DNA of 63,236 nt, counting the filler, from Lenisia limosa (lineage: Eukaryota; Protista; Breviatea): assembly GCA_001655205.1 (NCBI GenBank). It is 12 parts of 12 records of this genome, joined end to end, with 100 filler letters (N's around TTAATTAATTAA, not from the genome) between each part and the next. Parts side by side here need not be neighbours in the genome. Positions count along the whole stretch, not along the records: positions 1 to 17,064 come from LPNZ01005553.1; 11 more parts are not named here. One strand, 5' to 3'. The notes below the pieces were generated by a model, which saw nothing but the letters and a program-made list of their open reading frames with translations, had not been told where the DNA came from and searched no databases. Shown piece after piece: positions 1-63,236 of the stretch (position 1 is its first letter; each line of letters begins with the position of its first letter). The translations under genes and the position numbers were made by a program.

Positions 1-149
1 AAACAACAAAACAAACAAAGCCCAGATCAGTCGCATCTGCAGCACTGCATCCCATCATTTGACTGATGAATACTGGCGGAAAGGTGGGATTCACGAATCC
101 GAATTGGAAGGTAAACACAGGGAAAATGAAGTACACAAACCTGAGTAGA

Positions 150-793
150 GCTCAAGGGCATGAGTCCGGGAGGGAGGGCAGTTACGGCCGCGTCCAGACC
201 GCCAACAACAGGCAGACCGCAGGCATGACGAAGGGAATTAATGAACTCTGCAGGGAAGATTTGACGAGTCTCCCAGACATCCAGTGTGCGGGTGACGCGG
301 TTCTAAAAACAGTCAAAACCAACATTCTACCGACAATCAACACCACATCAATGGTACTTAATATTGCCCAAAAAAACCCCAAACCTGGTCACTGGCTTCC
401 ACGCTGTTGTAGATCAGAGGAAGGCAATCTGGTAGAACTCGCTAAACAATAAGCCGTGAATTGAAAGCAAAAGGCCTACAGCAAATGGGGTGGAGAAATG
501 TTTTCCCTTCCTCTTGGAATTCTGTACAACATCATTGCAGACGTAAAGATGGAGAAGTCTGTGTGACGGAGTGCCTTCATGAGTTAATAGCAAGAAGAAG
601 GGGAAACATACTTTTTTCGAGAGAACGCTTCCAAATCTTAACAAGCTTCTCAGACTCCTTCTTGTTGTACACCATCCAAGCAGAGGTGCCTGCAAGGTGA
701 AAAAGGATGGCAGTTGCCAAACAAACTTTCAATACTGTTCTGTGTCCCAACTAAGTTAACCAGCATCTTTTGAAACTTCTCAAACTTCGCCAT
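150..793 (-). CDS. RPRD1: RPRD1/Rtt103-like CTD-interacting-domain (CID) protein, 5' part; continues beyond window start
   Basis: Spliced exons read MAKFEKFQKMLVNLVGTQNSIE, GTSAWMVYNKKESEKLVKIWKR, RLLHLYVCNDVVQNSKRKG and ENRVTRTLDVWETRQIFPAEFINSLR. These match the CID pattern (YLANDVIQNSKRKG; RV..IW.ER.VF). Confidence 0.85.
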
Positions 794-1074
794 TTTGACG
801 AATCAGCGGACTATTATTTCAGTGAATTCAAAAAATGCTCGGGGTTTTCGAAAAGGGAGAACCGTTCGTATATCTAGAAACACTAACAATACGTCTACTT
901 AGCAATAGTATTTAAAACCTTGTAAATTCGTGAACTGGAACAAAAACGGTGAAAAAGGGTGTAACATGGGGGTTCTATATTAGGTCTTTTTGGAAATTTC
1001 TGTTTCTTCTTGGCCTCTCTTCAGGCTAGTTCCCCTCTAAATAGTACTCTGCATATTCCAATAATTGAACGACA
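794..1074. promoter_or_regulatory. Probable bidirectional promoter between RPRD1-like gene and NOC2
   Basis: About 280 bp separates two head-to-head start codons. Inferred from the arrangement only. Confidence 0.55.
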
Positions 1075-4000
1075 ATGCCAGCTCCCAACAAACGGACGAA
1101 GAAGTTTGAGAAAGGTAAGTTTTGCACGCATGCATCCCTCTTTCCCTCTCTTTTCCCTTAATATATATAGCACATGGAGGTAATATCTTGAAGAAGAAAA
1201 TTAGTCAGCGAAAAGTACGCTCTCGCGTTACCAAGCAGAACACCGAACGTGATCTCAAAGCACTTGCAACTGAGAACCGTTTAAAGGAACAGGAGGCTCA
1301 AGATGAAGAAGAAAAGTTTGCCTTGGGGATTGTTAAAACTTTGAATTTTGACAATTTGCTCTTTCTCTTGTTTTACCTCTCCGTGTTACTCCTTCTAAAT
1401 GGTTTTTCCAAAGTTGAACTAGGTAGTATCATGGTGGGCTGTATTGTATCATACACTGTCCTTTATGTGCCAATATGAAACAATATTGACGCAAGCAGGA
1501 AGGAACTTGAGGCAAAGGAAGAGTTTGCTGATCTGAAGGATCTTGATGAGAGCGACTCCGATGAGGACGAGGACGAGGATATGTCTGGTGATGAAAAGGA
1601 GAAGTTGAAAGAGAAAGACAAGTTACAGGTTGGGAAGGTGTTAATTACAAAATGATCTTTTGATTTTTTTTGTACGATAATGATTTAGAAATTGATCAAC
1701 CAATGGGCTGAAGGAAACGACGCCGACAGAGTTGCTGGACTTCTTCTCATCAGACGTCTATTCATCGCAAAGCCTTCGATGCGTGATGCCATTCTCAGAG
1801 TAGGACGCTTTGGGCGTCACTTTGGTCCTTTAAAAGCCGTTGTCATTTTTAAACAGTGATTCTATACAGCTAACTGAAATCCAACTTACATTGTCCCAAA
1901 TCAGATGAAGTTTGCAACCCTTGATCAATATTTCAATATCCATATCCGAATCGATCTTATGAGCAACAAATTATGACCTTCCAGAAAATGTACACTACTT
2001 TCATCCGCGTAAGCTCGGTGGTGAACACCCACACTGCTGCCGGAATTGGTTTTATGATCAACGGTATTTCTGAGATCTTCGGTGAGGACACAGACGCCGG
2101 GCACCGAAGGGCCTTCAACTCTATCAAACAACTAGCTGTTCATCTGAAGGCTGCGGTGAGGAGCAAAGGGGATTTCTTTGGAAAATCTAGTTTATTTCTC
2201 CTCTTGGGAACTATCTTCCTTTGATTTTGGTCCACTAATTTACGATCACAATCTGCTCTCTCATTTGCTTTCTTGCACTGACTGGATCAGCTTACACAAA
2301 AAGACGAAAGTCACAGAGTGTATAACTGGCAAGTTGTCAATGCTCTCCGACTTTGGACTAAGGTCATTTGTACTCACGCTACTAAGGTTGGTTCATCTCG
2401 TGATTGTTCTCTTTGGGGCTCTAGTTTAGCAATAAAAATAGACTGACATCCGATTTCCACACTGTCTGATATGTGAGTATTACAGTATGTCATTTTTTTC
2501 ATACACCCTCCTTTGACATTTTAGGGTGACGTCAGTGACCTCATTTACCCCCTGGTTCAGGTATGTTAAGGACCGTTCGGGTACACGAATTTTAGGTAAA
2601 TTTGCGTAAATTTTGTAAAGAAAATTAAGTTTCAAGTACCTACTAGGTGGTACTTAAACATTCGTAAATTTACTGTAAAATTTTGGAAACCCGAATGCGA
2701 ACTTTAAAATTTTACGTAAATTTACGGAAAATTCGTGTACCCGAACGGCCCCTTATACTATCATATAGAAGGTTATACTGGCCGGAGCCGTCCACNNNNN
2801 NNNNNNNNNNNNNNNNNNNNNNNNNNNNNNNNNNNNNNNNNCAACTCTGTGCACACAGCTTTCTGCGTGCCTCACAAGCATACGCCTTTTTTAGTCTCCG
2901 ATGCCATCGGATAAAGATGTGTGTCATATTGGTGGTGCCTAATACACCAGATTATCCACGGTATCTCCCGCCTCATGCCGACACCCCGTTTCTTCCCCCT
3001 CCGTTTCCACTGCATTGGCCTTCTCAACGACATTGCCGCCGCGACTGGCTCGCATGTCCCTGTTGCTGCTGACCTTCTCGAGGTTTGCTACGTGCCTTAT
3101 TCTTAACCTCGTGATTTGTTGTACGATATTGAATTCCAATCACCCCTCAGGTCCTTGCACACCCTTCCCTTCATAAGAAGCCCCAAGGAAAGAACCCCGT
3201 GTATGATTTCCGCCTCAACATCAAGGCTGCCGCCTCCACCATTTCCACCAAACTCTATATTGTAGGAACACGAAAGCTATGTCAAATTAACCTTCAAACT
3301 GTATCGTATGATATAATCTGATGATATTCAAGGCTTCACTTTGGTTCGAAAAAAGACTGGATTTCCCGATTAATCCTCGAAAACTATCGATATTTTATCG
3401 GTCTTTTTCGAACCGAAGTGAAGCCCCAATGGTATTGATATCTTTTCTTTTGCTGGGGAACTGAGAAATGAGAAGTTCATTGTAATCCAGGACACCTGCA
3501 TCAACACAGCACTTACGCTTCTGGCCGAGTCTGTGGCAACGTTCTCCACCTCCATTGCCTTCCCCGAAGTTTCCATCCCTATTTCCAACTCCTTAAACAA
3601 ATTCAAGCGCACCATCAAGGTTGGCCTCGGAATACTTATAATTGTCGTTGAAAAGCCTTGCACTAAACTCATCAAATCGTATCATTCCGGTAACTTTGGG
3701 AGACGTCTTGATATGATGCTCAAATCTACAAATATTTTCACGTTTCTAATCTACCAGTCTCCTGTGTTCCGTAAAAAGGCTGCAAACTTTGCTGAAGCTA
3801 TTGAGCAGTGTGTCAAGGTGCGAGGGGGCGTAATTGTCAAGACTCTTTTTGTGGCATTTGTTGTGTTTTGCTCATCTTTTTAGATCTTGAGAAAGAAGCG
3901 TGCGGCAGTTAACTTTGCCCCTTCTGATACTATTAAGGTTTGCTTTATGCGAATTCTGAATAGATTGTGAACAGTTTATAATCTCAATAAGACAGCATAT

Positions 4001-4989
4001 TTATAGGCTCTTCAAGCGTCTTGTATTCTATTATACGATTTGTTTAAGAAGCATAACTTACCTTGAGGCGATTGGGAACCTCTAGCATCCCATTTCTTCA
4101 TAGAAGCGCTCCAGTTCTTTTTAATAGCCATTGAGGAAAGAGGCTTTTTTACAGTACACTCCATTATATAGAGGCATATATAGTCTCCGATGCTGGATTG
4201 TTGTCGGGGATTTGTCGAAATAACTACGTTTTTTTTTTTTCGGACAAAGCGTATAGCTGCGGCGTTTCTGTAGTCAACTCTATGGCCTGACAATCTAGGT
4301 CGAGAAGTTTGCCAACGAAATGGCTGAAAAGGGTGTGACTATGGTGAGTGAGCCATTTTTGAACAAAAATTAAAAAAAATTGAAGCAACACAATCATCTT
4401 CAACTCTTCCAAAAACTCTTGTGTTTTTAAAGAAATGACCCCCCTCCCCCCCAGGTCTCGGACCTCGCTGAAAAGTGGCGAAAGGAGGAGGAAGAGGCGC
4501 GCAACCCCGACCTGGAGCGTGAAATTCAGAAGACTCGCGCCGCCGAGGCTGAGGAGAGCGATGACGGAAGCGACGAGGGCGATATGGACATGGTGGCAGA
4601 GTCAGACGACGACGAATCAGGTTTGGCTAAATGAGGTGTTGTTGGTTTTTTTTGTGGCATGTTGACAGTTTTAAGAGGGGCAGTCATGTTGGTGCAGAGC
4701 ATGTGGCATGTTGACAGTTTTAAAAGTGGCAGCCAACTACACGTTCAGAAAGAATAGTTTTATACGTTTACGTTTATCATGGCGATTGTATAGTTGAGAA
4801 TATAAAACATGGTTGGATTGTATTAGGATACCATACCATATGAGATAAAAATCAAGGATTAATCGAGAAAATTAGTTTTTTTTTTGGGACGGAAGTGACT
4901 ATCTGAATGTTGATGCCCTAGGTTCTGATGGAGCGGAAGCGGAAGATGCCGTCAAAGACCTGGAGTGGAGTGATAGTGATGACGAGTAG
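1075..4989 (+). CDS. NOC2: Nucleolar complex protein 2 (multi-exon)
   Basis: Start MPAPNKRTKKFEK. Motifs KMYTTFIR...GIGFMINGISEIFG...RRAFNSIKQLAVHLKAA, LIHQIIHGISRLMPTPRFFPLRFHCIGLLN, FSTSIAFPEVSIPI and KKRAAVNFAPSD. Acidic C-terminus ...DLEWSDSDDE* with TAG at 4987-4989. Confidence 0.9.
2569..2752. mobile_element. PIF/Harbinger (Tourist-like) MITE in NOC2 intron
   Basis: TIRs aggaccgttcgggtacacgaattt / aaattcgtgtacccgaacggcccc, flanked by TTA on both sides (2566-2568, 2753-2755). Confidence 0.85.
3329..3428. mobile_element. hAT-type MITE family A (~100 bp) in NOC2 intron
   Basis: TIRs ggcttcactttggttcgaaaa...ttttcgaaccgaagtgaagccc. 8-bp flanks atgatatt / atggtatt (7/8). Confidence 0.85.
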
Positions 4990-5347
4990 AGGTTTCTTAG
5001 AGGTTCTTGGTTTAGCGATTCAATTCTTTACATTAACTGAAACAAGGCAAACCTTCAATATGTTTTTTTTGGAGCATTATAAGAAATAATATCAGTACTG
5101 TGTGGAATGGGGTGGCTTGTATCTGCGTCGGATATTGTATGTATTTGTGTTTGAAGCGAAAATATCTTCATAACCAGTGGATGGGAACCACCCACAACCC
5201 TTGCCGCCACCGCCGGCCACCAAATAAGAAAAAAATTGGGTTAGAAAAGACGAAAAGACGAAAGGGAAAAAAGGGAAGCAACTGAACTCTGAGAAGAATC
5301 AAAAACAACACTGAAACTCAGCAGAAGACAAGAGATACTCGCTCAAG

Positions 5348-8300
5348 ATGCTCTTGAGCTTGGCTCTCCTCTTTATAGTGTCTATCACTTCGTTTGGTAC
5401 TAATGCAATGTAAGCGGCTATTTAACGAGAACCTCGCCACCACTCATTCTTCCACGATCCATCCGTCCTTCTTGTTCCATAAACCTGCCGGATTGGAACC
5501 ACGGTCAAGTGTTCTCCACATCCCCTTTTTATGGTTCAGATCTCTGTCATCAAACGATGTTGTTCATGCCACGAGCGTTGAAGTAGAGACACTCACACTN
5601 NNNNNNNNNNNNNNNNNNNNNNNNNNNNNNNNNNNNNNNNNNNNNNNNNNNNNNNNNNNNNNNNNNNNNNNNNNNNNNNNNNNNNNNNNNNNNNNNNNNN
5701 NNNNNNNNNNNNNNNNNNNNNNNNNNNNNNNNNNNNNNNNNACCCTGTATAGAACAAACTGGTGCCTATGTGGAGCTTGAACAAGATGCGGTCTTAAAGG
5801 TACATCAAACTCTTGATTATTATCATCTTCACAGCTTTCGGGATCAATCTCAACCACAATGACGATGGAGTATTGGTATAAGCTCTCAACTGTGCCTGTG
5901 GAACCACAAACTCATTTTTCATTGGTCACGGTAGGATACTTGACCACTCACATATAGTCAACACTGGGATATTAATGCTGTCTATTTATAAGTTGACTTG
6001 CAAGCTCTTATTTTTGTTAGAAATGTCCAACCAACACAGTTTTCCGGTTTCGGACAGATGCAAACTTTGACCGTTTCTACACACAAATATCAGTTCATTT
6101 ATCTTTGTAGATTGTTACATCATATGATATGCATTTGCCCACACCATACTTTTAACCCGTACAGGAGTCTGGAGAAGTTTCTGTTTCATCCTATCGACGC
6201 AACTCACTTCTTCTGGAAGTCAACGGGGTGAGCATGGGGCCAAATTTTCTCACAATATTAATTGTTTTTTACTCTTCGTTTTCCATTCATATGCCACAAG
6301 TATTTGAATGAAGTCTTAGGCTGGAGTGATTGTTCCGTTGAGATATACCTTGTTCGATGTTTGGCACCATGTGTCTATCAGCATCCAGCCCGGAAGTGCT
6401 GTGAGGCTTCTTCACGGTTTGTTTTTTGGGCCTTCACTGCCATCCATGACAGCTGAAAACAACATTTTTATGTTTACAAACCAACAATTGGCCTTCATTG
6501 GATCAAACGCTTCAGACTTCGAATTGGTGTCCGAATTAAATATCTTGCCACGTACCTTCCAGTCTAACTGCAAACTCTATTTGGGAGGAAGCGTCTCGAA
6601 TTACGCTGCACCGGTATGCTCTGCTATGCTATTGTCACAATTCTAATGTACATTATATGTCTAAGCAAGTTGAATTGATTAAATATCATTCAACAACTTT
6701 GGTTACTTGTCTTTAGGTTTTCGACCCCCTCTTTTCCGCAGCCATTTCTTTCCACAAAGTTCTTATCAAGTCAGAGTACACTACTGATGGTGGGCATCTT
6801 TGACTATTTTGAAATGCTTCGTTCTCTTTTGGTTTCTGTTGCTTTTAAGAAAGCAAAGTCCTCAATTGCTTACGATTTAGCTGCTGTTGTGAAAGACCGT
6901 GCATTCTCTGACTTCGCTGTGGTAAGGAGAGGAAGTTAATCAAGTTACCGTGGAGAGAGGAGGGGGGGCTCATCAAGAGATTTTTTATTTACTTAACACT
7001 ATAGGATGGGACCACTTTGGCATTCTTTGATTTTTCGATGTTTGACAGCGCAGTCTTTACAGTAGGTGGGAGGGCTGTGGGTCAAAGAAGGGTCATGGTA
7101 TAACTGTTTTATGTCTTTTGAGAAAAAGAAAATTACACGTTTTGGAATATCATATTTTGTTTTGCTCTGAAGCCCAATAGTTACTCTTTAGGGAGAAGGT
7201 CTGTTGACCCCGACGTTTGAGGTCAACCCAAGCGACGTTGCCACAGGTGGCCTTGTGTCCCAAAGAGTGGGGGGGGGGGTTGACAACGGAAGGCTTCGCT
7301 AGTGTAATAGGCTTCCCAACGGTCCAAGAAAAGACTACTTCCCAATAAATCCTCGATAAATATCGATATTTTGACGCTCATTTTCGGACCGCAGGGAAGC
7401 CCTAGTATACGCTTGTATGAACCTGGGGGCACTTTTCATGCTGAGAAGGTTAATTGATGCCATTTCCTCAGGCTTCATCCTATTCAGGTATTATTCACCA
7501 TCTTTCTGGTCCCAACAAACATGCTCCTTACCAAAACAAGACTGAATTTGATGGATCGTGGGGCTTCACTTCGGTTCGAAAAAAGACTGAATTTCTCGAT
7601 AAATCGTCGAAAACTGTCGATATTTTACCAGTCTCTTTTGAACCGAAGTGAAGTCCTACTAGATCATCAATCAATAAAATTATTATCCTTTCTTCTATCA
7701 GGAAGCCCAGGAGCCAGAGCTGTTAGTACTGTTTTTACTGTTCAGAGAGCAAGACTGTCTGACTTCCTCCGTATGGCATTTGAAACAAACCGTCAAATTG
7801 AACTTTTGAAAGAAGAGGTTGGTGTTCTCCCTTCTTCCTCGATGTTTCCCTTGTCTCAGCAAGGGTCTTGGGAAACACTGGTTCTGATATTTGGCTTTAC
7901 TGTACAAAACCAAAAACCTTCCTCTTTTAGAACACCAAGACTGTCATAAATGAAAACAGCGGCCTCAGCGCTTCAGTTCAGCCCGACGACTTGATCCGTG
8001 GGGCTTAAGGGGAATGACGTGGATTAACTTCTTAGAACCGCGAAGGGCTTTCAATTGTTACGGACGATATGCGGTTTTGGTGAGCTAAATCCTGAAGAGG
8101 GACATTACTCAAGCTTACATTGCTTATCTCATTTGTTAGGTACTATATATGATGTGTAATACATAAGAAGAACGTGAGCCGCTCAATTAACGTATTAGGA
8201 CTTGGCAGCGTATTCTTACCCGACAACCGAAACGACTTTAATTCTTCACTACAAAGTAACAGACGTAGGCCCTGCGAACGGAAGGAATCCGTTTTTATTA

Positions 8301-9556
8301 CATTACTCTGAGTGAATCTAGTTTTAACAAAATTTCTGTAAAAGGAATTGGTGTAAAAGGCTTCAGCCTGATGTTTTTTGTTGTTTTTTGCTTTTGCCTT
8401 TTTTTATTCTCCATTGCTACATGTCCCCTCTCAGATCTCTAGATCACCACCGTGAGCTCGCCTTTTGGGCTTGGTGGAAGCAATGACATCGCTCCAATGT
8501 TCATTTCTGGAGCGCTTAGATCGGTATGATGGGGGTNNNNNNNNNNNNNNNNNNNNNNNNNNNNNNNNNNNNNNNNNNNNNNNNNNNNNNNNNNNNNNNN
8601 NNNNNNNNNNNNNNNNNNNNNNNNNNNNNNNNNCCTCAGCTCTCATGCAGAAAGTGACCTTTTAGCACTTCAACGGAGTGAGCAAAGATTGGACCTCTTC
8701 TAACTTCTACGTGAATGAATGGGTGACGATGGTGGTCACGTGGAAGGCTGGCAACACGTATCTGAGAGTCAAAGACATTGATACTACTTTTGTGCTTAGC
8801 TCAGGCAGTCTGGAGCCAAATACAAACTTTAAGGTCTCCGTGGGAATGGTAAGTCAGATTGACCTGTTCATTTCTAGGAATATGACACAGACACGCCGTC
8901 GGACTATTTCAAAGGCAGCATAGCCCAGGTATGAGACCGGAATAAATACCACAACGCTTATTAGTTAATTATGTTCAATCCCACGAAAGATTCCTATTAT
9001 TTGCTCTTATCTGACCTTTTTTTGTTTCTTTTATGAATCCCCAGGCCTACCTTTTCGACAAGGTGCTCACGAGTGAAGAAATCGCTGACCTCGAGACACA
9101 GATGTTCTATAAACTGCCTGAGGAATCTGGCATTTCCTACATGTTCAGGTAAGCCATGTGACTTTGACCTGATAAATCCCAATTCAAGTCTAATTCAAGT
9201 TGGGTCAATCTGTAGCTTCTGGCTAATTTCCTCTAGAGGAACATATAAGGAGGATTGGATCGACTATGACAACCTCCAAGTGCAGTCCTACCCAGTATGC
9301 GTCTGAACAGTGATCAATATCGAGTACTCATTGGAGTTAAAACTTAACCTCCATGTTTCTTTGGACTTATTTCTGGTATCTAACTCCCCCAGGCAAACAG
9401 CACAATTGTCGCCAGCACCACTCCCATTGCTATGTACTATCCGTAAGGGGAGGGGGTGACAATCAGATCTCTTCACTGTCCTCTTCATATTCCTTCTACA
9501 ACTATATATCTTCCTGTGCCAAAAGTACAGTACCTGCATATTGTCTTCCTACATAG
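5348..9556 (+). CDS. Secreted protein with two probable LamG/concanavalin-A-like domains (multi-exon, internal gaps)
   Basis: Signal-like start MLLSLALLFIVSITSF. LamG-like segments TMTMEYW, DVWHHVSISI...KLYLGG, NEWVTMVVTW and AYLFDKVLTSEEIADL. Last exon ...AYCLPT*. Confidence 0.65.
7308..7404. mobile_element. hAT-type MITE, subfamily B (TIR tagggcttccctgcggtccgaaaa)
   Basis: taggcttcccaacggtcc...ggaccgcagggaagcccta, with the same core (aaatcctcga..tatcgatatttt) as family A. Partial B copies at ~27390, ~35261 and ~63163. Confidence 0.75.
7559..7658. mobile_element. hAT-type MITE family A
   Basis: Near-consensus copy gggcttcacttcggttcgaaaaaagactgaatttctcgataaa...gaaccgaagtgaagtccta. Confidence 0.85.
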
Positions 9557-9687
9557 GCAGTTTTTACTCGTGTAGTAACAGCCTCCCTCCCGAAGGCTTC
9601 GCAACCGTCGCCCCCCAGTGGCCGCAGTAATGTGGAGAGAGACAAAATTGCAATAATAATAATCGACTATGTACAGCATTGGAGAGG

Positions 9688-12600
9688 TCACGGGATGGTC
9701 CAATCAATGGGGTTGATACTGAGCAAATCATTGACGTTCTCGGAGAAGTTGCAGCCAAAGAACCCTAATGACATTATATGGCTGAAAAAGAGGGGAGGGG
9801 GGACGAAGGGAATTTCGATGAAGAATATTGGCTAAGTACTAATCCCGAACGAATAACCGTAAGGACACAAGAGGGTGAGTATGAGAAGGATATTGCCATA
9901 AATTCATATCAGCATGTATGAAATAATTTATGATATGGTATGCCTGTATTATATGATGTATCACTGAATAACAGCAAGAAAGAAAAGAGGGGAAGGGGAA
10001 AATAAAAATGAGAGAGAAAAAAGCCCTACCAGCTCGACAAGACAATGGCGAGGGGTGACTTGCTGGATGGTTAAATCGGGATCAAATATCCTTTCAAGCA
10101 GACTTTTTATTGGCAATTGTCCAATGGATGCAATGATAATAGAGAATGGGAACTGCGCTCACCAGAGAACTGAGGGTAGTCACAGCCTCCCTTCTTGGCC
10201 ACTTTCTCGTAAAACGCCTGAGCTGCCCCTCCAAAATTGAGCCAAACAGTCTCATCGGCAAGGCCATCTGGAAGTAAAAACGTGTTTCAAACATTGGTAT
10301 TCCCCTCTTCCTCTCCTCAACTCCAAAGAAAAATTGAACACTTGTAAGTATCAATAGCCGGCAACATACCTGCCAGAACATCGACCAGCCACTTATCCCA
10401 TCCAAACGACTTGTGCGAAACTGCAGAGATGAAATGAAAACTGTCGGGGAACAAGTGGACATATTATATGAAACAAAAAAAAGGCCCACAATCAACTTTG
10501 TTGGCTGATAACACGAGGGTTAAAAACAACAAAACAAAACCCAAGCCAGTTGCTTCTGCAGCACCGCATCCCAAAACTGCGGGGAAGTAAAAATGGAAAA
10601 AATAAAAAAGAAGATCATTGCGGATGAAATGCAAATGGTGAACTGGAAAAATGGACTGAAGCCTATTCATTCAAGAAAGAAGTGAAAGAAAAGAAACAAA
10701 AGGAAAGAATTATCGAAAGAAAGAAAGAATTTGGGAAAGAATCGAAGAAAGAAGGGCATACATATTTGACCACTCCTGACAGTGAGCGTTGTGTTCAGTA
10801 GTAGGACACCCTGGTCCGCCCACGATGACAGATCGCCATTTCCAGATGTCGAGAAACCACTGTTCTGGGGAGGGAAATAAATAAAAAGGACTTAACATGG
10901 GGAGGCAACTAGGGCTTCACTTCGGTTCCACAAACCGAACTCAAATTCTTGGGTTTGCATTCCCCCAGATATTGATGCATTTAAGTTCAAAATTGAAAAT
11001 CTTGAAAAAACCTCGATATTGATTAATCTAAACAGCTCTTAATTAATCAATAAACCATGTCTTGCTGCTTAAGAAGGGGTGAAGGGTGTGAGATCGGAAT
11101 ACTCTTGGTGATATCGATAGTTTTCGGGGATTTGTCGAGAAATTCAGTCTTTTTTCGAACCGAAGTGAAGCCGTATACTGAACCATTTAATTCCGGACCA
11201 ACCTCCAGTTCTGTACATAAGTTTTTGAGGCTCTTCGGGAGAGTGCCGGTACCAGAGTATGAGAAAGCCAAACCATCTGCATCACCAGGAGTTGGGTATG
11301 GGTCCTGAAATTATTGTGATAATATACCATAGTGATGAGAAAAAAACAACCTTCCACAAGCTCACGCAGAGAGATATTGGAACGATTATTATGATAGTTT
11401 ATTAAACTTAGTAATCATGATAACACTATTCCGAACACACAAGTGATGTTCAGGAGAAGTTGGAGACAGTATATCGAGAATATGGTCTATGACGACGTTA
11501 ACGACTTTGGATACACCGGCCCCAACCTGGCCTAAAAGAACAACAAGCGTGTCGTTTTGTGGGCACTTCGCGAAGGCTGCAAAAACCTTCTCCGGAGATG
11601 GGAAGATTTCTAGACCAATGACTCACGTGACGTCAACCAACCATTGGCATGAGCGTCAAGATTGATTTTATTGACAATCAGAGAAAGCTTGTGTGAATGC
11701 CTTTCGAACAGATCCCTCCAGTTGTTCTGTTTCAGTGAGTGTAAGAACAAGTTGAGTGAGATATTTCTTCATGCGAGAACCGCTTACATCTGGCACAGTG
11801 TTGATTAAATCATCAACGGTAACGGTCTTCCAGTCCAAGCCATGAGGCTAAATTGGTCAAAAATGATGATGTTAAGTATTGTAAGTAATTCTCTTGCACT
11901 TTCTTACTTAGATCTTCAAATCCCCGACTTTATCATAGTCAATACACTAACCTTCAGAGGTGAAGAGAACTCCGTTCTCACGTGGACTGAAATTGGGCAG
12001 TGGTCAGACCTTTAACGTCAGCCATCGTATAGAACGATAAACAAAACAAGAAACATAGACCGATAAACAAAACAAGAACACAGCCATTGTGTAGATAAGC
12101 AAAACAAGAACACAGCCATCGTACAGATCAACAAAACAAAGCAGTTTCATACCCTTGAACATGGGGATGGTGCTTGCATTGCGTCACATTTGGAAGGATA
12201 TTACTGGTTGTGAACACATGGTCAAGTCTCCATCCTGAATGAAGATGACTTGTGTACAGAAAGTCTCTTTAGACTCAACACGGGAGTCTGTAAAGAACAT
12301 CGAGAGAAACAACCATATCAGATCTTACCTGCTTTCTTTTCCGCTGAGCGGTTACTCCAAAAAGTGAAATTCTCGCAACACTGTGAAGATTAGGTAACAT
12401 TAGTAAGATGATGTTAACATAGACATCAGTATAATAGCTGCCAACCTCTCCATTCTTGTCAACCCAGGCGTCCTTCAGACCAATCCTCGTGCACATCGCA
12501 GACCAAGACTCTCTCTCAGCCAGGGTGAAGCCTGCTGTGTTCATCTGAGTTGGTTAACAAAGATCTGTTCAATGGTTGATGCATTTTTTAGCTTCTTTGA

Positions 12601-15600
12601 TACGTCGCACTGAAATGGTGTAATGTAACCCGAAATTGCCCGAAGCCTAGCAGACTAATAACCTTGGCTTCGCTCCTATCCAGAAAATGACCGAATTTTT
12701 CGATACGATAATTCAGCGATCTTTGGTACCAAAGTGAAACCCTAACAAAACCCATTCATACGTTGGACCCGGGTCGGGCGAGGTCATTCGAGGAAGGTGC
12801 AATCTAAATGATCAGGTCACTGGAGGTAGGATTTCAATCTAATAACAAACATGATTTCCTCGATAAATCCTTGATGAATGTCGAAAAACTTACGTTGAGA
12901 TCACCGATATAGAGAACTTGACAGGGGTCTTGCTTGAACATTGCCTCGACGTTTTTATCCCAGGTGTTGACTCTTTTATAGTGTCTTTCTCCAATATATC
13001 CCACATGTTCACATGAGGTTCTAAGACGAATTAAAGAATCATGTTCACAGGAGGTTCTAAGATGAATTAAAGAATCATGTTCACAGGAGGTTCTAAGATC
13101 AATTAAAGAATCATGTTCACAGGAGGTTCTAAGCTCAATTAAAGAAACTTTATGATCCTAGTTTCCATAGAGACTATGTTGCAAAAAAAAAAAAAAAAAA
13201 CCCACTTTTGGCCAGCATTTGGAACGTAGCATCCATATAAGGCAATTTTGTCACCGCTAGGACTGGGAAGTTGGGCTCGAATCATACGTCCCTCAGACTC
13301 ATACCTTCCAACTTAACGAGTTATCATAGTGCCCATAAGGGGACAGTTCCTCAATTGATTACCTTGAATACAGGTGACAGAGTCCAGAGCGATTGTCGAA
13401 ACCAGAGCCACCCCAGCGTATCTAAAGAAATAACAACACCCAAAAAAATATGAAAATATTATAATATGGAAAAATTTGAACAAAGCTAAGTCTGTTCATC
13501 CTTCCCCAATTTCAACATCGCATTTGTTACCCAAATGAGCATTAAAATACCCACAAACGCGCTGGTATGTGAGAGAGCCACATAAATGTTGCAATCAGGG
13601 AACTGCGTAGACAGAAGAAATAAATTGCTTTCCATAATTTTGAGCTCTGAAAATATAAAGAGCTGACTAGTTTTAGAACTCAAAGAGCAAATAAGAATTA
13701 TACTATCTGGAATGAATCGTGAGTCAGGTCCAAAAAAGAGATATTATACAGCAATTCAAGCGGAGCCCCAAATAATCATCAAAAACCTTAACCCCAAACC
13801 ATTGATAATGAGAATGTTCCAGGGGAATCCAGCCACTCCATCTCGAATCGCGATAGTCTATAAGAAAGGAGTCATGCTAGGTTTTTCTTTTTTAGGACAA
13901 GAGAAATAATATATGAGAAATCTAGGTAAACAAATAAATCAATAGGGATGTCATAATACATTACCATGCTCTCACACCCACTCTCTTTGACGCATATCAG
14001 AAGAAAGAGTAGAAATGTACATGTATATGTCCATACTATGATATAATACTCCCCATTTCCCAATTATTGTAGCAGTTTGTGTTTCAGACGAAGTGTGACT
14101 GACGTCAAGCCATATAACTTGGGCTTCACTTCGTTTCGAAAAAAGACTAAATTTCTCGATAAACTATCGTTATTTTCCCGGATCATCGAAATGCCCCTCT
14201 CTTACCCTAGAAAGCGCACGGAGGCCGTTAACGTTCCAAGAGACGATTTTGGCTACGTCAGCAGTTGGAGGATTCTGAAGGCCATGGTAAGCATATACTC
14301 CGTTCTGAGTTTTGTAGTCGGCTTGGACGGTATGCCACGACATTGGAGGGAGGTTGTCTTGGGGCAGAGGGTAGGAAACGGAACTGAATAACGTGCATTC
14401 TAGAGCAATTATTTAGGATTTCAAGCATTCTAGAGAGATTATTAGGATTTCAAGGAATTCAAGAGAGATTATTTAAAGGTTCAGGGTTTTTGAGAGATTA
14501 TTTAAGGACTTCAGCGGTGTCCTCAGACTGCTAGATTTTTCGATAAAATATTCGAAAACTATTGGAGAGAGCTCAAGACAATCTAAAACAAAAGAACCGA
14601 AAAAAAAGGGGGGGAGTCAAGGGAGGCAGGTGTTTACAAAAAAAGGTAACAATATCAGTCTACTACACAACAGAGATAAAAAGCATGAAAGGCATTACGG
14701 TGTCCTACCATCTTCCGCGATCATTTGGTCAGCGCTTCCATCATTGCCATCTTCATTGTCGAATATAAAGGCTTCTTGGTCTGAAATGGGTTAACCGATG
14801 CAGCTAATTCATATCTATCAGTATCCAGCTGAGATCTTGCTCCAAAAGTGTATATTTAAAAATGCTGATGAAAAAAAGGTTCAGTTTATCATTATCATAT
14901 CAAAGAAACCAGCAAAATATATCATCTCTCGTTGTACTTAGCTTCGCACCTGCATAAGAGGAGTCACCATAAGGGTTAGCAACTAGTTGTTTTGACGAAT
15001 CCTGGTACTGGGTATCTAAAAAGAATAATTCAAACTAATAAGACAATCCACAAAAAACATACTACCTAGATAGTAGAAAAGAACAACCCACTGACAAGGG
15101 TCTGAGACAGTACTTTGCATTTGACTGTACATTGAGAATGAGGGCTGAAGAGTTAGCTCAGTCATTATCTCGTAGAAATTGGTATTGGCCATCGCCCATT
15201 CTTTTTCTCATAATTCAGCTTGTATATGAAGGCTGCCAAGGTTCCTCCGCCCACGCTCCCGTTCATCGCTTGTCTCCAAGTGTCCGACCAATGCCATTAC
15301 CACTATTGAAGAAAGCAAACAGCTAACTCTCCACTTTGCATTTCAACAAGTGCATCATGTATATACACCTGCTCTTACCTGGGAAAATCCATTGGACACT
15401 GGTGCTTTGGCGTTTCCGCACCTGAATAGTCAGCTTCGAACGCGGACGCATTAACAGTTGGAGTGAAACAAACACGACTGAGACCTTGATGAATTCCTGA
15501 TAATAATATACCTGTCTTTTGAGTTTCAATAATTATGGAATCACCCAAGCATCTATACAGTGACCGGATAAGTCTTGACCAATTTTCCTTGGGAAATCAC

Positions 15601-15855
15601 ATAGCAAATCGGTCAAGACTTATCCCAGTCACTGTACATATATTCCGACCTTTCAAGGCTGGATGCAATTTGCTCGAAAGACATGCCCGAAAATGACAAC
15701 GAGGAGTCGACAGAGTTTTGGGGAGGTGCTGAAGAGCCCATAACGTTTTGAGGAGGTGCTGAAGAGTAGTTTTGAGGAGGGGCAGGTCCCGAAGCTGACA
15801 TAAACCGAGGCTTCAGGTCTGTGGACTTGCGGGCGGTTTGCTTTGTTCTTACCAT
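9688..15855 (-). CDS. ExoIII/APE1-family AP endonuclease fused to family-1 uracil-DNA glycosylase; upstream exon begins with a histone H3-tail-like peptide
   Basis: APE motifs: KIVSWNVNGLRA, ILIINELK, YAGVALVS, EGRMI, CYVPNAG, IGDLNV, AGFTLAERE, GWRLDH, GSDHCPI. UNG motifs: IFPSPEKVF, VVLLGQDPYP, GLAFS, PKSLKNL, GDLSSWADQGVLLLNTTLTVR, SHKSFGW, SHPSPLS, FFGC...PIDW*. The APE-UNG junction stays in frame using GT-AG introns. Linkage of the 14.3-15.85 kb exons is inferred. Confidence 0.88.
10910..11175. mobile_element. hAT-type MITE family A, long or composite copy in UNG-domain intron
   Basis: Left TIR tagggcttcacttcggttc at 10910. Reverse-oriented core plus right TIR ttcgaaccgaagtgaagcc ending ~11175. 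No matching TSD, so it may be two partial copies. Confidence 0.65.
12035..12140. repeat. Degenerate ~30-bp intronic tandem repeat
   Basis: gataaacaaaacaagaa(a)ca... recurs about 4 times. Confidence 0.6.
12664..12745. mobile_element. Degenerate MITE family A copy
   Basis: ggcttcgctcctatccagaaaatgaccgaatttttcgata...ccaaagtgaaaccctaa. Confidence 0.6.
13005..13148. repeat. 36-bp minisatellite, 4 copies, intronic
   Basis: Unit atgttcacaggaggttctaagatgaattaaagaatc. Confidence 0.9.
14119..14198. mobile_element. MITE family A copy, internally shortened
   Basis: ttgggcttcacttcgtttcgaaaaaagactaaatttctcgataaa...gccc. Confidence 0.75.
14395..14515. repeat. ~30-bp degenerate minisatellite, 4 copies
   Basis: gagagattatt(t)aggatttcaag-like units. 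Confidence 0.7.
15558..15634. mobile_element. Tc1/mariner-pogo-type MITE (77 bp)
   Basis: TA-CAGTGACCGGATAAGTCTTGACC...GGTCAAGACTTATCCCAGTCACTG-TA, i.e. CAGT termini with TA duplication. Confidence 0.88.
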
Positions 15856-16778
15856 CCTAGAAAAGATGTCATTGTACCTAAAATACAGGGGGGACTCCCA
15901 TTATACGTTCACATGTGATGTTGTTGGTGTTGGGTATATGTAAGTTAAAATGGCCTAATAATTTCATCGTCTTCTGACATATATTATGCATCATTATTCA
16001 TTGTTCCCTCCTAAAAACAAGACTACAATTTTCCTTGGAACGAGAAGATAACCACATGATTATCATAAGTATCTCTATGGGGTTGATTATTCTATGGGGT
16101 TTATTTGCCTTAATTTGAGATAAGAATATTGGTACAAAATGAACCTAATTAAAATCACCAGTTGGGAACATTATTCTATCATCAACATTGAGATTAGTAT
16201 TCTATCATCAGCAGATTGAGACTAGTATGTACACCAGCTTAACCCGTGATTCCTTCAATCTCCCATCATACTTAGCAGTGTAACACGTCCTTGACACCTT
16301 CACCGCCAAAAAGAAAAGGGGGGGGGGGGAGCGGGGAAATTTGGTGGAAGGTTCTCCCGAGGCTGCGGTCAGATGCCTTTTGGCGTTTTCTCTCTTCTTC
16401 ACCCACTCTCTCCCTCTACAACTGAATGGTTGAATGGAGCTGGAAAACAAAAAACAAATGAAAATGAAAAAAAAGAAAAAAGAGGAAAAAAATTTCGAGT
16501 CAATTTCGAGTCTTCGAAATTTCTCGATATCTCTATCACCAAACAGGTTTTACAGGTTTACAGGCTTCCCTTTTTGTTTTTGTTTTTTTGCCACCATTCC
16601 CTCAAATTTCTCTTGACTTTCAACTGACTTTTTCTTTTTATTACAACATTGTTGTGGAGTGCAAATGGAGTGAGTGACCACCAAGCCAAACCCTCCCTAT
16701 CTTTCCTAGCCAGTTGCCATCCCCCCTCATCTCCACTCTTAACAAACTTCTCGGCTTCACCGAGTATAAAGCTAAGAC

Positions 16779-16900
16779 ATGAGTATTGCGGGGGGTCTGC
16801 TGTCCACGCCGCCGACAGATGCTCCTTCCATCATCGAGACGCGTGCGGCAACTGCGTTGTCTGACTCCTTGTTTCCTGCAGTGGAGTTCTTCTTCTCGGT
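16779..16900 (+). CDS. PEX12: Peroxin PEX12-like, first exon (rest lost at contig end)
   Basis: MSIAGGLLSTPPTDAPSIIETRAATALSDSLFPAVEFFFS followed by a GTATG donor. Resembles the PEX12 N-terminal PSIFE..A...L....RPA motif. Confidence 0.55.
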
Positions 16901-17064
16901 ATGATGTGGGCCTAGATTACAACAGAGTACGAACTTATTTTTCTTCATCACAGTATTACTATCATACCCTCCTATACACATTTTCTATCACAATTACCCC
17001 ACGCATACACATAATCACCACCCAGACGAGTGGAGGATGGAGAATGGCAGGGTATAATACACAT

Positions 17065-17164
17065 NNNNNNNNNNNNNNNNNNNNNNNNNNNNNNNNNNNN
17101 NNNNNNNNTTAATTAATTAANNNNNNNNNNNNNNNNNNNNNNNNNNNNNNNNNNNNNNNNNNNN
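17065..17164. other. Artificial contig-joining spacer (44N-TTAATTAATTAA-44N)
   Basis: Identical 100-bp structure with the 12-mer at 17109, 18614, 20136, 24764, 26720, 36674, 45325, 55907, 58612, 60312 and 61560. The 12-mer gives stops in all frames. Confidence 0.97.
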
Positions 17165-17399
17165 CAACAGTTAAAGATAAGCTCAAACGTTCTAACATGA
17201 CAAAAATAGATCAATAAATATAATCGTGTTCAAAATACACACCTTCTATTTCGGCTGTCTGTATTGTTTTGTAGTAGTCCATAAATTGGCAAGGGGTAAG
17301 TTCACTCTTCCTTTCAAACCTAATATTTAATTAAAAAGGGACACATCCACTTTGTAAGAATATTTACCATATTTTATATACACTCGCATATGATATTCT

Positions 17400-18420
17400 T
17401 GTTTCCCATACGTTTTAATGATGTCGCAATAAGAACCCTTTTGGCGAATGAGGTGGTTAAGAGCAACGGGTCTTGCGTCTTCAGCAACAGGCTGTGGAAC
17501 CTCATCCTTCTACATGTCAATTGTAAATTGAAATACAAAAGAAAATTTTATTGTCCCAATAAACAGCAATTATTTTTTTCAAGAACAAGAAAAGGTTGGT
17601 TCTTTGCTGAATAATTGGCATATGTAATTTGTAACTCGAACTCACATCAATTGACTTTCTTCACATTCATAAGTTGACATGTGTTCATTGAAGTGTTTTC
17701 TAATCTCAGGAATATCAAACGACTCAAGTATCCTGCTGTAGACTCTCACAACCACCCTGTAAGTGAAATGTTTAAATAACCCCAATGAGATCTTTCTTCA
17801 TAGATTTACTTCACACTCAAACGGATTCGAAACCAAATCAACTATATCTGAGAACTTATATTGTGGGATTGCATCTTGAATTGGAAATATACAGGCAATT
17901 AGCCCATTCTGTTTATGATACCAACTCCAAGGCCAATGCTTCGAGCTACCTCTGAAACCTGGCGAATGAAGTGGTGCTTCAGAGAAATGAAACTAGAGAT
18001 ACATACTTTTAGTAACGAATACCATGATGTTTGTCATTTTAGGATTCAAAATACTCTTTAAAAAAACCAAAATTACTCCAACCAGATCCGTTGAATATGA
18101 TAGACTGGCAAACAGCAGCTTATTGTTTCTTACGGGAGGCAGAAAGGAACTATTCTCAAGTAACATAATTTGGCTTGTAGGGCCGGCAAATCTAATGGAT
18201 AATTCAATCAAAATTTGAAAATTATTGAGAGCATTACCAAAATTTAAGTGTTAGGCCTAGATAAAATGGAAGTATTATACCAAAGAGGCATCTCATTCTA
18301 TGATCTTACTGAATAGCTTGTAAAACGTCTACTTCAAAACACTGATCAACCTCGTCAACAATAATTAGAAAACAGTTTATCATTTGTTTTGGTAACTAAT
18401 TAGTATCTCATCAGAAAATT
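17400..18420 (-). pseudogene. Decayed DEAD-box helicase-like sequence
   Basis: LIIVDEVDQ (motif II-like), ELSIRFAGP, NIMVFVTKS (motif IV-like) and RVLIATS occur in order but are broken by stops and frameshifts. Confidence 0.45.
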
Positions 18421-18889
18421 TAACTCATATGAAAGTTTCTAACCAAAGGATATTACCAACCTTTCTGTGTAAGCGCATTGCACATATCAAGAGAACACAC
18501 GGTAATATATAAGGCGCCCTATCTGAGTGTGAACACCAATATGAGTGTGAACACCAATCTGAGTGTGAANNNNNNNNNNNNNNNNNNNNNNNNNNNNNNN
18601 NNNNNNNNNNNNNTTAATTAATTAANNNNNNNNNNNNNNNNNNNNNNNNNNNNNNNNNNNNNNNNNNNNTAATGGAAAATTTATGAAACAAGAGACGGGG
18701 GTGGAGGGGGGTGGGGCAATAGTTTTCTTGTAGTTTTCAGTAGTTTTTCAGCGATTTTAATAATACTGGAGTTGGGATTTTCCTTTTGTAGTAGTTTTCC
18801 TGAATTAAACAAAAAAAACAGTACTTGTCAAGAACAATCTTCCCCCAAAACATCCGACTTAATGATCTCAGATCGGAAACATCCTTTCT

Positions 18890-19980
18890 TCTCTCAGCTG
18901 CTAACGTGGCAATTGCTGCTTGTCAATGGTGGGTGGTGGGGGTGATGGTGTGNNNNNNNNNNNNNNNNNNNNNNNNNNNNNNNNNNNNNNNNNNNNNNNN
19001 NNNNNNNNNNNNNNNNNNNNNNNNNNNNNNNNNNNNNNNNNNNNNNNNNNNNNNNNNNNNNNNNNNNNNNNNNNNNNNNNNNNNNNNNNNNNNNNNNNNN
19101 NNNNNNNNNNNNNNNNNNNNNNNNNNNNNNNNNNNNNNNNNNNNNNNNNNNNNNNNNNNNNNNNNTTATCTAGGCCTTCAGGTTGTTGATGATAAAATTA
19201 TTAGGTAGGCGGATTGGTTCCCATAAACACTCACTCTTTGACTGGTTATAGTTTCACACTGTGTGCAATTTTGTTATTTTGTTATTCTCAACCGATTCCG
19301 TGCTTTTTTTTTTTTNNNNNNNNNNNNNNNNNNNNNNNNNNNNNNNNNNNNNNNNNNNNNNNNNNNNNNNNNNNNNNNNNNNNNNNNNNNNNNNNNNNNN
19401 NNNNNNNNNNNNNNNNNNNNNNNNNNNNNATTACCTTCGTTTCACCCCAACAGACTGGAAACGAATTTAGCGCATCGCAGCGGAGCTCAGCTCAGTACTG
19501 TGCTTGAGAATCTGCTTTCTGCGCTGGTGGGAAGGGGGGGGAGTAAATACTAGTGTGCTCCGTGCAATTTTTTGAAAAATTAATTTCAAAATTTGAAGTG
19601 GGTCATATTGTATCGAGAATCCTATTTTTAATTTTGTCATTTTATTTCCTCAAAAAAATTAATTGCACGGAACCTAGTAAATAGGAACTTTACCCACCCT
19701 TTTCGTGTACAACATTGACTTCATCAAGAACAAACGTTGTACGTGGGTTATTCCACTAATAAGTTAGAAATTTTTTTCACTGAAAGAACGACTAGTTGAT
19801 AGACTTTTGTGAAGAAGGGGGGGTATTCCGGAGCTAAATTGCCTTTTGTGGGTAAAAATGGTATCTCCCCTCATGGACCTTTTTACCGCCTTCAGCTGAC
19901 TTTTGTGACTCTATAGCAACTCCCTCCCACGGTTCCCTTCCCAGCCATCTCCACGGCTCTTCGCAATGTGTTCGGTGAGA
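18890..19980 (+). CDS. Fragmentary multi-exon gene, product unknown
   Basis: AG/GT-bounded GC-richer exons: AANVAIAACQW, LETNLAHRSGAQLSTVLENLLSAL, QLPPTVPFPAISTALRNVFG. Confidence 0.4.
19551..19676. mobile_element. hAT-type MITE family C (TIR tagggctccgtgcaatt)
   Basis: tagtgtgctccgtgcaatt...aattgcacggaaccta. Flanks gtaaatac / gtaaatag (7/8). Confidence 0.8.
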
Positions 19981-20250
19981 TTCTTGGTGTTTTTTCTCTC
20001 ATTTTACTCGGGCTCCGTCTGTTGATCGTGGGCTTTTTTTTTATTATTATTTTTTATTTTTATTTCCCAAATTTTTCATGGGTACTCCCCCNNNNNNNNN
20101 NNNNNNNNNNNNNNNNNNNNNNNNNNNNNNNNNNNTTAATTAATTAANNNNNNNNNNNNNNNNNNNNNNNNNNNNNNNNNNNNNNNNNNNNCTCGGGTTT
20201 GCAAATAAATAGTTTACATTATTACATTCTTCAACCCAGACCACTTCAAA

Positions 20251-23200
20251 CTATTCTTCGCAGCCGACACTCCGAAGGTACGCGGCGGTTTCTGAGTTGC
20301 TATATCGAAGTGGTGTCAATCCATTCTATAGGAGGATGAATGGGCCGGAATTTACCATCAAGAAAATATCTGTATTTTTACCTGGGCACAAGCCGGTTCG
20401 AGTTTTTAACAAAAACAGTCCCCATTACATCAGTTCTGTCCAGTTGGCCTGAGCGGGTAAAATGGCCGTTCACTCGGTAAGTTCGACAGATGCAGTCAGC
20501 TGATAACCCACATATCCTGTAGCTTGAGCTTCTAAATCAGCGCCACTTTGGATCAAAGTTTGGACAGCAGTCGAATGTCCCTTCTTAGCAGCCTTGTGAA
20601 GGGCAGTCCAGCCCTCCTGAGGAAATGAGAAACAACACAAGAGGAAGAGGAAGAGGGCAATCTGGTCAAAATGGAAACTGTAACTATTAGGAGGGGGGTA
20701 GTGGGAGTACCCAATTAAGTGTGCAAAATACACAACTCTTCAAAGACAATATTGAATACACTCATTGTATATCTAACCTTGTCTTTGATATTGATATCGC
20801 CACCATGTTCAATGCACAACTTGGCAAGTTCTCGGAAATATTTTTTTTAGGCAATAATTAGGGGAAGTCGCCATTCTAAACTGTCAAAGGAAGCTCAAAA
20901 GTGATAGCTATACTGCATGCGCATTAAAGTAAGATGTGCATTGAACAATTTAAAAAGACAAACAAAAAAGTTATCCCGCATTTGTCATTTTTGGGTGGTC
21001 TCAGAAAATTTCTTGATCCAGAAATGGTTGTTATTGAAAGACAGAAACATTTTGAAAAGGAGAAAAGAGAAAAAGATATTGAACACTGACACATCAAGAA
21101 TATGCCTCATCAACATAAGAAAATATCCAAATCCATCCAATTCTGGCTTTTCTGTGCACTCTCGAGCCTTCCTTCTCGAAAAGGCAAGTTTTATTCAATT
21201 GACCAATTTTTTTACAGGGGTAGAGAGGCTGGTAGAATTATCATGCAGGTTAGGAGGTGGGTGGCTTATGCACAACAATATAATAAAATATGTTTGTATG
21301 GTGAACTCAGACAATTTCCTGATCTCTATCCTTTGCTGTAGGAATTGATTGTTATTAAAAGACACACAATTTTCAAAAAGAGAGCCGAGAAAAAGATGTT
21401 GAACATTGACAAATCAGGAATATGCCTCTCCATAAGAAGAAATTCAATATTAAATTGAAGTGTTTTATGGTGGGTAGCGAAATACAGTTATCACCAAACG
21501 GCATATCCGCTTCAAAATACACATTAAAACTATACTATTGAAATCCCCACCTTGTCCTTGATATTGGCATCGGCACCATGGTCAATGCACACCTTCGCAA
21601 GTTCTTGGTTTTCTTTCTTGCAGTCATTGATAAAGGGGGTGTCACCATTCTAAACTGTGAAAGGAATCTCAAAAAGGTAACATCTTGAATAACAAAACAT
21701 TCAAAAACACACAATTAAAATATAATGTGAAACCATACCTTGTCCTTGATATTGACATCGGCACCATGTTCAAGGCACACCTTGGCAAGTTCTTGGTTCT
21801 CTTGAGAGCAAGCAATTATTAGGGGGGTGTCGCCATTTTAAACTGTGAAAGGGATGCTAAAAAAATGATATCGATGTCTGTTGAACAAACTTGCAATTTC
21901 TCGTCATGCATTTGAAGGCCAGCGTTCATAAGGTCGGCAACAAAACGGTAGTTACCAAACTTAAGGGGTTCAAATGCGATATTTGCAATCGTCTCGTTTT
22001 GCTGAAGAATAAAAGAAAAAACTAAATGAGAGCTGGCTTTAGAAATTAAGAACTGAGTCAACAGAACTTCTCACTTGGAAATCGGAGAATTGTTCAGCGA
22101 CCTTCAAAACTATGGAGTTGTCCGATAAGGGGTTCTTCATTGCAAAATACCGCATCATTTCGAGCAACTAAACTCATCAGCAACAGATCTTTTGGACCTA
22201 ATATTATACTACATCTAGACCTCAGAAACAACAAAGAAGTACATTCTGTATTCTTCATGCTGACTGATTAAAACCCCAACTATTTTTACAATCACAATTG
22301 ATTTACCTCTTGCTAATTTTTGGCGAACTCTGGGAAGGTCAATATGATGAATTTGTTAACACGGGGGTTTGTCGCAAATTTGACCTGTTTGAGTCAGGAG
22401 AGCAATATCAGGAAAGCAACCCACTAATTTGGAATCAATCAACACAGTATTGAGAATCTTCAGCAACACTTCATCATTGGAACAGTCACACAAGACCTTG
22501 AGTGTGAGATTAACAATAAAACAATAAGTGTGTATTGAACCAAACTGAGCCACTTACACGATAGAGCCGTGCTTGGTCAGAGATACACTGCATTAAGCAG
22601 GGCGTGTTGCCTTCAGAAGCCTTAGTTTCAATGTCGTTGGATGAGTCACCACCAGATTCCAAAAACTGGAGATATACCGTTTCACCTTTGAGCGATTCTA
22701 CAGAAACCTAAAGTGTTATGTTAATGCTAATATTTGAATGAGCTAAAAAACCGTAAGGCTCAATCATTACCTCAAAATCAGTTTGAGCACCATGCGTCTT
22801 AATGATAAACTTGATTCTGTCAGCAGGGGGGAAGTCTAAGAATCATGTTATGATTCGTGGGAAAACTGTTTTCCCAATTTCATATTAAAGAACAAAAAGA
22901 GGATCTGCGAGAATTTTTTTAAAAAATTACTAAAAAAAAAACACTTTTTATGACATCATAACAATCAATGAGACCTTTACCCACAAACCGCCAGCGTATT
23001 TAGTGAGGACCGCGTGGCAGGCCTTGAATATGGATTCATCAGGGGCAACCTTAAAAAAGTCAGAAATAAAAGTTGAAATTTTGACCCGTCCTTCATAGAT
23101 AACTCCAAATTCCAAATACTATTACTCATATTTTTTAAGCAATATTTGTAGGGCTTGCTTCCCTACGCTCCGAAGAACGATATATTGATAAATATGATGC

Positions 23201-24100
23201 TTTCACTGAGCGTAGGGGGCCCCTGTTTTTCTACTGTGAATGAAAATGTTGTGACGAGTAACAAAAAAATTGAATATGTATATATTATACAAGAAAGGAG
23301 GGTTTATTGGAGCTATTTTAGTGTGCGATTGATTGTTTTTTGAATAAAATAAGTATAAATTTTAAGTGAGCGATTGATAAAATAAAATTTTAACTATTTT
23401 TAGGTTATTTTATGAACCTCCTCCTGAGGAGGCAGATAAAAAAGTAAAAATTATAAAATTTATTTTTTAAATAAAATATTACTTCTGAAATATTTTTATG
23501 AAAAGAAATTATTGATAGCCTTTGGGGCTCAAGTGCATAAATCTAGACAGCACAGAATAATGGTCAATCACATAGTACACTCTTGGTGGTAAGTATAGAC
23601 AGCTCACATGGACTTGATATAATCCCTTGGACATTGTCTTGAAGTTGCCATTGTAAGGTTGCTGGGTTCCTGTAAAGAGTCATTACCAGGTTTAGGTACT
23701 AGCAAAGAGAGGGAATAAAAAGAAAGATGTGAAACTCAATCACCTTTCCGTAAAACTAACACTGAGCTCCCATCCTCTTCTCATCTCGGGAGTCTGATTA
23801 GGGGACGAAGAGGTGGGAGACGGGATTTGTCCTTCTTTTTGATTAAAATCACTAAACTGGGGGCACAGTTTCTGGAGGTGTTTGGGGGTGTCTGAAATCA
23901 ATCTGAAATGATAATAAGAACAACTTTCAAAAAGATTACTTGAATTTGACAGAAATGGGGCTCAGAAAATAGACTGCCTGTTAGAATCTTGATTATTTCG
24001 CATCTCTTCATTTTTTCTGTTTTAATGTGAAGCTTTATGGATGGGTTTGCAATTAAAGTAATCAGGACGAATATACTGGACCCTTGTATATAATACAAAA
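20251..24100 (-). CDS. Multi-exon ankyrin-repeat protein (one repeat exon disrupted); N-terminal region unidentified
   Basis: NGDTPLIIACSQENQELAKVCLEHGADVNIKDK, NGDTPFINDCKKENQELAKVCIDHGADANIKDK, EGWTALHKAAKKGHSTAVQTLIQSGADLEA and NGLTPLRYSNSETAAYLRSVGCEE*. Confidence 0.7.
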
Positions 24101-24819
24101 ACCCCTTTAATAAAATACTCCTGTATTCCCTTCAAAGCCAACATAGTTGATATGGATAAGTTCGTATGATCGGCGGCTTCGGATTCTTATGAATTAGTGA
24201 TAATATTATTTACGAATGTAAAATTTACAGGACTCAAATAACGGGAATCCCACATCGAGCCGTTCTGTGCAACTTCTTCTTTCAATCAAAATTGTATCTC
24301 GATTTCATTGACTGCTTTTGTAATTTGAATATTCCAGTTTACTCTCAAAAACATTCAAAATCGCCTAATTATTTTGTACTATCACCTATCAGGAACAATA
24401 AATAATCCGTATCATACATGAATTATAAAAAAATATTACATTAGCATTCATATCAAGAGTGAAATACAACGACATACCATAAAAAGATCTAAAAACAGAA
24501 AGCAACATCAAAATCACTCAACATAAGACGGAAGCGATGAGTTGGAGAAGGAGTGCTGAGGTGGTCAGTTATATATTCAATCATATCAGGACTTAATCGA
24601 TGTTAATATACATATTGTACATATATCTTAGATAGTCTTCATTCAACAGAGCTACCAGGATGAATGGGTGGATTGAGATGATGCAAATTAATCCCCCCAT
24701 TTTTCTCAAGCACTCGCCCNNNNNNNNNNNNNNNNNNNNNNNNNNNNNNNNNNNNNNNNNNNNTTAATTAATTAANNNNNNNNNNNNNNNNNNNNNNNNN
24801 NNNNNNNNNNNNNNNNNNN

Positions 24820-24895
24820 AACCACAATCATGCAGGGGGTATTAACCACAATCATGCAGGGGGTATTAACCACAATCATTCAGGGGGGTATTATT
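24820..24895. repeat. 24-bp tandem repeat x3
   Basis: accacaatcatgcagggggtatta. Confidence 0.85.
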
Positions 24896-25140
24896 GTGTA
24901 CGGGGGGCTTTGACCAACACCAAATGTATATGTCACGTTTCTTGTTATTCTATCAAATTTCTTATATAGTATACATGTATATACTACATTGTGTATCACA
25001 TTTCATCTGATGTTTNNNNNNNNNNNNNNNNNNNNNNNNNNNNNNNNNNNNNNNNNNNNNNNNNNNNNNNNNNNNNNNNNNNNNNNNNNNNNNNNNNNNN
25101 NNNNNNNNNNNNNNNNNNNNNNNNNNNNNNNNNNNNNNNN

Positions 25141-26429
25141 AGTCTCTTCGGAACGAAGGAGAAGGAAACCATCCATGTCTTTTCCTTGGCGTCTGGTATG
25201 GATAGGAGCATTAATCGGGGACAGTTTAACTGCCGTATCTTTATGATCCTAGACTTTACTGCAAATAAAAGAACATCTTTAATTTTCTAAATCAATGTTG
25301 AATTGTCACAATTATAGTACTTGAAATACTACATAGTACTCTCTGAGTCTTCATGGATCAACATTTACTCCCAGGAAACTGGTGACATTCTATTGGGATA
25401 CTGGAATGACCTTCCAGGCCACTTATATGAACGTTTCCTTCGCATTATGATGCAGTCGGTTCTCGATAACACCGGTGAGAAATGGGAAATGGGCAGATTT
25501 CTAGACAAAGCTCCCCCCCCCCCCCNNNNNNNNNNNNNNNNNNNNNNNNNNNNNNNNNNNNNNNNNNNNNNNNNNNNNNNNNNNNNNNNNNNNNNNNNNN
25601 NNNNNNNNNNNNNNNNNNNNNNNNNNNNNNNNNACTCCCTTGGGGTTTTCTTACAGTACAAGTCCTCCTCTTTGTTGTTAGGAAAATTCCCCCTTTGTTC
25701 CAAGTTACAGCCAACTTGATTTGGGCTTCTTTTTTTTTTTTCATAAATTTCCAATTTTAATTTGACTGTACGCTGGAGTGATGGGATGCGGTGCTGNNNN
25801 NNNNNNNNNNNNNNNNNNNNNNNNNNNNNNNNNNNNNNNNNNNNNNNNNNNNNNNNNNNNNNNNNNNNNNNNNNNNNNNNNNNNNNNNNNNNNNNNNNNN
25901 NNNNNNNNNNNNNNNNNNNNNNNNNNNNNNNNNNNNNNNNNNNNNNNNNNNNNNNNNNNNNNNNNNNNNNNNNNNNTTTCACCGAAATTCTGCCTCCTCT
26001 TGCTGAAGCTTTGGGCTTCGAATATGAACTTGTGGGGGGGGGGGATGCCGATATAAGATTGTGGGGGCGGGATGAATAATTTTTGAGAACAAGAGAAATA
26101 ATATACTACATTAAATATCTTGGGGAAACAATGAACAACAGAGGTTTTCTATTTAAAAAACAGTAATTTAGAGGCAAACCCATTATAACACAAAACTGTT
26201 ATCTTCATTTTATGAAAAATATCGCCAAATCCTGTTTTTTTTCAGGAGTGTTACTTAAAAGAACCTTATGTTTACGTTGTCTGTGACCCCCCAGGTGACC
26301 TACAAATGGCCGCGTTGGCTCTTTGCTCAAACGGAGAAGCAGCGTGTGATCTGGGCCTATAAGATCCTCTTCCTGGACGTGCTGTTCCCGCTTGATCTCG
26401 AGAAAGTGGTCTATGTTGATGCAGACCAG
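25141..26429 (+). CDS. UGGT: UDP-glucose:glycoprotein glucosyltransferase, C-terminal GT24 domain (partial)
   Basis: [11 protein letters not shown]|[18 protein letters not shown]; FEYEL|[45 protein letters not shown]. Confidence 0.93.
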
Positions 26430-26795
26430 GTGGGGAGGTGATGATGATAAAAATGGTGGGAGTGGGGGAGTAAAGAAAGAAATTGTTGAAAAAAAAACAC
26501 TATTCCCAAACATTGTCTGGCTCAACAATTTAAACATACGATGGGTTGAAAACAAACCAAAAACAAAGCCCTGTTGAGAAGGGGAAGGAGAGGGATCGAA
26601 CAGTGAGGTCCTTCGCTTTTACATCCTCCTCATCATCCTCCTCCCGTTTTGCCCTTGATAGTTTCCCAAATGCTANNNNNNNNNNNNNNNNNNNNNNNNN
26701 NNNNNNNNNNNNNNNNNNNTTAATTAATTAANNNNNNNNNNNNNNNNNNNNNNNNNNNNNNNNNNNNNNNNNNNNCCCCCCCCCCCCCGCCTTCA

Positions 26796-27000
26796 GGAGC
26801 GAAAGATGACGGCGGTGAAGGTCATTCAAGTTGTTGGCGAGGACGAAGAAGGTCGAAGCATCGCTTATCACCCCCAGGTTTGAGAGCAATAAATATGATA
26901 CTTTTATTAAATAGTCTTGTAATCAGATAAAACTATTATATAGCATATACATAACAACCCCCCCACAGACACACACACAGCTTTTTGTTATCTATCTTTC

Positions 27001-27048
<48 letters not shown>

Positions 27049-28770
27049 GTCTCTCTCTCTGTCTCTCTCCCCTCCACATCTTACTTGAAGTATCCCCCCC
27101 TCCAATCTCACGACAAAAACTCCTCACCAAAAAGGCCCAAAGCCTGGCAGTAGGCCTGTCATCTGGCGGAGTAGTCATCTTAGACCCCACGTCTCTGCAA
27201 ACCCTGGCTCATCGCAAGGACCTCAAGGATGCTGTGCTTGACATTAAGTACTCCCCTGATGGACGGTTTGGAGGGAGGGGCAAGCTGTGTGTGTGTCCAC
27301 GCGTGATGGTTTGGACGGCTTCGGCCAGATACAACCTTGTGTTTTATTTCTAATATAATTGTTACTCACAAAAACGTAACATATGCCAAAGGCTTCCCTG
27401 CGGTCCGAAAAACCCGTCAAAAATATCGATATTGACCCGCACCCTGATATTTCACTCACAAAACCACCCCGATGTTTCACTCACAAAACCCAGGTTCGTT
27501 GCAGCCGCCAGTGCGGACCATAGCATTGCAGTGTACGCCTTTGGTGACACTCTCACTAAGCATGCTCTTCTCAAGGTAAGACTATCCCTGCAAAAATGAA
27601 TAAAAGTGGTCTTTCGATTTTTTTTCAAAAAATAAGTTCCAAATTCTGCAACTACAGATGTTTTTTTAAAAGAGTGGGGTCAGAGCATTAGGGCAAATGA
27701 TTGGGTTTTTATGCTCTAACCCAATTCTCTTATAAGCATGATGGTGTTAGTATTTTTCCCATCCATCCCCCTCTACCCCCCAGCACGCACACATTTCATT
27801 TTATCAACAGATTCTGGGGGTTTGGTATTATTTTACTTTTTTTTTTTGTTTGTTTCATAAATCTTCCATTCACCCCCCAGGGTCATGCGAACAGTGTTGC
27901 TCACATCGATTGGAGTGCTGACAGCAAAGTAATACGGTCTTCCTCCCTCGGCTGTGACGTGCTCTTCTGTAGGTTATTTCAATCGAAATCATGACTAAAA
28001 TGAGGGGCTTCAACGGGAAATCGGGGAAATTTGGATTATCTTATTCTTAACTAACACAGTGGATGACTTTGTGGATATATTATAGATAAGGATATGTATA
28101 TGTGCGAGGGTGAAGGCGCGCCCTGCGATAATTATTGTGATTTGTTTTTGGTATCCCCATGTATTCTCATGTTCCCCTGGATTTTTTAATATATTTTCTT
28201 GCGCCCAAAAAATATAACAGCCCGTTTACCCTCTAATAGCCTTACTCTACACGTTCCAATTTCACCGTTTTCAGGGGATGCCATGGAAGGTGCCCAGCTG
28301 AAACGTCCGCCAGCACTCCGCAATCTCTCATGGGCATCACAGACAAGTCCGTTCGGATGGGACGTGCAGGGGGTGTTCCCGGCCGGATCCGACGGATCGG
28401 AGATCAATGCGGTGGACGTGGCCACTCAGTCCGGCATCCTGGCTTGTGCGGATAACATGCGTGCTGTCTCCGTTGGGAGGGATAGAATGTACTGTATTTG
28501 ATATAGTATCAGTATATCTTATAAGCGATGGTGTGGATTGCTTCGGCCAGATACAACCTTATTGTTTTATTTCTCATTGCTATATACTGTATCATATGGA
28601 TCCCCTCTCTCCAAATCGCATCTTAACATTTTCAGCTTTTCCGCTGGCCCTCCATCCACCCTGGGGGAGAACACAAGGCCTTCTATGCCCACGCATCTCA
28701 CGTTACTAACGTTCGCTTCTCTGCAGACGCCTCGGTCATTTGCTCTATTGGAGGTAGGAAGGCGATGGTG
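26796..28770 (+). CDS. EML: EML/EMAP-like WD40 microtubule-associated protein, C-terminal part
   Basis: AVLDIKYSPDG; GHANSVAHIDWSADSKVIRSSS; FGWDVQGVFPAGSDGSEINAVD; AHASHVTNVRFSAD. Confidence 0.88.
26998..27072. repeat. (CT)n microsatellite, intronic
   Basis: Direct inspection. Confidence 0.95.
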
Positions 28771-28955
28771 GTGATAATGACTGTGTGTATGTTAGAGGGG
28801 GATGATGATTGTATGTTTGGTTATTTGCTCTACTGGAGGTTACAACGATGATGATGTTGATTATATGCTTGGGTATCTGTTCTTTTGGGGTGGTTTGGTG
28901 ATGGTGATAATGATGATGATGGTGGTGGTGATGATGATAGTGATGATGATTCGAT
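28760..28955. repeat. (GAT/GGT)n low-complexity trinucleotide tract
   Basis: Direct inspection. Confidence 0.85.
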
Positions 28956-29349
28956 TCTCTCTCCCATATTTCCAATCCCTGTCACCCCCCCCCCCCCNNN
29001 NNNNNNNNNNNNNNNNNNNNNNNNNNNNNNNNNNNNNNNNNNNNNNNNNNNNNNNNNNNNNNNNNNNNNNNNNNNNNNNNNNNNNNNNNNNNNNNNNNNN
29101 NNTGTGTTTTATTTTGTATTTGTAGGTTTTCTTTCATTTGTTTTGCGAAACTCGGGTGCAATTTAAAAGGAAATAAACACGTAGAAATTAGGAATCAACA
29201 TATCGTGAAAAACGCCCGTGGATATTAGCTCGTAACCTACTCTGACCCCTGTGATTACACGGAGAGGGCAAATGTGAATTGGGATACCGAAATCTCGCAT
29301 GGAAGCTCACGTTATAATTATATAGTAGTACAGATAAATATATGCATAT

Positions 29350-32218
29350 ATGTTCACACCTAGGCGGTGCACATCACACTCTAGATCCCTAAAATCTCCC
29401 CTTTATATCGCTCGGAGCCCAGGAGGGTACAGGGTGCACACAACCGAAGCCATTTTTTAATTTTCACACAAAATCCATTTCAAATAAATACCATTAGAGC
29501 ATCAAAAGGGGAAGATCCCTGGTTGGAGCTGAAGTAGTAAAGATTATTCAGTAGAAGAGATTAGATCAGATTCAAAAGTGCTTTCTAAAAAGACTAAATT
29601 TATTGAAAATCCTCGTTCAACTGAATATTACTGAATACCATCCCACCATCAGTGACAGGAGCATTGTTACAGACTTCAGGCACATCATATACGTGGCTTG
29701 GAAACGAGTGAAATTCATGACTCTGGAAGGATCGAACCTCAACCTGAGTGGATGAAGGGAAATATATCATATCACTATTTGGGTTATTTTCCCAAGTGTG
29801 CACTATACTGGACCAATGGTCCACCCCATCTCCTAAGAAGTACAAACTTAACCCACATACACTCTACACACCATCCCCCCAAACCAATTTATTATGATCG
29901 AAAGTGCGGAGTTCAAGGTACGAGTATGCTAAAGAATCAGGAAAACAGCTCTGAAACAAACAAAAAACAAATCTCTTGAATCTGAATAGCGAGATAATTT
30001 GCTCATAAAAAAGAATATTTATAAAAGTATTGTTATTTTGTCTTCTTTTCTATCATACATACGTAATCAACACACTATGTAGCATATCATATTGCTTCAA
30101 CTTGCTGAATAATCACCACATGGCCTACGTGGAAACAACTCTCTCAGAATAGTGGTGGTCATATTATCTGTAATGTTAATTATACTCAGAATAATGTTGC
30201 TCATATTATTGTTAAATCTCAGAAGAGTGCTGTTGTTTGAACTTACTCCCCTCCACCCACATTCATTTGTCCCAGTGAACGAGGCAGCTTGGAAGAAATC
30301 ATAATCTACAACCTGGGGAGTAAAATTGGATTTTTTTTTATATTAAAAGGCCCGAATCAACTCTGTTTGCTATTAGCACACGAGGGTTGAAAACACTGCG
30401 GAGTAAATGGAGATCTTCGAAAAAAAATGATACTAATGGAAAAATTGGAAATTTATAAAATAAACCATTTCAAGAAAATTCATTGTTAATTGTCCACATT
30501 CTGTTATGGAGCTGTTGTACAAGATGCCCCACTTATGTAAATTTTCAAAATTCAATGCAAACCTCTCCATCATTAAATTCGGGGAACATGGGGGGTGCAG
30601 GATCATGCGACTTGAAGATCTGAAAATTTATCAAATGGCTGAAGAAGAAAGGGTCTTTCACTTAGGAAACAACAACTTTTTCCAGAAAATTGCATTTTGC
30701 TAGGATAATATGATATGTTCAAAGATGGATAATAGTCAAAATAATACCAAACAATTTCCCCTTGGATTGCAGTGATATGATCATATGATCGATTTTCATG
30801 TTAAAATGCGAAAATAACAGGAGGGTTCATTACGAGTGTATCAGAGTAACAGTGAGACTGATTGGTCAATTTTTTTACGAAGGAATATGAGATACCATAT
30901 TATATCACTATTGAATGTCACTTCACACGTGTGAAAACGACCCAAAAGTAACAAATACTTTGAGATTCACTTGGGTCTGCCTGTCAAGGACCAAAAAAGT
31001 TACAAACCTATGTAATAATATATGACATATCATCAAAATGAGTTTGTTTAGAAATATAACAAAAAGAACAATTAATCTGAGAAATGCGAGCATTCGAGAA
31101 AACCCATCTAATATATCCAAGTGTCGTAAATATCCACTAACCTTGCAAGTAGAAGGTTCCCCAAAGGGAGTTTGGATCATAAAGACTTGCTGGATGGTGA
31201 GATCCTTCATGTAATTGGCTGTAAGTTGAGCTTCACTTCGGTTCAAAAAATACCGGTAAAATATAGGTAGTTTTCGACGATTTATCGGAACCGAAGTGAA
31301 ACCTTTGCTGTAAGCTACTTGAATATTTGCCTTTTTTCGCTCTTATTCATATTTTGAATAAGTCTTACAAATGGGTGACATTTGTTTTACCGTGTGGCAT
31401 TATTGGAACAGAAAATATTACATCTCTTCAGCCTACACTGTTCTCCATATGCCTCTTAAACTATTTAGCTGTTATTCACATTCTGCAAAAAGGGTGGAGC
31501 GCTTAAAGATGCTTTTCGAAATATACTGACAAGCTCTGAGAAGCATCTTCATAAAAGCCTCACCATGTTCTTCATGAGTAGTTCAGCCTTGACGAATGGT
31601 GTTGACGTCCCTTGGTCTACACATTTGTTATATTCAATATGGCACTAGATTTGGATCCAAGTTGTTTAAACCCAATATATCATAAGTTCATTATGTTTGA
31701 TATACTATCAAGCTGAGGTGTGTCAATTCTGAAACTCTCATGGTGTCCAAATATATTTATTTGTTTCATTATATTAATGTCTACTATTCTTGTTCTTCAC
31801 AACTTGGCAGCTTACATGTGAAGTAGCATGACGCCTGGTTGAGATCGCAGGTTCCAAACTCGTCAATGGCATATCCTAAGGTGTTACTGATCTCCCCAAT
31901 TTGAAAATAGAGGAAGTTCGTTCATAACAGCATCACACACAATAAATCCCACCGCAATACACCCGTCCTTCATCATCTCCACTTGCTATACTCATCTTCC
32001 TTTGGTACAATAGTGACACCAACAGTCATTTCGCTCATGGTTAGCGTTGATCCATACACCATATAATAACAACTCATGGTTAGCATACTTGATCCATCTC
32101 TCATAAACCACCCCGTGTTTCGGGCAGAAAACTGAACATAGTCATCCGTTGATGGCTTCGGCACTGTTACTGCATATGCCAGTGTTATTATGGCGAAAAG
32201 GGAGAGGAGAGGGGTCAT
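29350..32218 (-). CDS. Probable secreted multi-exon protein, possibly LamG-like; 3' end uncertain
   Basis: Signal-like start MTPLLSLFAIITLAYAVTVP. Exon segments YAIDEFGTCDLNQASCYFT and GDGVDHWSSIVHTWENN. Confidence 0.5.
31226..31306. mobile_element. hAT-type MITE family A
   Basis: TIR pair with a perfect 8-bp TSD gctgtaag (31218-31225, 31307-31314). Confidence 0.88.
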
Positions 32219-32423
32219 ATTGCGTCGATTCACGATTTCAAAAACTCTAAAAAATGCCGCGGCCGTAATAAGAATTTGTTCTTTCCCGCCAATTTTTGGC
32301 GTTAAAAACGCAGTTATTACATAAAAAAAAGGGGGTGTAGAACAAGAACAGAAGGAATACTTCAAGACAGTTCGAGAAAGAGGTTTTTCATTTCGAAGGC
32401 GACGTTTGTTTGCGCGAACGACA

Positions 32424-35262
32424 ATGACAGAGGCGCCTCTTCCTGACATCACCATTCCCCTAACCCCATCCGCCCCCCAACCGGAGCTTTATGGTCTTTC
32501 CCTTCCGATAGAGACCGAGCAAGTAGATCTCCAAGCCCCGCTCCCCCTCCCCCCTCTCCCTGGCCTCTACGATGGACCCGCTCCTCCCTCCAGCAACGAG
32601 GCAGGCAACACGCTTGTCAACGCTCTGACAGCCTCAGTTGCAGCGGCTTTGACGCTTCCGCCCGGTCCTGAGCGTGGTGAAGCTCTTGCTGAAGCCGTGC
32701 CAACTCTTGTCCATGTGGTGCAGCAACTCGAACAGATGCTTGCTATCCAGGTGGGCGTAACTTCTGGCTTCCCTTCGGTCCGACAAGGCTGATATTTATC
32801 GATGTTTTTTTGAGAAATTCTGTTTTTGGGACCAAAGTGAAGCCCAAGTTCAACTTGAGCAGAGCGAGACTTTCTCATCTCGTGAATGCAACCTATTTTA
32901 CATATGTTTTAAGACTCATCTTTATTTCCCCATCTTTATATATTAAGAAAAAGACGTTTTTTACAACCGACAGGCATCTACATACAAGCCTATTGGAATA
33001 TTTGCCTTAGGTTCTGACTCATGCAGGCTACTCGGCTTCAGTTCCTGGAAAAACACAGTCTCAAGAGACCCAGAAGTTCATGTGGGTGGGGGAGGGGCTT
33101 GTTTAGATCTTGACTGTGAGGGAGTGGGGATCATTTGATACAAGCCAATTCTCCTTCATTCCTCAACCCAATTCCCCTTTAAAGCAGTTATAGTTCGAGA
33201 ATTTTGTCACGGATTACTACAAAAATCGAATTAAGATTTTGGTCAGTTTGAAAATCATAGCTGTTGTTCTTTTATGTCGATAATAATCTGATCTAACTCA
33301 CGCAAGTCACTCGGTTATGGTTCTTTTTGTCCTTCGACCGAAACAGGTTTTGGTACAATAACCACTTAAACTCTTCCAGTCAACCCCCCTGCGGCTTATC
33401 CCTCCCCCACGCCGGAGAGAAACAGGAACACTGCTGGTACCGCCTCTGCCGTGGGGGAGGGGGGTATTGGGTGATCTTTTGTAGATTATTGGAGTATAGT
33501 ATAAGTGTGGGTGTATGGGGGGGTGTATCAGGGCTATTATGTTTTAATTTGGTGATGAAGAAATTAATATTGAAATTGGGTAATTGTATAATGCTGATAT
33601 CGCCGGAAAGAATAACTCTTCCAACCTTGTTAATTCGTTTTTAGCTCACAATCAAAGCAGCTATCCGAGCCTCTTACCTCGAACTCCGCGTCATCCATGT
33701 TGCAGTAGGCGCGGGGGGNNNNNNNNNNNNNNNNNNNNNNNNNNNNNNNNNNNNNNNNNNNNNNNNNNNNNNNNNNNNNNNNNNNNNNNNNNNNNNNNNN
33801 NNNNNNNNNNNNNNNNNNNNNNNNNNNNNNNNNNNNNNNNNNNNNNAGGTTCGACCGAGCTAGGTTCTACTAGATTGAGATTAGTCTTAATCATCTGGTA
33901 TATAGGAATTTAGCATCTATACTTGTACGTGTGTTATATCTTTTCAATTGCTATGGTGTTATTACCTAACCAACTATAGGAATTCAACATCATGGTGCGT
34001 ACTCAAGACGGTGTCGTCTCCACTGAAGGGCTTAAAGCGGTGGGTGGTGGTACGGGATCTATTTGACCCTAGTTTAAAGAGACTTTACTGCAAAAAAAAA
34101 AATGGTGGTGAGGGCTTAAAGGGCACTACGGCGCATCGACTTGGGATTCCCGTGTAGCGTTTGGCAATCCCATAAATTTCTTCGGATTTCCAAAAAATTC
34201 AATGGGATTCCCATGTAAACAAGGAACTCCCAACTTTTTCAAACGAAGCCCAAGTCAATGCGCCGTAGTGGGAGAAGGGTGATTTTTCTTGGACTTTTGG
34301 TGAATTTGGTGAGTTTTCCAAGGCGCTATAACTCACCCAAGTTTATTATTATTATTTTATCAAGTTTTCCATTTTAATATTTTGTCCACAGCTCCAGTAT
34401 TCCTTTTTGATAATCTTCCGTTCTAATATTTCAGGCTCGTTCGAAGTTCAGACAGCGAGTGACTGTGACAACACGACAAATCAAAATGGACAATGTAGGG
34501 TGCGGGATTCGATTATAAAGATAAACTAATATCGACAATGCCCATCCGAAGTAAGGTGGGTATGGGGCATGGTTTTCGTCTTCCTTCCCATTTCGACATA
34601 TTCTCCTCAACCAGCTACTATAACTACTTACTTCAGTTCGAAAAAAGACTGAATTTCTCGATAAATCTTCGATAACTATCGAAATTTTATCTGTCATTTT
34701 CGAACCGAAGTGAAGCCCTTGGTACTATGTTCTTATGCTGCTCATTTCAACTCCCCAAGGTCTTATACTCTGTTCTTTTCTCTCCTTTCAACTTATGCAC
34801 CAGGTTTTCGGTTTCCCCACCCTGCCATCTTCATTTGAGTCTTTCCTCGAAGACTGCTCACTTTCACCTGCTCCTACTGACCAGGAAATCCTGGCTTTCA
34901 CCCCCAGATACCAACTTGTTGTATGCAAGGATTTACTCTTTATTGTTATAATACATATATACATATTACACTGACCACGATAAGTCCTGTCATATTGAGC
35001 TTCATCTTTATTCGTGTCAGGACTTTTCGCCGTAAGATATCAATGTTATAGGGGGGCTTTATCAGATCAACTTGCTGTAATTATGTGAGGTTTTACTATT
35101 TCCTATGTTATTGATAACAACTTGTACTCTATGAGGATTCTATATGTTTTGTTCTGAATGGGGATTTACCTCGACTATATACAGTGACTCTGGTAAGTCT
35201 TGATTGAATTTTCTGAAGGTTGATCTGAGTAAAGACTTACCACGGTCAGCACTCCAGAACTA
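32424..35262 (+). CDS. Hypothetical protein with proline-rich N-terminus; only the first exon (32424-32750) is secure
   Basis: GC-rich ORF MTEAPLPDITIP...QQLEQMLAIQ followed by a GTGGGC donor. Downstream exons are tentative. Confidence 0.45.
32763..32847. mobile_element. MITE family A/B hybrid copy
   Basis: Left end ggcttcccttcggtccga (B-like), right end accaaagtgaagccc (A-like). Confidence 0.7.
34124..34270. mobile_element. CACTA-like MITE
   Basis: TIRs cactacggcgcatcgacttggg / cccaagtcaatgcgccgtagtg. 3-bp flanks ggg / gga. Related degenerate copies at ~57200-57305 and ~61675-61762. Confidence 0.7.
34622..34720. mobile_element. hAT-type MITE family A
   Basis: Consensus core and right TIR. 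Flanks gctactat / ggtactat (7/8). Confidence 0.82.
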
Positions 35263-35412
35263 GGGCTTCCCTATGGTCCGAAAAAGCATATCATATCTTT
35301 TTGTTATAGTTAGTATTGTAAGATTTAGTACCGTCTAAGGGTGTAACAAAAAAATTTATCCGTTATATAAGGATATTGCTAAACACTGCTACGTTTTTTC
35401 TCTGAGTTTTAC

Positions 35413-36600
35413 CTATTTCAGCATGCTGCTTTCAGCCTCCTTGCTTCCAGCCAGCTTCTCCGTTCTAAAGTGCGCGGGGTCTTCTGTAGTCGCATAGCTA
35501 CATATAGCATTATATGTAGGGAGCCATGCAATTAATTGTAATTAATTGCATGCAATTATTTTTTTTTCAACAATTTTTTTCATCTCTGCAATCATTTGGC
35601 AATTAATTACCAATTTATTTTTATATATCCGTAGTTTTCGCTGGGTACAACCGTTGTTATTAAAATTGATCCTTGAATGCTTGTTTTTTTTTTGTTTTTT
35701 GAAGATAATACTATATCGTCAAACAACCCAAAGTAGGTGTTTTCAATATACTGTTGTCATTTTTCATTTAAAACTGTTGAGAATCCCAATTTATGGGTTT
35801 GCAGAAAGAGAGTGCAATTTAAATGGCCATTAGTTGGCAATTAATTGCACGGCACCCTAATTATATGATTATACAATACAGTGACCGCTATAAATCTTGA
35901 CACGGATATTGAGCCTTATCTATCTTGAGTCAATCGACCAGATTTATACATCATGCTATATATGATATGAAGAAAGCCGTTACAACAACACAAGTGTACA
36001 TATGAATAAAGCCGTAGTAACATCACAGGTACTTCCGTCTATGGCCTTTGATTTGGTCGATGCGGCGGTCGGATGTGAAGACTGCTTGAGGGATCTTTAT
36101 GACAAGTTTATTGGGTATGTGCGTGTGTGTGGTATAGTGTGTACTAAATGATACATCATTTTCCTACGACAACACCGCAACAGTGTGACCAGTACCCCCT
36201 CTTAACCGCAACAGTGTGATCAATGCCCCCTCTTAACCGCAACAGTGTGATCAATGCCCCCGAGAGTCCCCAAGAGAAGACAAACGCACTGTCCGCCTTC
36301 CACCGCGCGCTCGAAGTGTAGGGAGGGGTGTAAGTAGGGCTTCACTTTGGCTCGAAAAATAAAAAATGAATTTCTCGATAAGTCCAAAACTGTCGATATT
36401 TTGACGGTCTTTTGCGAACCAAAATGAAGCCCTAGTTTTATGTGTAGTTGAAGATGTGCGTGTGAGGGGATGGGGAGGCAAATGTAAATCGGTTTGAAGA
36501 GGAAATCTGGAAATCTGGAAATCTGACTCCATTTAGGGCTCGAAACAGATGTGACCCTCTCATCATGACCATCATCCGCAAGCATGAGCCCCCTCAAGTA
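35413..36600 (-). CDS. 3' fragment of an unknown multi-exon gene
   Basis: Exon segments NKLVIKIPQAVFTSDRRIDQIKGHRRK and YATTEDPAHFRTEKLAGSKEAESSMLK*. Confidence 0.4.
35517..35859. mobile_element. hAT-type MITE family C, long (343 bp) copy
   Basis: tagggagccatgcaatt...aattgcacggcacccta with a perfect 8-bp TSD attatatg. Confidence 0.88.
36172..36260. repeat. ~31-bp tandem repeat x3
   Basis: accgcaacagtgtgatcaatgccccctctta. Confidence 0.8.
36335..36434. mobile_element. hAT-type MITE family A
   Basis: tagggcttcactttggctcg...cgaaccaaaatgaagcccta. Confidence 0.82.
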
Positions 36601-36879
36601 GGCTTGTTATCAGTACTGATCTCCCCCCANNNNNNNNNNNNNNNNNNNNNNNNNNNNNNNNNNNNNNNNNNNNTTAATTAATTAANNNNNNNNNNNNNNN
36701 NNNNNNNNNNNNNNNNNNNNNNNNNNNNNGGAGGTCACAGTATCGATATTTAATGTTATCTTATTCATCATAACGTGGATGGCTATATTTCGAATTTAAT
36801 CAGTTGTCGCATTTTTTACATATCTATCACATGATATACTATCAACTATTCCGATTATATTCTTCCATCACCACTGTAG

Positions 36880-39648
36880 GAATTGCTGGAAAGACAGGCG
36901 TTACGTCATGCCTCAATCCCTGTCCGAAGACGCACTCAAATCAGTTGCGGCTGTGATTCGAAGCACCATTTCAATAATAGCGAAAACCCCACGTGCACCA
37001 ACGGACGCTCATGGAAGATCCAACGACAAAATACACTCCCTAAGGGCCTCGGCATTCCTTGACCGACTGCGAGACGATTCCGAAGATGATGAAGAGATTC
37101 CCCGTCTTAAGCCGCGAGAGCCAATTGACGAGAATGGACTGGTCCCGGAACGGGCTTCGGAGCGGCTGTTCGGCTCATGGAATCCTGTCTTCCGGTACGG
37201 CGGAATGTGTACCATTGATTGACCAATATGATATTACGTAATAATACTTTTATACATATTTATGTGATATATTGACGAAAGATGGTGTTCCAAGATTCTC
37301 TACAAGTGGTTTTTCTTTGACCCCCCCCCCCCACCAGATGGCTTATTGAAGAGCAAGACATGCAGGCAGATATGGAGGCCGGATACAAGGTCACACCACG
37401 CCCCATCCGAGGTGGTGATTTGCAATTCCTCCATATCTACCCCCCAGGTATTTGGAACAAGAACTACAAACTTTTTTTATGCATTTCTTCGAAATAATAT
37501 GCTTTGAGGGCTTCTGTTTCTAAGGTGAATGTACCCCCTGATGATTGGTTCAAATGGTTTTGAAAGCAAATCATACATTGCCTTTGCGCCAGCCTGTAGT
37601 CCCCAATTTTACCCGCATTTTGTCCACAATTGATTCCTTCTGCTCACTGCCTAGGCAGGGCAGATGCATTGCTCAGAAAGGAGAACCTTGATGACCTCGC
37701 AGAACTGGTAGGCTGTACTCCTTTAATGTCACTATTTGCAATATTAGTACATAATCTAGAACTATGTAATGCATGTAGATATATCGATATAGATATTATA
37801 TTATATATTATATCATATCTGATGAGTGCAAAATTGCAATAATGTGCAATTTGATTGCATTAGCATCAATAACGATCCCCTTCATTACCACCATTATAAA
37901 CAATAACCCTCGCCCCTTTCCAGGTAAGTGACGACGTGGTCAATCTCAGCTGCAGTCTCATGAACCTCCAAAACCTCCTCCCTCCGAAAGTGCCGTATCC
38001 GTCCAAACGTCAGCTTATGCTATTGGCATAAATATGATGGTTTTCTTGTTTTTTAGGGAATCCATAAACCATCGATCTCCCCCTTTTTCTCAAAATGAAG
38101 CCCTCATCCTTACATCACAGGCATAACGCTACCAAACGCCATGACCCTCGAAGAATGGTCAGCGGCCCTTACGAACATTGAACTACTGCACTCGCGACTC
38201 TTCGTCTTACTCCGCGATCGCCTCGAAGAAAACCGACCTGTGTGGGTCGAGGGATTGACGAGTGTGGTCGAAGGATTGAAGTGTGTGCATCACACTCATG
38301 AGATAACACTTGCATGAGAAATAATCCGCCTTCTATCAACGTATTGCCTTCACCCCGACAGACAGCGCATCTCCAATAAGAGCACATATACTGACGCCGA
38401 CACCATCCCCCGGCTTATCGGTATATCTGCTCTCAGCGCTCGCAACAAACCGAAAAGGTACAGGGGGTTAGAATTGTGGAGTTGTCCAGTACAGTTCAAA
38501 GATAGTCTTGGATGTACGAATAGGTCAAGTATTTGAAATTACTAGTTGTAATTTTGATGCACTTAGGTACCACAAAGACACATTGGTTGACCCCGAAGTT
38601 CAGATATTCGAGAACCTTGCCTCTTCTCTCTTTTCTTTCTCAGGTTTGTTTCCTTCATTGCATGTACCTGATCCATCTGGGAAATCTCTCCAACCTCCCT
38701 CAGAGTAACTTTTTTAACATTTTCGATTCGTTTATAAAGAGAGTCTTGTGATATTGAAACTGTTAATCTTGCCTGCGATGCATCTTATTCGTTACTCAGC
38801 ACCAGTTCACCCTGTGTTTAGGACAAGAGGACGATACTTCAATGGTGACCCTCTCTACTGGTTCTCTCGCATGTACTCTCATTAAGTACCTGCCTTATGT
38901 GTTCCCTGAGCCGTATTTGGTCAGGGCTGTTGGGGATATGTTATTCTCTCATCACACTATGATATTAACTTCGCACTAAAAAGTAACAGAAGAAGTCCCC
39001 GGCCTAACCAAAAACAGGAAGATCAATTGCGGCCAATTCATGGTTTTCTCCAAGCCGTTCTTGATAACGAGTTCAACCGTCTCGATAAGGTCTTAACGGT
39101 GGGGTGGTGGACTTAAATTTTCGTGTACCTTCTCCCAGCCAAACACCTCCCCACACCCCAACTGCTACTGCCTCTGAAGCAAGAAACTTTGCTCATTCGT
39201 TCCTTTCGATATCTAAATTAACTCTCCTCCAGAAAACTCAATTCCAAAAAGCCGACAATTATGCCCTTTTCAACTACTTCATGTACCTTAAGGAGCACTC
39301 AGACATGCCCGGGCTAAGGGTGACACGTGCTGAAAAGAAAAAGAAACCAGAAAAGTGGGGAGTGGGACGCATCATCAATAATGAATTATCGGGGGTTAGG
39401 TAATTTTATTTTGTGACACAGTTATTTTTCGTGTCACCTTATACTCTACATTCCACTTTCAGCTGTGACAGTTCAGGGTGGAAGTTTCGCCATCCGATGA
39501 GATTGATCTCAGCATCCGACCCTCCGTACTGGCCAAGGCTGACGAGATGCTTCGAGAGCAAAAGGCAAAAGAGGAACTCAAGGATAAGTTGAAGAGGAAT
39601 CAGCAGAGGAAAAAGAGGAGAATTATGTTGGCTAAAGGTAAAAAGTAA
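36880..39648 (+). CDS. Unknown multi-exon protein with basic C-terminus (5' truncated or uncertain)
   Basis: Exons ...ENGLVPERASERLFGSWNPVFR, WLIEEQDMQADMEAGYK, EEWSAALTNIELLHSRL and ...EELKDKLKRNQQRKKRRIMLAKGKK*. Confidence 0.55.
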
Positions 39649-39896
39649 TGTTTGTTTCCGTGATGTGTTCTGATTTCAATTTTGTAATGCGTTAATAAAA
39701 CTCTGTTTGGGAGTTCCCTGAGTGAAGAGTTTACGATGTGAATTATTACGTTATTCTTTTCCAGTATCCCTGGTAGAAAGAAAAAAAAAACAAGATTTCA
39801 ACAGGATCTATTCGAAGAAACTCTATTTCACAGAACATAATAACAGCAACAAACCATGATCTTCACGGTTCTCTGAACCTCCATCTACTACTCCAT

Positions 39897-42800
39897 TTAG
39901 AGGTAATGCATAAACATCTCAGCAGCTTGCTTTCCTGAGTTGGGTGTTTTCGTTTGAAGCAACCTCATAAACTGCAATGTGAGGAGACTATTCAACACTG
40001 AGAAGAAACAGTAAAGAGAAGCCTGAAGAATACCACAACCCTTTATTTGAGCTCCCACCTCCCGCTTTTTCCTCTTTAAGGCTGGCATGGAGGCGTCAGA
40101 GGGCATTGGAACCTTCAAATCCAAGGAAACCACCTGCATAATCAGAACGACTGTGACACTCAAGCCATTGACATGACAGGTACCTTTTATCAGAAGTTTG
40201 CATCCCCCCCCCCCCNNNNNNNNNNNNNNNNNNNNNNNNNNNNNNNNNNNNNNNNNNNNNNNNNNNNNNNNNNNNNNNNNNNNNNNNNNNNNNNNNNNNN
40301 NNNNNNNNNNNNNNNNNNNNNNNNNNNNNNNNNNNNNNNNNNNNNNNNNNNNNNGGTTGACCTCAAAGAGCGAGTTCGCGTCTGCTGTGGCGTACTATTA
40401 CGTGAGTTAATCCCGAGATTCAGATGGATAACTCCGGAAATATCAGCTTTATTTGTCATTTTAGGAAGCCACAGTCATTGCATACCGACATAGTGGCCAT
40501 GTTCGGCTTGGCTGATTTGATGGAACGAAGTAACAGGTCGAAGATGTCAGAAATGGGAGGGTTCCTGCCTCCTGCTGAGGGGGTTGCTCGGGACTCATAT
40601 GAGGTGAACGATGTGCCTGGGTTGTAAAATGGAATATGAGGGAAATCAAACTCAAATTGTCTGCTCTATTGTCCATTTGCCCCCCAAAAAATACCATTCT
40701 GATTGAGAGACGGGAGGGGAAGGGAGAATGGTGCGGAGATAATGTTATGCGAGGATGCTGGTGTGGCCTTGGTGACCACTTTTTCAGAGGGTTCAGTAGG
40801 TACTCCAAATGTTGACCTGAATCATCAACACTCATGAAACATGAAAGACACATAATGGGTATTCAATTCATTCCTTACAAGGTTTGAAAAACTATTATTA
40901 TATTAGTAATTGGGTCTGCAATCCCACCCACATAGCCACCCCAGGAGTTTTTGTTCTCCTCTTGAACGTAGATTTGGTCTTGAATGATGACGTCACTGTC
41001 GGCTGCGGCTCGGATGTGGAAGTCGACATGAAGTGGGCCGGGTTGAAGGCGGCCACGTCATCGGTTTGTGTGGTAGCTCTGAGAAATTGGGTGAAGGAAA
41101 TGCAATAGTGGTCGCTTTTGAATTAACGCTCAGGGTATTTGTACAAGGTACATACTTTATAAAAACAAGGTTCGAACTACCTTTGTGGATCAAGTGAACA
41201 AATAGTATGATATTAAAGGGACAGAATATGAGTTTTGGTGAAGGTGGCGGTTACGCCCTGTCAAAGTGTGTTTTCAGCCCACTTTCTTGAAGGGTTGTCG
41301 AAGACAAAGAGGGGGTGGTCCCACTTGTTGGAGGGGTTGGGAACCTCCATTCGTCCAAACAGATCAATTACCCTTCAAAATTAAAGATGCCAAAGTACTC
41401 TGCAAAGCAAAACAACACACCTCCATATCGTGCATCAAAACAACACACCTCCATGTCATATGGTGCATCATAATATACTATATCGATATTGCAATGAGAA
41501 ATGAAAAACAAGGTTGTTTCTGGCCGAAGCCGCCCACACCATTACAAATAAGTAATATATGGTCAAAGCAGTGGACACAGTACTACATAATGGTGTTCTC
41601 TAAATTGAAGAGAAAAGGAACCCCCCCCCCCACGATTCCGGAGTGTACTGAAGTTCAACTGGTTTGCGGTCGTTAGCAGCAAGGCACTCTTCCTTTGTTG
41701 CATCGACATATACAACACATGATGGGATGCCCACTGTTTTGGCCAAACAGTCCAGTTCATAGCGGAAGCCCTGCGGGGGGGGGGGGNNNNNNNNNNNNNN
41801 NNNNNNNNNNNNNNNNNNNNNNNNNNNNNNNNNNNNNNNNNNNNNNNNNNNNNNNNNNNNNNNNNNNNNNNNNNNNNNNNNNNNNNNNNNNNNNNNNNNN
41901 NNNNNNNNNNNNNNNNNNNNNNNNNNNNNNNNNNNNNNNNNNNNNNNNNNNNNNAGGAAATTTGGGAGGGAGGGGGGGTAACAAAAGGAAAATAATAGAT
42001 GGTTGTAGTTAAACGAAACCGGAGTACGTCTGTCAACTTTATGTACAAGTAAGAAATATGATTATCAGTTGGCACAAAGCTATTAATTAAAGCAGTATCG
42101 CACCATGTCCTGTTGACCCACTTTGATATAATTGAGTCCATCCGCAATGGTGACAGAGCCCTTAGCAACAGAACGTTCCACTGCCGACCTCAGGGCGCCC
42201 CTGCTGTCCTTTTCTCGCCTGTTGCCTACATAGTGAAGAGGTGAGCGAAAGCCTATATACACAGTGAAGGGTGGAGTGGTTGGCTACATCACGGATAGTC
42301 CAAGAAGAATCAAGCCTCTGCTTAGTGTCAATAACTTGGGGATTGACAACACACCACATTACTACAGACAATAATTGTCACGGTCAAAAATGAGATCCAA
42401 ATTTGTAACTCTCAAAAAGTATTAGACTTTTTAACAATTCACGCTCTATTTTGAAGTGAAGTAGGTCATACCACAATCCAAAGGCATTCTGACATACTGG
42501 AATAAACATCCTGGGGGCTGAATCCGAGACTCTCATCATTGATAACGTTGACAGACATCTTCTCAACGTCCTCGACGTACGCCTTGATCCGCTGGGTTAT
42601 CTCGGATTTGCCACTCGCCGGCGGGCCACACATCATAATGAGGGCTGCCAAGGGGTAAAAGGGAAGGTGTTTTGAAAAAGGAACTGTTTGAATAACAATA
42701 GGATGTAACGATGCATCACACATTCCATTGGTTCCTTAACACTCACACAACAATAAGGGGTTAAAATGGGTGGATGGGTAATATTCGAAAATTTATGAAA

Positions 42801-43105
42801 CAAAAAAAAAATCCCAAATCAACTCTTTTGGCTGACGACACACGAGGGTTGATAAAAACAGAACAAACAAAGCCAAGGGAGGGGGGACTGGAAATACGAC
42901 ACATCGAATATAGTATGATAAAAAAAATCAAGCAAATACTTCACGGATAATCTCAGGAAGAATCAAATCACCCCAAATAATGTAATTCATTTATAAGAGA
43001 AGCATTGCAAAGACGGAAGAGACCCCACACGCTCCAATGGTTTGAAGACGAATTAGCATCAATCCCGCCAATAACAGGATTAATATCATAATGGAACTCA
43101 CCCAT
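39897..43105 (-). CDS. KTI12: KTI12 (Elongator-associated P-loop protein)
   Basis: LIMMCGPPASGKS; DSRGALRSAVERS...IADGLNYIK|GFRYELDCLAK; MEVPNPSNKWDHPLF; ...AAEMFMHYL*. The start is tentatively an ATG-G micro-exon at 43105-43102 with a GTGAGT donor. Confidence 0.9.
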
Positions 43106-43440
43106 AGCCCTGGAGAGAGACAGAAGAAGCCTAGAAGAAAACTGTAGTTAACTTTGGCAACCCTTTCAAAGCTGTTTTGTCTTCAACACTATTCTATTTG
43201 TGTATATATTAATATATTAATATATTCTTCTTATTATTACCACTGCTTTAACAGGGGAAAGGAGTTGGATAAAAATTTGATAAAAAGGGGTAAAACCTGG
43301 GGGTTCCTTCCGTACATGGAAAACTGACTGTTGCGGCTTGATTCTCGCTGGTTGCACCACACAAATCAACAAATCAAGATTATTAATAAGTCAATAAGAA
43401 AGTGACATCAGAACATTCATAATATACAACACCTTTTACT

Positions 43441-45280
43441 CTACAGCGTCTGAGCCTCTTCAGGCGGAACCCACTCGTCGGCAATATCGAAGCCATTTGC
43501 GTCATGTGATGACATTTCGTCCGGACTGTTGCCCTTGGTTTCTTCAGCCACCCTTGCGGAGACTTGGCTGATGGCAATTTGCTGAAACGGATGAGAGGCA
43601 GCAACAGGTGAATATGTTCTGGTATTGAAAAGCATGGTAGCGTTGAAGCCTTTTTTTTTTTGAAAAAATATATCACACCACAGTGTTGAACATCATATAC
43701 AGTGACGCGATAAGCCCTACCATGATGTCATCTATCATATCATAGTTTCTTACCCCCCTCACCTCTTTTGAAGGCATCATTGGACCCATCACTCGTCGCT
43801 TCTTTGGAGCGTCTGGAATATCAGGGTGGAGGTAAAGTGAATATGATCTATGATGAGAAAAAAAGGTAAACATTCGAACAAAGTGAAGTTATCACAGATT
43901 TGTTGAGAGATTTTGGCTTTGAGACATACCATGGGTGGGCTTCAGGGCAGGTGGGGCCGCTGAAGCTGATGGCACGGTAGGGGCCTCTTCGGGCTCTTCT
44001 TCAACGATGTGCGGAACTTCGTCGGGCTGCGTGTTTAGATTTCTCCACCATCTTACAATTTGGGCTTCAATTCGGTTCGAAAAATGACCAAATTTCTCGA
44101 TAAATCCTCGAAAACAATCGATATTTTATCAAACCGAAGTGAAGCCCTACTTACATTCACCATCACTTCTAGTAAGGGGTGTGTGTCCAATTCCAGACAA
44201 ATAAGAATTCCAAAGAGCACCATATTTTCCATGACAACCAACCTCGGGGGTGAGCGGGCGGGCAGACGGGTGAGTTGCCCGGATTTCAACCGTTTCAGTT
44301 TCAGCGAAGGCGGGGGGGAGGGGTGCTGAGAGTTGTTAACGGGCTACTGCAATTTTGATGTTGAAGAGCTATCTAGTATGGTATACTGAAAGGTATACAT
44401 AAGCTAAAGCAGTGATACCTATTCATATTGTATACTGTGATTAGGGCTTCACTTCGGTTTGAAAAGGGCTGAATGTCTCGATAATTCCTCGAAAACTATC
44501 GATATTTTCCAGAGTATTTTCGAACCAAAATGAAACCCTAACTGTGATGTGCCTTTATGAACTGCTAGTACCCAAAGTGAACAATATCATATAAAAAACA
44601 GCACACCCGAACCTTTCCTCTTCAAAGGACCAGCCGGATCAGCAACAGCGGAACTGATTGTGGTGGCAACGGCTGATAGGTCAGAAATGCGATAATACAA
44701 AGCAGTAATGGTGGAAATGGTATTGTTAGGATGGTAAATCGTGAAACGGAGTGCCAATGGTAAGAAGTCTTCACCAGTCCTCCACAAACCAGCTTTGAGA
44801 GATGTCGTCTTCTGGGCAAGGGCCTTGGCCTTGTCCGAAATGGCTTGGATGCTGTCCTGTGTGGTCGAGATTTCGGCTTCAAGTTCCGCCATTCGGACTT
44901 CAGCCGCGAGCTGGGGGTGGGGTAAAAGGGAAAGTTGATTAAACAAAAAACCCATCAACTCTATTGGCTANNNNNNNNNNNNNNNNNNNNNNNNNNNNNN
45001 NNNNNNNNNNNNNNNNNNNNNNNNNNNNNNNNNNNNNNNNNNNNNNNNNNNNNNNNNNNNNNNNNNNNNNNNNNNNNCTTTTCAGCCTCACTCGTAGCCT
45101 GCTTCTTTTTTCCCCAGGACCATTTGCCCTATAGAGTTAGGACAGAACACGATAAAAGAATCAGGGAATCAGAAGACCAATCGACTGAAATAATCGTGAT
45201 ATAGTGGCACCACCCCTTAACCAGCTTGGCTTTGGCTTTCATTGCTGCAACAACACTTTCATTTGACTCGGTCTTGAATC
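43441..45280 (-). CDS. 3' part of an unknown protein with coiled-coil and Pro/Glu-rich segments
   Basis: AEVRMAELEAEISTTQDSIQAISDKAKALAQKTTSLKA; PDEVPHIVEEEPEEAP; ...EWVPPEEAQTL*. Confidence 0.55.
44060..44149. mobile_element. hAT-type MITE family A
   Basis: TIR pair. Flanks cttacaat / cttacatt (7/8). Confidence 0.85.
44442..44540. mobile_element. hAT-type MITE family A
   Basis: tagggcttc...gaaacccta with a perfect 8-bp TSD actgtgat. Confidence 0.9.
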
Positions 45281-45380
45281 NNNNNNNNNNNNNNNNNNNN
45301 NNNNNNNNNNNNNNNNNNNNNNNNTTAATTAATTAANNNNNNNNNNNNNNNNNNNNNNNNNNNNNNNNNNNNNNNNNNNN

Positions 45381-48300
45381 TGTCACTAGCCCCCATGAAG
45401 AAATAATCGCCAGTCCAGCTCACCGGCTTCTCTCTCGGGGTCAATCTGAGGAGTTATTTGCGAGAATAAGAAAAAGGATTGGTTTGTTATAATACTACAG
45501 AGGTGTTTATAATTTAGAAATAAAACAGACCTTCAGGTCAAGGTTCTGGTTTTGGTAGTCCATTCTGACGCCACCCTTGTATCCACGGCCCTTCAGGAGA
45601 GCCTCGAAGTACATTCCGAGGTTGACATTGAAGGTGTTCAGGTTCTGCTTGAACTGTTTGCTGGCTTCTCTCAGCTAAATCATTAGTCCAGGTCATTGAA
45701 TACTGGAAATAATTTGTGCATCTATGGAAGAAATTATGTACATTCATTTGCCTGTTATATAAAATAAAAACAAAATCCTCTACCCACATCTTTGCTAAGA
45801 GTCTTATGGATCCTGAGTGTGTGCTCAACCTGGGACAAAACGTTTTCAACCCTTCGACTGATTCTCTCATAAGCCTCAACAACCTCTGCCATTGGTCAGT
45901 AAAAAAGGGGACGTTGCTGTCATAATGATTAAACAAAATGAGGGAACGAGAAAGATAGAAGATGACAAGTGAGAGGCAGCGAGTCAAGGTACAACTAGTT
46001 TAACTGTCAGTTCCATATATTAGATTGAATTCTTGATAACTCTTCAATATATTTCGATATTTTGGAAGCAAAAGTAAAACTGTACGGGGCCCCAGCCCAC
46101 CACTCGGAGACTTCTTACCCCCAGCCCACCGCTCGGTGACTTCTTATGTGTTTCACGCTCAACCTTGATCTGATATTCCTTGTCAGCAATGTATTTCATC
46201 ACCGTGTGAACATCCTGTTGTGGGTGAGCCCACATCATCGCACCACACATGTACTCATCCTCACCATTCACTCCCACCCCCTCCCCTACTGCAGCTCTCG
46301 CTTCGACTTCCTCATTTTTCTTGAAGTGCTCCTCGTTAGCGGCCATAAATGAGGCAACGTTCTGCTCTGCTGCCACCAACTCCCTCGTGTACTCCGCTGT
46401 TTTTTCTAAGGAAAATGAGTCTTGTGTTCGTAGTCTGGGGGCAACTATGTCCATTACGTGATCTGTATGTTACATTGAAAAATACTTAAGAAAGCGATGA
46501 CGAATACAAAATACAAATAATGAAGTTTCAAAATTATGGAATTTCAAAGATGTTATTGAATTACCGTTGGAAGTTTTCAGGAGATCATTGTACTTCTTCA
46601 ACCTAGTATTCAGCTGGTCTTTCTAAGAGAATGAGGAGATGGACAAGAGTTTTAGAGTAACATTATGTCAGATATTGTCAGTTACCCCTCTCTCACATTT
46701 TTTTCGAGTTCGCTCCTTTCCGCTCCAAGATCACTCAAATTGCACTAAAGTGATCAACAGGGGACCAAGCACAGGAAAAACTGAATCACCTTTCATTTTC
46801 GTCAGAAGGAAGAAAAGGTAAAAAAGACAATAACCGCCTCTAACCTCTTTTTGCCTTTCATTTAATTTAAGCATTTCTTCTTGGTTGTGGCGTGCCTGGA
46901 ATGGTAAAACTAGAGTAGAAATACTGTACACTATTGACCAAGGGACACACTTTAACAGTGAAATTGAAAACATTAATACTCGTGTCATCTCATGAATAGC
47001 CCACCAATTCCTTGTAGGCTTCTTGAATAGGTACTAACTCGGCAACTGCATCCATATGATCTTTCTCAGCCTAATTTGGAATTATAACTGAAGTATCTAT
47101 GGTGACCGTGGATATCCAACCTTCAAAACAATTGGTTAAGACATGGTCAGTGTATAAGCGTATTTATGATCTCCAAACAAATACCTATATCATATTATAC
47201 TTATAAATGTATGACAATATGTTGGAGTATTCGAGAAAGCAAACCGGAGGAATTTGTTCTTTTTTCTCCTCAATGAGGTTGATGGACTGAGCAAAATCCT
47301 AAAGCGTCACGGAAAGCTCAAATAAGATGAATAGCGCCTTTACATATTTAAATAAGTACATAAAGTGACTGGGATAAGTCTTGACCGAGTTGCTTTATGA
47401 TTTTCCAGGAAAATCGGTCAAGACTTATCCGGTCACTGTACATACATGTATAAACAAACAAGAGTTGAAAATAATAAAAAAAATAAAGTGCAAAAAAGCC
47501 GTATGCAAGTATTACTCCATTATCGCCAGCCCACATCATTCGACTCAACATCGTTGTCTTGGGCCTGCCTGAGTTTGCTGAGGTGTCGACGCGCTCTGTC
47601 CATTGCGTTCTGAGGGGGGTTGGTAAACAGTGTGTTAACAAAATAGAGAAGTACTTTGGTAACACTATTAGAATGATCGCGGATATTCGATACAACGAAA
47701 TTCCTTTCCGAAGGTACAACAACTGTTTCTGTACTAACCTCCTTGGCCTTGATATCTTGCTGTGCCCGTCTCTCTTGCTCTTGTGCATTTCGCAGGTTTC
47801 TCTGAAGAGGTGAGGGACACAATTGGTCAAACTCCGCCTGGAGGAAGGCATATCTAGTGCAAGCAGTTTAAATTTGTGAAGTAGTTTTATCTGCTTTCGA
47901 TGTTGTAGCCCAGACCAACAATCAAATAGAGAATATGAAGAAAATAATGTCTCTCTTAAAAACACAAACTCAGCCCACCTGTGCGTCGTCTTTATCTTTA
48001 CGGGTCTGGTCAACAATATCCTGTGCGCGAGACCTCTCTGACACCTTCTCATTGTACATCATCTCAAGAGAGGCAATTTGCCTAAATGTATGAGCCATAA
48101 GGAATATGTATATACTGATGAATGAATGGAGTGGGGTATTGGTTAAAATCAAGACAGCAACAAAATAATGAAGTACCCACGATGATTTATCGACCTTGTT
48201 GCCGCCAAGGCAGAGGTTACGAGAACGGCTAATGCTGCCTCTCTTCATCAAGAGACCGTTGTGGTAGTTGGCAGTTTGGCCATCCTCAAACCACACGTTG

Positions 48301-51300
48301 CTAAAGCAATTAGTTTGTTTTGTTAAGATTAAGAAATCCCTCAGAGGACCATGTGAATTCCGAATAACCAACGACATTTTGGGAAAACTCCCCTCTCTGA
48401 GCCAATCTTCAAAAACCTCTTGAAGGAAGGCACTCCCATAGGTAAATAAGATTTCCGGCAGTAAATGCAGGCCCAAATACTTGATATCGTATTCTTTGTT
48501 CTTGCAGATTGATATGGCAACATCATAGTTCTTCGAAGAGCTCTTGGCAAGGGCAATTCTCTCCAGTCGTCGACTCTCAATGAGAGCTGAGGGGGATAAA
48601 GTTGGAAAATTTATGAAACAGAAAAAACCCAAATAAACTCTGTTGGCTGACAACACACAAGGGTTGATAACAACANNNNNNNNNNNNNNNNNNNNNNNNN
48701 NNNNNNNNNNNNNNNNNNNNNNNNNNNNNAAACTGTTTCGACACCCTGGTAAGTGAGAAATTAACTCGTATCCTTGAAAATGGCAAAACGGCTAAACGCC
48801 CACACTCCCCACTTGCGGGACTTTGACATGCTGGCGAGGCCTGAAGCGCATAACTGTAATCTCCATATTTTGGAAGCCAAAGCTCTTGGCCAGACCAAAC
48901 AATATATTTCTGTCCTTTTGGCTATTTGCAACGAAGGACTAGAAGCGTAAGAATGTTCATCTACAATCGAACGTAGCAATTAGGTATTCAAGTGCGTAAA
49001 ACAAACTCATCATTGTATCTATTTCATTTCAAAAAACCCCTTACATCAATACTGACCAATATGGTCCACCCCCGTCCACATAAGGATAGAGAAGAGACAA
49101 AAAACAAGGTCAATTATATTGTCATTTCTCAAGTAATGTAGAAGTCATTCTCATAGACAAGCCCCCCACCCCATAGACTACCGAGCATACGTTAGTCCAA
49201 CTAAAGATATTCCAAAATCATGTTCCACCAAAATCATGTAAAGCTCACATTGAATGTCCACCCCATCATCTGGTTGATCATGGCCCCGTGAGTTTGACTT
49301 GAGCACCTGGAAAAGTCACATCTACTATTGAAAGCATCAAAGAAAGACAAGAAACCCCCAAGAATCCTAAGCCTGCGCGTTGGTAACACTCCCCAAGTTT
49401 GGTCTCAATAACATATTATAGAGGAGACTAACGTGTGTATGTCACAAGTGATAATGCATCAATGACCCTGCCATATATTCATACACGAATCGTCCCCCCC
49501 CCCCCNNNNNNNNNNNNNNNNNNNNNNNNNNNNNNNNNNNNNNNNNNNNNNNNNNNNNNNNNNNNNNNNNNNNNNNNNNNNNNNNNNNNNNNNNNNNNNN
49601 NNNNNNNNNNNNNNNNNNNNNNNNNNNNNNNNNNNNNNNNNNNNNNNNNNNNNNNNNNNNNNNNNNNTTTCTTCTACATTAACAATTCTACGAGAACCCA
49701 ACCATACTGGGTGCCTAAGATACATACATCGATATGCATTGTGTGTGTAAACAGATATCATACTGTACACACTCTGACCGTTTTGACCAATTATTCAGAA
49801 GGGAACATATCAGTCAAAACTACCACTGCCAGTATAACTGTAACTGCCTGACACAATTCCAAGCTATTATGCTCCAGGACTTTGCCACCTTGCCTACGGT
49901 TGTTGGTTTCTTTAACTCACGTAACTGAAAACCCAGCTCTTCCATTTCTGATCTAATTCGTTAGTAAAACACACTCCCAACAACTAAGAAACTTACGAAG
50001 TTAATTTTATAGTGAATGTCAAAATAAAGCTGTTTTGCATTGGTAGCTTGCTGACAGTCTAACACAAAGCAGACAGCCGTCAGGATCTTCATTTTTTGGT
50101 ATAAATCCTTATAATGAATAAGATTTGGAGCCCCCCCCCCCCTAACTGGGCGTTACTGGACACTTGAGAAGCATCGTTGAAGGCACTGAGGACCACCTCC
50201 AGCCTTGAGTGTGCTTGTTGAATCTGGTCTCCGAAATTCTAGGCAAATAAATCGAAATTAATCGGAGGCCTTGGTTTATCAGAAGCTATAGATGAGAATG
50301 CATGCTCCTCACAAATTGGGAGTTGAAGAGTTCGGAATGGGCCGCTGCTGTCTGTTCGGCGTCGATTTCAGCCTTTTCGATCTGTTTCACGAGGGCAGCC
50401 TGACGGTTCCTGTGGTGTCAACTCAGCAGGTTATGTGCTCCAAGAAATGTTCAAACTTGTATAAGGGGGAGCGTGCAAATCAGATGCTGTATAAAGTAAG
50501 TTGCATCTGAATGAAGCTACTCACTTCCGTCTCACCTCAGTTTGATATTCGATTTGCTCTGTTCATTCCTCTTGTTTTCGAGATCCTGCTCAAGCTTAAC
50601 AACCATCAGTTTGACCTGCTCTAGGGTCTTATGTGCGTCTTTGATGCGCTTCTGTCGAGTTAGTTCGACAAATTACATTGGGCATATTTCGCGTTAAAAG
50701 ACACGATATTCTGACTTTGAGAACCATCGATAAAATATCTTTTCAATACCTAGTCACCTCCCTCAGTATCTTGCCCACCTTTTGCTTCATCACGCCCTCC
50801 TTCGCCTTCTCTGTTTTGTTCTCCAATCTCGAGACAGCTTCCTACAAAGTCAAGCTGAAACCCCATTGAAAATCTACTTTGATTCTAAAACAAGATCATG
50901 TGGTGGTGATTATTACAAGATAATCTGATCAAAGCTTTGGTCAAAGCAAGTAAGAGGAAATTGCACCAACAAATATTAATATCATATATCACTTTACACA
51001 ACAAACAGAATATGGAAGAATAAATAGAAAGAAATAGTTAAGACAAGCACCGAAAAGGTAACCAGCCGTAAAACTCATGACAATAAAAGGTGTTCAAAAT
51101 AGCAAACCTCGATTTCAAGCAGTGCCTTCTCCTTTTCGTCAATCCTCTCTTTCAGCTCTTCTTGCTTTGAATCAAAGTTGGTGAGCTCATCCTAACAGAA
51201 TTGTGAAAGAAACACTGAGAGATTATACTAAGGGGGGTTGGCGGAAAATAAAGATTCATCACCACTGTGCTTTTGGATTGATGCATATGATACTGATTCA

Positions 51301-54300
51301 TCACTGTGCTTTTGGATTGATGCATATGATATGTTACAATTGAAGTATACTCGACACACTTGTGAATCATATGATGTAATCTAAGTTGTCCACACCATCA
51401 ATAAAGTGAATGATTATATCAAAATAATTCACTCAATCATTCATCAACTCCGAGCATATAGCTTTCTGAGTCCCCGATATACTAATAAAAATTTTATCAT
51501 GTAACAGTATGTACATGTAGCTATCTGTGAAAAAACAATTTCAACAATTGTGTTGGGGGGGGGGGGGTGCAAACCTTGATTNNNNNNNNNNNNNNNNNNN
51601 NNNNNNNNNNNNNNNNNNNNNNNNNNNNNNNNNNNNNNNNNNNNNNNNNNNNNNNNNNNNNNNNNNNNNNNNNNNNNNTCCTGAGACTTTGCAACCTTCT
51701 TTTGTGCTACATATACACCCTGAAGCGATTACATCTCGGGGGAAAAGCATAATGATTACGACAATCTTCTATTTCTATGTGATGTACACGAAATGTAATA
51801 TGCACAATAATTACAGGACTCCGTGCAGATTTTTCAATTAATTACACGGCGCCCTAGCAGTTGTCTGATTTGGGAGGGGGGGGGGTCCAAAACGGACCTT
51901 TTCCACAGCGTTCTTTTGGCACCAAACCAGCTTGTTCTGAAGCGCCAATAGCTGCTTCTGCAGCTCATCTATAATGTTAAACAAAAGAGACACATGCAAG
52001 AGAAATGGTTGTATCGAGACTGTCTCAGTTCCAGAGATCAATGAGATAATAAAAAGAAAAAAGCTGTGGTGACCAAATATTTGATAAAATTTGTGGGTAA
52101 TAAGCATGAGAAAGAAGATAGCCGCGCAAACTGTATTTGGCCATGTTCTCCCACTCCTTCTTGGCGATACTCAGTTTCTCCTTCAGTTCAGCCACATCCT
52201 TGAAAGCAAGGGTCATACACAGAGCATATAAACACAATACATGAAACAGTGTCACAACAAGTATTCCTATTAACTTGGTAAAATTGTGTAACATGTACAT
52301 AGTGTATCGCTATATTAATATTATATAGAGCAGCTGACGTAATTTACCCCCCCCCCCCCNNNNNNNNNNNNNNNNNNNNNNNNNNNNNNNNNNNNNNNNN
52401 NNNNNNNNNNNNNNNNNNNNNNNNNNNNNNNNNNNNNNNNNNNNNNNNNNNNNNNNTTTTCGCAGCATCAATCTGGTCTCCAGCTGAAGTGATTCCAACA
52501 CCCTCGGCGACAAACTGTGGTGTCATTTCTTTCCATATGCAACTAATATTACTAATGTTATCACAGGGGTCATGGTTGTGATGGGGGAAACGAGAACCAA
52601 TAAAATCTACCAGAATCACATTAATAATGCTGAACCATCCATGATAAAAACTGACAATATTTCGATATTAATATTGGTTGACATTGCGACATTTCACTTG
52701 AGCCCACTTTGTACTTCTCTTGGGAGGTGGATGACGCCAAAAATGACTTGGCCTTCTCCTGAAGAAGAAGAAAGAGTGGGTTGTCTGTTGGGATCAAGGG
52801 TTATAATGGGAGTGATGATTCTCCAACTCGAAGCAGCACAAAAAAACCAAAGGAAAATAGACACATGAGGGGAGGAGGGATAAATATGCTAACACCAATC
52901 CGTCCTGAGACCAGTCGTCCCACCGATATGAAGACCGAAGTTGTGAATGACGTTGTCGACCTGTTTCATGGCTTGTGGAATCTCGAAGTCGGGTTGACGG
53001 GTGAACTGCAGAGAGGGAATAAATGGGAGGGGGAGGGGTCCAATTTTAGAGTGACGGTGGTAGATAACCAAGGGTAAAACACACNNNNNNNNNNNNNNNN
53101 NNNNNNNNNNNNNNNNNNNNNNNNNACATTACTTCGGGGGAGGGGGGGGATATCATTTGAAAACAATTTCTACAACAAAGCAGAAGAGAACCAGTGAAAT
53201 GAATAGGAAGAAATGAAAAAAGTAAAAACTTGGGAATGTTACACACGCTATTAGAGTGAATATCGTAGCCTTCCTTGAAGAACTTCATTGTCGTTGAAGA
53301 ATGACGCACAACTCGTACAATTGTAAACTCTCTTCCATAACTAATGCCATAAGAAAAGTTGTGAACGTGAGGTTATTAGCTGTTGAAAAAAATCACGTTT
53401 ATATTGACACATTCCCCCAATGCCAAACAACCAAAAAAAATCATATTTGAGAGAGTGTGTGCATTTGCGTATTCATGTACACTATGAAAATGATGGTACC
53501 CATACTGTTTAGGTGTTAATATTAATTTCCGGAGATTTACTTCTTCGAATATCCCATACTTACAGATGGGGGTGCAGGCTTCCAACTCCCACGTTGTCCA
53601 TTTTTAGCATAACAACAGCCTCACTACAATGTTAAACAATACGATGACTACACATGGCTTAGATATTTAATCACAATGCAACCCAACCCCCAAACCTCTC
53701 TCCCGATTTGATCAGATCAGACAGCTTGCTTCCTCTCCCAGTTTTGCTGGCAGATGCACCGAAGACAACCTGTGGACGTCATATCTTCCATCATCTCATC
53801 GACATGTACACTATCTTCCTTCGTATAATATCAATCTACAATTTCTCACAATTCGACACCGAACTCTTTTGCACCTGCAAGATACAAGATATACGTCGTA
53901 TCATATATTGGTAAAAGTGTAAGATGAGCGGGGTGAGCTTCAAGGTAAAATGTAAGATGAGCGGGGTGAGCTTAAAGCGTGGCAAATGACTCTGAGAAGC
54001 CAACAGTTACAAAAAAGCACAACACCCCTCTGCAAGGAAATTTTAAACCAAATATCTTTTAAAAGATCATTATTTACCCCTGGCATGTACTACAGATCAT
54101 ACTCCAGCTCCAACTACAGATTTTCCCCTGGGACATTCTCTCAAAATGATCATGAGTCACAGGAGAGGGGTCCCTCAAGGTGGCAGCGAACCGCTACAAA
54201 ACACCCACAAACTTGCATAGCTGAAAGAATAGCGGACTTTCCACCTAGGAAGATGAGTTAGAGCAAAAAGGCGCGTAGCTTACTTCCATTCTGCCCTGTA

Positions 54301-54497
54301 ATGAAGTTGATGTGGGCATTGAAGTCAACCATGAAGTTTTTATGACACATGAAGTTAACAAGACGCATTGTTTTGATCTGTCCGGCTATTTTATACATCT
54401 GCTCGAAGTCCTCCTCCACTTCTTCTTCGGATTCACCTTCCGTCGCTTCATCGTCGACAATCTCGGAAGCTTCTGGATCTATAACGTCATCCAGCAT
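45381..54497 (-). CDS. SMC6: Structural maintenance of chromosomes protein 6 (3' end truncated by contig end)
   Basis: GQIKTMRLVNFMCHKNFMVDFNAHINFITGQNGS|GKSAILSAM; FGASASKTGRGSKLSDLIKSG; long coiled coils; C-terminal FEALLKGRGYKGGVRMDYQNQNLDLK. Confidence 0.9.
47363..47438. mobile_element. Tc1/pogo-type MITE in SMC6 intron
   Basis: TA-(a)agtgactgggataagtcttgacc...ggtcaagacttatccggtcactg-TA. Confidence 0.85.
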
Positions 54498-55092
54498 TGT
54501 GCAAAGGAATAAAAAACCCAAACAAAAAATCACTCTCCAATTGTTAAGTGATCGATGATCTCTGTCGCCTTTCGTCGCCAATTTTACCACACAACAACAT
54601 ATCCTTTTCGATTCTGACTAAGACAAGCAATACTAAAAGATTTTTTATTGAGAAACTTGAAGCAGGACTTAAACAATTGATTTTTATTACAGCATTTCGC
54701 AGAACAGTCATATCACAGCCGCTCCTTTGTTTCCATTTCAGTCCAGAATCTAAGAAGGGTACACAGCTCACAGGCTTGGCAATGGTTGGAATGGGATTCA
54801 GTATTATCTAATTTTCTTATTAATACAACAAGGACAGTATTTGAAAATATCGTAATATGCATACAAACTTGAAACAACGAAACGAATGCCTTCTTGCAAA
54901 AACTGCTGGATGCTGATCAATAGTATCATGAATAATTGTCTAAGTAAACGTACGAATGTAAATGGACTGTGTCTGTTTATATAATTGGGATCTTGTTAAT
55001 TAATATAATGAATGAATGTATCAGAGTGTCTTTGAACAACATACACATTACGATTATCACAGAGCGAAACAGCAAGCCCGGCTTCCGGCGGA

Positions 55093-55700
55093 ATGTGGAG
55101 CCAGGATGCATCGTTCGTCTCACTGATCACGTCGCTGAACAATGAGGTTGAAAGAGACATCACTAAGGCCCGGGACCTCGTGAAGAGAGGTCGGAATCAA
55201 TGTGACTATTCTGACTTATGCTTCTGTCTGTTACCCTATTTGAAGAACACATGTAAATACATTTCGTTTTTGTACATATATAGAAACTGTCTGACTATTC
55301 CAACTATGAAGCAGCTTTCACCGATTTTGAGGGTTTTGCAAAGAGGCCACTTCGATAAATACAAACGACTGAATGTTTCGACCATAATGCTTCCCCCTTG
55401 TTTTGGCTGTTTCACCGGCCCTAGGTAAAATGTTGCACCTTACTCAAGCCATTTTGGACCACGCTGTGGGCAATGTGAGAGGACAAGTCTCTCTGGCACT
55501 CACCGGAGGTCGGAATAAGGGGTGACAGTGATATATATATTAACTTTATTGGGGAGGTGGTTGCTGTCCTCTTCTTGAAATCATGCAAAGTTGATGAAAG
55601 TGATGTTATGGAGAGCTCTTCATTTTTCAGACGGATAGCTGTCACGTATGTAGGTAACAGAGGGCAACCCCATTTGGACTGGATCGATGACAATATCTAT
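55093..55700 (+). CDS. 5' fragment of an unknown gene, divergent from SMC6
   Basis: MWSQDASFVSLITSLNNEVERDITKARDLVKRGRNQ plus further spliced exons. Truncated by spacer. Confidence 0.4.
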
Positions 55701-55987
55701 TCGGTATGTTGGAGGTACGAAGATGTGTGCTTGGATTTAAGTAACTGTGTTGTATACACCAATAAAAAACCTTTATGTGCACAGAGTTGTATAAGGCAAA
55801 TGATTGGGTGAATTAATATTATACTATAATCCAGTATCTATTATAAGCGTGATGGTGTGGACNNNNNNNNNNNNNNNNNNNNNNNNNNNNNNNNNNNNNN
55901 NNNNNNTTAATTAATTAANNNNNNNNNNNNNNNNNNNNNNNNNNNNNNNNNNNNNNNNNNNNTTCTATTTTGTATTGATAATGACTC

Positions 55988-56615
55988 AATAATGACTCTT
56001 AAGTCTTGAGAAAGGAGTGAAGAGGCATAAGTGGCGTAAATCATGTTCAGTAGTGCAGTTTACAGAGAGATAGAGGGCTGAATATAGCGCTGGTTGGTTT
56101 TTACGTTGAAAAACGTAAACCTCTGAAAGATCGCTCACTTTTTCAGCCGCGGTGGCTCCGGCCGCGACTATGCCTTTTGCTGCATCTGCTTCCATGCCCT
56201 TTGGCGCCCCAGGTACCCGGGAATATTGGGGGGAATATTAATATTCTGTTTTCTTTTTTCAGGGGGTGGTGTATTTTTAATTGTATTTGTATATTTTTAT
56301 AATTGTGTTTTTTTTTTTTCTTATTAGTTTGTTTTTTGTTTTTTAAAATGTNNNNNNNNNNNNNNNNNNNNNNNNNNNNNNNNNNNNNNNNNNNNNNNNN
56401 NNNNNNNNNNNNNNNNNNNNNNNNGTGTTTAATACATTTCCATTTTACACCTCAAATTTTCATAAATGTCTATTCTCTAACCCTACTCCTTCTTTCCATA
56501 TATCCAGCACTACATTCAGCCCCCTATCTCTCTGTAAACTGCACTATTGAACGTGATTTACGCCACTTATGCCTCTTCACTCCTTTCTCAAAATCGACTT
56601 AAGAAAAGCTCATTA
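55988..56615. repeat. Inverted repeat pair (~110-bp arms at ~55988-56093 and ~56505-56615)
   Basis: The reverse complement of the first arm matches ccagcactacattcagcc...cgccacttatgcctcttcactcctttctcaa with few mismatches. Confidence 0.85.
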
Positions 56616-57354
56616 TTACATTTGAACCACGATCATGTACCGAGTATGAATCAACACAACGATGACCCCTCCATTTTTTTGTTTTGTTTTGTTTTGTTTT
56701 TCTTTTACTCCAATTTTCATGCATCCATTTGACAAACTTATCCTTGGCTTTGTTTGTTGGAGTGATGGGATGTGATGCGGTGCTGCAGAAGCGACTGATC
56801 TGGGCTCTGATTGTTTTGTTATTATCAAACCTCGTGTGTTGTCAGCCAACCATAAATTTTCCAACACCCCCCCCCCCCNNNNNNNNNNNNNNNNNNNNNN
56901 NNNNNNNNNNNNNNNNNNNNNNNCATTTTACTGAGCAATTAGGCGCGACGCCCCCGCCATTCGGAGCGCCCAAGGTCTTTTCTTAACTCTTTATGTTATG
57001 TACTGTTCCTGTTTTTCAGGCAAGATTTCGTGGATATATCATATCATATCATACGATTATAATCTAGAATTTTAAAAATCTCTTTTGTATTGTTCTTTTG
57101 TTTTGGGAGCAAGCATGGTTAGTAAAAATCTGAGGCAACATTAATAGTTGCCTTTTATAAATCACTCGCCACCCACCCACGCATACAGGATTTGTCATTA
57201 TGGCGCACGGGATTCTTGTGAAAGAAGTTGGAATTCCTATATTTTACAAATTCCATGATTGATGTTTGAAGATATCTGGAATTACAATTCCAAGTCGATA
57301 CACCGCATCATGCTCTCCTTCAAATTGCATCCAATATGTTACTTTCGTCAGATG

Positions 57355-58567
57355 TTACAGGTGACGTACGACCGGTGTTGAAGGTGACCGAAGTTGGATT
57401 TGAAGGGTTCTGGAAATTTGGCCTTCTATACTTGCAAATTTCGAAATGAATTTCTCTTTTGCATCAGTATTACCATAATTGCACAATTCACCAAAATTTT
57501 CCAACACAGCTTTCTGCGCTCCAGTACTATGTAATTCACTCAATCATTTGCCTAACAACTGAACGCAAGCAGCAAGTCTGCCCGAAGCCGTCCACATCCA
57601 TCATCACGCTTATCAGCAATATTGTTCCCCGGTCCAGCCGTGGGTCCAGTCCAGTACTTCCATGAAGGACCCGGGTCGGGGAAGCAATATGAATTTCACC
57701 CAATCATTTGCTTTGCGCACACAACTATGACATAGCATCGATATACATAACAAAACAATCTAAACCACCCCCCCCACCCCTCTTCTCAAAAACTAAAAAA
57801 ACATCCACANNNNNNNNNNNNNNNNNNNNNNNNNNNNNNNNNNNNNNNNNNNNNNNNNNNNNNNNNNNNNNNNNNNNNNNNAAAGTCCCGTCAAATCCGA
57901 TCATGTCGTTTTCCTCGCTAGCAATTGTTGCCAGGGCTTCCCTTCGCATATTGTCAAGACGTTTGTGTCGCTTACCTAGAAATATTACCTTGGACAGTGT
58001 CATTTCTAGACGAGTAGGGCTTCACTTCAGTTCGAAAAAAGACTGAATTTCTCGATAAATCCTCGAAAACTATCGATATTTTACCAGTCTTTTTCGAACC
58101 AGAGCGAATGAGAAATAAAAATAAGGTTGTATCTGGCCGAATCCACACCTTCACGTTTATGAATATTTCTCCACCTCCCAAAAAAATAAATAATAAAAAA
58201 CAATAAAAATACTAATAATATAAAACAATATCCCTACCCCCAATACCCTCCTTAAGGCCAAGCAGAATGGCGATGGCAAAGACGACAGGAACGAGAACCA
58301 GGATGAGGAAGATGACGAGGATCAGAGGGGTCTGGGCGGTAAAAAAAACCCGGCCAGAAATAGGATTAAATCAGCAAAAAATAGAGGGAAAAAGAGGGAA
58401 AAAGAGGGTGAACTGAGTACAAAGCCTTATACCAAATACGTACATATACATATATATCTTCCCCCCCCTCCCCCTATATCAAATAGGTATCCCCCAATAC
58501 CAAATAGGTGTCTACGCCGCCGCCGTAGAAGCAGTTTCCAATCAGGAGAATGACCGTGTTGAAGAAG
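57355..58567 (-). CDS. 3' fragment of a membrane protein
   Basis: FFNTVILLIGNCFYGGGVDTYL; hydrophobic TPLILVIFLILVLVPVVFAIAILLGLK; GKRHKRLDNMRREALA. Confidence 0.5.
58015..58100. mobile_element. hAT-type MITE family A (right TIR truncated, abutting the 60-bp repeat)
   Basis: Near-consensus sequence tagggcttcacttcagttcgaaaaaagactgaatttctcgataaatcctcg... Confidence 0.85.
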
Positions 58568-58677
58568 NNNNNNNNNNNNNNNNNNNNNNNNNNNNNNNNN
58601 NNNNNNNNNNNTTAATTAATTAANNNNNNNNNNNNNNNNNNNNNNNNNNNNNNNNNNNNNNNNNNNNCCCCTCCCAG

Positions 58678-59305
58678 GCTGACGCCCTCCGCGACAAGAC
58701 CCATACATTGAGCGGCGAAATTGTGAAACTACACAGGAAAATCTCCACAGTGACCCAGGAGAAAGAGGAACTAAAAGGTTGCATGGGCATATAATACATA
58801 CAGTGACAGTTATGTCTTGACCGATTTGCTAATGTGATATACAGTGACCGGGATAAGTCTTAACTGATTTGTTGATAATTTCCCACGGATAATCGGTCAA
58901 GATTTATCCCGGTCACTGTTTTTGTTCTGCATATATTGTAGAGATATACAAAAACACCACAGCGTCCTGTTCCTAATCCCTGTAGTTATGCAGGCCGCTG
59001 AAGTGATGGCCATACCGAAGGACAACCAGGAAGACCTTGAGAAATTAACCTCAAAGTACAATGACGTGAGAGGGGAGGGGGGTAGAACATAACCCTTTTT
59101 TTTGTTTTTTCTCTGAGTTATAATGTTTCGGGGGTAGTGATTTCGGGGTAGTCCTTTTCCTTTTGAATCTTACCACGCAGTTGGTGCAAGAACACGTGCA
59201 GGTCGAGGCTCTTCTTTGGGAGGAAATGAGCCGATCTGCCCAACTCAATGCCTCCCTGAATAGTCTCAGGAATAAGTTCGCTCTCAAGTTCATGCAGCAA
59301 TCCCA
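58678..59305 (+). CDS. Internal fragment of a coiled-coil protein gene
   Basis: ADALRDKTHTLSGEIVKLHRKISTVTQEKEELK; LVQEHVQVEALLWEEMSRSAQLNASLNSLRNK. Confidence 0.45.
58801..58918. mobile_element. Tc1/pogo-type MITE (full copy 58842-58918) preceded by a half copy
   Basis: TA-cagtgaccgggataagtc...gatttatcccggtcactg. Confidence 0.8.
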
Positions 59306-59327
59306 AGGTCTGCTTTTTGAAAGCGTC

Positions 59328-59420
59328 ACTCATTGCGGTTCAAAAAAAACCAATAAAATATCAAAATATATCAACGATTTATCGAGAAATTCCGTCTTTT
59401 TTCGAACCGAAGTGAAGGTA
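59328..59420. mobile_element. MITE family A, degenerate reverse copy
   Basis: atcgagaaattccgtcttttttcgaaccgaagtgaagg. Confidence 0.7.
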
Positions 59421-60039
59421 TAGCAAGAGAATACAATTTATCAAATCAAATTGGGGTGCAAAGTTCTACTACATGGCAATACCATAAAACGCTGCCTGTT
59501 TTATTTTTTTCATTTAAACAAGCCCAAGTACCATTTTATGGTGGTAACTCCTTTTGAAAAGACAAAAATATAAAATATATTGAAAGATGAAATACACACG
59601 TACAAAATACAATATCAGTAAACAAGAAGAAGAGAAAAAAAAAGGGAAAACAAAGAAACACTAATCTGATATGGTAGCGGACCAGCATACCGTGGGGGAC
59701 CAAAACCTCCCGACAGAATGCTGTTAACATGCACTCATCGAAACCTCGGCGGCCAAGACGGAAGCAATCAAATCCAAGCGGAGGTTTAGCAGGCCAGGAA
59801 GACGATAGCGCTCACCAAGACCAAACTGGCCCGGTGAAACATCTTGTCAGGATGTAATGGTACATTGGTAAACCAAGGCAGGCGGTGGCGGGAGGCGATC
59901 ATGTAGCGGCGGAGGCGAAGGTAGACGAACGGCAAGGGGCAAACGACAAAAGTATTATAATCTCTCCCCCCTCCAGGTACCTTGAATCTCCTTCCATTTC
60001 CTTCATTGTCCGCTCCCCCCTGTTTTGTTTTATAAATTT

Positions 60040-60162
60040 TAGGGCTGTGCAATTATTTGAAAAAATAATTGCAAAATTTGAAGTGCGATATATTGTAATG
60101 TAAACTCAATTTGTGACAATTTCATTTCAAATTTTGTCGATTAATAATTGCGCAGAGCCCTC
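60040..60162. mobile_element. hAT-type MITE family C
   Basis: tagggctgtgcaatt...aattgcgcagagccct. Interior similar to the 19551 copy. A short relic lies at 51814-51856. Confidence 0.75.
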
Positions 60163-60368
60163 ACCAGTTTACTCCTCCAGGTACGCAACAGCAGTCTTAC
60201 ACCACTGCCAACTTTGCGTCGTTTGTGCGAGGAGCCCAACCCGTGACAGACTTTGAGTCGGTTCAGCNNNNNNNNNNNNNNNNNNNNNNNNNNNNNNNNN
60301 NNNNNNNNNNNTTAATTAATTAANNNNNNNNNNNNNNNNNNNNNNNNNNNNNNNNNNNNNNNNNNNNA

Positions 60369-61200
60369 CTCCTCCAAAGAGCATACTTGTTCCCATGTGA
60401 GAGGCGAAATTTTCTGATAAGTTCGTGGCAGCCGGTTCACATGGGAGTGATGGTACTGATCCCCAACCTGAACCAGTAAATAAATCAATTGTAATATTTG
60501 ATAAGTTACAAAAGGCCAAAACTTACTTGAAATACATGAGAAGTAAAGGCAGGCTCATAGACAACGATAATATGGAACTTATAAAACGCAAGAGACTGGA
60601 TCTAAAAGATTATGATATTAATAATATAAAAAAGACCAAAAATAGAAAGATCAATTGCAAACCTCGGGGGAAGTATGGACCCTGGCACCATCCAGCACGA
60701 CGACACCTGGCTTGTGGGGGCCATGTCCACCCCCGCTCGGATATAATCTCCACATGCCGGAGCACACTCATTGTGGAGAAGAACGAGGACCCATTGCAAC
60801 CAAGTAAATAGCAGTTATTTTGGCGTGCTGCCTTCTTGGCTTCCTTCCCTTGGCTCAACAAGGTTTGGTGCTATGGAGTCTGGGTTTTCTTGGAAATACT
60901 TTGAGATCTGATCAGCGAATGGGTCACCACATGCAGAAAACTGGACGTTCAGCGGCTTTACTTTGGGGGCTTCACGCTTCTTAGCATCACTCATGATGTC
61001 ATTACCTCCAAGGATGGTGGCGGGGAAGTAGTCCAGCGGCAGTAGAGCAGGAAATCGCAGAACCCATCGGCTCCCCTTTCACGTTCTTAAGGTATCTTGG
61101 TCCAAAAGCAGTCTCATCAGCGAAGTAAATATGTGAAAGATCGATCTCACATGCTGCATCTGAAGGTGTGGACTCCATGAAGAGGGAAAACAATTCGTTA
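60369..61200 (-). pseudogene. pogo-like (DDE_1) transposase remnant with spliceosomal introns
   Basis: HIYFADETAF; AAGLLPATILGG (after a frameshift); GVVVLDGARVHTSPE|IQSLAFYKFHIIVVYEPAFTSHVFQ|VGDQ joined by two phase-0 GT-AG introns. About three frameshifts upstream. Confidence 0.75.
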
Positions 61201-61759
61201 ATACAGTCATTTACCAGAGAAATGGACTGAGTTGTCTTTAATTTCCCATCGACAATCTAATATATTAGCAAGAGTGAAATCATTCAGTCCAACTCGAATA
61301 AACACTGACTACAAGACAAGAGAATGGATCCATGATGCTCACATTGATAAGGGTCTTTTCAACTTCACAGAATGATGGGCCAAGGGAAGAACTCGCCAAA
61401 TCAAGATAGTGCTTTTCGTATTCTGTAATGGGCGAATTCATTCGCTAAAATAATCAGAAAAGTGTTGATACATTTGCAACAAACCTTTATCAAAACTACC
61501 ATCCAAGAAGAGGCGNNNNNNNNNNNNNNNNNNNNNNNNNNNNNNNNNNNNNNNNNNNNTTAATTAATTAANNNNNNNNNNNNNNNNNNNNNNNNNNNNN
61601 NNNNNNNNNNNNNNNTGGGGGGGTGGGGTGATTGCAAGAAGTTACAAATATCATGTTACTATTATGTGAAAACGTTGGAATTCCCATATTTTTATATGGG
61701 AAATTTGAAGTAATTTGTGGGATTCCCAAATAATAAAAGGGAATCTCAAGTCGATGCGC

Positions 61760-63110
61760 CTAGTCCTCACCTGTATGAAAGCGACCAGGATTCTAAGGGC
61801 CGCCCATCTAGCATTATGCTTGGGACGATAGGACATCACAAACACGACGGCAACTGTCAGGACAAATGCTATTGCAACCAGGGGGAGAATAAACCTGTTT
61901 TGGGGGTGAAATTGGAACATTTTATGAAACAAAAAAAAAAAAAAAAAAAAANNNNNNNNNNNNNNNNNNNNNNNNNNNNNNNNNNNNNNNNNNNNNNNNN
62001 NNNNNNNNNNNNNNNNNNNNNNNNNNNNNNNNNNNNNNNNNNNNNNNNNNNNNNNNNNNNNNNNNNNNNNNNNNNNNNNNNNNNNNNNNNNNNNNAATAA
62101 CCCAAGATATTGGATATCTGGCCGAAGCCGTCCAAACCATCATGCAACAAGGAACGTACCCATTTCGCACCAGCATGTAAATCAAAACTTGTTCCCAAAT
62201 ATATTCTACAAGGCAAAGTAACTAGCAATTTTATACATCTACATATACTACATAGATATAAAAAAATGTGTTTTTTTTGTTAAGGTTTATGCGTACTTGT
62301 CATTTTCCGAACACTTCTTGCAGGAGTTATCCCGTTTGTACCATCCGGCTTGACAGAGGGCACACAGGTTACCTTCANNNNNNNNNNNNNNNNNNNNNNN
62401 NNNNNNNNNNNNNNNNNNNNNNNNNNNNNNNNNNNNNNNNNNNNNNNNNNNNNNNNNNNNNNNNNNNNNNNNNNNNNNNNNNNNNNNNNNNNNNNNNNNN
62501 NNNNNNNNNNNNNNNNNNNNNNNNNGCTTGGGAGGGGGGTAAAGTAAAAATTATAAAACAATAATAATAAAAATTCATCATTTGACCTAAAGGTTTGGCT
62601 TCATTTCGGTTCGAAAAAAACTGGATTTCCCGATTAATCCTCGAAAACTTTCGGTATTTCCCCGGTTATTCCGAACCGAAGTGAAGCCCTACATTGTGGA
62701 TAAATTACATTCTGTATTTATTAAGTTGCCACCCACATCCCTGTAAATTGCAAGAAACTGGTCACTGTCAAACCCACCCAAAACACAAGCCTCTTCTATA
62801 GGGCATTTTAGGAAGGCCGCTCCGTCCGCACTGCTATAGAAGCCCGGGGCGGGGATTGGAGCTAAATTGGGAGGTGAGAAATAGAAATAAGGACGAAGTC
62901 GTCCACACCATCACTTATGGTAGAGATGAGAAATAAAACAAGGTATCTGGCCGAAGTTGACAAGTGATGATGTGTGCTGATACCTTATTCAATTATATAA
63001 TCCACTTACCCCCCCCACAAAAGCTTGATATTTTGAACGTTTTAGTCGTGTGACAGTCTTATTGTTTTTACATTCCCACTTCTATTTAGATGAGCCTGGA
63101 TACAGAACTC
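61760..63110 (-). CDS. Fragment of a Cys-rich multi-pass membrane protein
   Basis: PIPAPGFYSSADGAAFLKCPIEEACVLGG; EGNLCALCQAGWYKRDNSCKKCSE; TM segment VAIAFVLTVAVVFVMSY...RILVAFIQ. Confidence 0.6.
62594..62691. mobile_element. hAT-type MITE family A
   Basis: ggcttcatttcggttcgaaaaaaactggatttcccgattaatcctcg...gaaccgaagtgaagcccta. Confidence 0.82.
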
Positions 63111-63236
63111 TACCTTTAGTCAATCATCTTTCCCTTTCAATTTCATTATATTAATTTTCACTACGACTTCCATACGGTCCCAAAAAAGACTGAATTTTTC
63201 GATAAATCCTCGAGAAATATCGATATTGTAACGGTC

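What the first reader, a model, noticed from the sequence alone, without database searches (positions are those of the whole stretch)
9688..14260. Natural in-frame fusion of an ExoIII/APE1 AP endonuclease and a family-1 uracil-DNA glycosylase: a candidate one-polypeptide uracil base-excision-repair machine
Seen: on the minus strand the APE exon ending ...GSDHCPISVHVRTEFSSPLK (~11952-12009) splices phase 0 to PHGLDWKTVTVDDLINTVPD (11788-11847). It then joins NNWRDLFERHSHKLSLIVNKINLDAHAN (11642-11726) and, after a 32-nt GT-AG intron, EIFPSPEKVFAAFAKCPQNDTLVVLLGQ (11527-11609) | DPYP (from 11304), with no stop. Residues equivalent to APE1 N68/E96/Y171/D210/N212/D283/D308/H309 (WNVNG, INELK, CYVPN, GDLN, RLDH, SDHC) and the UNG motifs GQDPY, GLAFS, LLLN and HPSPLS are all present. 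Established: UNG creates the abasic site that APE1/ExoIII incises next, and in model eukaryotes these are separate genes. Inference: the fusion channels the toxic AP intermediate between the two active sites. I do not know of a characterised example, but novelty is unverified.
Basis: partly seen in the sequence, partly recalled or inferred. Interest (0 to 1): 0.92.

Follow-up and report, generated by a model that had tools for sequence, protein, structure and literature searches.

The report
AP endonuclease fused to uracil glycosylase
A many-exon eukaryotic gene, confirmed by one spliced mRNA contig, joins the enzymes for the first two steps of uracil repair in DNA (a uracil-DNA glycosylase and an APE1/ExoIII-type AP endonuclease) into a single protein, a pairing I did not find among several hundred other long glycosylase proteins.

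Summary
On the minus strand, 22 GT-AG exons (15015 to 9688) form one open reading frame. A 3805-nt contig from a polyA RNA run reproduces every exon length and covers exactly the predicted exon bases in 30 depth bins. That includes the junction exons 12009-11952 (last AP-endonuclease exon, SDHCP) and 11847-11788 (linker).

Residues 196-454 of the 699-aa model align end to end with E. coli exonuclease III, with all catalytic residues kept. Residues 517-696 are 46% identical to E. coli Ung, with GQDPY, GLAFS, LLLN and HPSPLS intact. The glycosylase half has no methionine, and an in-frame TAG sits just upstream of its first exon. It can therefore only be made as the fusion, or from an alternative first exon not seen here.

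- The last acceptor is at 9764, not 9781.
- The gene starts further upstream, probably at an ATG at 15855. That exon encodes a near-perfect copy of the histone H3 tail.

Three surveys of long UNG proteins showed many partners (Nth, Fpg, PIF1, PARP and one endonuclease IV-UNG fusion), but none of the ExoIII/APE1 type. Hand-off of the abasic site within one polypeptide is plausible but untested. I rate this a new variant of a known kind, of moderate interest.

The parts
15650..15855 (-). E1 (inferred first coding exon): ATG at 15855, encodes MVRTKQTARKST..., a histone H3 tail look-alike followed by a P/S/Q-rich low-complexity region
   Evidence: First in-frame ATG after a stop, GT donor at 15649. 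RNA run X1 holds 0.94 of its sampled words. PDB phmmer hits only H3 N-terminal peptides. Its link to the rest of the gene is inferred from frame and from contig-length arithmetic (281 = 49+43+189).
15379..15421 (-). E2 (inferred), 43 nt
   Evidence: AG/GT sites, keeps the frame between E1 and E3. No direct read evidence.
15096..15144 (-). E3, 49 nt if the acceptor at 15146-15145 is used. The 3' end at 15096 is RNA-supported. Alternative: unspliced upstream, with an ATG at 15192.
   Evidence: The loose-end letters of the RNA contig at 15015 equal the reverse complement of 15096-15125. GT donor at 15095.
14950..15015 (-). E4, 66 nt, N-terminal extension
   Evidence: RNA depth equals 66 bases in bin 14913-15100. 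Contig boundary at 15015.
14709..14780 (-). E5, 72 nt, acidic N-terminal extension
   Evidence: RNA depth equals 7 + 65 bases in two bins.
14206..14399 (-). E6: end of the extension and start of the AP endonuclease domain (SWNVNGLRA)
   Evidence: RNA piece, record 420-613. The last 25 aa hit only ExoIII/APE1 structures in the PDB.
13800..13857 (-). E7 (first half of the INELK motif; catalytic Glu split over the E7/E8 junction)
   Evidence: 58 RNA bases in bin; frame.
13559..13646 (-). E8
   Evidence: 88 RNA bases in bin. A donor 8 nt upstream of the naive site is needed for frame and record length.
13363..13421 (-). E9
   Evidence: 59 RNA bases in bin.
13206..13311 (-). E10 (CYVPNAG)
   Evidence: RNA piece, record 819-916; the rest is masked as repeat.
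12894..13020 (-). E11 (GDLN)
   Evidence: RNA piece, record 925-1051.
12762..12803 (-). E12, 42 nt
   Evidence: Fills record 1052-1093 exactly; bin depth.
12446..12544 (-). E13
   Evidence: RNA piece, record 1094-1192.
12329..12380 (-). E14 (FTFW)
   Evidence: Bin depth.
12153..12234 (-). E15 (WRLDH)
   Evidence: Bin depth. The only PDB hit is an exonuclease III.
11952..12009 (-). E16: last AP endonuclease exon (SDHCP), ends in phase 0
   Evidence: 54.0 RNA bases in bin 11958-12154 and 6 in the next bin. Aligns to the C-terminus of E. coli XthA.
11848..11951 (-). Junction intron, 104 nt, GT-AG. Unspliced read-through would end the protein after 11 more codons. An in-frame TAG at 11850-11848 precedes E17.
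   Evidence: No RNA depth beyond the exon bases.
11788..11847 (-). E17: 60-nt linker exon, phase 0 at both ends
   Evidence: 66.0 RNA bases in bin 11761-11957 = 60 + 6.
11642..11726 (-). E18: start of the UNG domain (NNWRDLF aligns with the first conserved Trp of E. coli Ung)
11610..11641 (-). 32-nt GT-AG intron
   Evidence: Its removal is required by record length (420 nt between record positions 1192 and 1613) and by bin depth.
11527..11609 (-). E19 (ends ..LLGQ)
11203..11304 (-). E20 (DPY.., GLAFS)
   Evidence: RNA piece, record 1614-1714. PDB hits are all UNG.
10762..10864 (-). E21 (GVLLLN)
   Evidence: RNA piece, record 1715-1817. 40 PDB UNG hits, best E = 1.8e-7.
10370..10420 (-). E22
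   Evidence: Fills record 1818-1868.
10163..10267 (-). E23
   Evidence: RNA piece, record 1869-1973.
10030..10062 (-). E24 (HPSPLS)
   Evidence: Fills record 1974-2006.
9688..9764 (-). E25 coding part; stop TGA at 9690-9688
   Evidence: RNA piece, record 2008-2195, covers 9763-9576.
9576..9687 (-). 3' UTR, overlapping the last exon of a convergent plus-strand gene
   Evidence: The plus-strand AG acceptor at 9574-9575 and the plus-strand intron ending at 9235/9236 show that the rest of the contig is a plus-strand gene.

Best explanation
This is one eukaryotic protein-coding gene (minus strand, about 15855 to 9576, probably 25 exons). Its single mRNA encodes a protein of about 699 residues with four parts. 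First comes a disordered N-terminal extension of about 190 residues that probably begins with a histone H3 tail look-alike. Next is a complete ExoIII/APE1-type AP endonuclease domain (about 196-460), then a linker of about 26 residues carried mostly by a symmetric 60-nt exon. Last is a complete family-1 uracil-DNA glycosylase domain (about 487-699). Shown: the exon structure, the in-frame splice across the domain boundary in polyA RNA, homology of each half, and retention of every catalytic residue. Inferred: both domains are active, and the protein carries out the first two steps of uracil base excision repair. The UNG domain flips out and removes uracil. Because the AP endonuclease is tethered within a few nanometres, it takes over the abasic site as UNG lets go, cuts 5' of it, and leaves a 3'-OH and a 5'-deoxyribose phosphate for a polymerase and ligase. 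Both enzymes bind the same site on DNA, so this is a sequential hand-off made fast by high local concentration, not simultaneous binding or a tunnel. The net activity is that of a uracil-specific DNA nicking enzyme.
For: The RNA contig matches all exon lengths and per-bin exon base counts, with zero depth in intron-only bins. All 24 modelled introns are GT-AG (21 RNA-supported), and the ORF has one stop, at its end. Residues 196-454 align with E. coli XthA 2-262 (E = 2e-10), with Asn, Glu, Tyr, Asp/Asn, Asp and Asp-His aligned. Residues 517-696 align with E. coli Ung 37-220 at 46% identity (E = 1e-40). Exon pieces hit only ExoIII/APE1 or only UNG structures in the PDB. The UNG residues that are invariant in a 10-sequence alignment (Q, D, P, Y, F, N, H, P) are present. 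There is no Met anywhere in residues 388-699, and an in-frame TAG sits directly before E17. An independent fusion of the other AP endonuclease fold (endonuclease IV) to UNG, in the same order, exists (P0303), so this coupling has arisen more than once.
Against: There is only one RNA run, held as assembled contigs, which drop minor isoforms and carry no strand information. The same contig also runs into a convergent neighbour gene, so contigs here can bridge genes. No protein-level evidence exists. Enzyme activities and the hand-off are not tested. The first three exons are inferred. Pfam could not be run on the spliced protein, and single exons gave no Pfam hit. The AP endonuclease half is divergent (24% identity to XthA). 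I cannot see whether the genome also has separate UNG or APE genes.
Confidence: 0.85

Rival explanations
1. Two neighbouring genes (APE upstream, UNG downstream) are occasionally joined by read-through splicing, or UNG is mainly expressed from an alternative promoter and first exon hidden in an upstream intron. On this reading the fusion is a minor or non-functional isoform.
For: Contigs show presence, not absence, and drop rare variants (notes). Reading through the E16 donor gives a stop after 11 codons, as if E16 were once a terminal exon. From my own knowledge, human UNG uses alternative first exons.
Against: The gap between the halves is a 104-nt intron, with no room for a terminator plus promoter plus first exon. 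The UNG half has no Met, and a TAG precedes E17 in frame. The assembled (dominant) RNA path is the fusion, at uniform depth.
Confidence: 0.07
2. The RNA contig is an assembly chimera, or DNA contamination, and the apparent junction is an artefact.
For: The contig does merge with a convergent plus-strand gene through overlapping 3' ends. Only one RNA data set was available.
Against: Intron-only bins have zero depth, so this is not DNA. A k-mer chimera would not remove exactly one canonical GT-AG intron, keep the frame, and reproduce the expected 420 nt between record positions 1192 and 1613.
Confidence: 0.02
3. The fusion is real, but its main role is not housekeeping repair. As a self-contained uracil-specific nicking enzyme, perhaps steered by the H3-like tail, it could turn uracil into strand breaks on purpose. 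Examples are destruction of uracil-containing foreign DNA or programmed breaks after cytosine deamination.
For: UNG followed by APE is the route by which deaminated DNA is broken in antibody class switching and in degradation of APOBEC-edited viral DNA (papers listed, e.g. PMC2212854 and PMC2877740, seen by title and abstract only). The unusual N-terminal H3 look-alike suggests targeted rather than general recruitment.
Against: No deaminase or other partner is visible in the window. Nothing distinguishes this role from ordinary repair at the sequence level.
Confidence: 0.1

Closest known systems
Separate UNG and APE1/ExoIII of model organisms (E. coli Ung and XthA; human UNG2 and APE1)
   Same: Same two catalytic domains with the same catalytic residues, acting on consecutive steps of uracil base excision repair. 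From my own knowledge, the 'passing the baton' model has APE1 taking over the abasic site from the glycosylase.
   Different: Here the two are one polypeptide joined by about 26 residues. The UNG N-terminal targeting region of animals is replaced by the endonuclease. The whole protein carries a disordered extension of about 190 residues.
Endonuclease IV (Nfo)-UNG fusion P0303 (511 aa), on an intronless contig with ankyrin and HNH genes that looks like a giant virus (L003)
   Same: AP endonuclease at the N-terminus, family-1 UNG at the C-terminus, short linker. nfo model TIGR00587 scores 191.8 bits (residues 23-261), with UNG at residues 291-511.
   Different: The AP endonuclease is the unrelated TIM-barrel endonuclease IV fold, not ExoIII/APE1. 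It is uncharacterised and from a different kind of genome. It is convergent, not homologous, in its N-terminal half.
Other UNG fusions in public data: Nth/HhH-GPD-UNG (P0115, P0001), Fpg/Nei-UNG (P0354), DEDD exonuclease-UNG (P0197), PIF1-UNG, photolyase-UNG, PARP-UNG (P0317)
   Same: A family-1 UNG covalently joined to another DNA-repair activity. Nth and Fpg partners also process abasic sites, as lyases.
   Different: None has an ExoIII/APE1-type hydrolytic AP endonuclease. Most are from metagenomes and uncharacterised.
Mth212, an ExoIII homologue that nicks DNA directly at uracil (my own knowledge; the top structures named 'Exodeoxyribonuclease' are, by my recollection of the entry codes, Mth212)
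   Same: The net reaction is uracil-specific incision of DNA.
   Different: Mth212 does this in one active site without a glycosylase. The gene here keeps two separate active sites.
Histone H3 tail mimics in non-histone proteins (for example the H3K9-like motif of DNA ligase 1; my own knowledge)
   Same: A short H3-like stretch on a DNA replication or repair enzyme that could be bound or modified by histone-tail readers and writers.
   Different: Here the look-alike sits at the very N-terminus and copies 10 consecutive H3 residues, far more than the usual 4-5-residue motifs. Its attachment to this gene is inferred, not shown.

Membership tests
ExoIII/APE1 (Xth) AP endonucleases, EEP superfamily | Homology over the whole nuclease domain to a characterised member | tested here: met
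   Residues 196-454 align with E. coli XthA 2-262 of 268, 24% identity, E = 2e-10. Exon pieces hit only ExoIII/APE1 structures.
ExoIII/APE1 (Xth) AP endonucleases, EEP superfamily | Catalytic and metal-binding residues (Asn, Glu, Tyr, Asp-x-Asn, Asp, Asp-His) | tested here: met
   SWNVNG, INELK, CYVP, GDLNI, WRLD and SDHCP align with FNING, LQETK, GYFP, GDMNI, LRID and SDHAP of XthA.
ExoIII/APE1 (Xth) AP endonucleases, EEP superfamily | Score above the Pfam PF03372 gathering threshold | not testable with these tools
   The spliced protein has no reference and was not typed in. Single exons (at most 64 aa) gave no Pfam hit.
ExoIII/APE1 (Xth) AP endonucleases, EEP superfamily | AP-site incision activity | not testable with these tools
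   Needs recombinant protein on an abasic-site (THF) oligonucleotide.
Family-1 uracil-DNA glycosylase (UNG) | Homology over the catalytic domain | tested here: met
   46% identity to E. coli Ung 37-220, E = 1e-40. 38-46% identity to many database UNGs. MAFFT extends the match to the first conserved Trp.
Family-1 uracil-DNA glycosylase (UNG) | Motifs GQDPY (catalytic Asp), GLxFS (Phe stacking on uracil), LLLN (Asn reading uracil), HPSPLS (catalytic His and intercalating Leu) | tested here: met
   All are present and aligned. They fall in the invariant columns of alignment A1.
Family-1 uracil-DNA glycosylase (UNG) | Uracil excision activity; inhibition by Ugi | not testable with these tools
   Needs an enzyme assay.
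Single-polypeptide fusion (as opposed to two genes) | One mature mRNA with a continuous frame across the domain boundary | tested here: met
   One polyA-RNA contig. Exon lengths and per-bin base counts match across 12009-11952 | 11847-11788.
Single-polypeptide fusion (as opposed to two genes) | No independent start for the downstream domain | tested here: met
   No Met in residues 388-699. TAG in frame at 11850-11848. An alternative upstream first exon cannot be excluded.
Single-polypeptide fusion (as opposed to two genes) | Full-length protein present in cells | not testable with these tools
   Needs proteomics or a western blot.
Histone H3 tail mimic | Sequence identity with the H3 N-terminus, at the N-terminus | tested here: met
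   M-V-RTKQTARKST against H3 M-A-RTKQTARKST. The only PDB hits are H3 tail peptides (E = 0.59 because the match is short).
Histone H3 tail mimic | Belongs to this protein; is bound or modified by H3 readers and writers | tested here: inconclusive
   The exon is in polyA RNA (0.94 of words) and fits frame and contig length. No read shows the E1-E2-E3 joins. Binding is not testable here.

The most novel reading that the evidence does not exclude
This fusion is the organism's only UNG, so every uracil excision is obligatorily coupled to incision. Its N-terminal copy of the histone H3 tail is methylated or read like H3K4/K9, steering a uracil-specific nicking enzyme to particular chromatin states. 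Repair, or deliberate breakage, would then be guided by chromatin marks.
Probability: 0.12. Interest if true: 0.8.

Novelty: new variant of a known kind. Interest (0 to 1): 0.58.

Why it matters
How a glycosylase passes its toxic abasic product to the AP endonuclease is a long-debated point in base excision repair. A natural covalent UNG-APE pair, alongside an independent endonuclease IV-UNG fusion found here, is evolutionary evidence that close coupling of these two steps is advantageous. It also gives a ready-made protein for comparing tethered and split enzymes. A compact, self-contained uracil-to-nick enzyme could serve as a reagent. The H3-tail look-alike, if it truly heads this protein, would link uracil repair to chromatin readers in a way not known from model organisms.

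Tried and rejected
- **Pfam on ten single exons:** no hits, because the pieces are too short.
- **PDB search with AP-endonuclease exons E10, E11 and E13:** nothing useful. The end of E6 and E15 did work.
- **Exact search of JGI metagenome contigs for the spliced E16/E17 junction,** to obtain a referable cDNA: 0 hits.
- **Full HMMER scan of 1.84 billion representatives with exon E21:** 43 hits. None was the gene itself, a close relative, or an ExoIII partner.
- **Exact look-up of eight window ORFs in the 15-billion-protein collection:** none present. This genome's proteins are therefore not in the database, and the organism stayed coded. Cluster names for the nearest UNGs were uninformative.
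- **Operon or trans-splicing idea** for the 1610 nt of contig beyond the stop codon: rejected. Those exons have plus-strand GT-AG introns, so they belong to a convergent gene.
- **Loci around UNG genes:** 80 viral and 80 bacterial loci, within 3 kb and 2.5 kb. No ExoIII-like sequence was fused. One nfo-like gene (L019) and one xth-like gene (L129) lay nearby on the other strand.
- **ESM Atlas with P0303:** only plain endonuclease IV clusters.
- **Left out:** the spliced 699-aa protein has no reference, so I did not submit it to Pfam, homology search, structure prediction or fold search.

Full report
**What is in the sequence**

Reading the minus strand of 9600-14400 and translating the three frames shows many short open segments. 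Together they spell an ExoIII/APE1-type nuclease followed by a family-1 uracil-DNA glycosylase, separated by introns.
- the exon ending at 11952 (..SDHCPISVHVRTEFSSPLK), followed by a GT donor;
- a 104-nt intron;
- the exon 11847-11788;
- the exon 11726-11642;
- a 32-nt GT-AG intron;
- the exon 11609-11527, ending ..LLGQ;
- the exon from 11304, beginning DPYP.

**RNA evidence**

A public polyA RNA run (X1) and a DNA-like run (X2) of the same coded organism hold this stretch. Laid on 9200-15100, X1 gives one 3805-nt contig on the minus strand, in eight listed pieces.

I built an exon model in which every intron is GT-AG. Cumulative exon lengths reproduce all eight record coordinates of the contig. 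For example, 14399-14206 is record 420-613, 12544-12446 is record 1094-1192, 11304-11203 is record 1613-1714, and the last exon starts at record 2007. The 420 nt between record positions 1192 and 1613 is exactly the sum of the six short exons that include the AP endonuclease-UNG junction.

As a second check, the reported RNA depth in each of the 30 bins equals the contig depth (27.3) times the fraction of predicted exon bases, to within one base. That gives 66.0 bases in 11761-11957 (60 of the linker exon plus 6 of the last endonuclease exon) and 54.0 in 11958-12154. Depth is zero in the intron-only bins 9791-9987, 10973-11169 and 12549-12745. The bins that deviate have visible causes: a masked repeat, a second MITE-containing contig, bases that fit either side of a splice junction, 5 nt at the stretch's edge, and the exons of the convergent neighbour gene.

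It is not DNA contamination.

- The last intron uses the acceptor at 9766-9765, not the one at 9783-9782. This gives ..HPSPLSCRAG|FFGCNF.., which matches other UNGs.
- One donor lies 8 nt upstream of the obvious site (the exon ends at 13559).
- The gene does not start at the Met near 14343. The exon 14399-14206 has an acceptor at 14401-14400 and is joined in RNA to 14780-14709 and 15015-14950, in frame. It is then joined to an exon ending at 15096, because the contig's loose-end letters equal 15096-15125.

**The likely 5' end (inferred)**

Further upstream, the simplest frame-preserving model is 15144-15096, 15421-15379, and a first exon 15855-15650 starting at the first ATG after a stop.

That first exon encodes MVRTKQTARKST.., ten consecutive residues identical to the histone H3 tail. 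Its only PDB matches are H3 tail peptides. X1 holds 0.94 of its sampled words. The contig's 281 nt upstream of 15015 equals 49 + 43 + 189, which would place the contig's end 17 nt inside this exon.

This part is inferred, not shown. The alternative is a start at the ATG at 15192. Either way the protein carries an N-terminal extension of 100-190 residues rich in S, Q, P and D.

**The 1610 nt of contig beyond the stop codon**

These are not a downstream cistron. The contig leaves the window sequence at 9576 and 9235 at sites that are AG acceptors on the plus strand. The loose-end letters encode ..PEESGISYMF on the plus strand. A convergent gene overlaps the 3' UTR, and the assembler merged the two. 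This removes the operon idea, but it shows that contigs here can bridge genes. That is why the intron-exact arithmetic at the junction matters.

**What the two halves are**

The full model is 699 residues with a single stop. I fetched E. coli xthA and ung as references and ran local BLAST.

| Half | Fusion residues | E. coli match | Identity | E-value |
|---|---|---|---|---|
| AP endonuclease | 196-454 | ExoIII 2-262 of 268 | 24% | 2e-10 |
| UNG | 517-696 | Ung 37-220 | 46% | 1e-40 |

In the endonuclease half, every catalytic position aligns: SWNVNG/FNING, INELK/LQETK, CYVP/GYFP, GDLNI/GDMNI, WRLD/LRID, SDHCP/SDHAP. In the UNG half, GQDPY, GLAFS, LLLN and HPSPLS are kept.

Pieces searched apart support both assignments:
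- The end of exon 14399-14206 hits 43 PDB sequences, all ExoIII/APE1.
- The WRLD exon's only hit is an exonuclease III.
- The two central UNG exons hit only UNG structures.

A MAFFT alignment with short bacterial-type UNGs puts the first conserved Trp of UNG at NNW, residue 490. ExoIII's C-terminus aligns to about residue 460. The linker is therefore about 26 residues, and the 60-nt exon, in phase 0 at both ends, supplies 20 of them.

**Could UNG be made on its own?**

Not from what I can see.
- The last Met in the protein is residue 387, and residues 388-699 contain none.
- The codon directly before the linker exon is TAG, in frame.
- The junction intron is 104 nt, too short to hold a terminator, a promoter and a first exon.
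- Reading through the donor at 11951 would end the endonuclease after 11 more codons. This looks like the remnant of a former terminal exon. A minor retained-intron isoform giving an endonuclease-only protein is possible.
- An alternative UNG first exon elsewhere cannot be excluded with contigs.

**Is the pairing known?**

The spliced protein has no reference, so I searched by pieces and through proxies.
- A full HMMER scan with the LLLN exon found 43 proteins. None was this gene, a close relative, or a protein with an ExoIII partner.
- Window ORFs are absent from the 15-billion-protein collection, so this genome is not represented there.
- Three length-restricted surveys of long UNG-containing proteins gave 337, 1279 and 485 significant hits, with 120 shown each. 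They showed a wide range of partners: Nth/HhH-GPD, Fpg/Nei, PIF1 helicase, photolyase, RNase H, DEDD exonuclease, PD-(D/E)XK nuclease, Macro and PARP.
- One of these, P0303, is a clear endonuclease IV-UNG fusion. The nfo model scores 191.8 bits against a cut-off of 129.65. It sits on an intronless contig with ankyrin and HNH genes.
- No row carried PF03372.
- Among 80 viral and 80 bacterial UNG loci, no ExoIII-like sequence was fused to UNG.
- Seven literature searches found no natural AP endonuclease-UNG fusion.

These checks are partial. Only the top 120 rows of each survey are visible, and eukaryotic proteomes are thinly covered.

**Mechanism**

Established knowledge (my own): UNG leaves an abasic site that it binds tightly. 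APE1 or ExoIII cuts 5' of that site. The two enzymes occupy the same face of the DNA, so they act in turn.

Inference: the 26-residue tether keeps the endonuclease within reach. The abasic site is then incised as soon as UNG releases it, or UNG is displaced sooner. This limits exposure of the toxic intermediate. The net result is a uracil-specific nicking enzyme. Whether that serves routine repair or deliberate breakage cannot be told from sequence.

The independent endonuclease IV-UNG fusion, in the same domain order, argues that coupling these two steps is selectively useful.

**Verdict**

Both domains look catalytically competent. Hand-off is plausible but untested.

It is a new variant of a known kind. 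Both families and the pathway are textbook, and UNG fusions to other repair enzymes already sit uncharacterised in databases. This ExoIII/APE1-UNG pairing in an intron-rich eukaryotic gene was not found elsewhere in my limited searches. Interest is moderate (0.58), raised somewhat by the probable histone H3 tail look-alike at the N-terminus.

Noticed in passing
window 15855-15805 (minus strand): The probable first exon of the gene begins M-V-RTKQTARKST-DLKPR. This is 10 consecutive residues identical to the histone H3 N-terminal tail, at the same distance from the initiator Met, and is followed by three PPQN repeats. The exon is present in polyA RNA.
   Followed up: partly
window 3332-3426, 7562-7656, 7308-7402, 11111-11172, 12665-12707, 14112-14163: A palindromic MITE-like element of about 95 nt (ends GGGCTTCACTTCGGTTCGAAAAAAGAC...) sits in several introns of this gene and in neighbouring genes. 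In the DNA run its depth is hundreds to thousands of times that of the flanks, so it is very abundant in the genome.
   Followed up: partly
window 13004-13146 (intron upstream of exon 13020-12894): A 36-nt tandem repeat (4 copies, 96% alike) includes the acceptor and first 17 nt of the exon. Each upstream copy carries its own ..TTAG acceptor and stays open in the gene's frame (12-residue unit TSCEHDSLIxLR). Alternative acceptor use would insert in-frame repeats into the endonuclease domain. The RNA contig uses the proximal acceptor.
   Followed up: partly
window 14395-14484: A 30-nt tandem repeat (2.7 copies) overlaps the acceptor of exon 14399-14206. This is a second case in this gene of a splice acceptor lying inside a tandem repeat.
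   Followed up: no
window 11610-11641: A very short (32-nt) GT-AG intron containing the palindrome TGACGTCA. RNA arithmetic shows that it is removed.
   Followed up: partly
window about 8666-9763, plus strand: A convergent plus-strand gene, with exons ending near 9146 and starting at 9235/9237 and 9576. Upstream exons encode ..NEWVTMVVTWKAGNTYLRV.., ..FDKVLTSEEIADLETQMFYKLPEESGISYMF. Its last exon overlaps the 3' UTR of the fusion gene, and the RNA assembler merged the two transcripts into one contig.
   Followed up: partly
L003:285-1820 (protein P0303): A natural endonuclease IV (nfo)-UNG fusion of 511 aa, on an intronless 9.3-kb Logan contig beside ankyrin-repeat and HNH endonuclease genes (giant-virus-like). 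It is a convergent counterpart of the finding.
   Followed up: partly
proteins P0317, P0354, P0197, P0026, P0058 (database hits): Family-1 UNG occurs fused to many other DNA-metabolism domains in public data: PARP with WGR and an RPA-like OB fold (1324 aa), Fpg/Nei, DnaQ-like DEDD exonuclease, Macro, photolyase (Deinococcus), PIF1 helicase, RNase H, and tandem UNG-UNG.
   Followed up: no
window 8537-8633: A 97-base run of N (scaffold gap) inside the neighbouring plus-strand gene region.
   Followed up: no

Follow-up and report, generated by a model that had tools for sequence, protein, structure and literature searches.

Does the minus strand of this locus encode a DNA repair enzyme that begins with a copy of the histone H3 tail and, if so, what could such a head be for? 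The question is raised by an open reading frame in the Lenisia limosa window (the whole stretch of DNA that was analyzed, 63,236 nt), which starts at ATG 15855 and opens MVRTKQTARKSTDLKPRFMSASGPAPPQNYSSAPPQNVMGSSAPPQNS. In the translation of positions 15560-15900, the frame reads M-VRTKQTARKST and is preceded by ...FSR. The peptide following the Met differs from H3 1-11 by a single change, A1 to V. Residues 2-11 are identical, with R2, T3, K4, T6, R8, K9, S10 and T11 all retained.

15820-15852, minus strand: H3(1-11)-like peptide VRTKQTARKST (10/11 identity; covered by the polyA RNA contig from 15838 downstream)

To assess the role of chance, amino-acid frequencies were taken from the six-frame translation of the same window. 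The expected number of matches of at least 10/11 to H3 1-11 is ~7e-8 over 34,064 positions, and the runner-up in the window reaches 6/11. Translation and chance expectation thus confirm the 10/11 match reported in the earlier note. A comparison of exon 1 with PDB sequences returned just two matches, both of them H3 tail peptides (E 0.59 and 1.3, each non-significant alone), and the alignment extends weakly, with one gap, to H3 K14, P16 and R17. Beyond residue 11, the H3 likeness of the exon 1 product is almost lost. Next come three APPQN repeats (at about 15789-15712), for part of which the coding DNA is a 30-nt tandem repeat (15701-15760), and a Pfam search of exon 1 with E values up to 1 allowed gave no Histone match, single exons being short for Pfam scoring. 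The earlier description of a repeat segment without a histone fold therefore holds. In a language-model neighbor search, some clusters near exon 1 carried the Pfam families Histone and PAF, which is a lead only.

Two sequencing runs contain the locus, namely a polyA RNA library (X1), in which 83% of the sampled exon 1 words are present, and a run that is probably the DNA of the same project (X2). A contig of the DNA run spans 15612-17034 with zero differences, the run possibly being the assembly's own sample and hence not independent. In the RNA run, a single polyA contig of 3805 nt (depth 27.3) carries exon 1 together with the exons of an AP endonuclease (APE) and a uracil-DNA glycosylase (UNG). 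The following pieces of this contig were placed on the window:

15838-15648, minus strand: RNA contig positions 1-191
14399-14206, minus strand: RNA contig positions 420-613
13646-13559, minus strand: RNA contig positions 672-759
13311-13214, minus strand: RNA contig positions 819-916
13020-12894, minus strand: RNA contig positions 925-1051
12544-12446, minus strand: RNA contig positions 1094-1192
11303-11203, minus strand: RNA contig positions 1614-1714

Since the contig skips the introns, it represents spliced RNA and not contaminating DNA. The RNA support comes from one run in the form of assembled contigs, a type of data in which isoforms and rare variants are invisible. Between the exon 1 donor (15649) and the exon starting at 14399, the contig holds 230 nt, which corresponds exactly to four GT-AG exons of 43, 49, 66 and 72 nt. 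At the contig depth of 27.3, the bin depths predicted for exons 2-5 are 5.6 (after 2 ambiguous nt), 6.72, 9.05 and 9.88, and those observed are 5.62, 6.72, 9.05 and 9.87. The resulting exon structure upstream of and into the APE domain is:

15650-15855, minus strand: exon 1, 206 nt (68 codons + 2 nt), H3-like head and then an S/P/Q-rich segment (RNA contig positions 1-191 on 15838-15648; donor GT at 15649-15648)
15379-15421, minus strand: exon 2, 43 nt (GT-AG flanks, open frame; depth bin of 41 nt + 2 ambiguous nt)
15096-15144, minus strand: exon 3, 49 nt (depth bin 6.72 = 49 nt at contig depth 27.3; GT-AG flanks)
14950-15015, minus strand: exon 4, 66 nt (depth bin 9.05 = 66 nt; GT-AG flanks)
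14709-14780, minus strand: exon 5, 72 nt, with the acidic patch FIFDNEDGNDGSADQMIAEDE (depth bin 9.87 = 72 nt; GT-AG flanks)
14206-14399, minus strand: exon 6, where the disordered N-terminal extension ends and the APE domain starts, KIVSWNVNGLRA (RNA contig positions 420-613; top PDB matches are exodeoxyribonuclease III/APE chains)

Each of the five junctions from exon 1 to the APE exon is a canonical GT-AG junction, and a single frame runs open across them. The frame of ATG 15855 stays open for 195 codons up to the APE domain, which starts at residue 196, and then continues into UNG; the chance of a 127-codon stretch staying open is roughly 0.2%, and lower in AT-rich DNA. Across the RNA-backed model (exons down to 11203, same depth matching), 19 of 19 introns are GT-AG, with lengths from 32 to 348 nt. 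In a gene of ~25 exons, exon 1 (15855-15650) is the earliest coding exon observed, and splicing joins it in frame to the enzyme domains. The earlier note had placed the peptide at the head of the APE-UNG gene with a reservation about frame continuity, and the shared spliced contig and shared open frame bear out this placement and largely settle the doubt. The 'several GT-AG exons' that it described at 14.3-15.5 kb do exist but are fewer and smaller, namely four mini-exons and the exon that opens the APE domain.

The enzyme part of the gene is composed of two domains:

11952-14250, minus strand: APE/ExoIII domain, model residues 196-459, 11 exons (blastp against E. coli XthA; contig pieces and depth bins)
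14399-14206, 13857-13800, 13646-13559, 13421-13363, 13311-13206, 13020-12894, minus strand: APE exons (contig pieces and depth bins)
12803-12762, 12544-12446, 12380-12329, 12234-12153, 12009-11952, minus strand: APE exons, continued (contig pieces and depth bins)
9688-11847, minus strand: family-1 uracil-DNA glycosylase domain (RNA for four exons; remainder by homology)
11847-11788, 11726-11642, 11609-11527, 11304-11203, minus strand: RNA-backed UNG exons (polyA RNA contig)
below 11203, minus strand: approximately five last UNG exons, stop near 9690 (homology only)

The RNA-backed spliced model comprises 577 residues and was compared with E. coli XthA and Ung. XthA residues 2-267 align with model residues 196-459 (blastp, E 1.5e-10), and the translation contains SWNVNG, NELK, YVPNAG, GDLN, WRLDH and SDHCP, which are presumably the APE catalytic motifs as known from APE1. 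Exon 6 alone gave weak PDB matches to ExoIII/APE chains (E 0.18), and two other APE exons gave nothing relevant. For the second domain, Ung residues 37-97 align with model residues 517-577 (E 8e-14), and tblastn places Ung 34-220 on the locus. The exon at 10891-10781 matches PDB entry 1okb (E 2.6e-5), and the RNA loose end at 11203 continues into the exon starting at 10864. UNG motifs are found as LLGQDPYP (GQDPY water-activating loop), SHPSPLS (HPSPLS leucine-loop) and GFFGCN. A first UNG model with a 10-aa insertion inside GQ-DPY was rejected in favor of a 32-nt intron; depth bins of 139 and 5 nt were observed, for which the intron and the insertion predicted 139/5 and 137/7, respectively.

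Judged by homology and motif content, both enzyme domains of the protein are complete, an AP endonuclease of the ExoIII/APE1 type coming first and a family-1 uracil-DNA glycosylase second. The whole protein comprises ~710 aa, with an estimated mass of ~78 kDa, and consists of the H3(1-11)-like head, a linker of ~180 residues, APE and UNG. The linker is S/P/Q/Y-rich, of low complexity and probably disordered, and includes an acidic patch. Overall, the N-terminal extension is net acidic (20 D+E vs 10 K+R), with most of its basic residues within the first 20. A literature search found no report of an APE-UNG fusion and, to our knowledge, APE and UNG are separate proteins in known eukaryotes.

The surroundings of exon 1 are repeat-laden. 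Mean word depth in the DNA run is ~39,950 in the bin 15478-15676, compared to ~36-40 in the flanking bins, and many joints and loose ends occur at 15566 and 15636. Mobile elements are abundant around exon 1, and no Rfam families were found in the window.

15566-15636, no strand assigned: short element of high copy number, with inverted ends, in intron 1 from ~14 nt past the exon 1 donor (DNA word depth)

Mimicry of the H3 N-terminus is of a known kind. H3 N-terminal mimics are described by an N-terminal iM-Z-R-X-K, in which Z includes V, and are enriched among chromatin-binding proteins; the second residues permissive for removal of the initiator Met are A, G, S, C, T, P and V (PMC8166343). 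M-V-R-T-K at the first in-frame ATG, which lies outside the RNA contig, agrees with this motif, and the Val read from the sequence is on the permissive list (PMC8166343). The H3 tail mimics of Chen et al. 2021 (PMC8166343; VRK1, BCL11A/B, SALL, FOG, MEF2) carry mature R2 and K4 at the extreme N-terminus, as is the case here. That set is human, consists mostly of transcription regulators and has 4-5 residues alike, whereas in Lenisia a base-excision-repair fusion, known from sequence, is alike over 11 residues (faintly 17).

The replication-associated protein PAF15 offers a closer parallel at the very start. The UHRF1 PHD clasps its 2-VRTK-5 in the way it clasps H3 1-ARTK-4 (Kd 2.2 vs 1.5 µM), and this contact drives PAF15 ubiquitylation and chromatin loading at replication (PMC7060239). 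PAF15/PCLAF and the Lenisia protein have in common the M-V-R-T-K start, a Lys at position 15 and a role in DNA replication/repair. The H3 likeness of PAF15, in contrast, covers ~5 residues, compared to 10/11 here including the ARKS(T) module with K9, S10 and T11. PAF15 is a protein of ~110 aa with a PIP box and no enzyme domain, whereas APE-UNG is an enzyme fusion of ~710 aa, with no homology shown past the head; a regex search of its 577 modelled residues found no PIP box or APIM. The same substitution has also been studied in a longer, synthetic peptide: VRTKQTARK(me3)ST (H3(1-11) A1V) displaced H3K9me3 from the ATRX ADD with an IC50 of 4.3 µM vs 7.6 µM for the wild type (PMC7181051, Table 5). 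Taken together, PAF15 VRTK on the UHRF1 PHD and the A1V peptide on the ATRX ADD indicate that the sole substitution is tolerated by two different H3-tail readers.

A-R-K-S is a motif that G9a/GLP-type enzymes methylate and that chromo and Tudor domains read. It is shared by the Lenisia head (mature residues 7-10; 8-11 with Met), the LIG1 K126 site and the automethylation site of G9a. In the replication enzyme LIG1, K126 forms an H3K9-like methyl-lysine mimic that is read by UHRF1 (PMC7585203). Like APE-UNG, LIG1 is an enzyme of DNA metabolism, and it is recruited through its mimic (PMC7585203). The LIG1 and G9a mimics are internal and copy the K9 neighborhood alone, whereas here the K9 module stands in native register behind an H3-like N-terminus. 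Relative to histone H3 itself, the Lenisia protein is identical at residues 2-11 and differs in that residue 1 is Val, the histone fold is absent, and residues 11-17 are followed by unrelated low-complexity sequence and two repair enzymes. The present case is unusual in its extent, as it keeps both the K4 and the K9/S10 module in their H3 register, and in its host, an APE-UNG fusion.

The best explanation, to which a probability of about 50% is assigned, is that the H3-like head works as an H3-tail mimic that tethers or gates the repair enzyme on chromatin. Translation would start at ATG 15855, and the initiator Met would be removed, as suggested by Val being a permissive second residue, exposing V-R-T-K-Q-T-A-R-K-S-T. 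The free N-terminus could then be read like the H3 tail, with PHD/ADD-type readers clasping the N-terminus, R2 and unmodified or methylated K4, and ARK(S/T)-directed writers and readers could act on K9/S10 of the head. As a result, the enzyme would be tethered to chromatin or to replication-coupled chromatin machinery, or its access would be gated, comparable to PAF15 VRTK and the UHRF1 PHD. The head would most likely have descended from a real H3 5' coding fragment. Given the near-exact copy of H3 1-11, it is plausible that histone-tail machinery could recognize the enzyme. Likewise, the M-V-R-T-K precedents (PMC7060239, PMC8166343) and the K9me3 11-mer (PMC7181051) make regulation by chromatin writers and readers plausible. 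A full histone code on the enzyme is a more tentative and somewhat unlikely proposal; histone-code enzymes would write on it (methylation of K4/K9, phosphorylation of T3/S10/T11), and PHD/ADD, chromodomain and 14-3-3 readers would place or evict it at chromatin states or forks.

As the main alternative, the head may be a translated, functionally neutral relic, in which an H3 5' fragment (the start plus 11-17 codons, perhaps with the promoter) was captured as exon 1. The H3 likeness would then reflect recent origin and not selection, and any benefit could lie in an H3-type promoter or in generic basic charge. This is unlikely overall, and several observations are in line with it. No conservation of exon 1 was found. 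A phmmer search of 1.84 billion representative proteins yielded no relative, its only two matches (P0001 and P0002) being low-complexity repeat proteins that are irrelevant on reading. A word-indexed search with the 80-aa exon 1 ORF gave no candidate, and JGI metagenome contigs scanned with exon 1 gave pattern matches only and no relative. Exon 6 picked up 21 JGI metagenome loci, all of them generic ExoIII genes and none with RTKQTA, KQTARKS or TARKST at the APE gene; a single TARKST in one of these loci (L008) was dismissed as an H3-like head because of its unrelated frame context. Further points in favor of a relic are that the likeness breaks off after residue 11 in a breakpoint-like manner, with faint K14/P16/R17 echoes, that the remainder of exon 1 is a fast-evolving repeat with a 30-nt tandem unit encoding the APPQN repeats, and that mobile elements are plentiful near exon 1.

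Against a neutral relic stands the state of the head, which is intact at 10 of 11 residues, with its lone change at a site for which tolerance of Val has been documented (PMC7060239, PMC7181051). Provided that more than 11 codons were captured, the contrast between an intact head and a flank that has diverged beyond recognition suggests differential constraint. Start-codon context and reading frame are preserved as well.

A further alternative is that the H3-like codons are untranslated and belong to the 5'UTR or promoter, either because transcription starts between 15855 and 15838 or because a later ATG is used (M19 at 15801, or beyond). The features that bear on the 5' end are:

15853-15855, minus strand: ATG proposed as the start, within ctaGGATGG (the preceding stop in its frame is at ~15903-15901, with no ATG in frame between them; G at -3 and +4)
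16592-16899, minus strand: probably the final exon, with 3'UTR, of a different gene lying upstream (AATAAA at 16642-16637, stop in frame near 16775)

The RNA contig begins at 15838, 17 nt past the A of ATG 15855, which leaves the ATG and the V-R-T-K codons outside the contig and speaks for an untranslated head. A uATG at 15872, which opens a 7-codon uORF overlapping ATG 15855, and the sequence ATG-GTAAGA at the start codon, itself a consensus-like splice donor (GT at 15852), further complicate the 5' end. De Bruijn contigs, however, usually lack the last tens of bases at the 5' end of a transcript, so that the true transcript start is expected upstream of 15838. Moreover, it would be a striking coincidence if untranslated DNA combined an intact ATG in strong context with a 10/11 match to H3, and the next in-frame ATG, at 15801, sits in an unfavorable context, with T at both -3 and +4. 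An untranslated head is therefore considered improbable.

The earlier note had also allowed for an internal position of the peptide, reached through AG acceptors just upstream. This is not supported, since RNA depth in the polyA run is zero over 15876-16472 and the APE-UNG contig has no unmatched letters at its start. The nearest RNA upstream is a second contig of 937 nt, which lies on 16592-16899. It appears to be the 3' end of another gene, given that it stops at 16592 with no loose end on the APE-UNG side and includes an in-frame stop and an AATAAA signal. The earlier observation that there is no other evident start was upheld, as no in-frame ATG lies between the in-frame stop and ATG 15855. 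Translation probably begins at this codon.

The first 20 residues of the protein contain six K/R and one acidic residue, which would also suit a short, basic and hydroxyl-rich head that acts mainly as a nuclear import or targeting signal, be it through H3 karyopherins, as a generic NLS or as a presequence, and not as a ligand of writers and readers. The H3 tail is itself an import signal, and human APE1 and UNG2 carry nuclear localization and partner-binding signals in disordered N-termini. These human tails resemble the Lenisia extension in being disordered, basic and modifiable and in preceding the catalytic core; they differ in not being H3-like. A generic NLS would not need 10/11 identity to H3, and the H3 residues that weigh most in karyopherin binding, about 11-27, are absent from the head. 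An import function as the main role is thus quite improbable, and it is compatible with the mimic explanation rather than exclusive of it.

Chance likeness or an assembly or chimeric-contig artefact is effectively excluded: the window contains N runs, and Logan contigs can join transcripts that share 30-mers, but the chance expectation is ~7e-8, exon 1 is free of differences in DNA and RNA contigs alike, and five canonical GT-AG junctions in one open frame lead from exon 1 to the APE exon.

Mimicry of the H3 N-terminus is an emerging idea that previously rested on likenesses of 4-5 residues in vertebrate regulators, and here a near-perfect 11-residue H3 head is apparently placed on a two-enzyme repair fusion. 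In Lenisia limosa, antibodies against H3K4, K9 and S10 marks and reader probes could cross-react with a repair enzyme of ~78 kDa. Even if the head is only a relic, the gene would be a datable case of exon capture from a histone gene. If the mimic works, the protein would be a natural test case, in which loss of the 11 residues should shift the location of uracil/AP-site repair in chromatin, and it would bear on how cells direct base-excision repair to places in chromatin and to replication forks. The histone code would then be coupled directly to uracil/AP-site repair by molecular mimicry, with K4 and K9 modules in native register.

The minus strand at 14250-9688 encodes a complete ExoIII/APE1-type AP endonuclease and a complete family-1 uracil-DNA glycosylase (UNG) in a single reading frame. 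The motif sets of both enzymes are intact, and both halves are found on the same RNA contig. No fusion of an AP endonuclease with a uracil-DNA glycosylase was reported in the literature searched. The features that are referred to below are as follows.

Repeats and short intron in and around the APE-UNG locus
11641-11610 (-): 32-nt GT-AG intron between UNG exons 11726-11642 and 11609-11527
13004-13146: tandem repeat with a 36-nt unit (about 4-5 copies), located in the intron that separates exon 13311-13206 from exon 13020-12894
14395-14484: three 30-nt tandem units, directly upstream of and running into the exon 6 acceptor (14399)
3332-3426, 7562-7656, 11111-11172, 14121-14163: copies of a MITE-like element of ~95 nt
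7308-7402, 12665-12707: weaker copies of the same element
15566-15636: second short element, present in high copy number and with inverted ends, within intron 1

The 32-nt intron in the UNG part is needed because it restores the frame and the conserved segment ...EIFPSPEKVF..., and RNA depth bins favour it as well. The remaining introns of the gene, in contrast, measure 51-348 nt. The RNA piece was broken by the aligner near the 36-nt tandem repeat, where 13175-13213 was skipped as repeat.

At its 3' end, the RNA contig extends 2091 nt (contig positions 1715-3805) past window position 11203, whereas the UNG coding exons still needed below this point amount to only ~400 nt. The excess represents either a very long 3' UTR or a merger with a neighbouring or overlapping transcript.

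On the 5' side, an upstream ATG lies 17 nt before the main ATG and opens a uORF of seven codons at 15872-15849 (-), reading ATG ACA TCT TTT CTA GGA TGG TAA. This uORF is in a different frame and overlaps the main start codon. Further upstream, a second RNA contig of 937 nt, separate from the APE-UNG contig, is placed on 16592-16899 (-). This interval looks like the last exon and 3' UTR of an upstream gene: it encodes ...SRPPAILMS followed by a stop near 16775, with AATAAA at 16642. At 16899 the contig runs on into sequence that is absent from the window, and no canonical AG is found exactly at this boundary.

The MITE-like element is palindromic (GGCTTCACTTCGGTTCGAAAAAAGAC ... GTCTTTTTCGAACCGAAGTGAAGCC) and is dispersed among introns, occurring in either orientation. 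For the bin that holds one of its copies (11100-11298), the DNA run gives a mean word depth of ~111,000, summed across every contig placed there, compared with ~40 for unique sequence. The second element starts ~14 nt past the exon 1 donor, and its bin (15478-15676) has a mean word depth of ~39,950 in the same run.

Elsewhere in the window, two plus-strand open stretches (1479-1652 and 4431-4631) are strongly acidic and rich in E, D and K. Both are located within a region of positive GC skew, and they may belong to another plus-strand gene.
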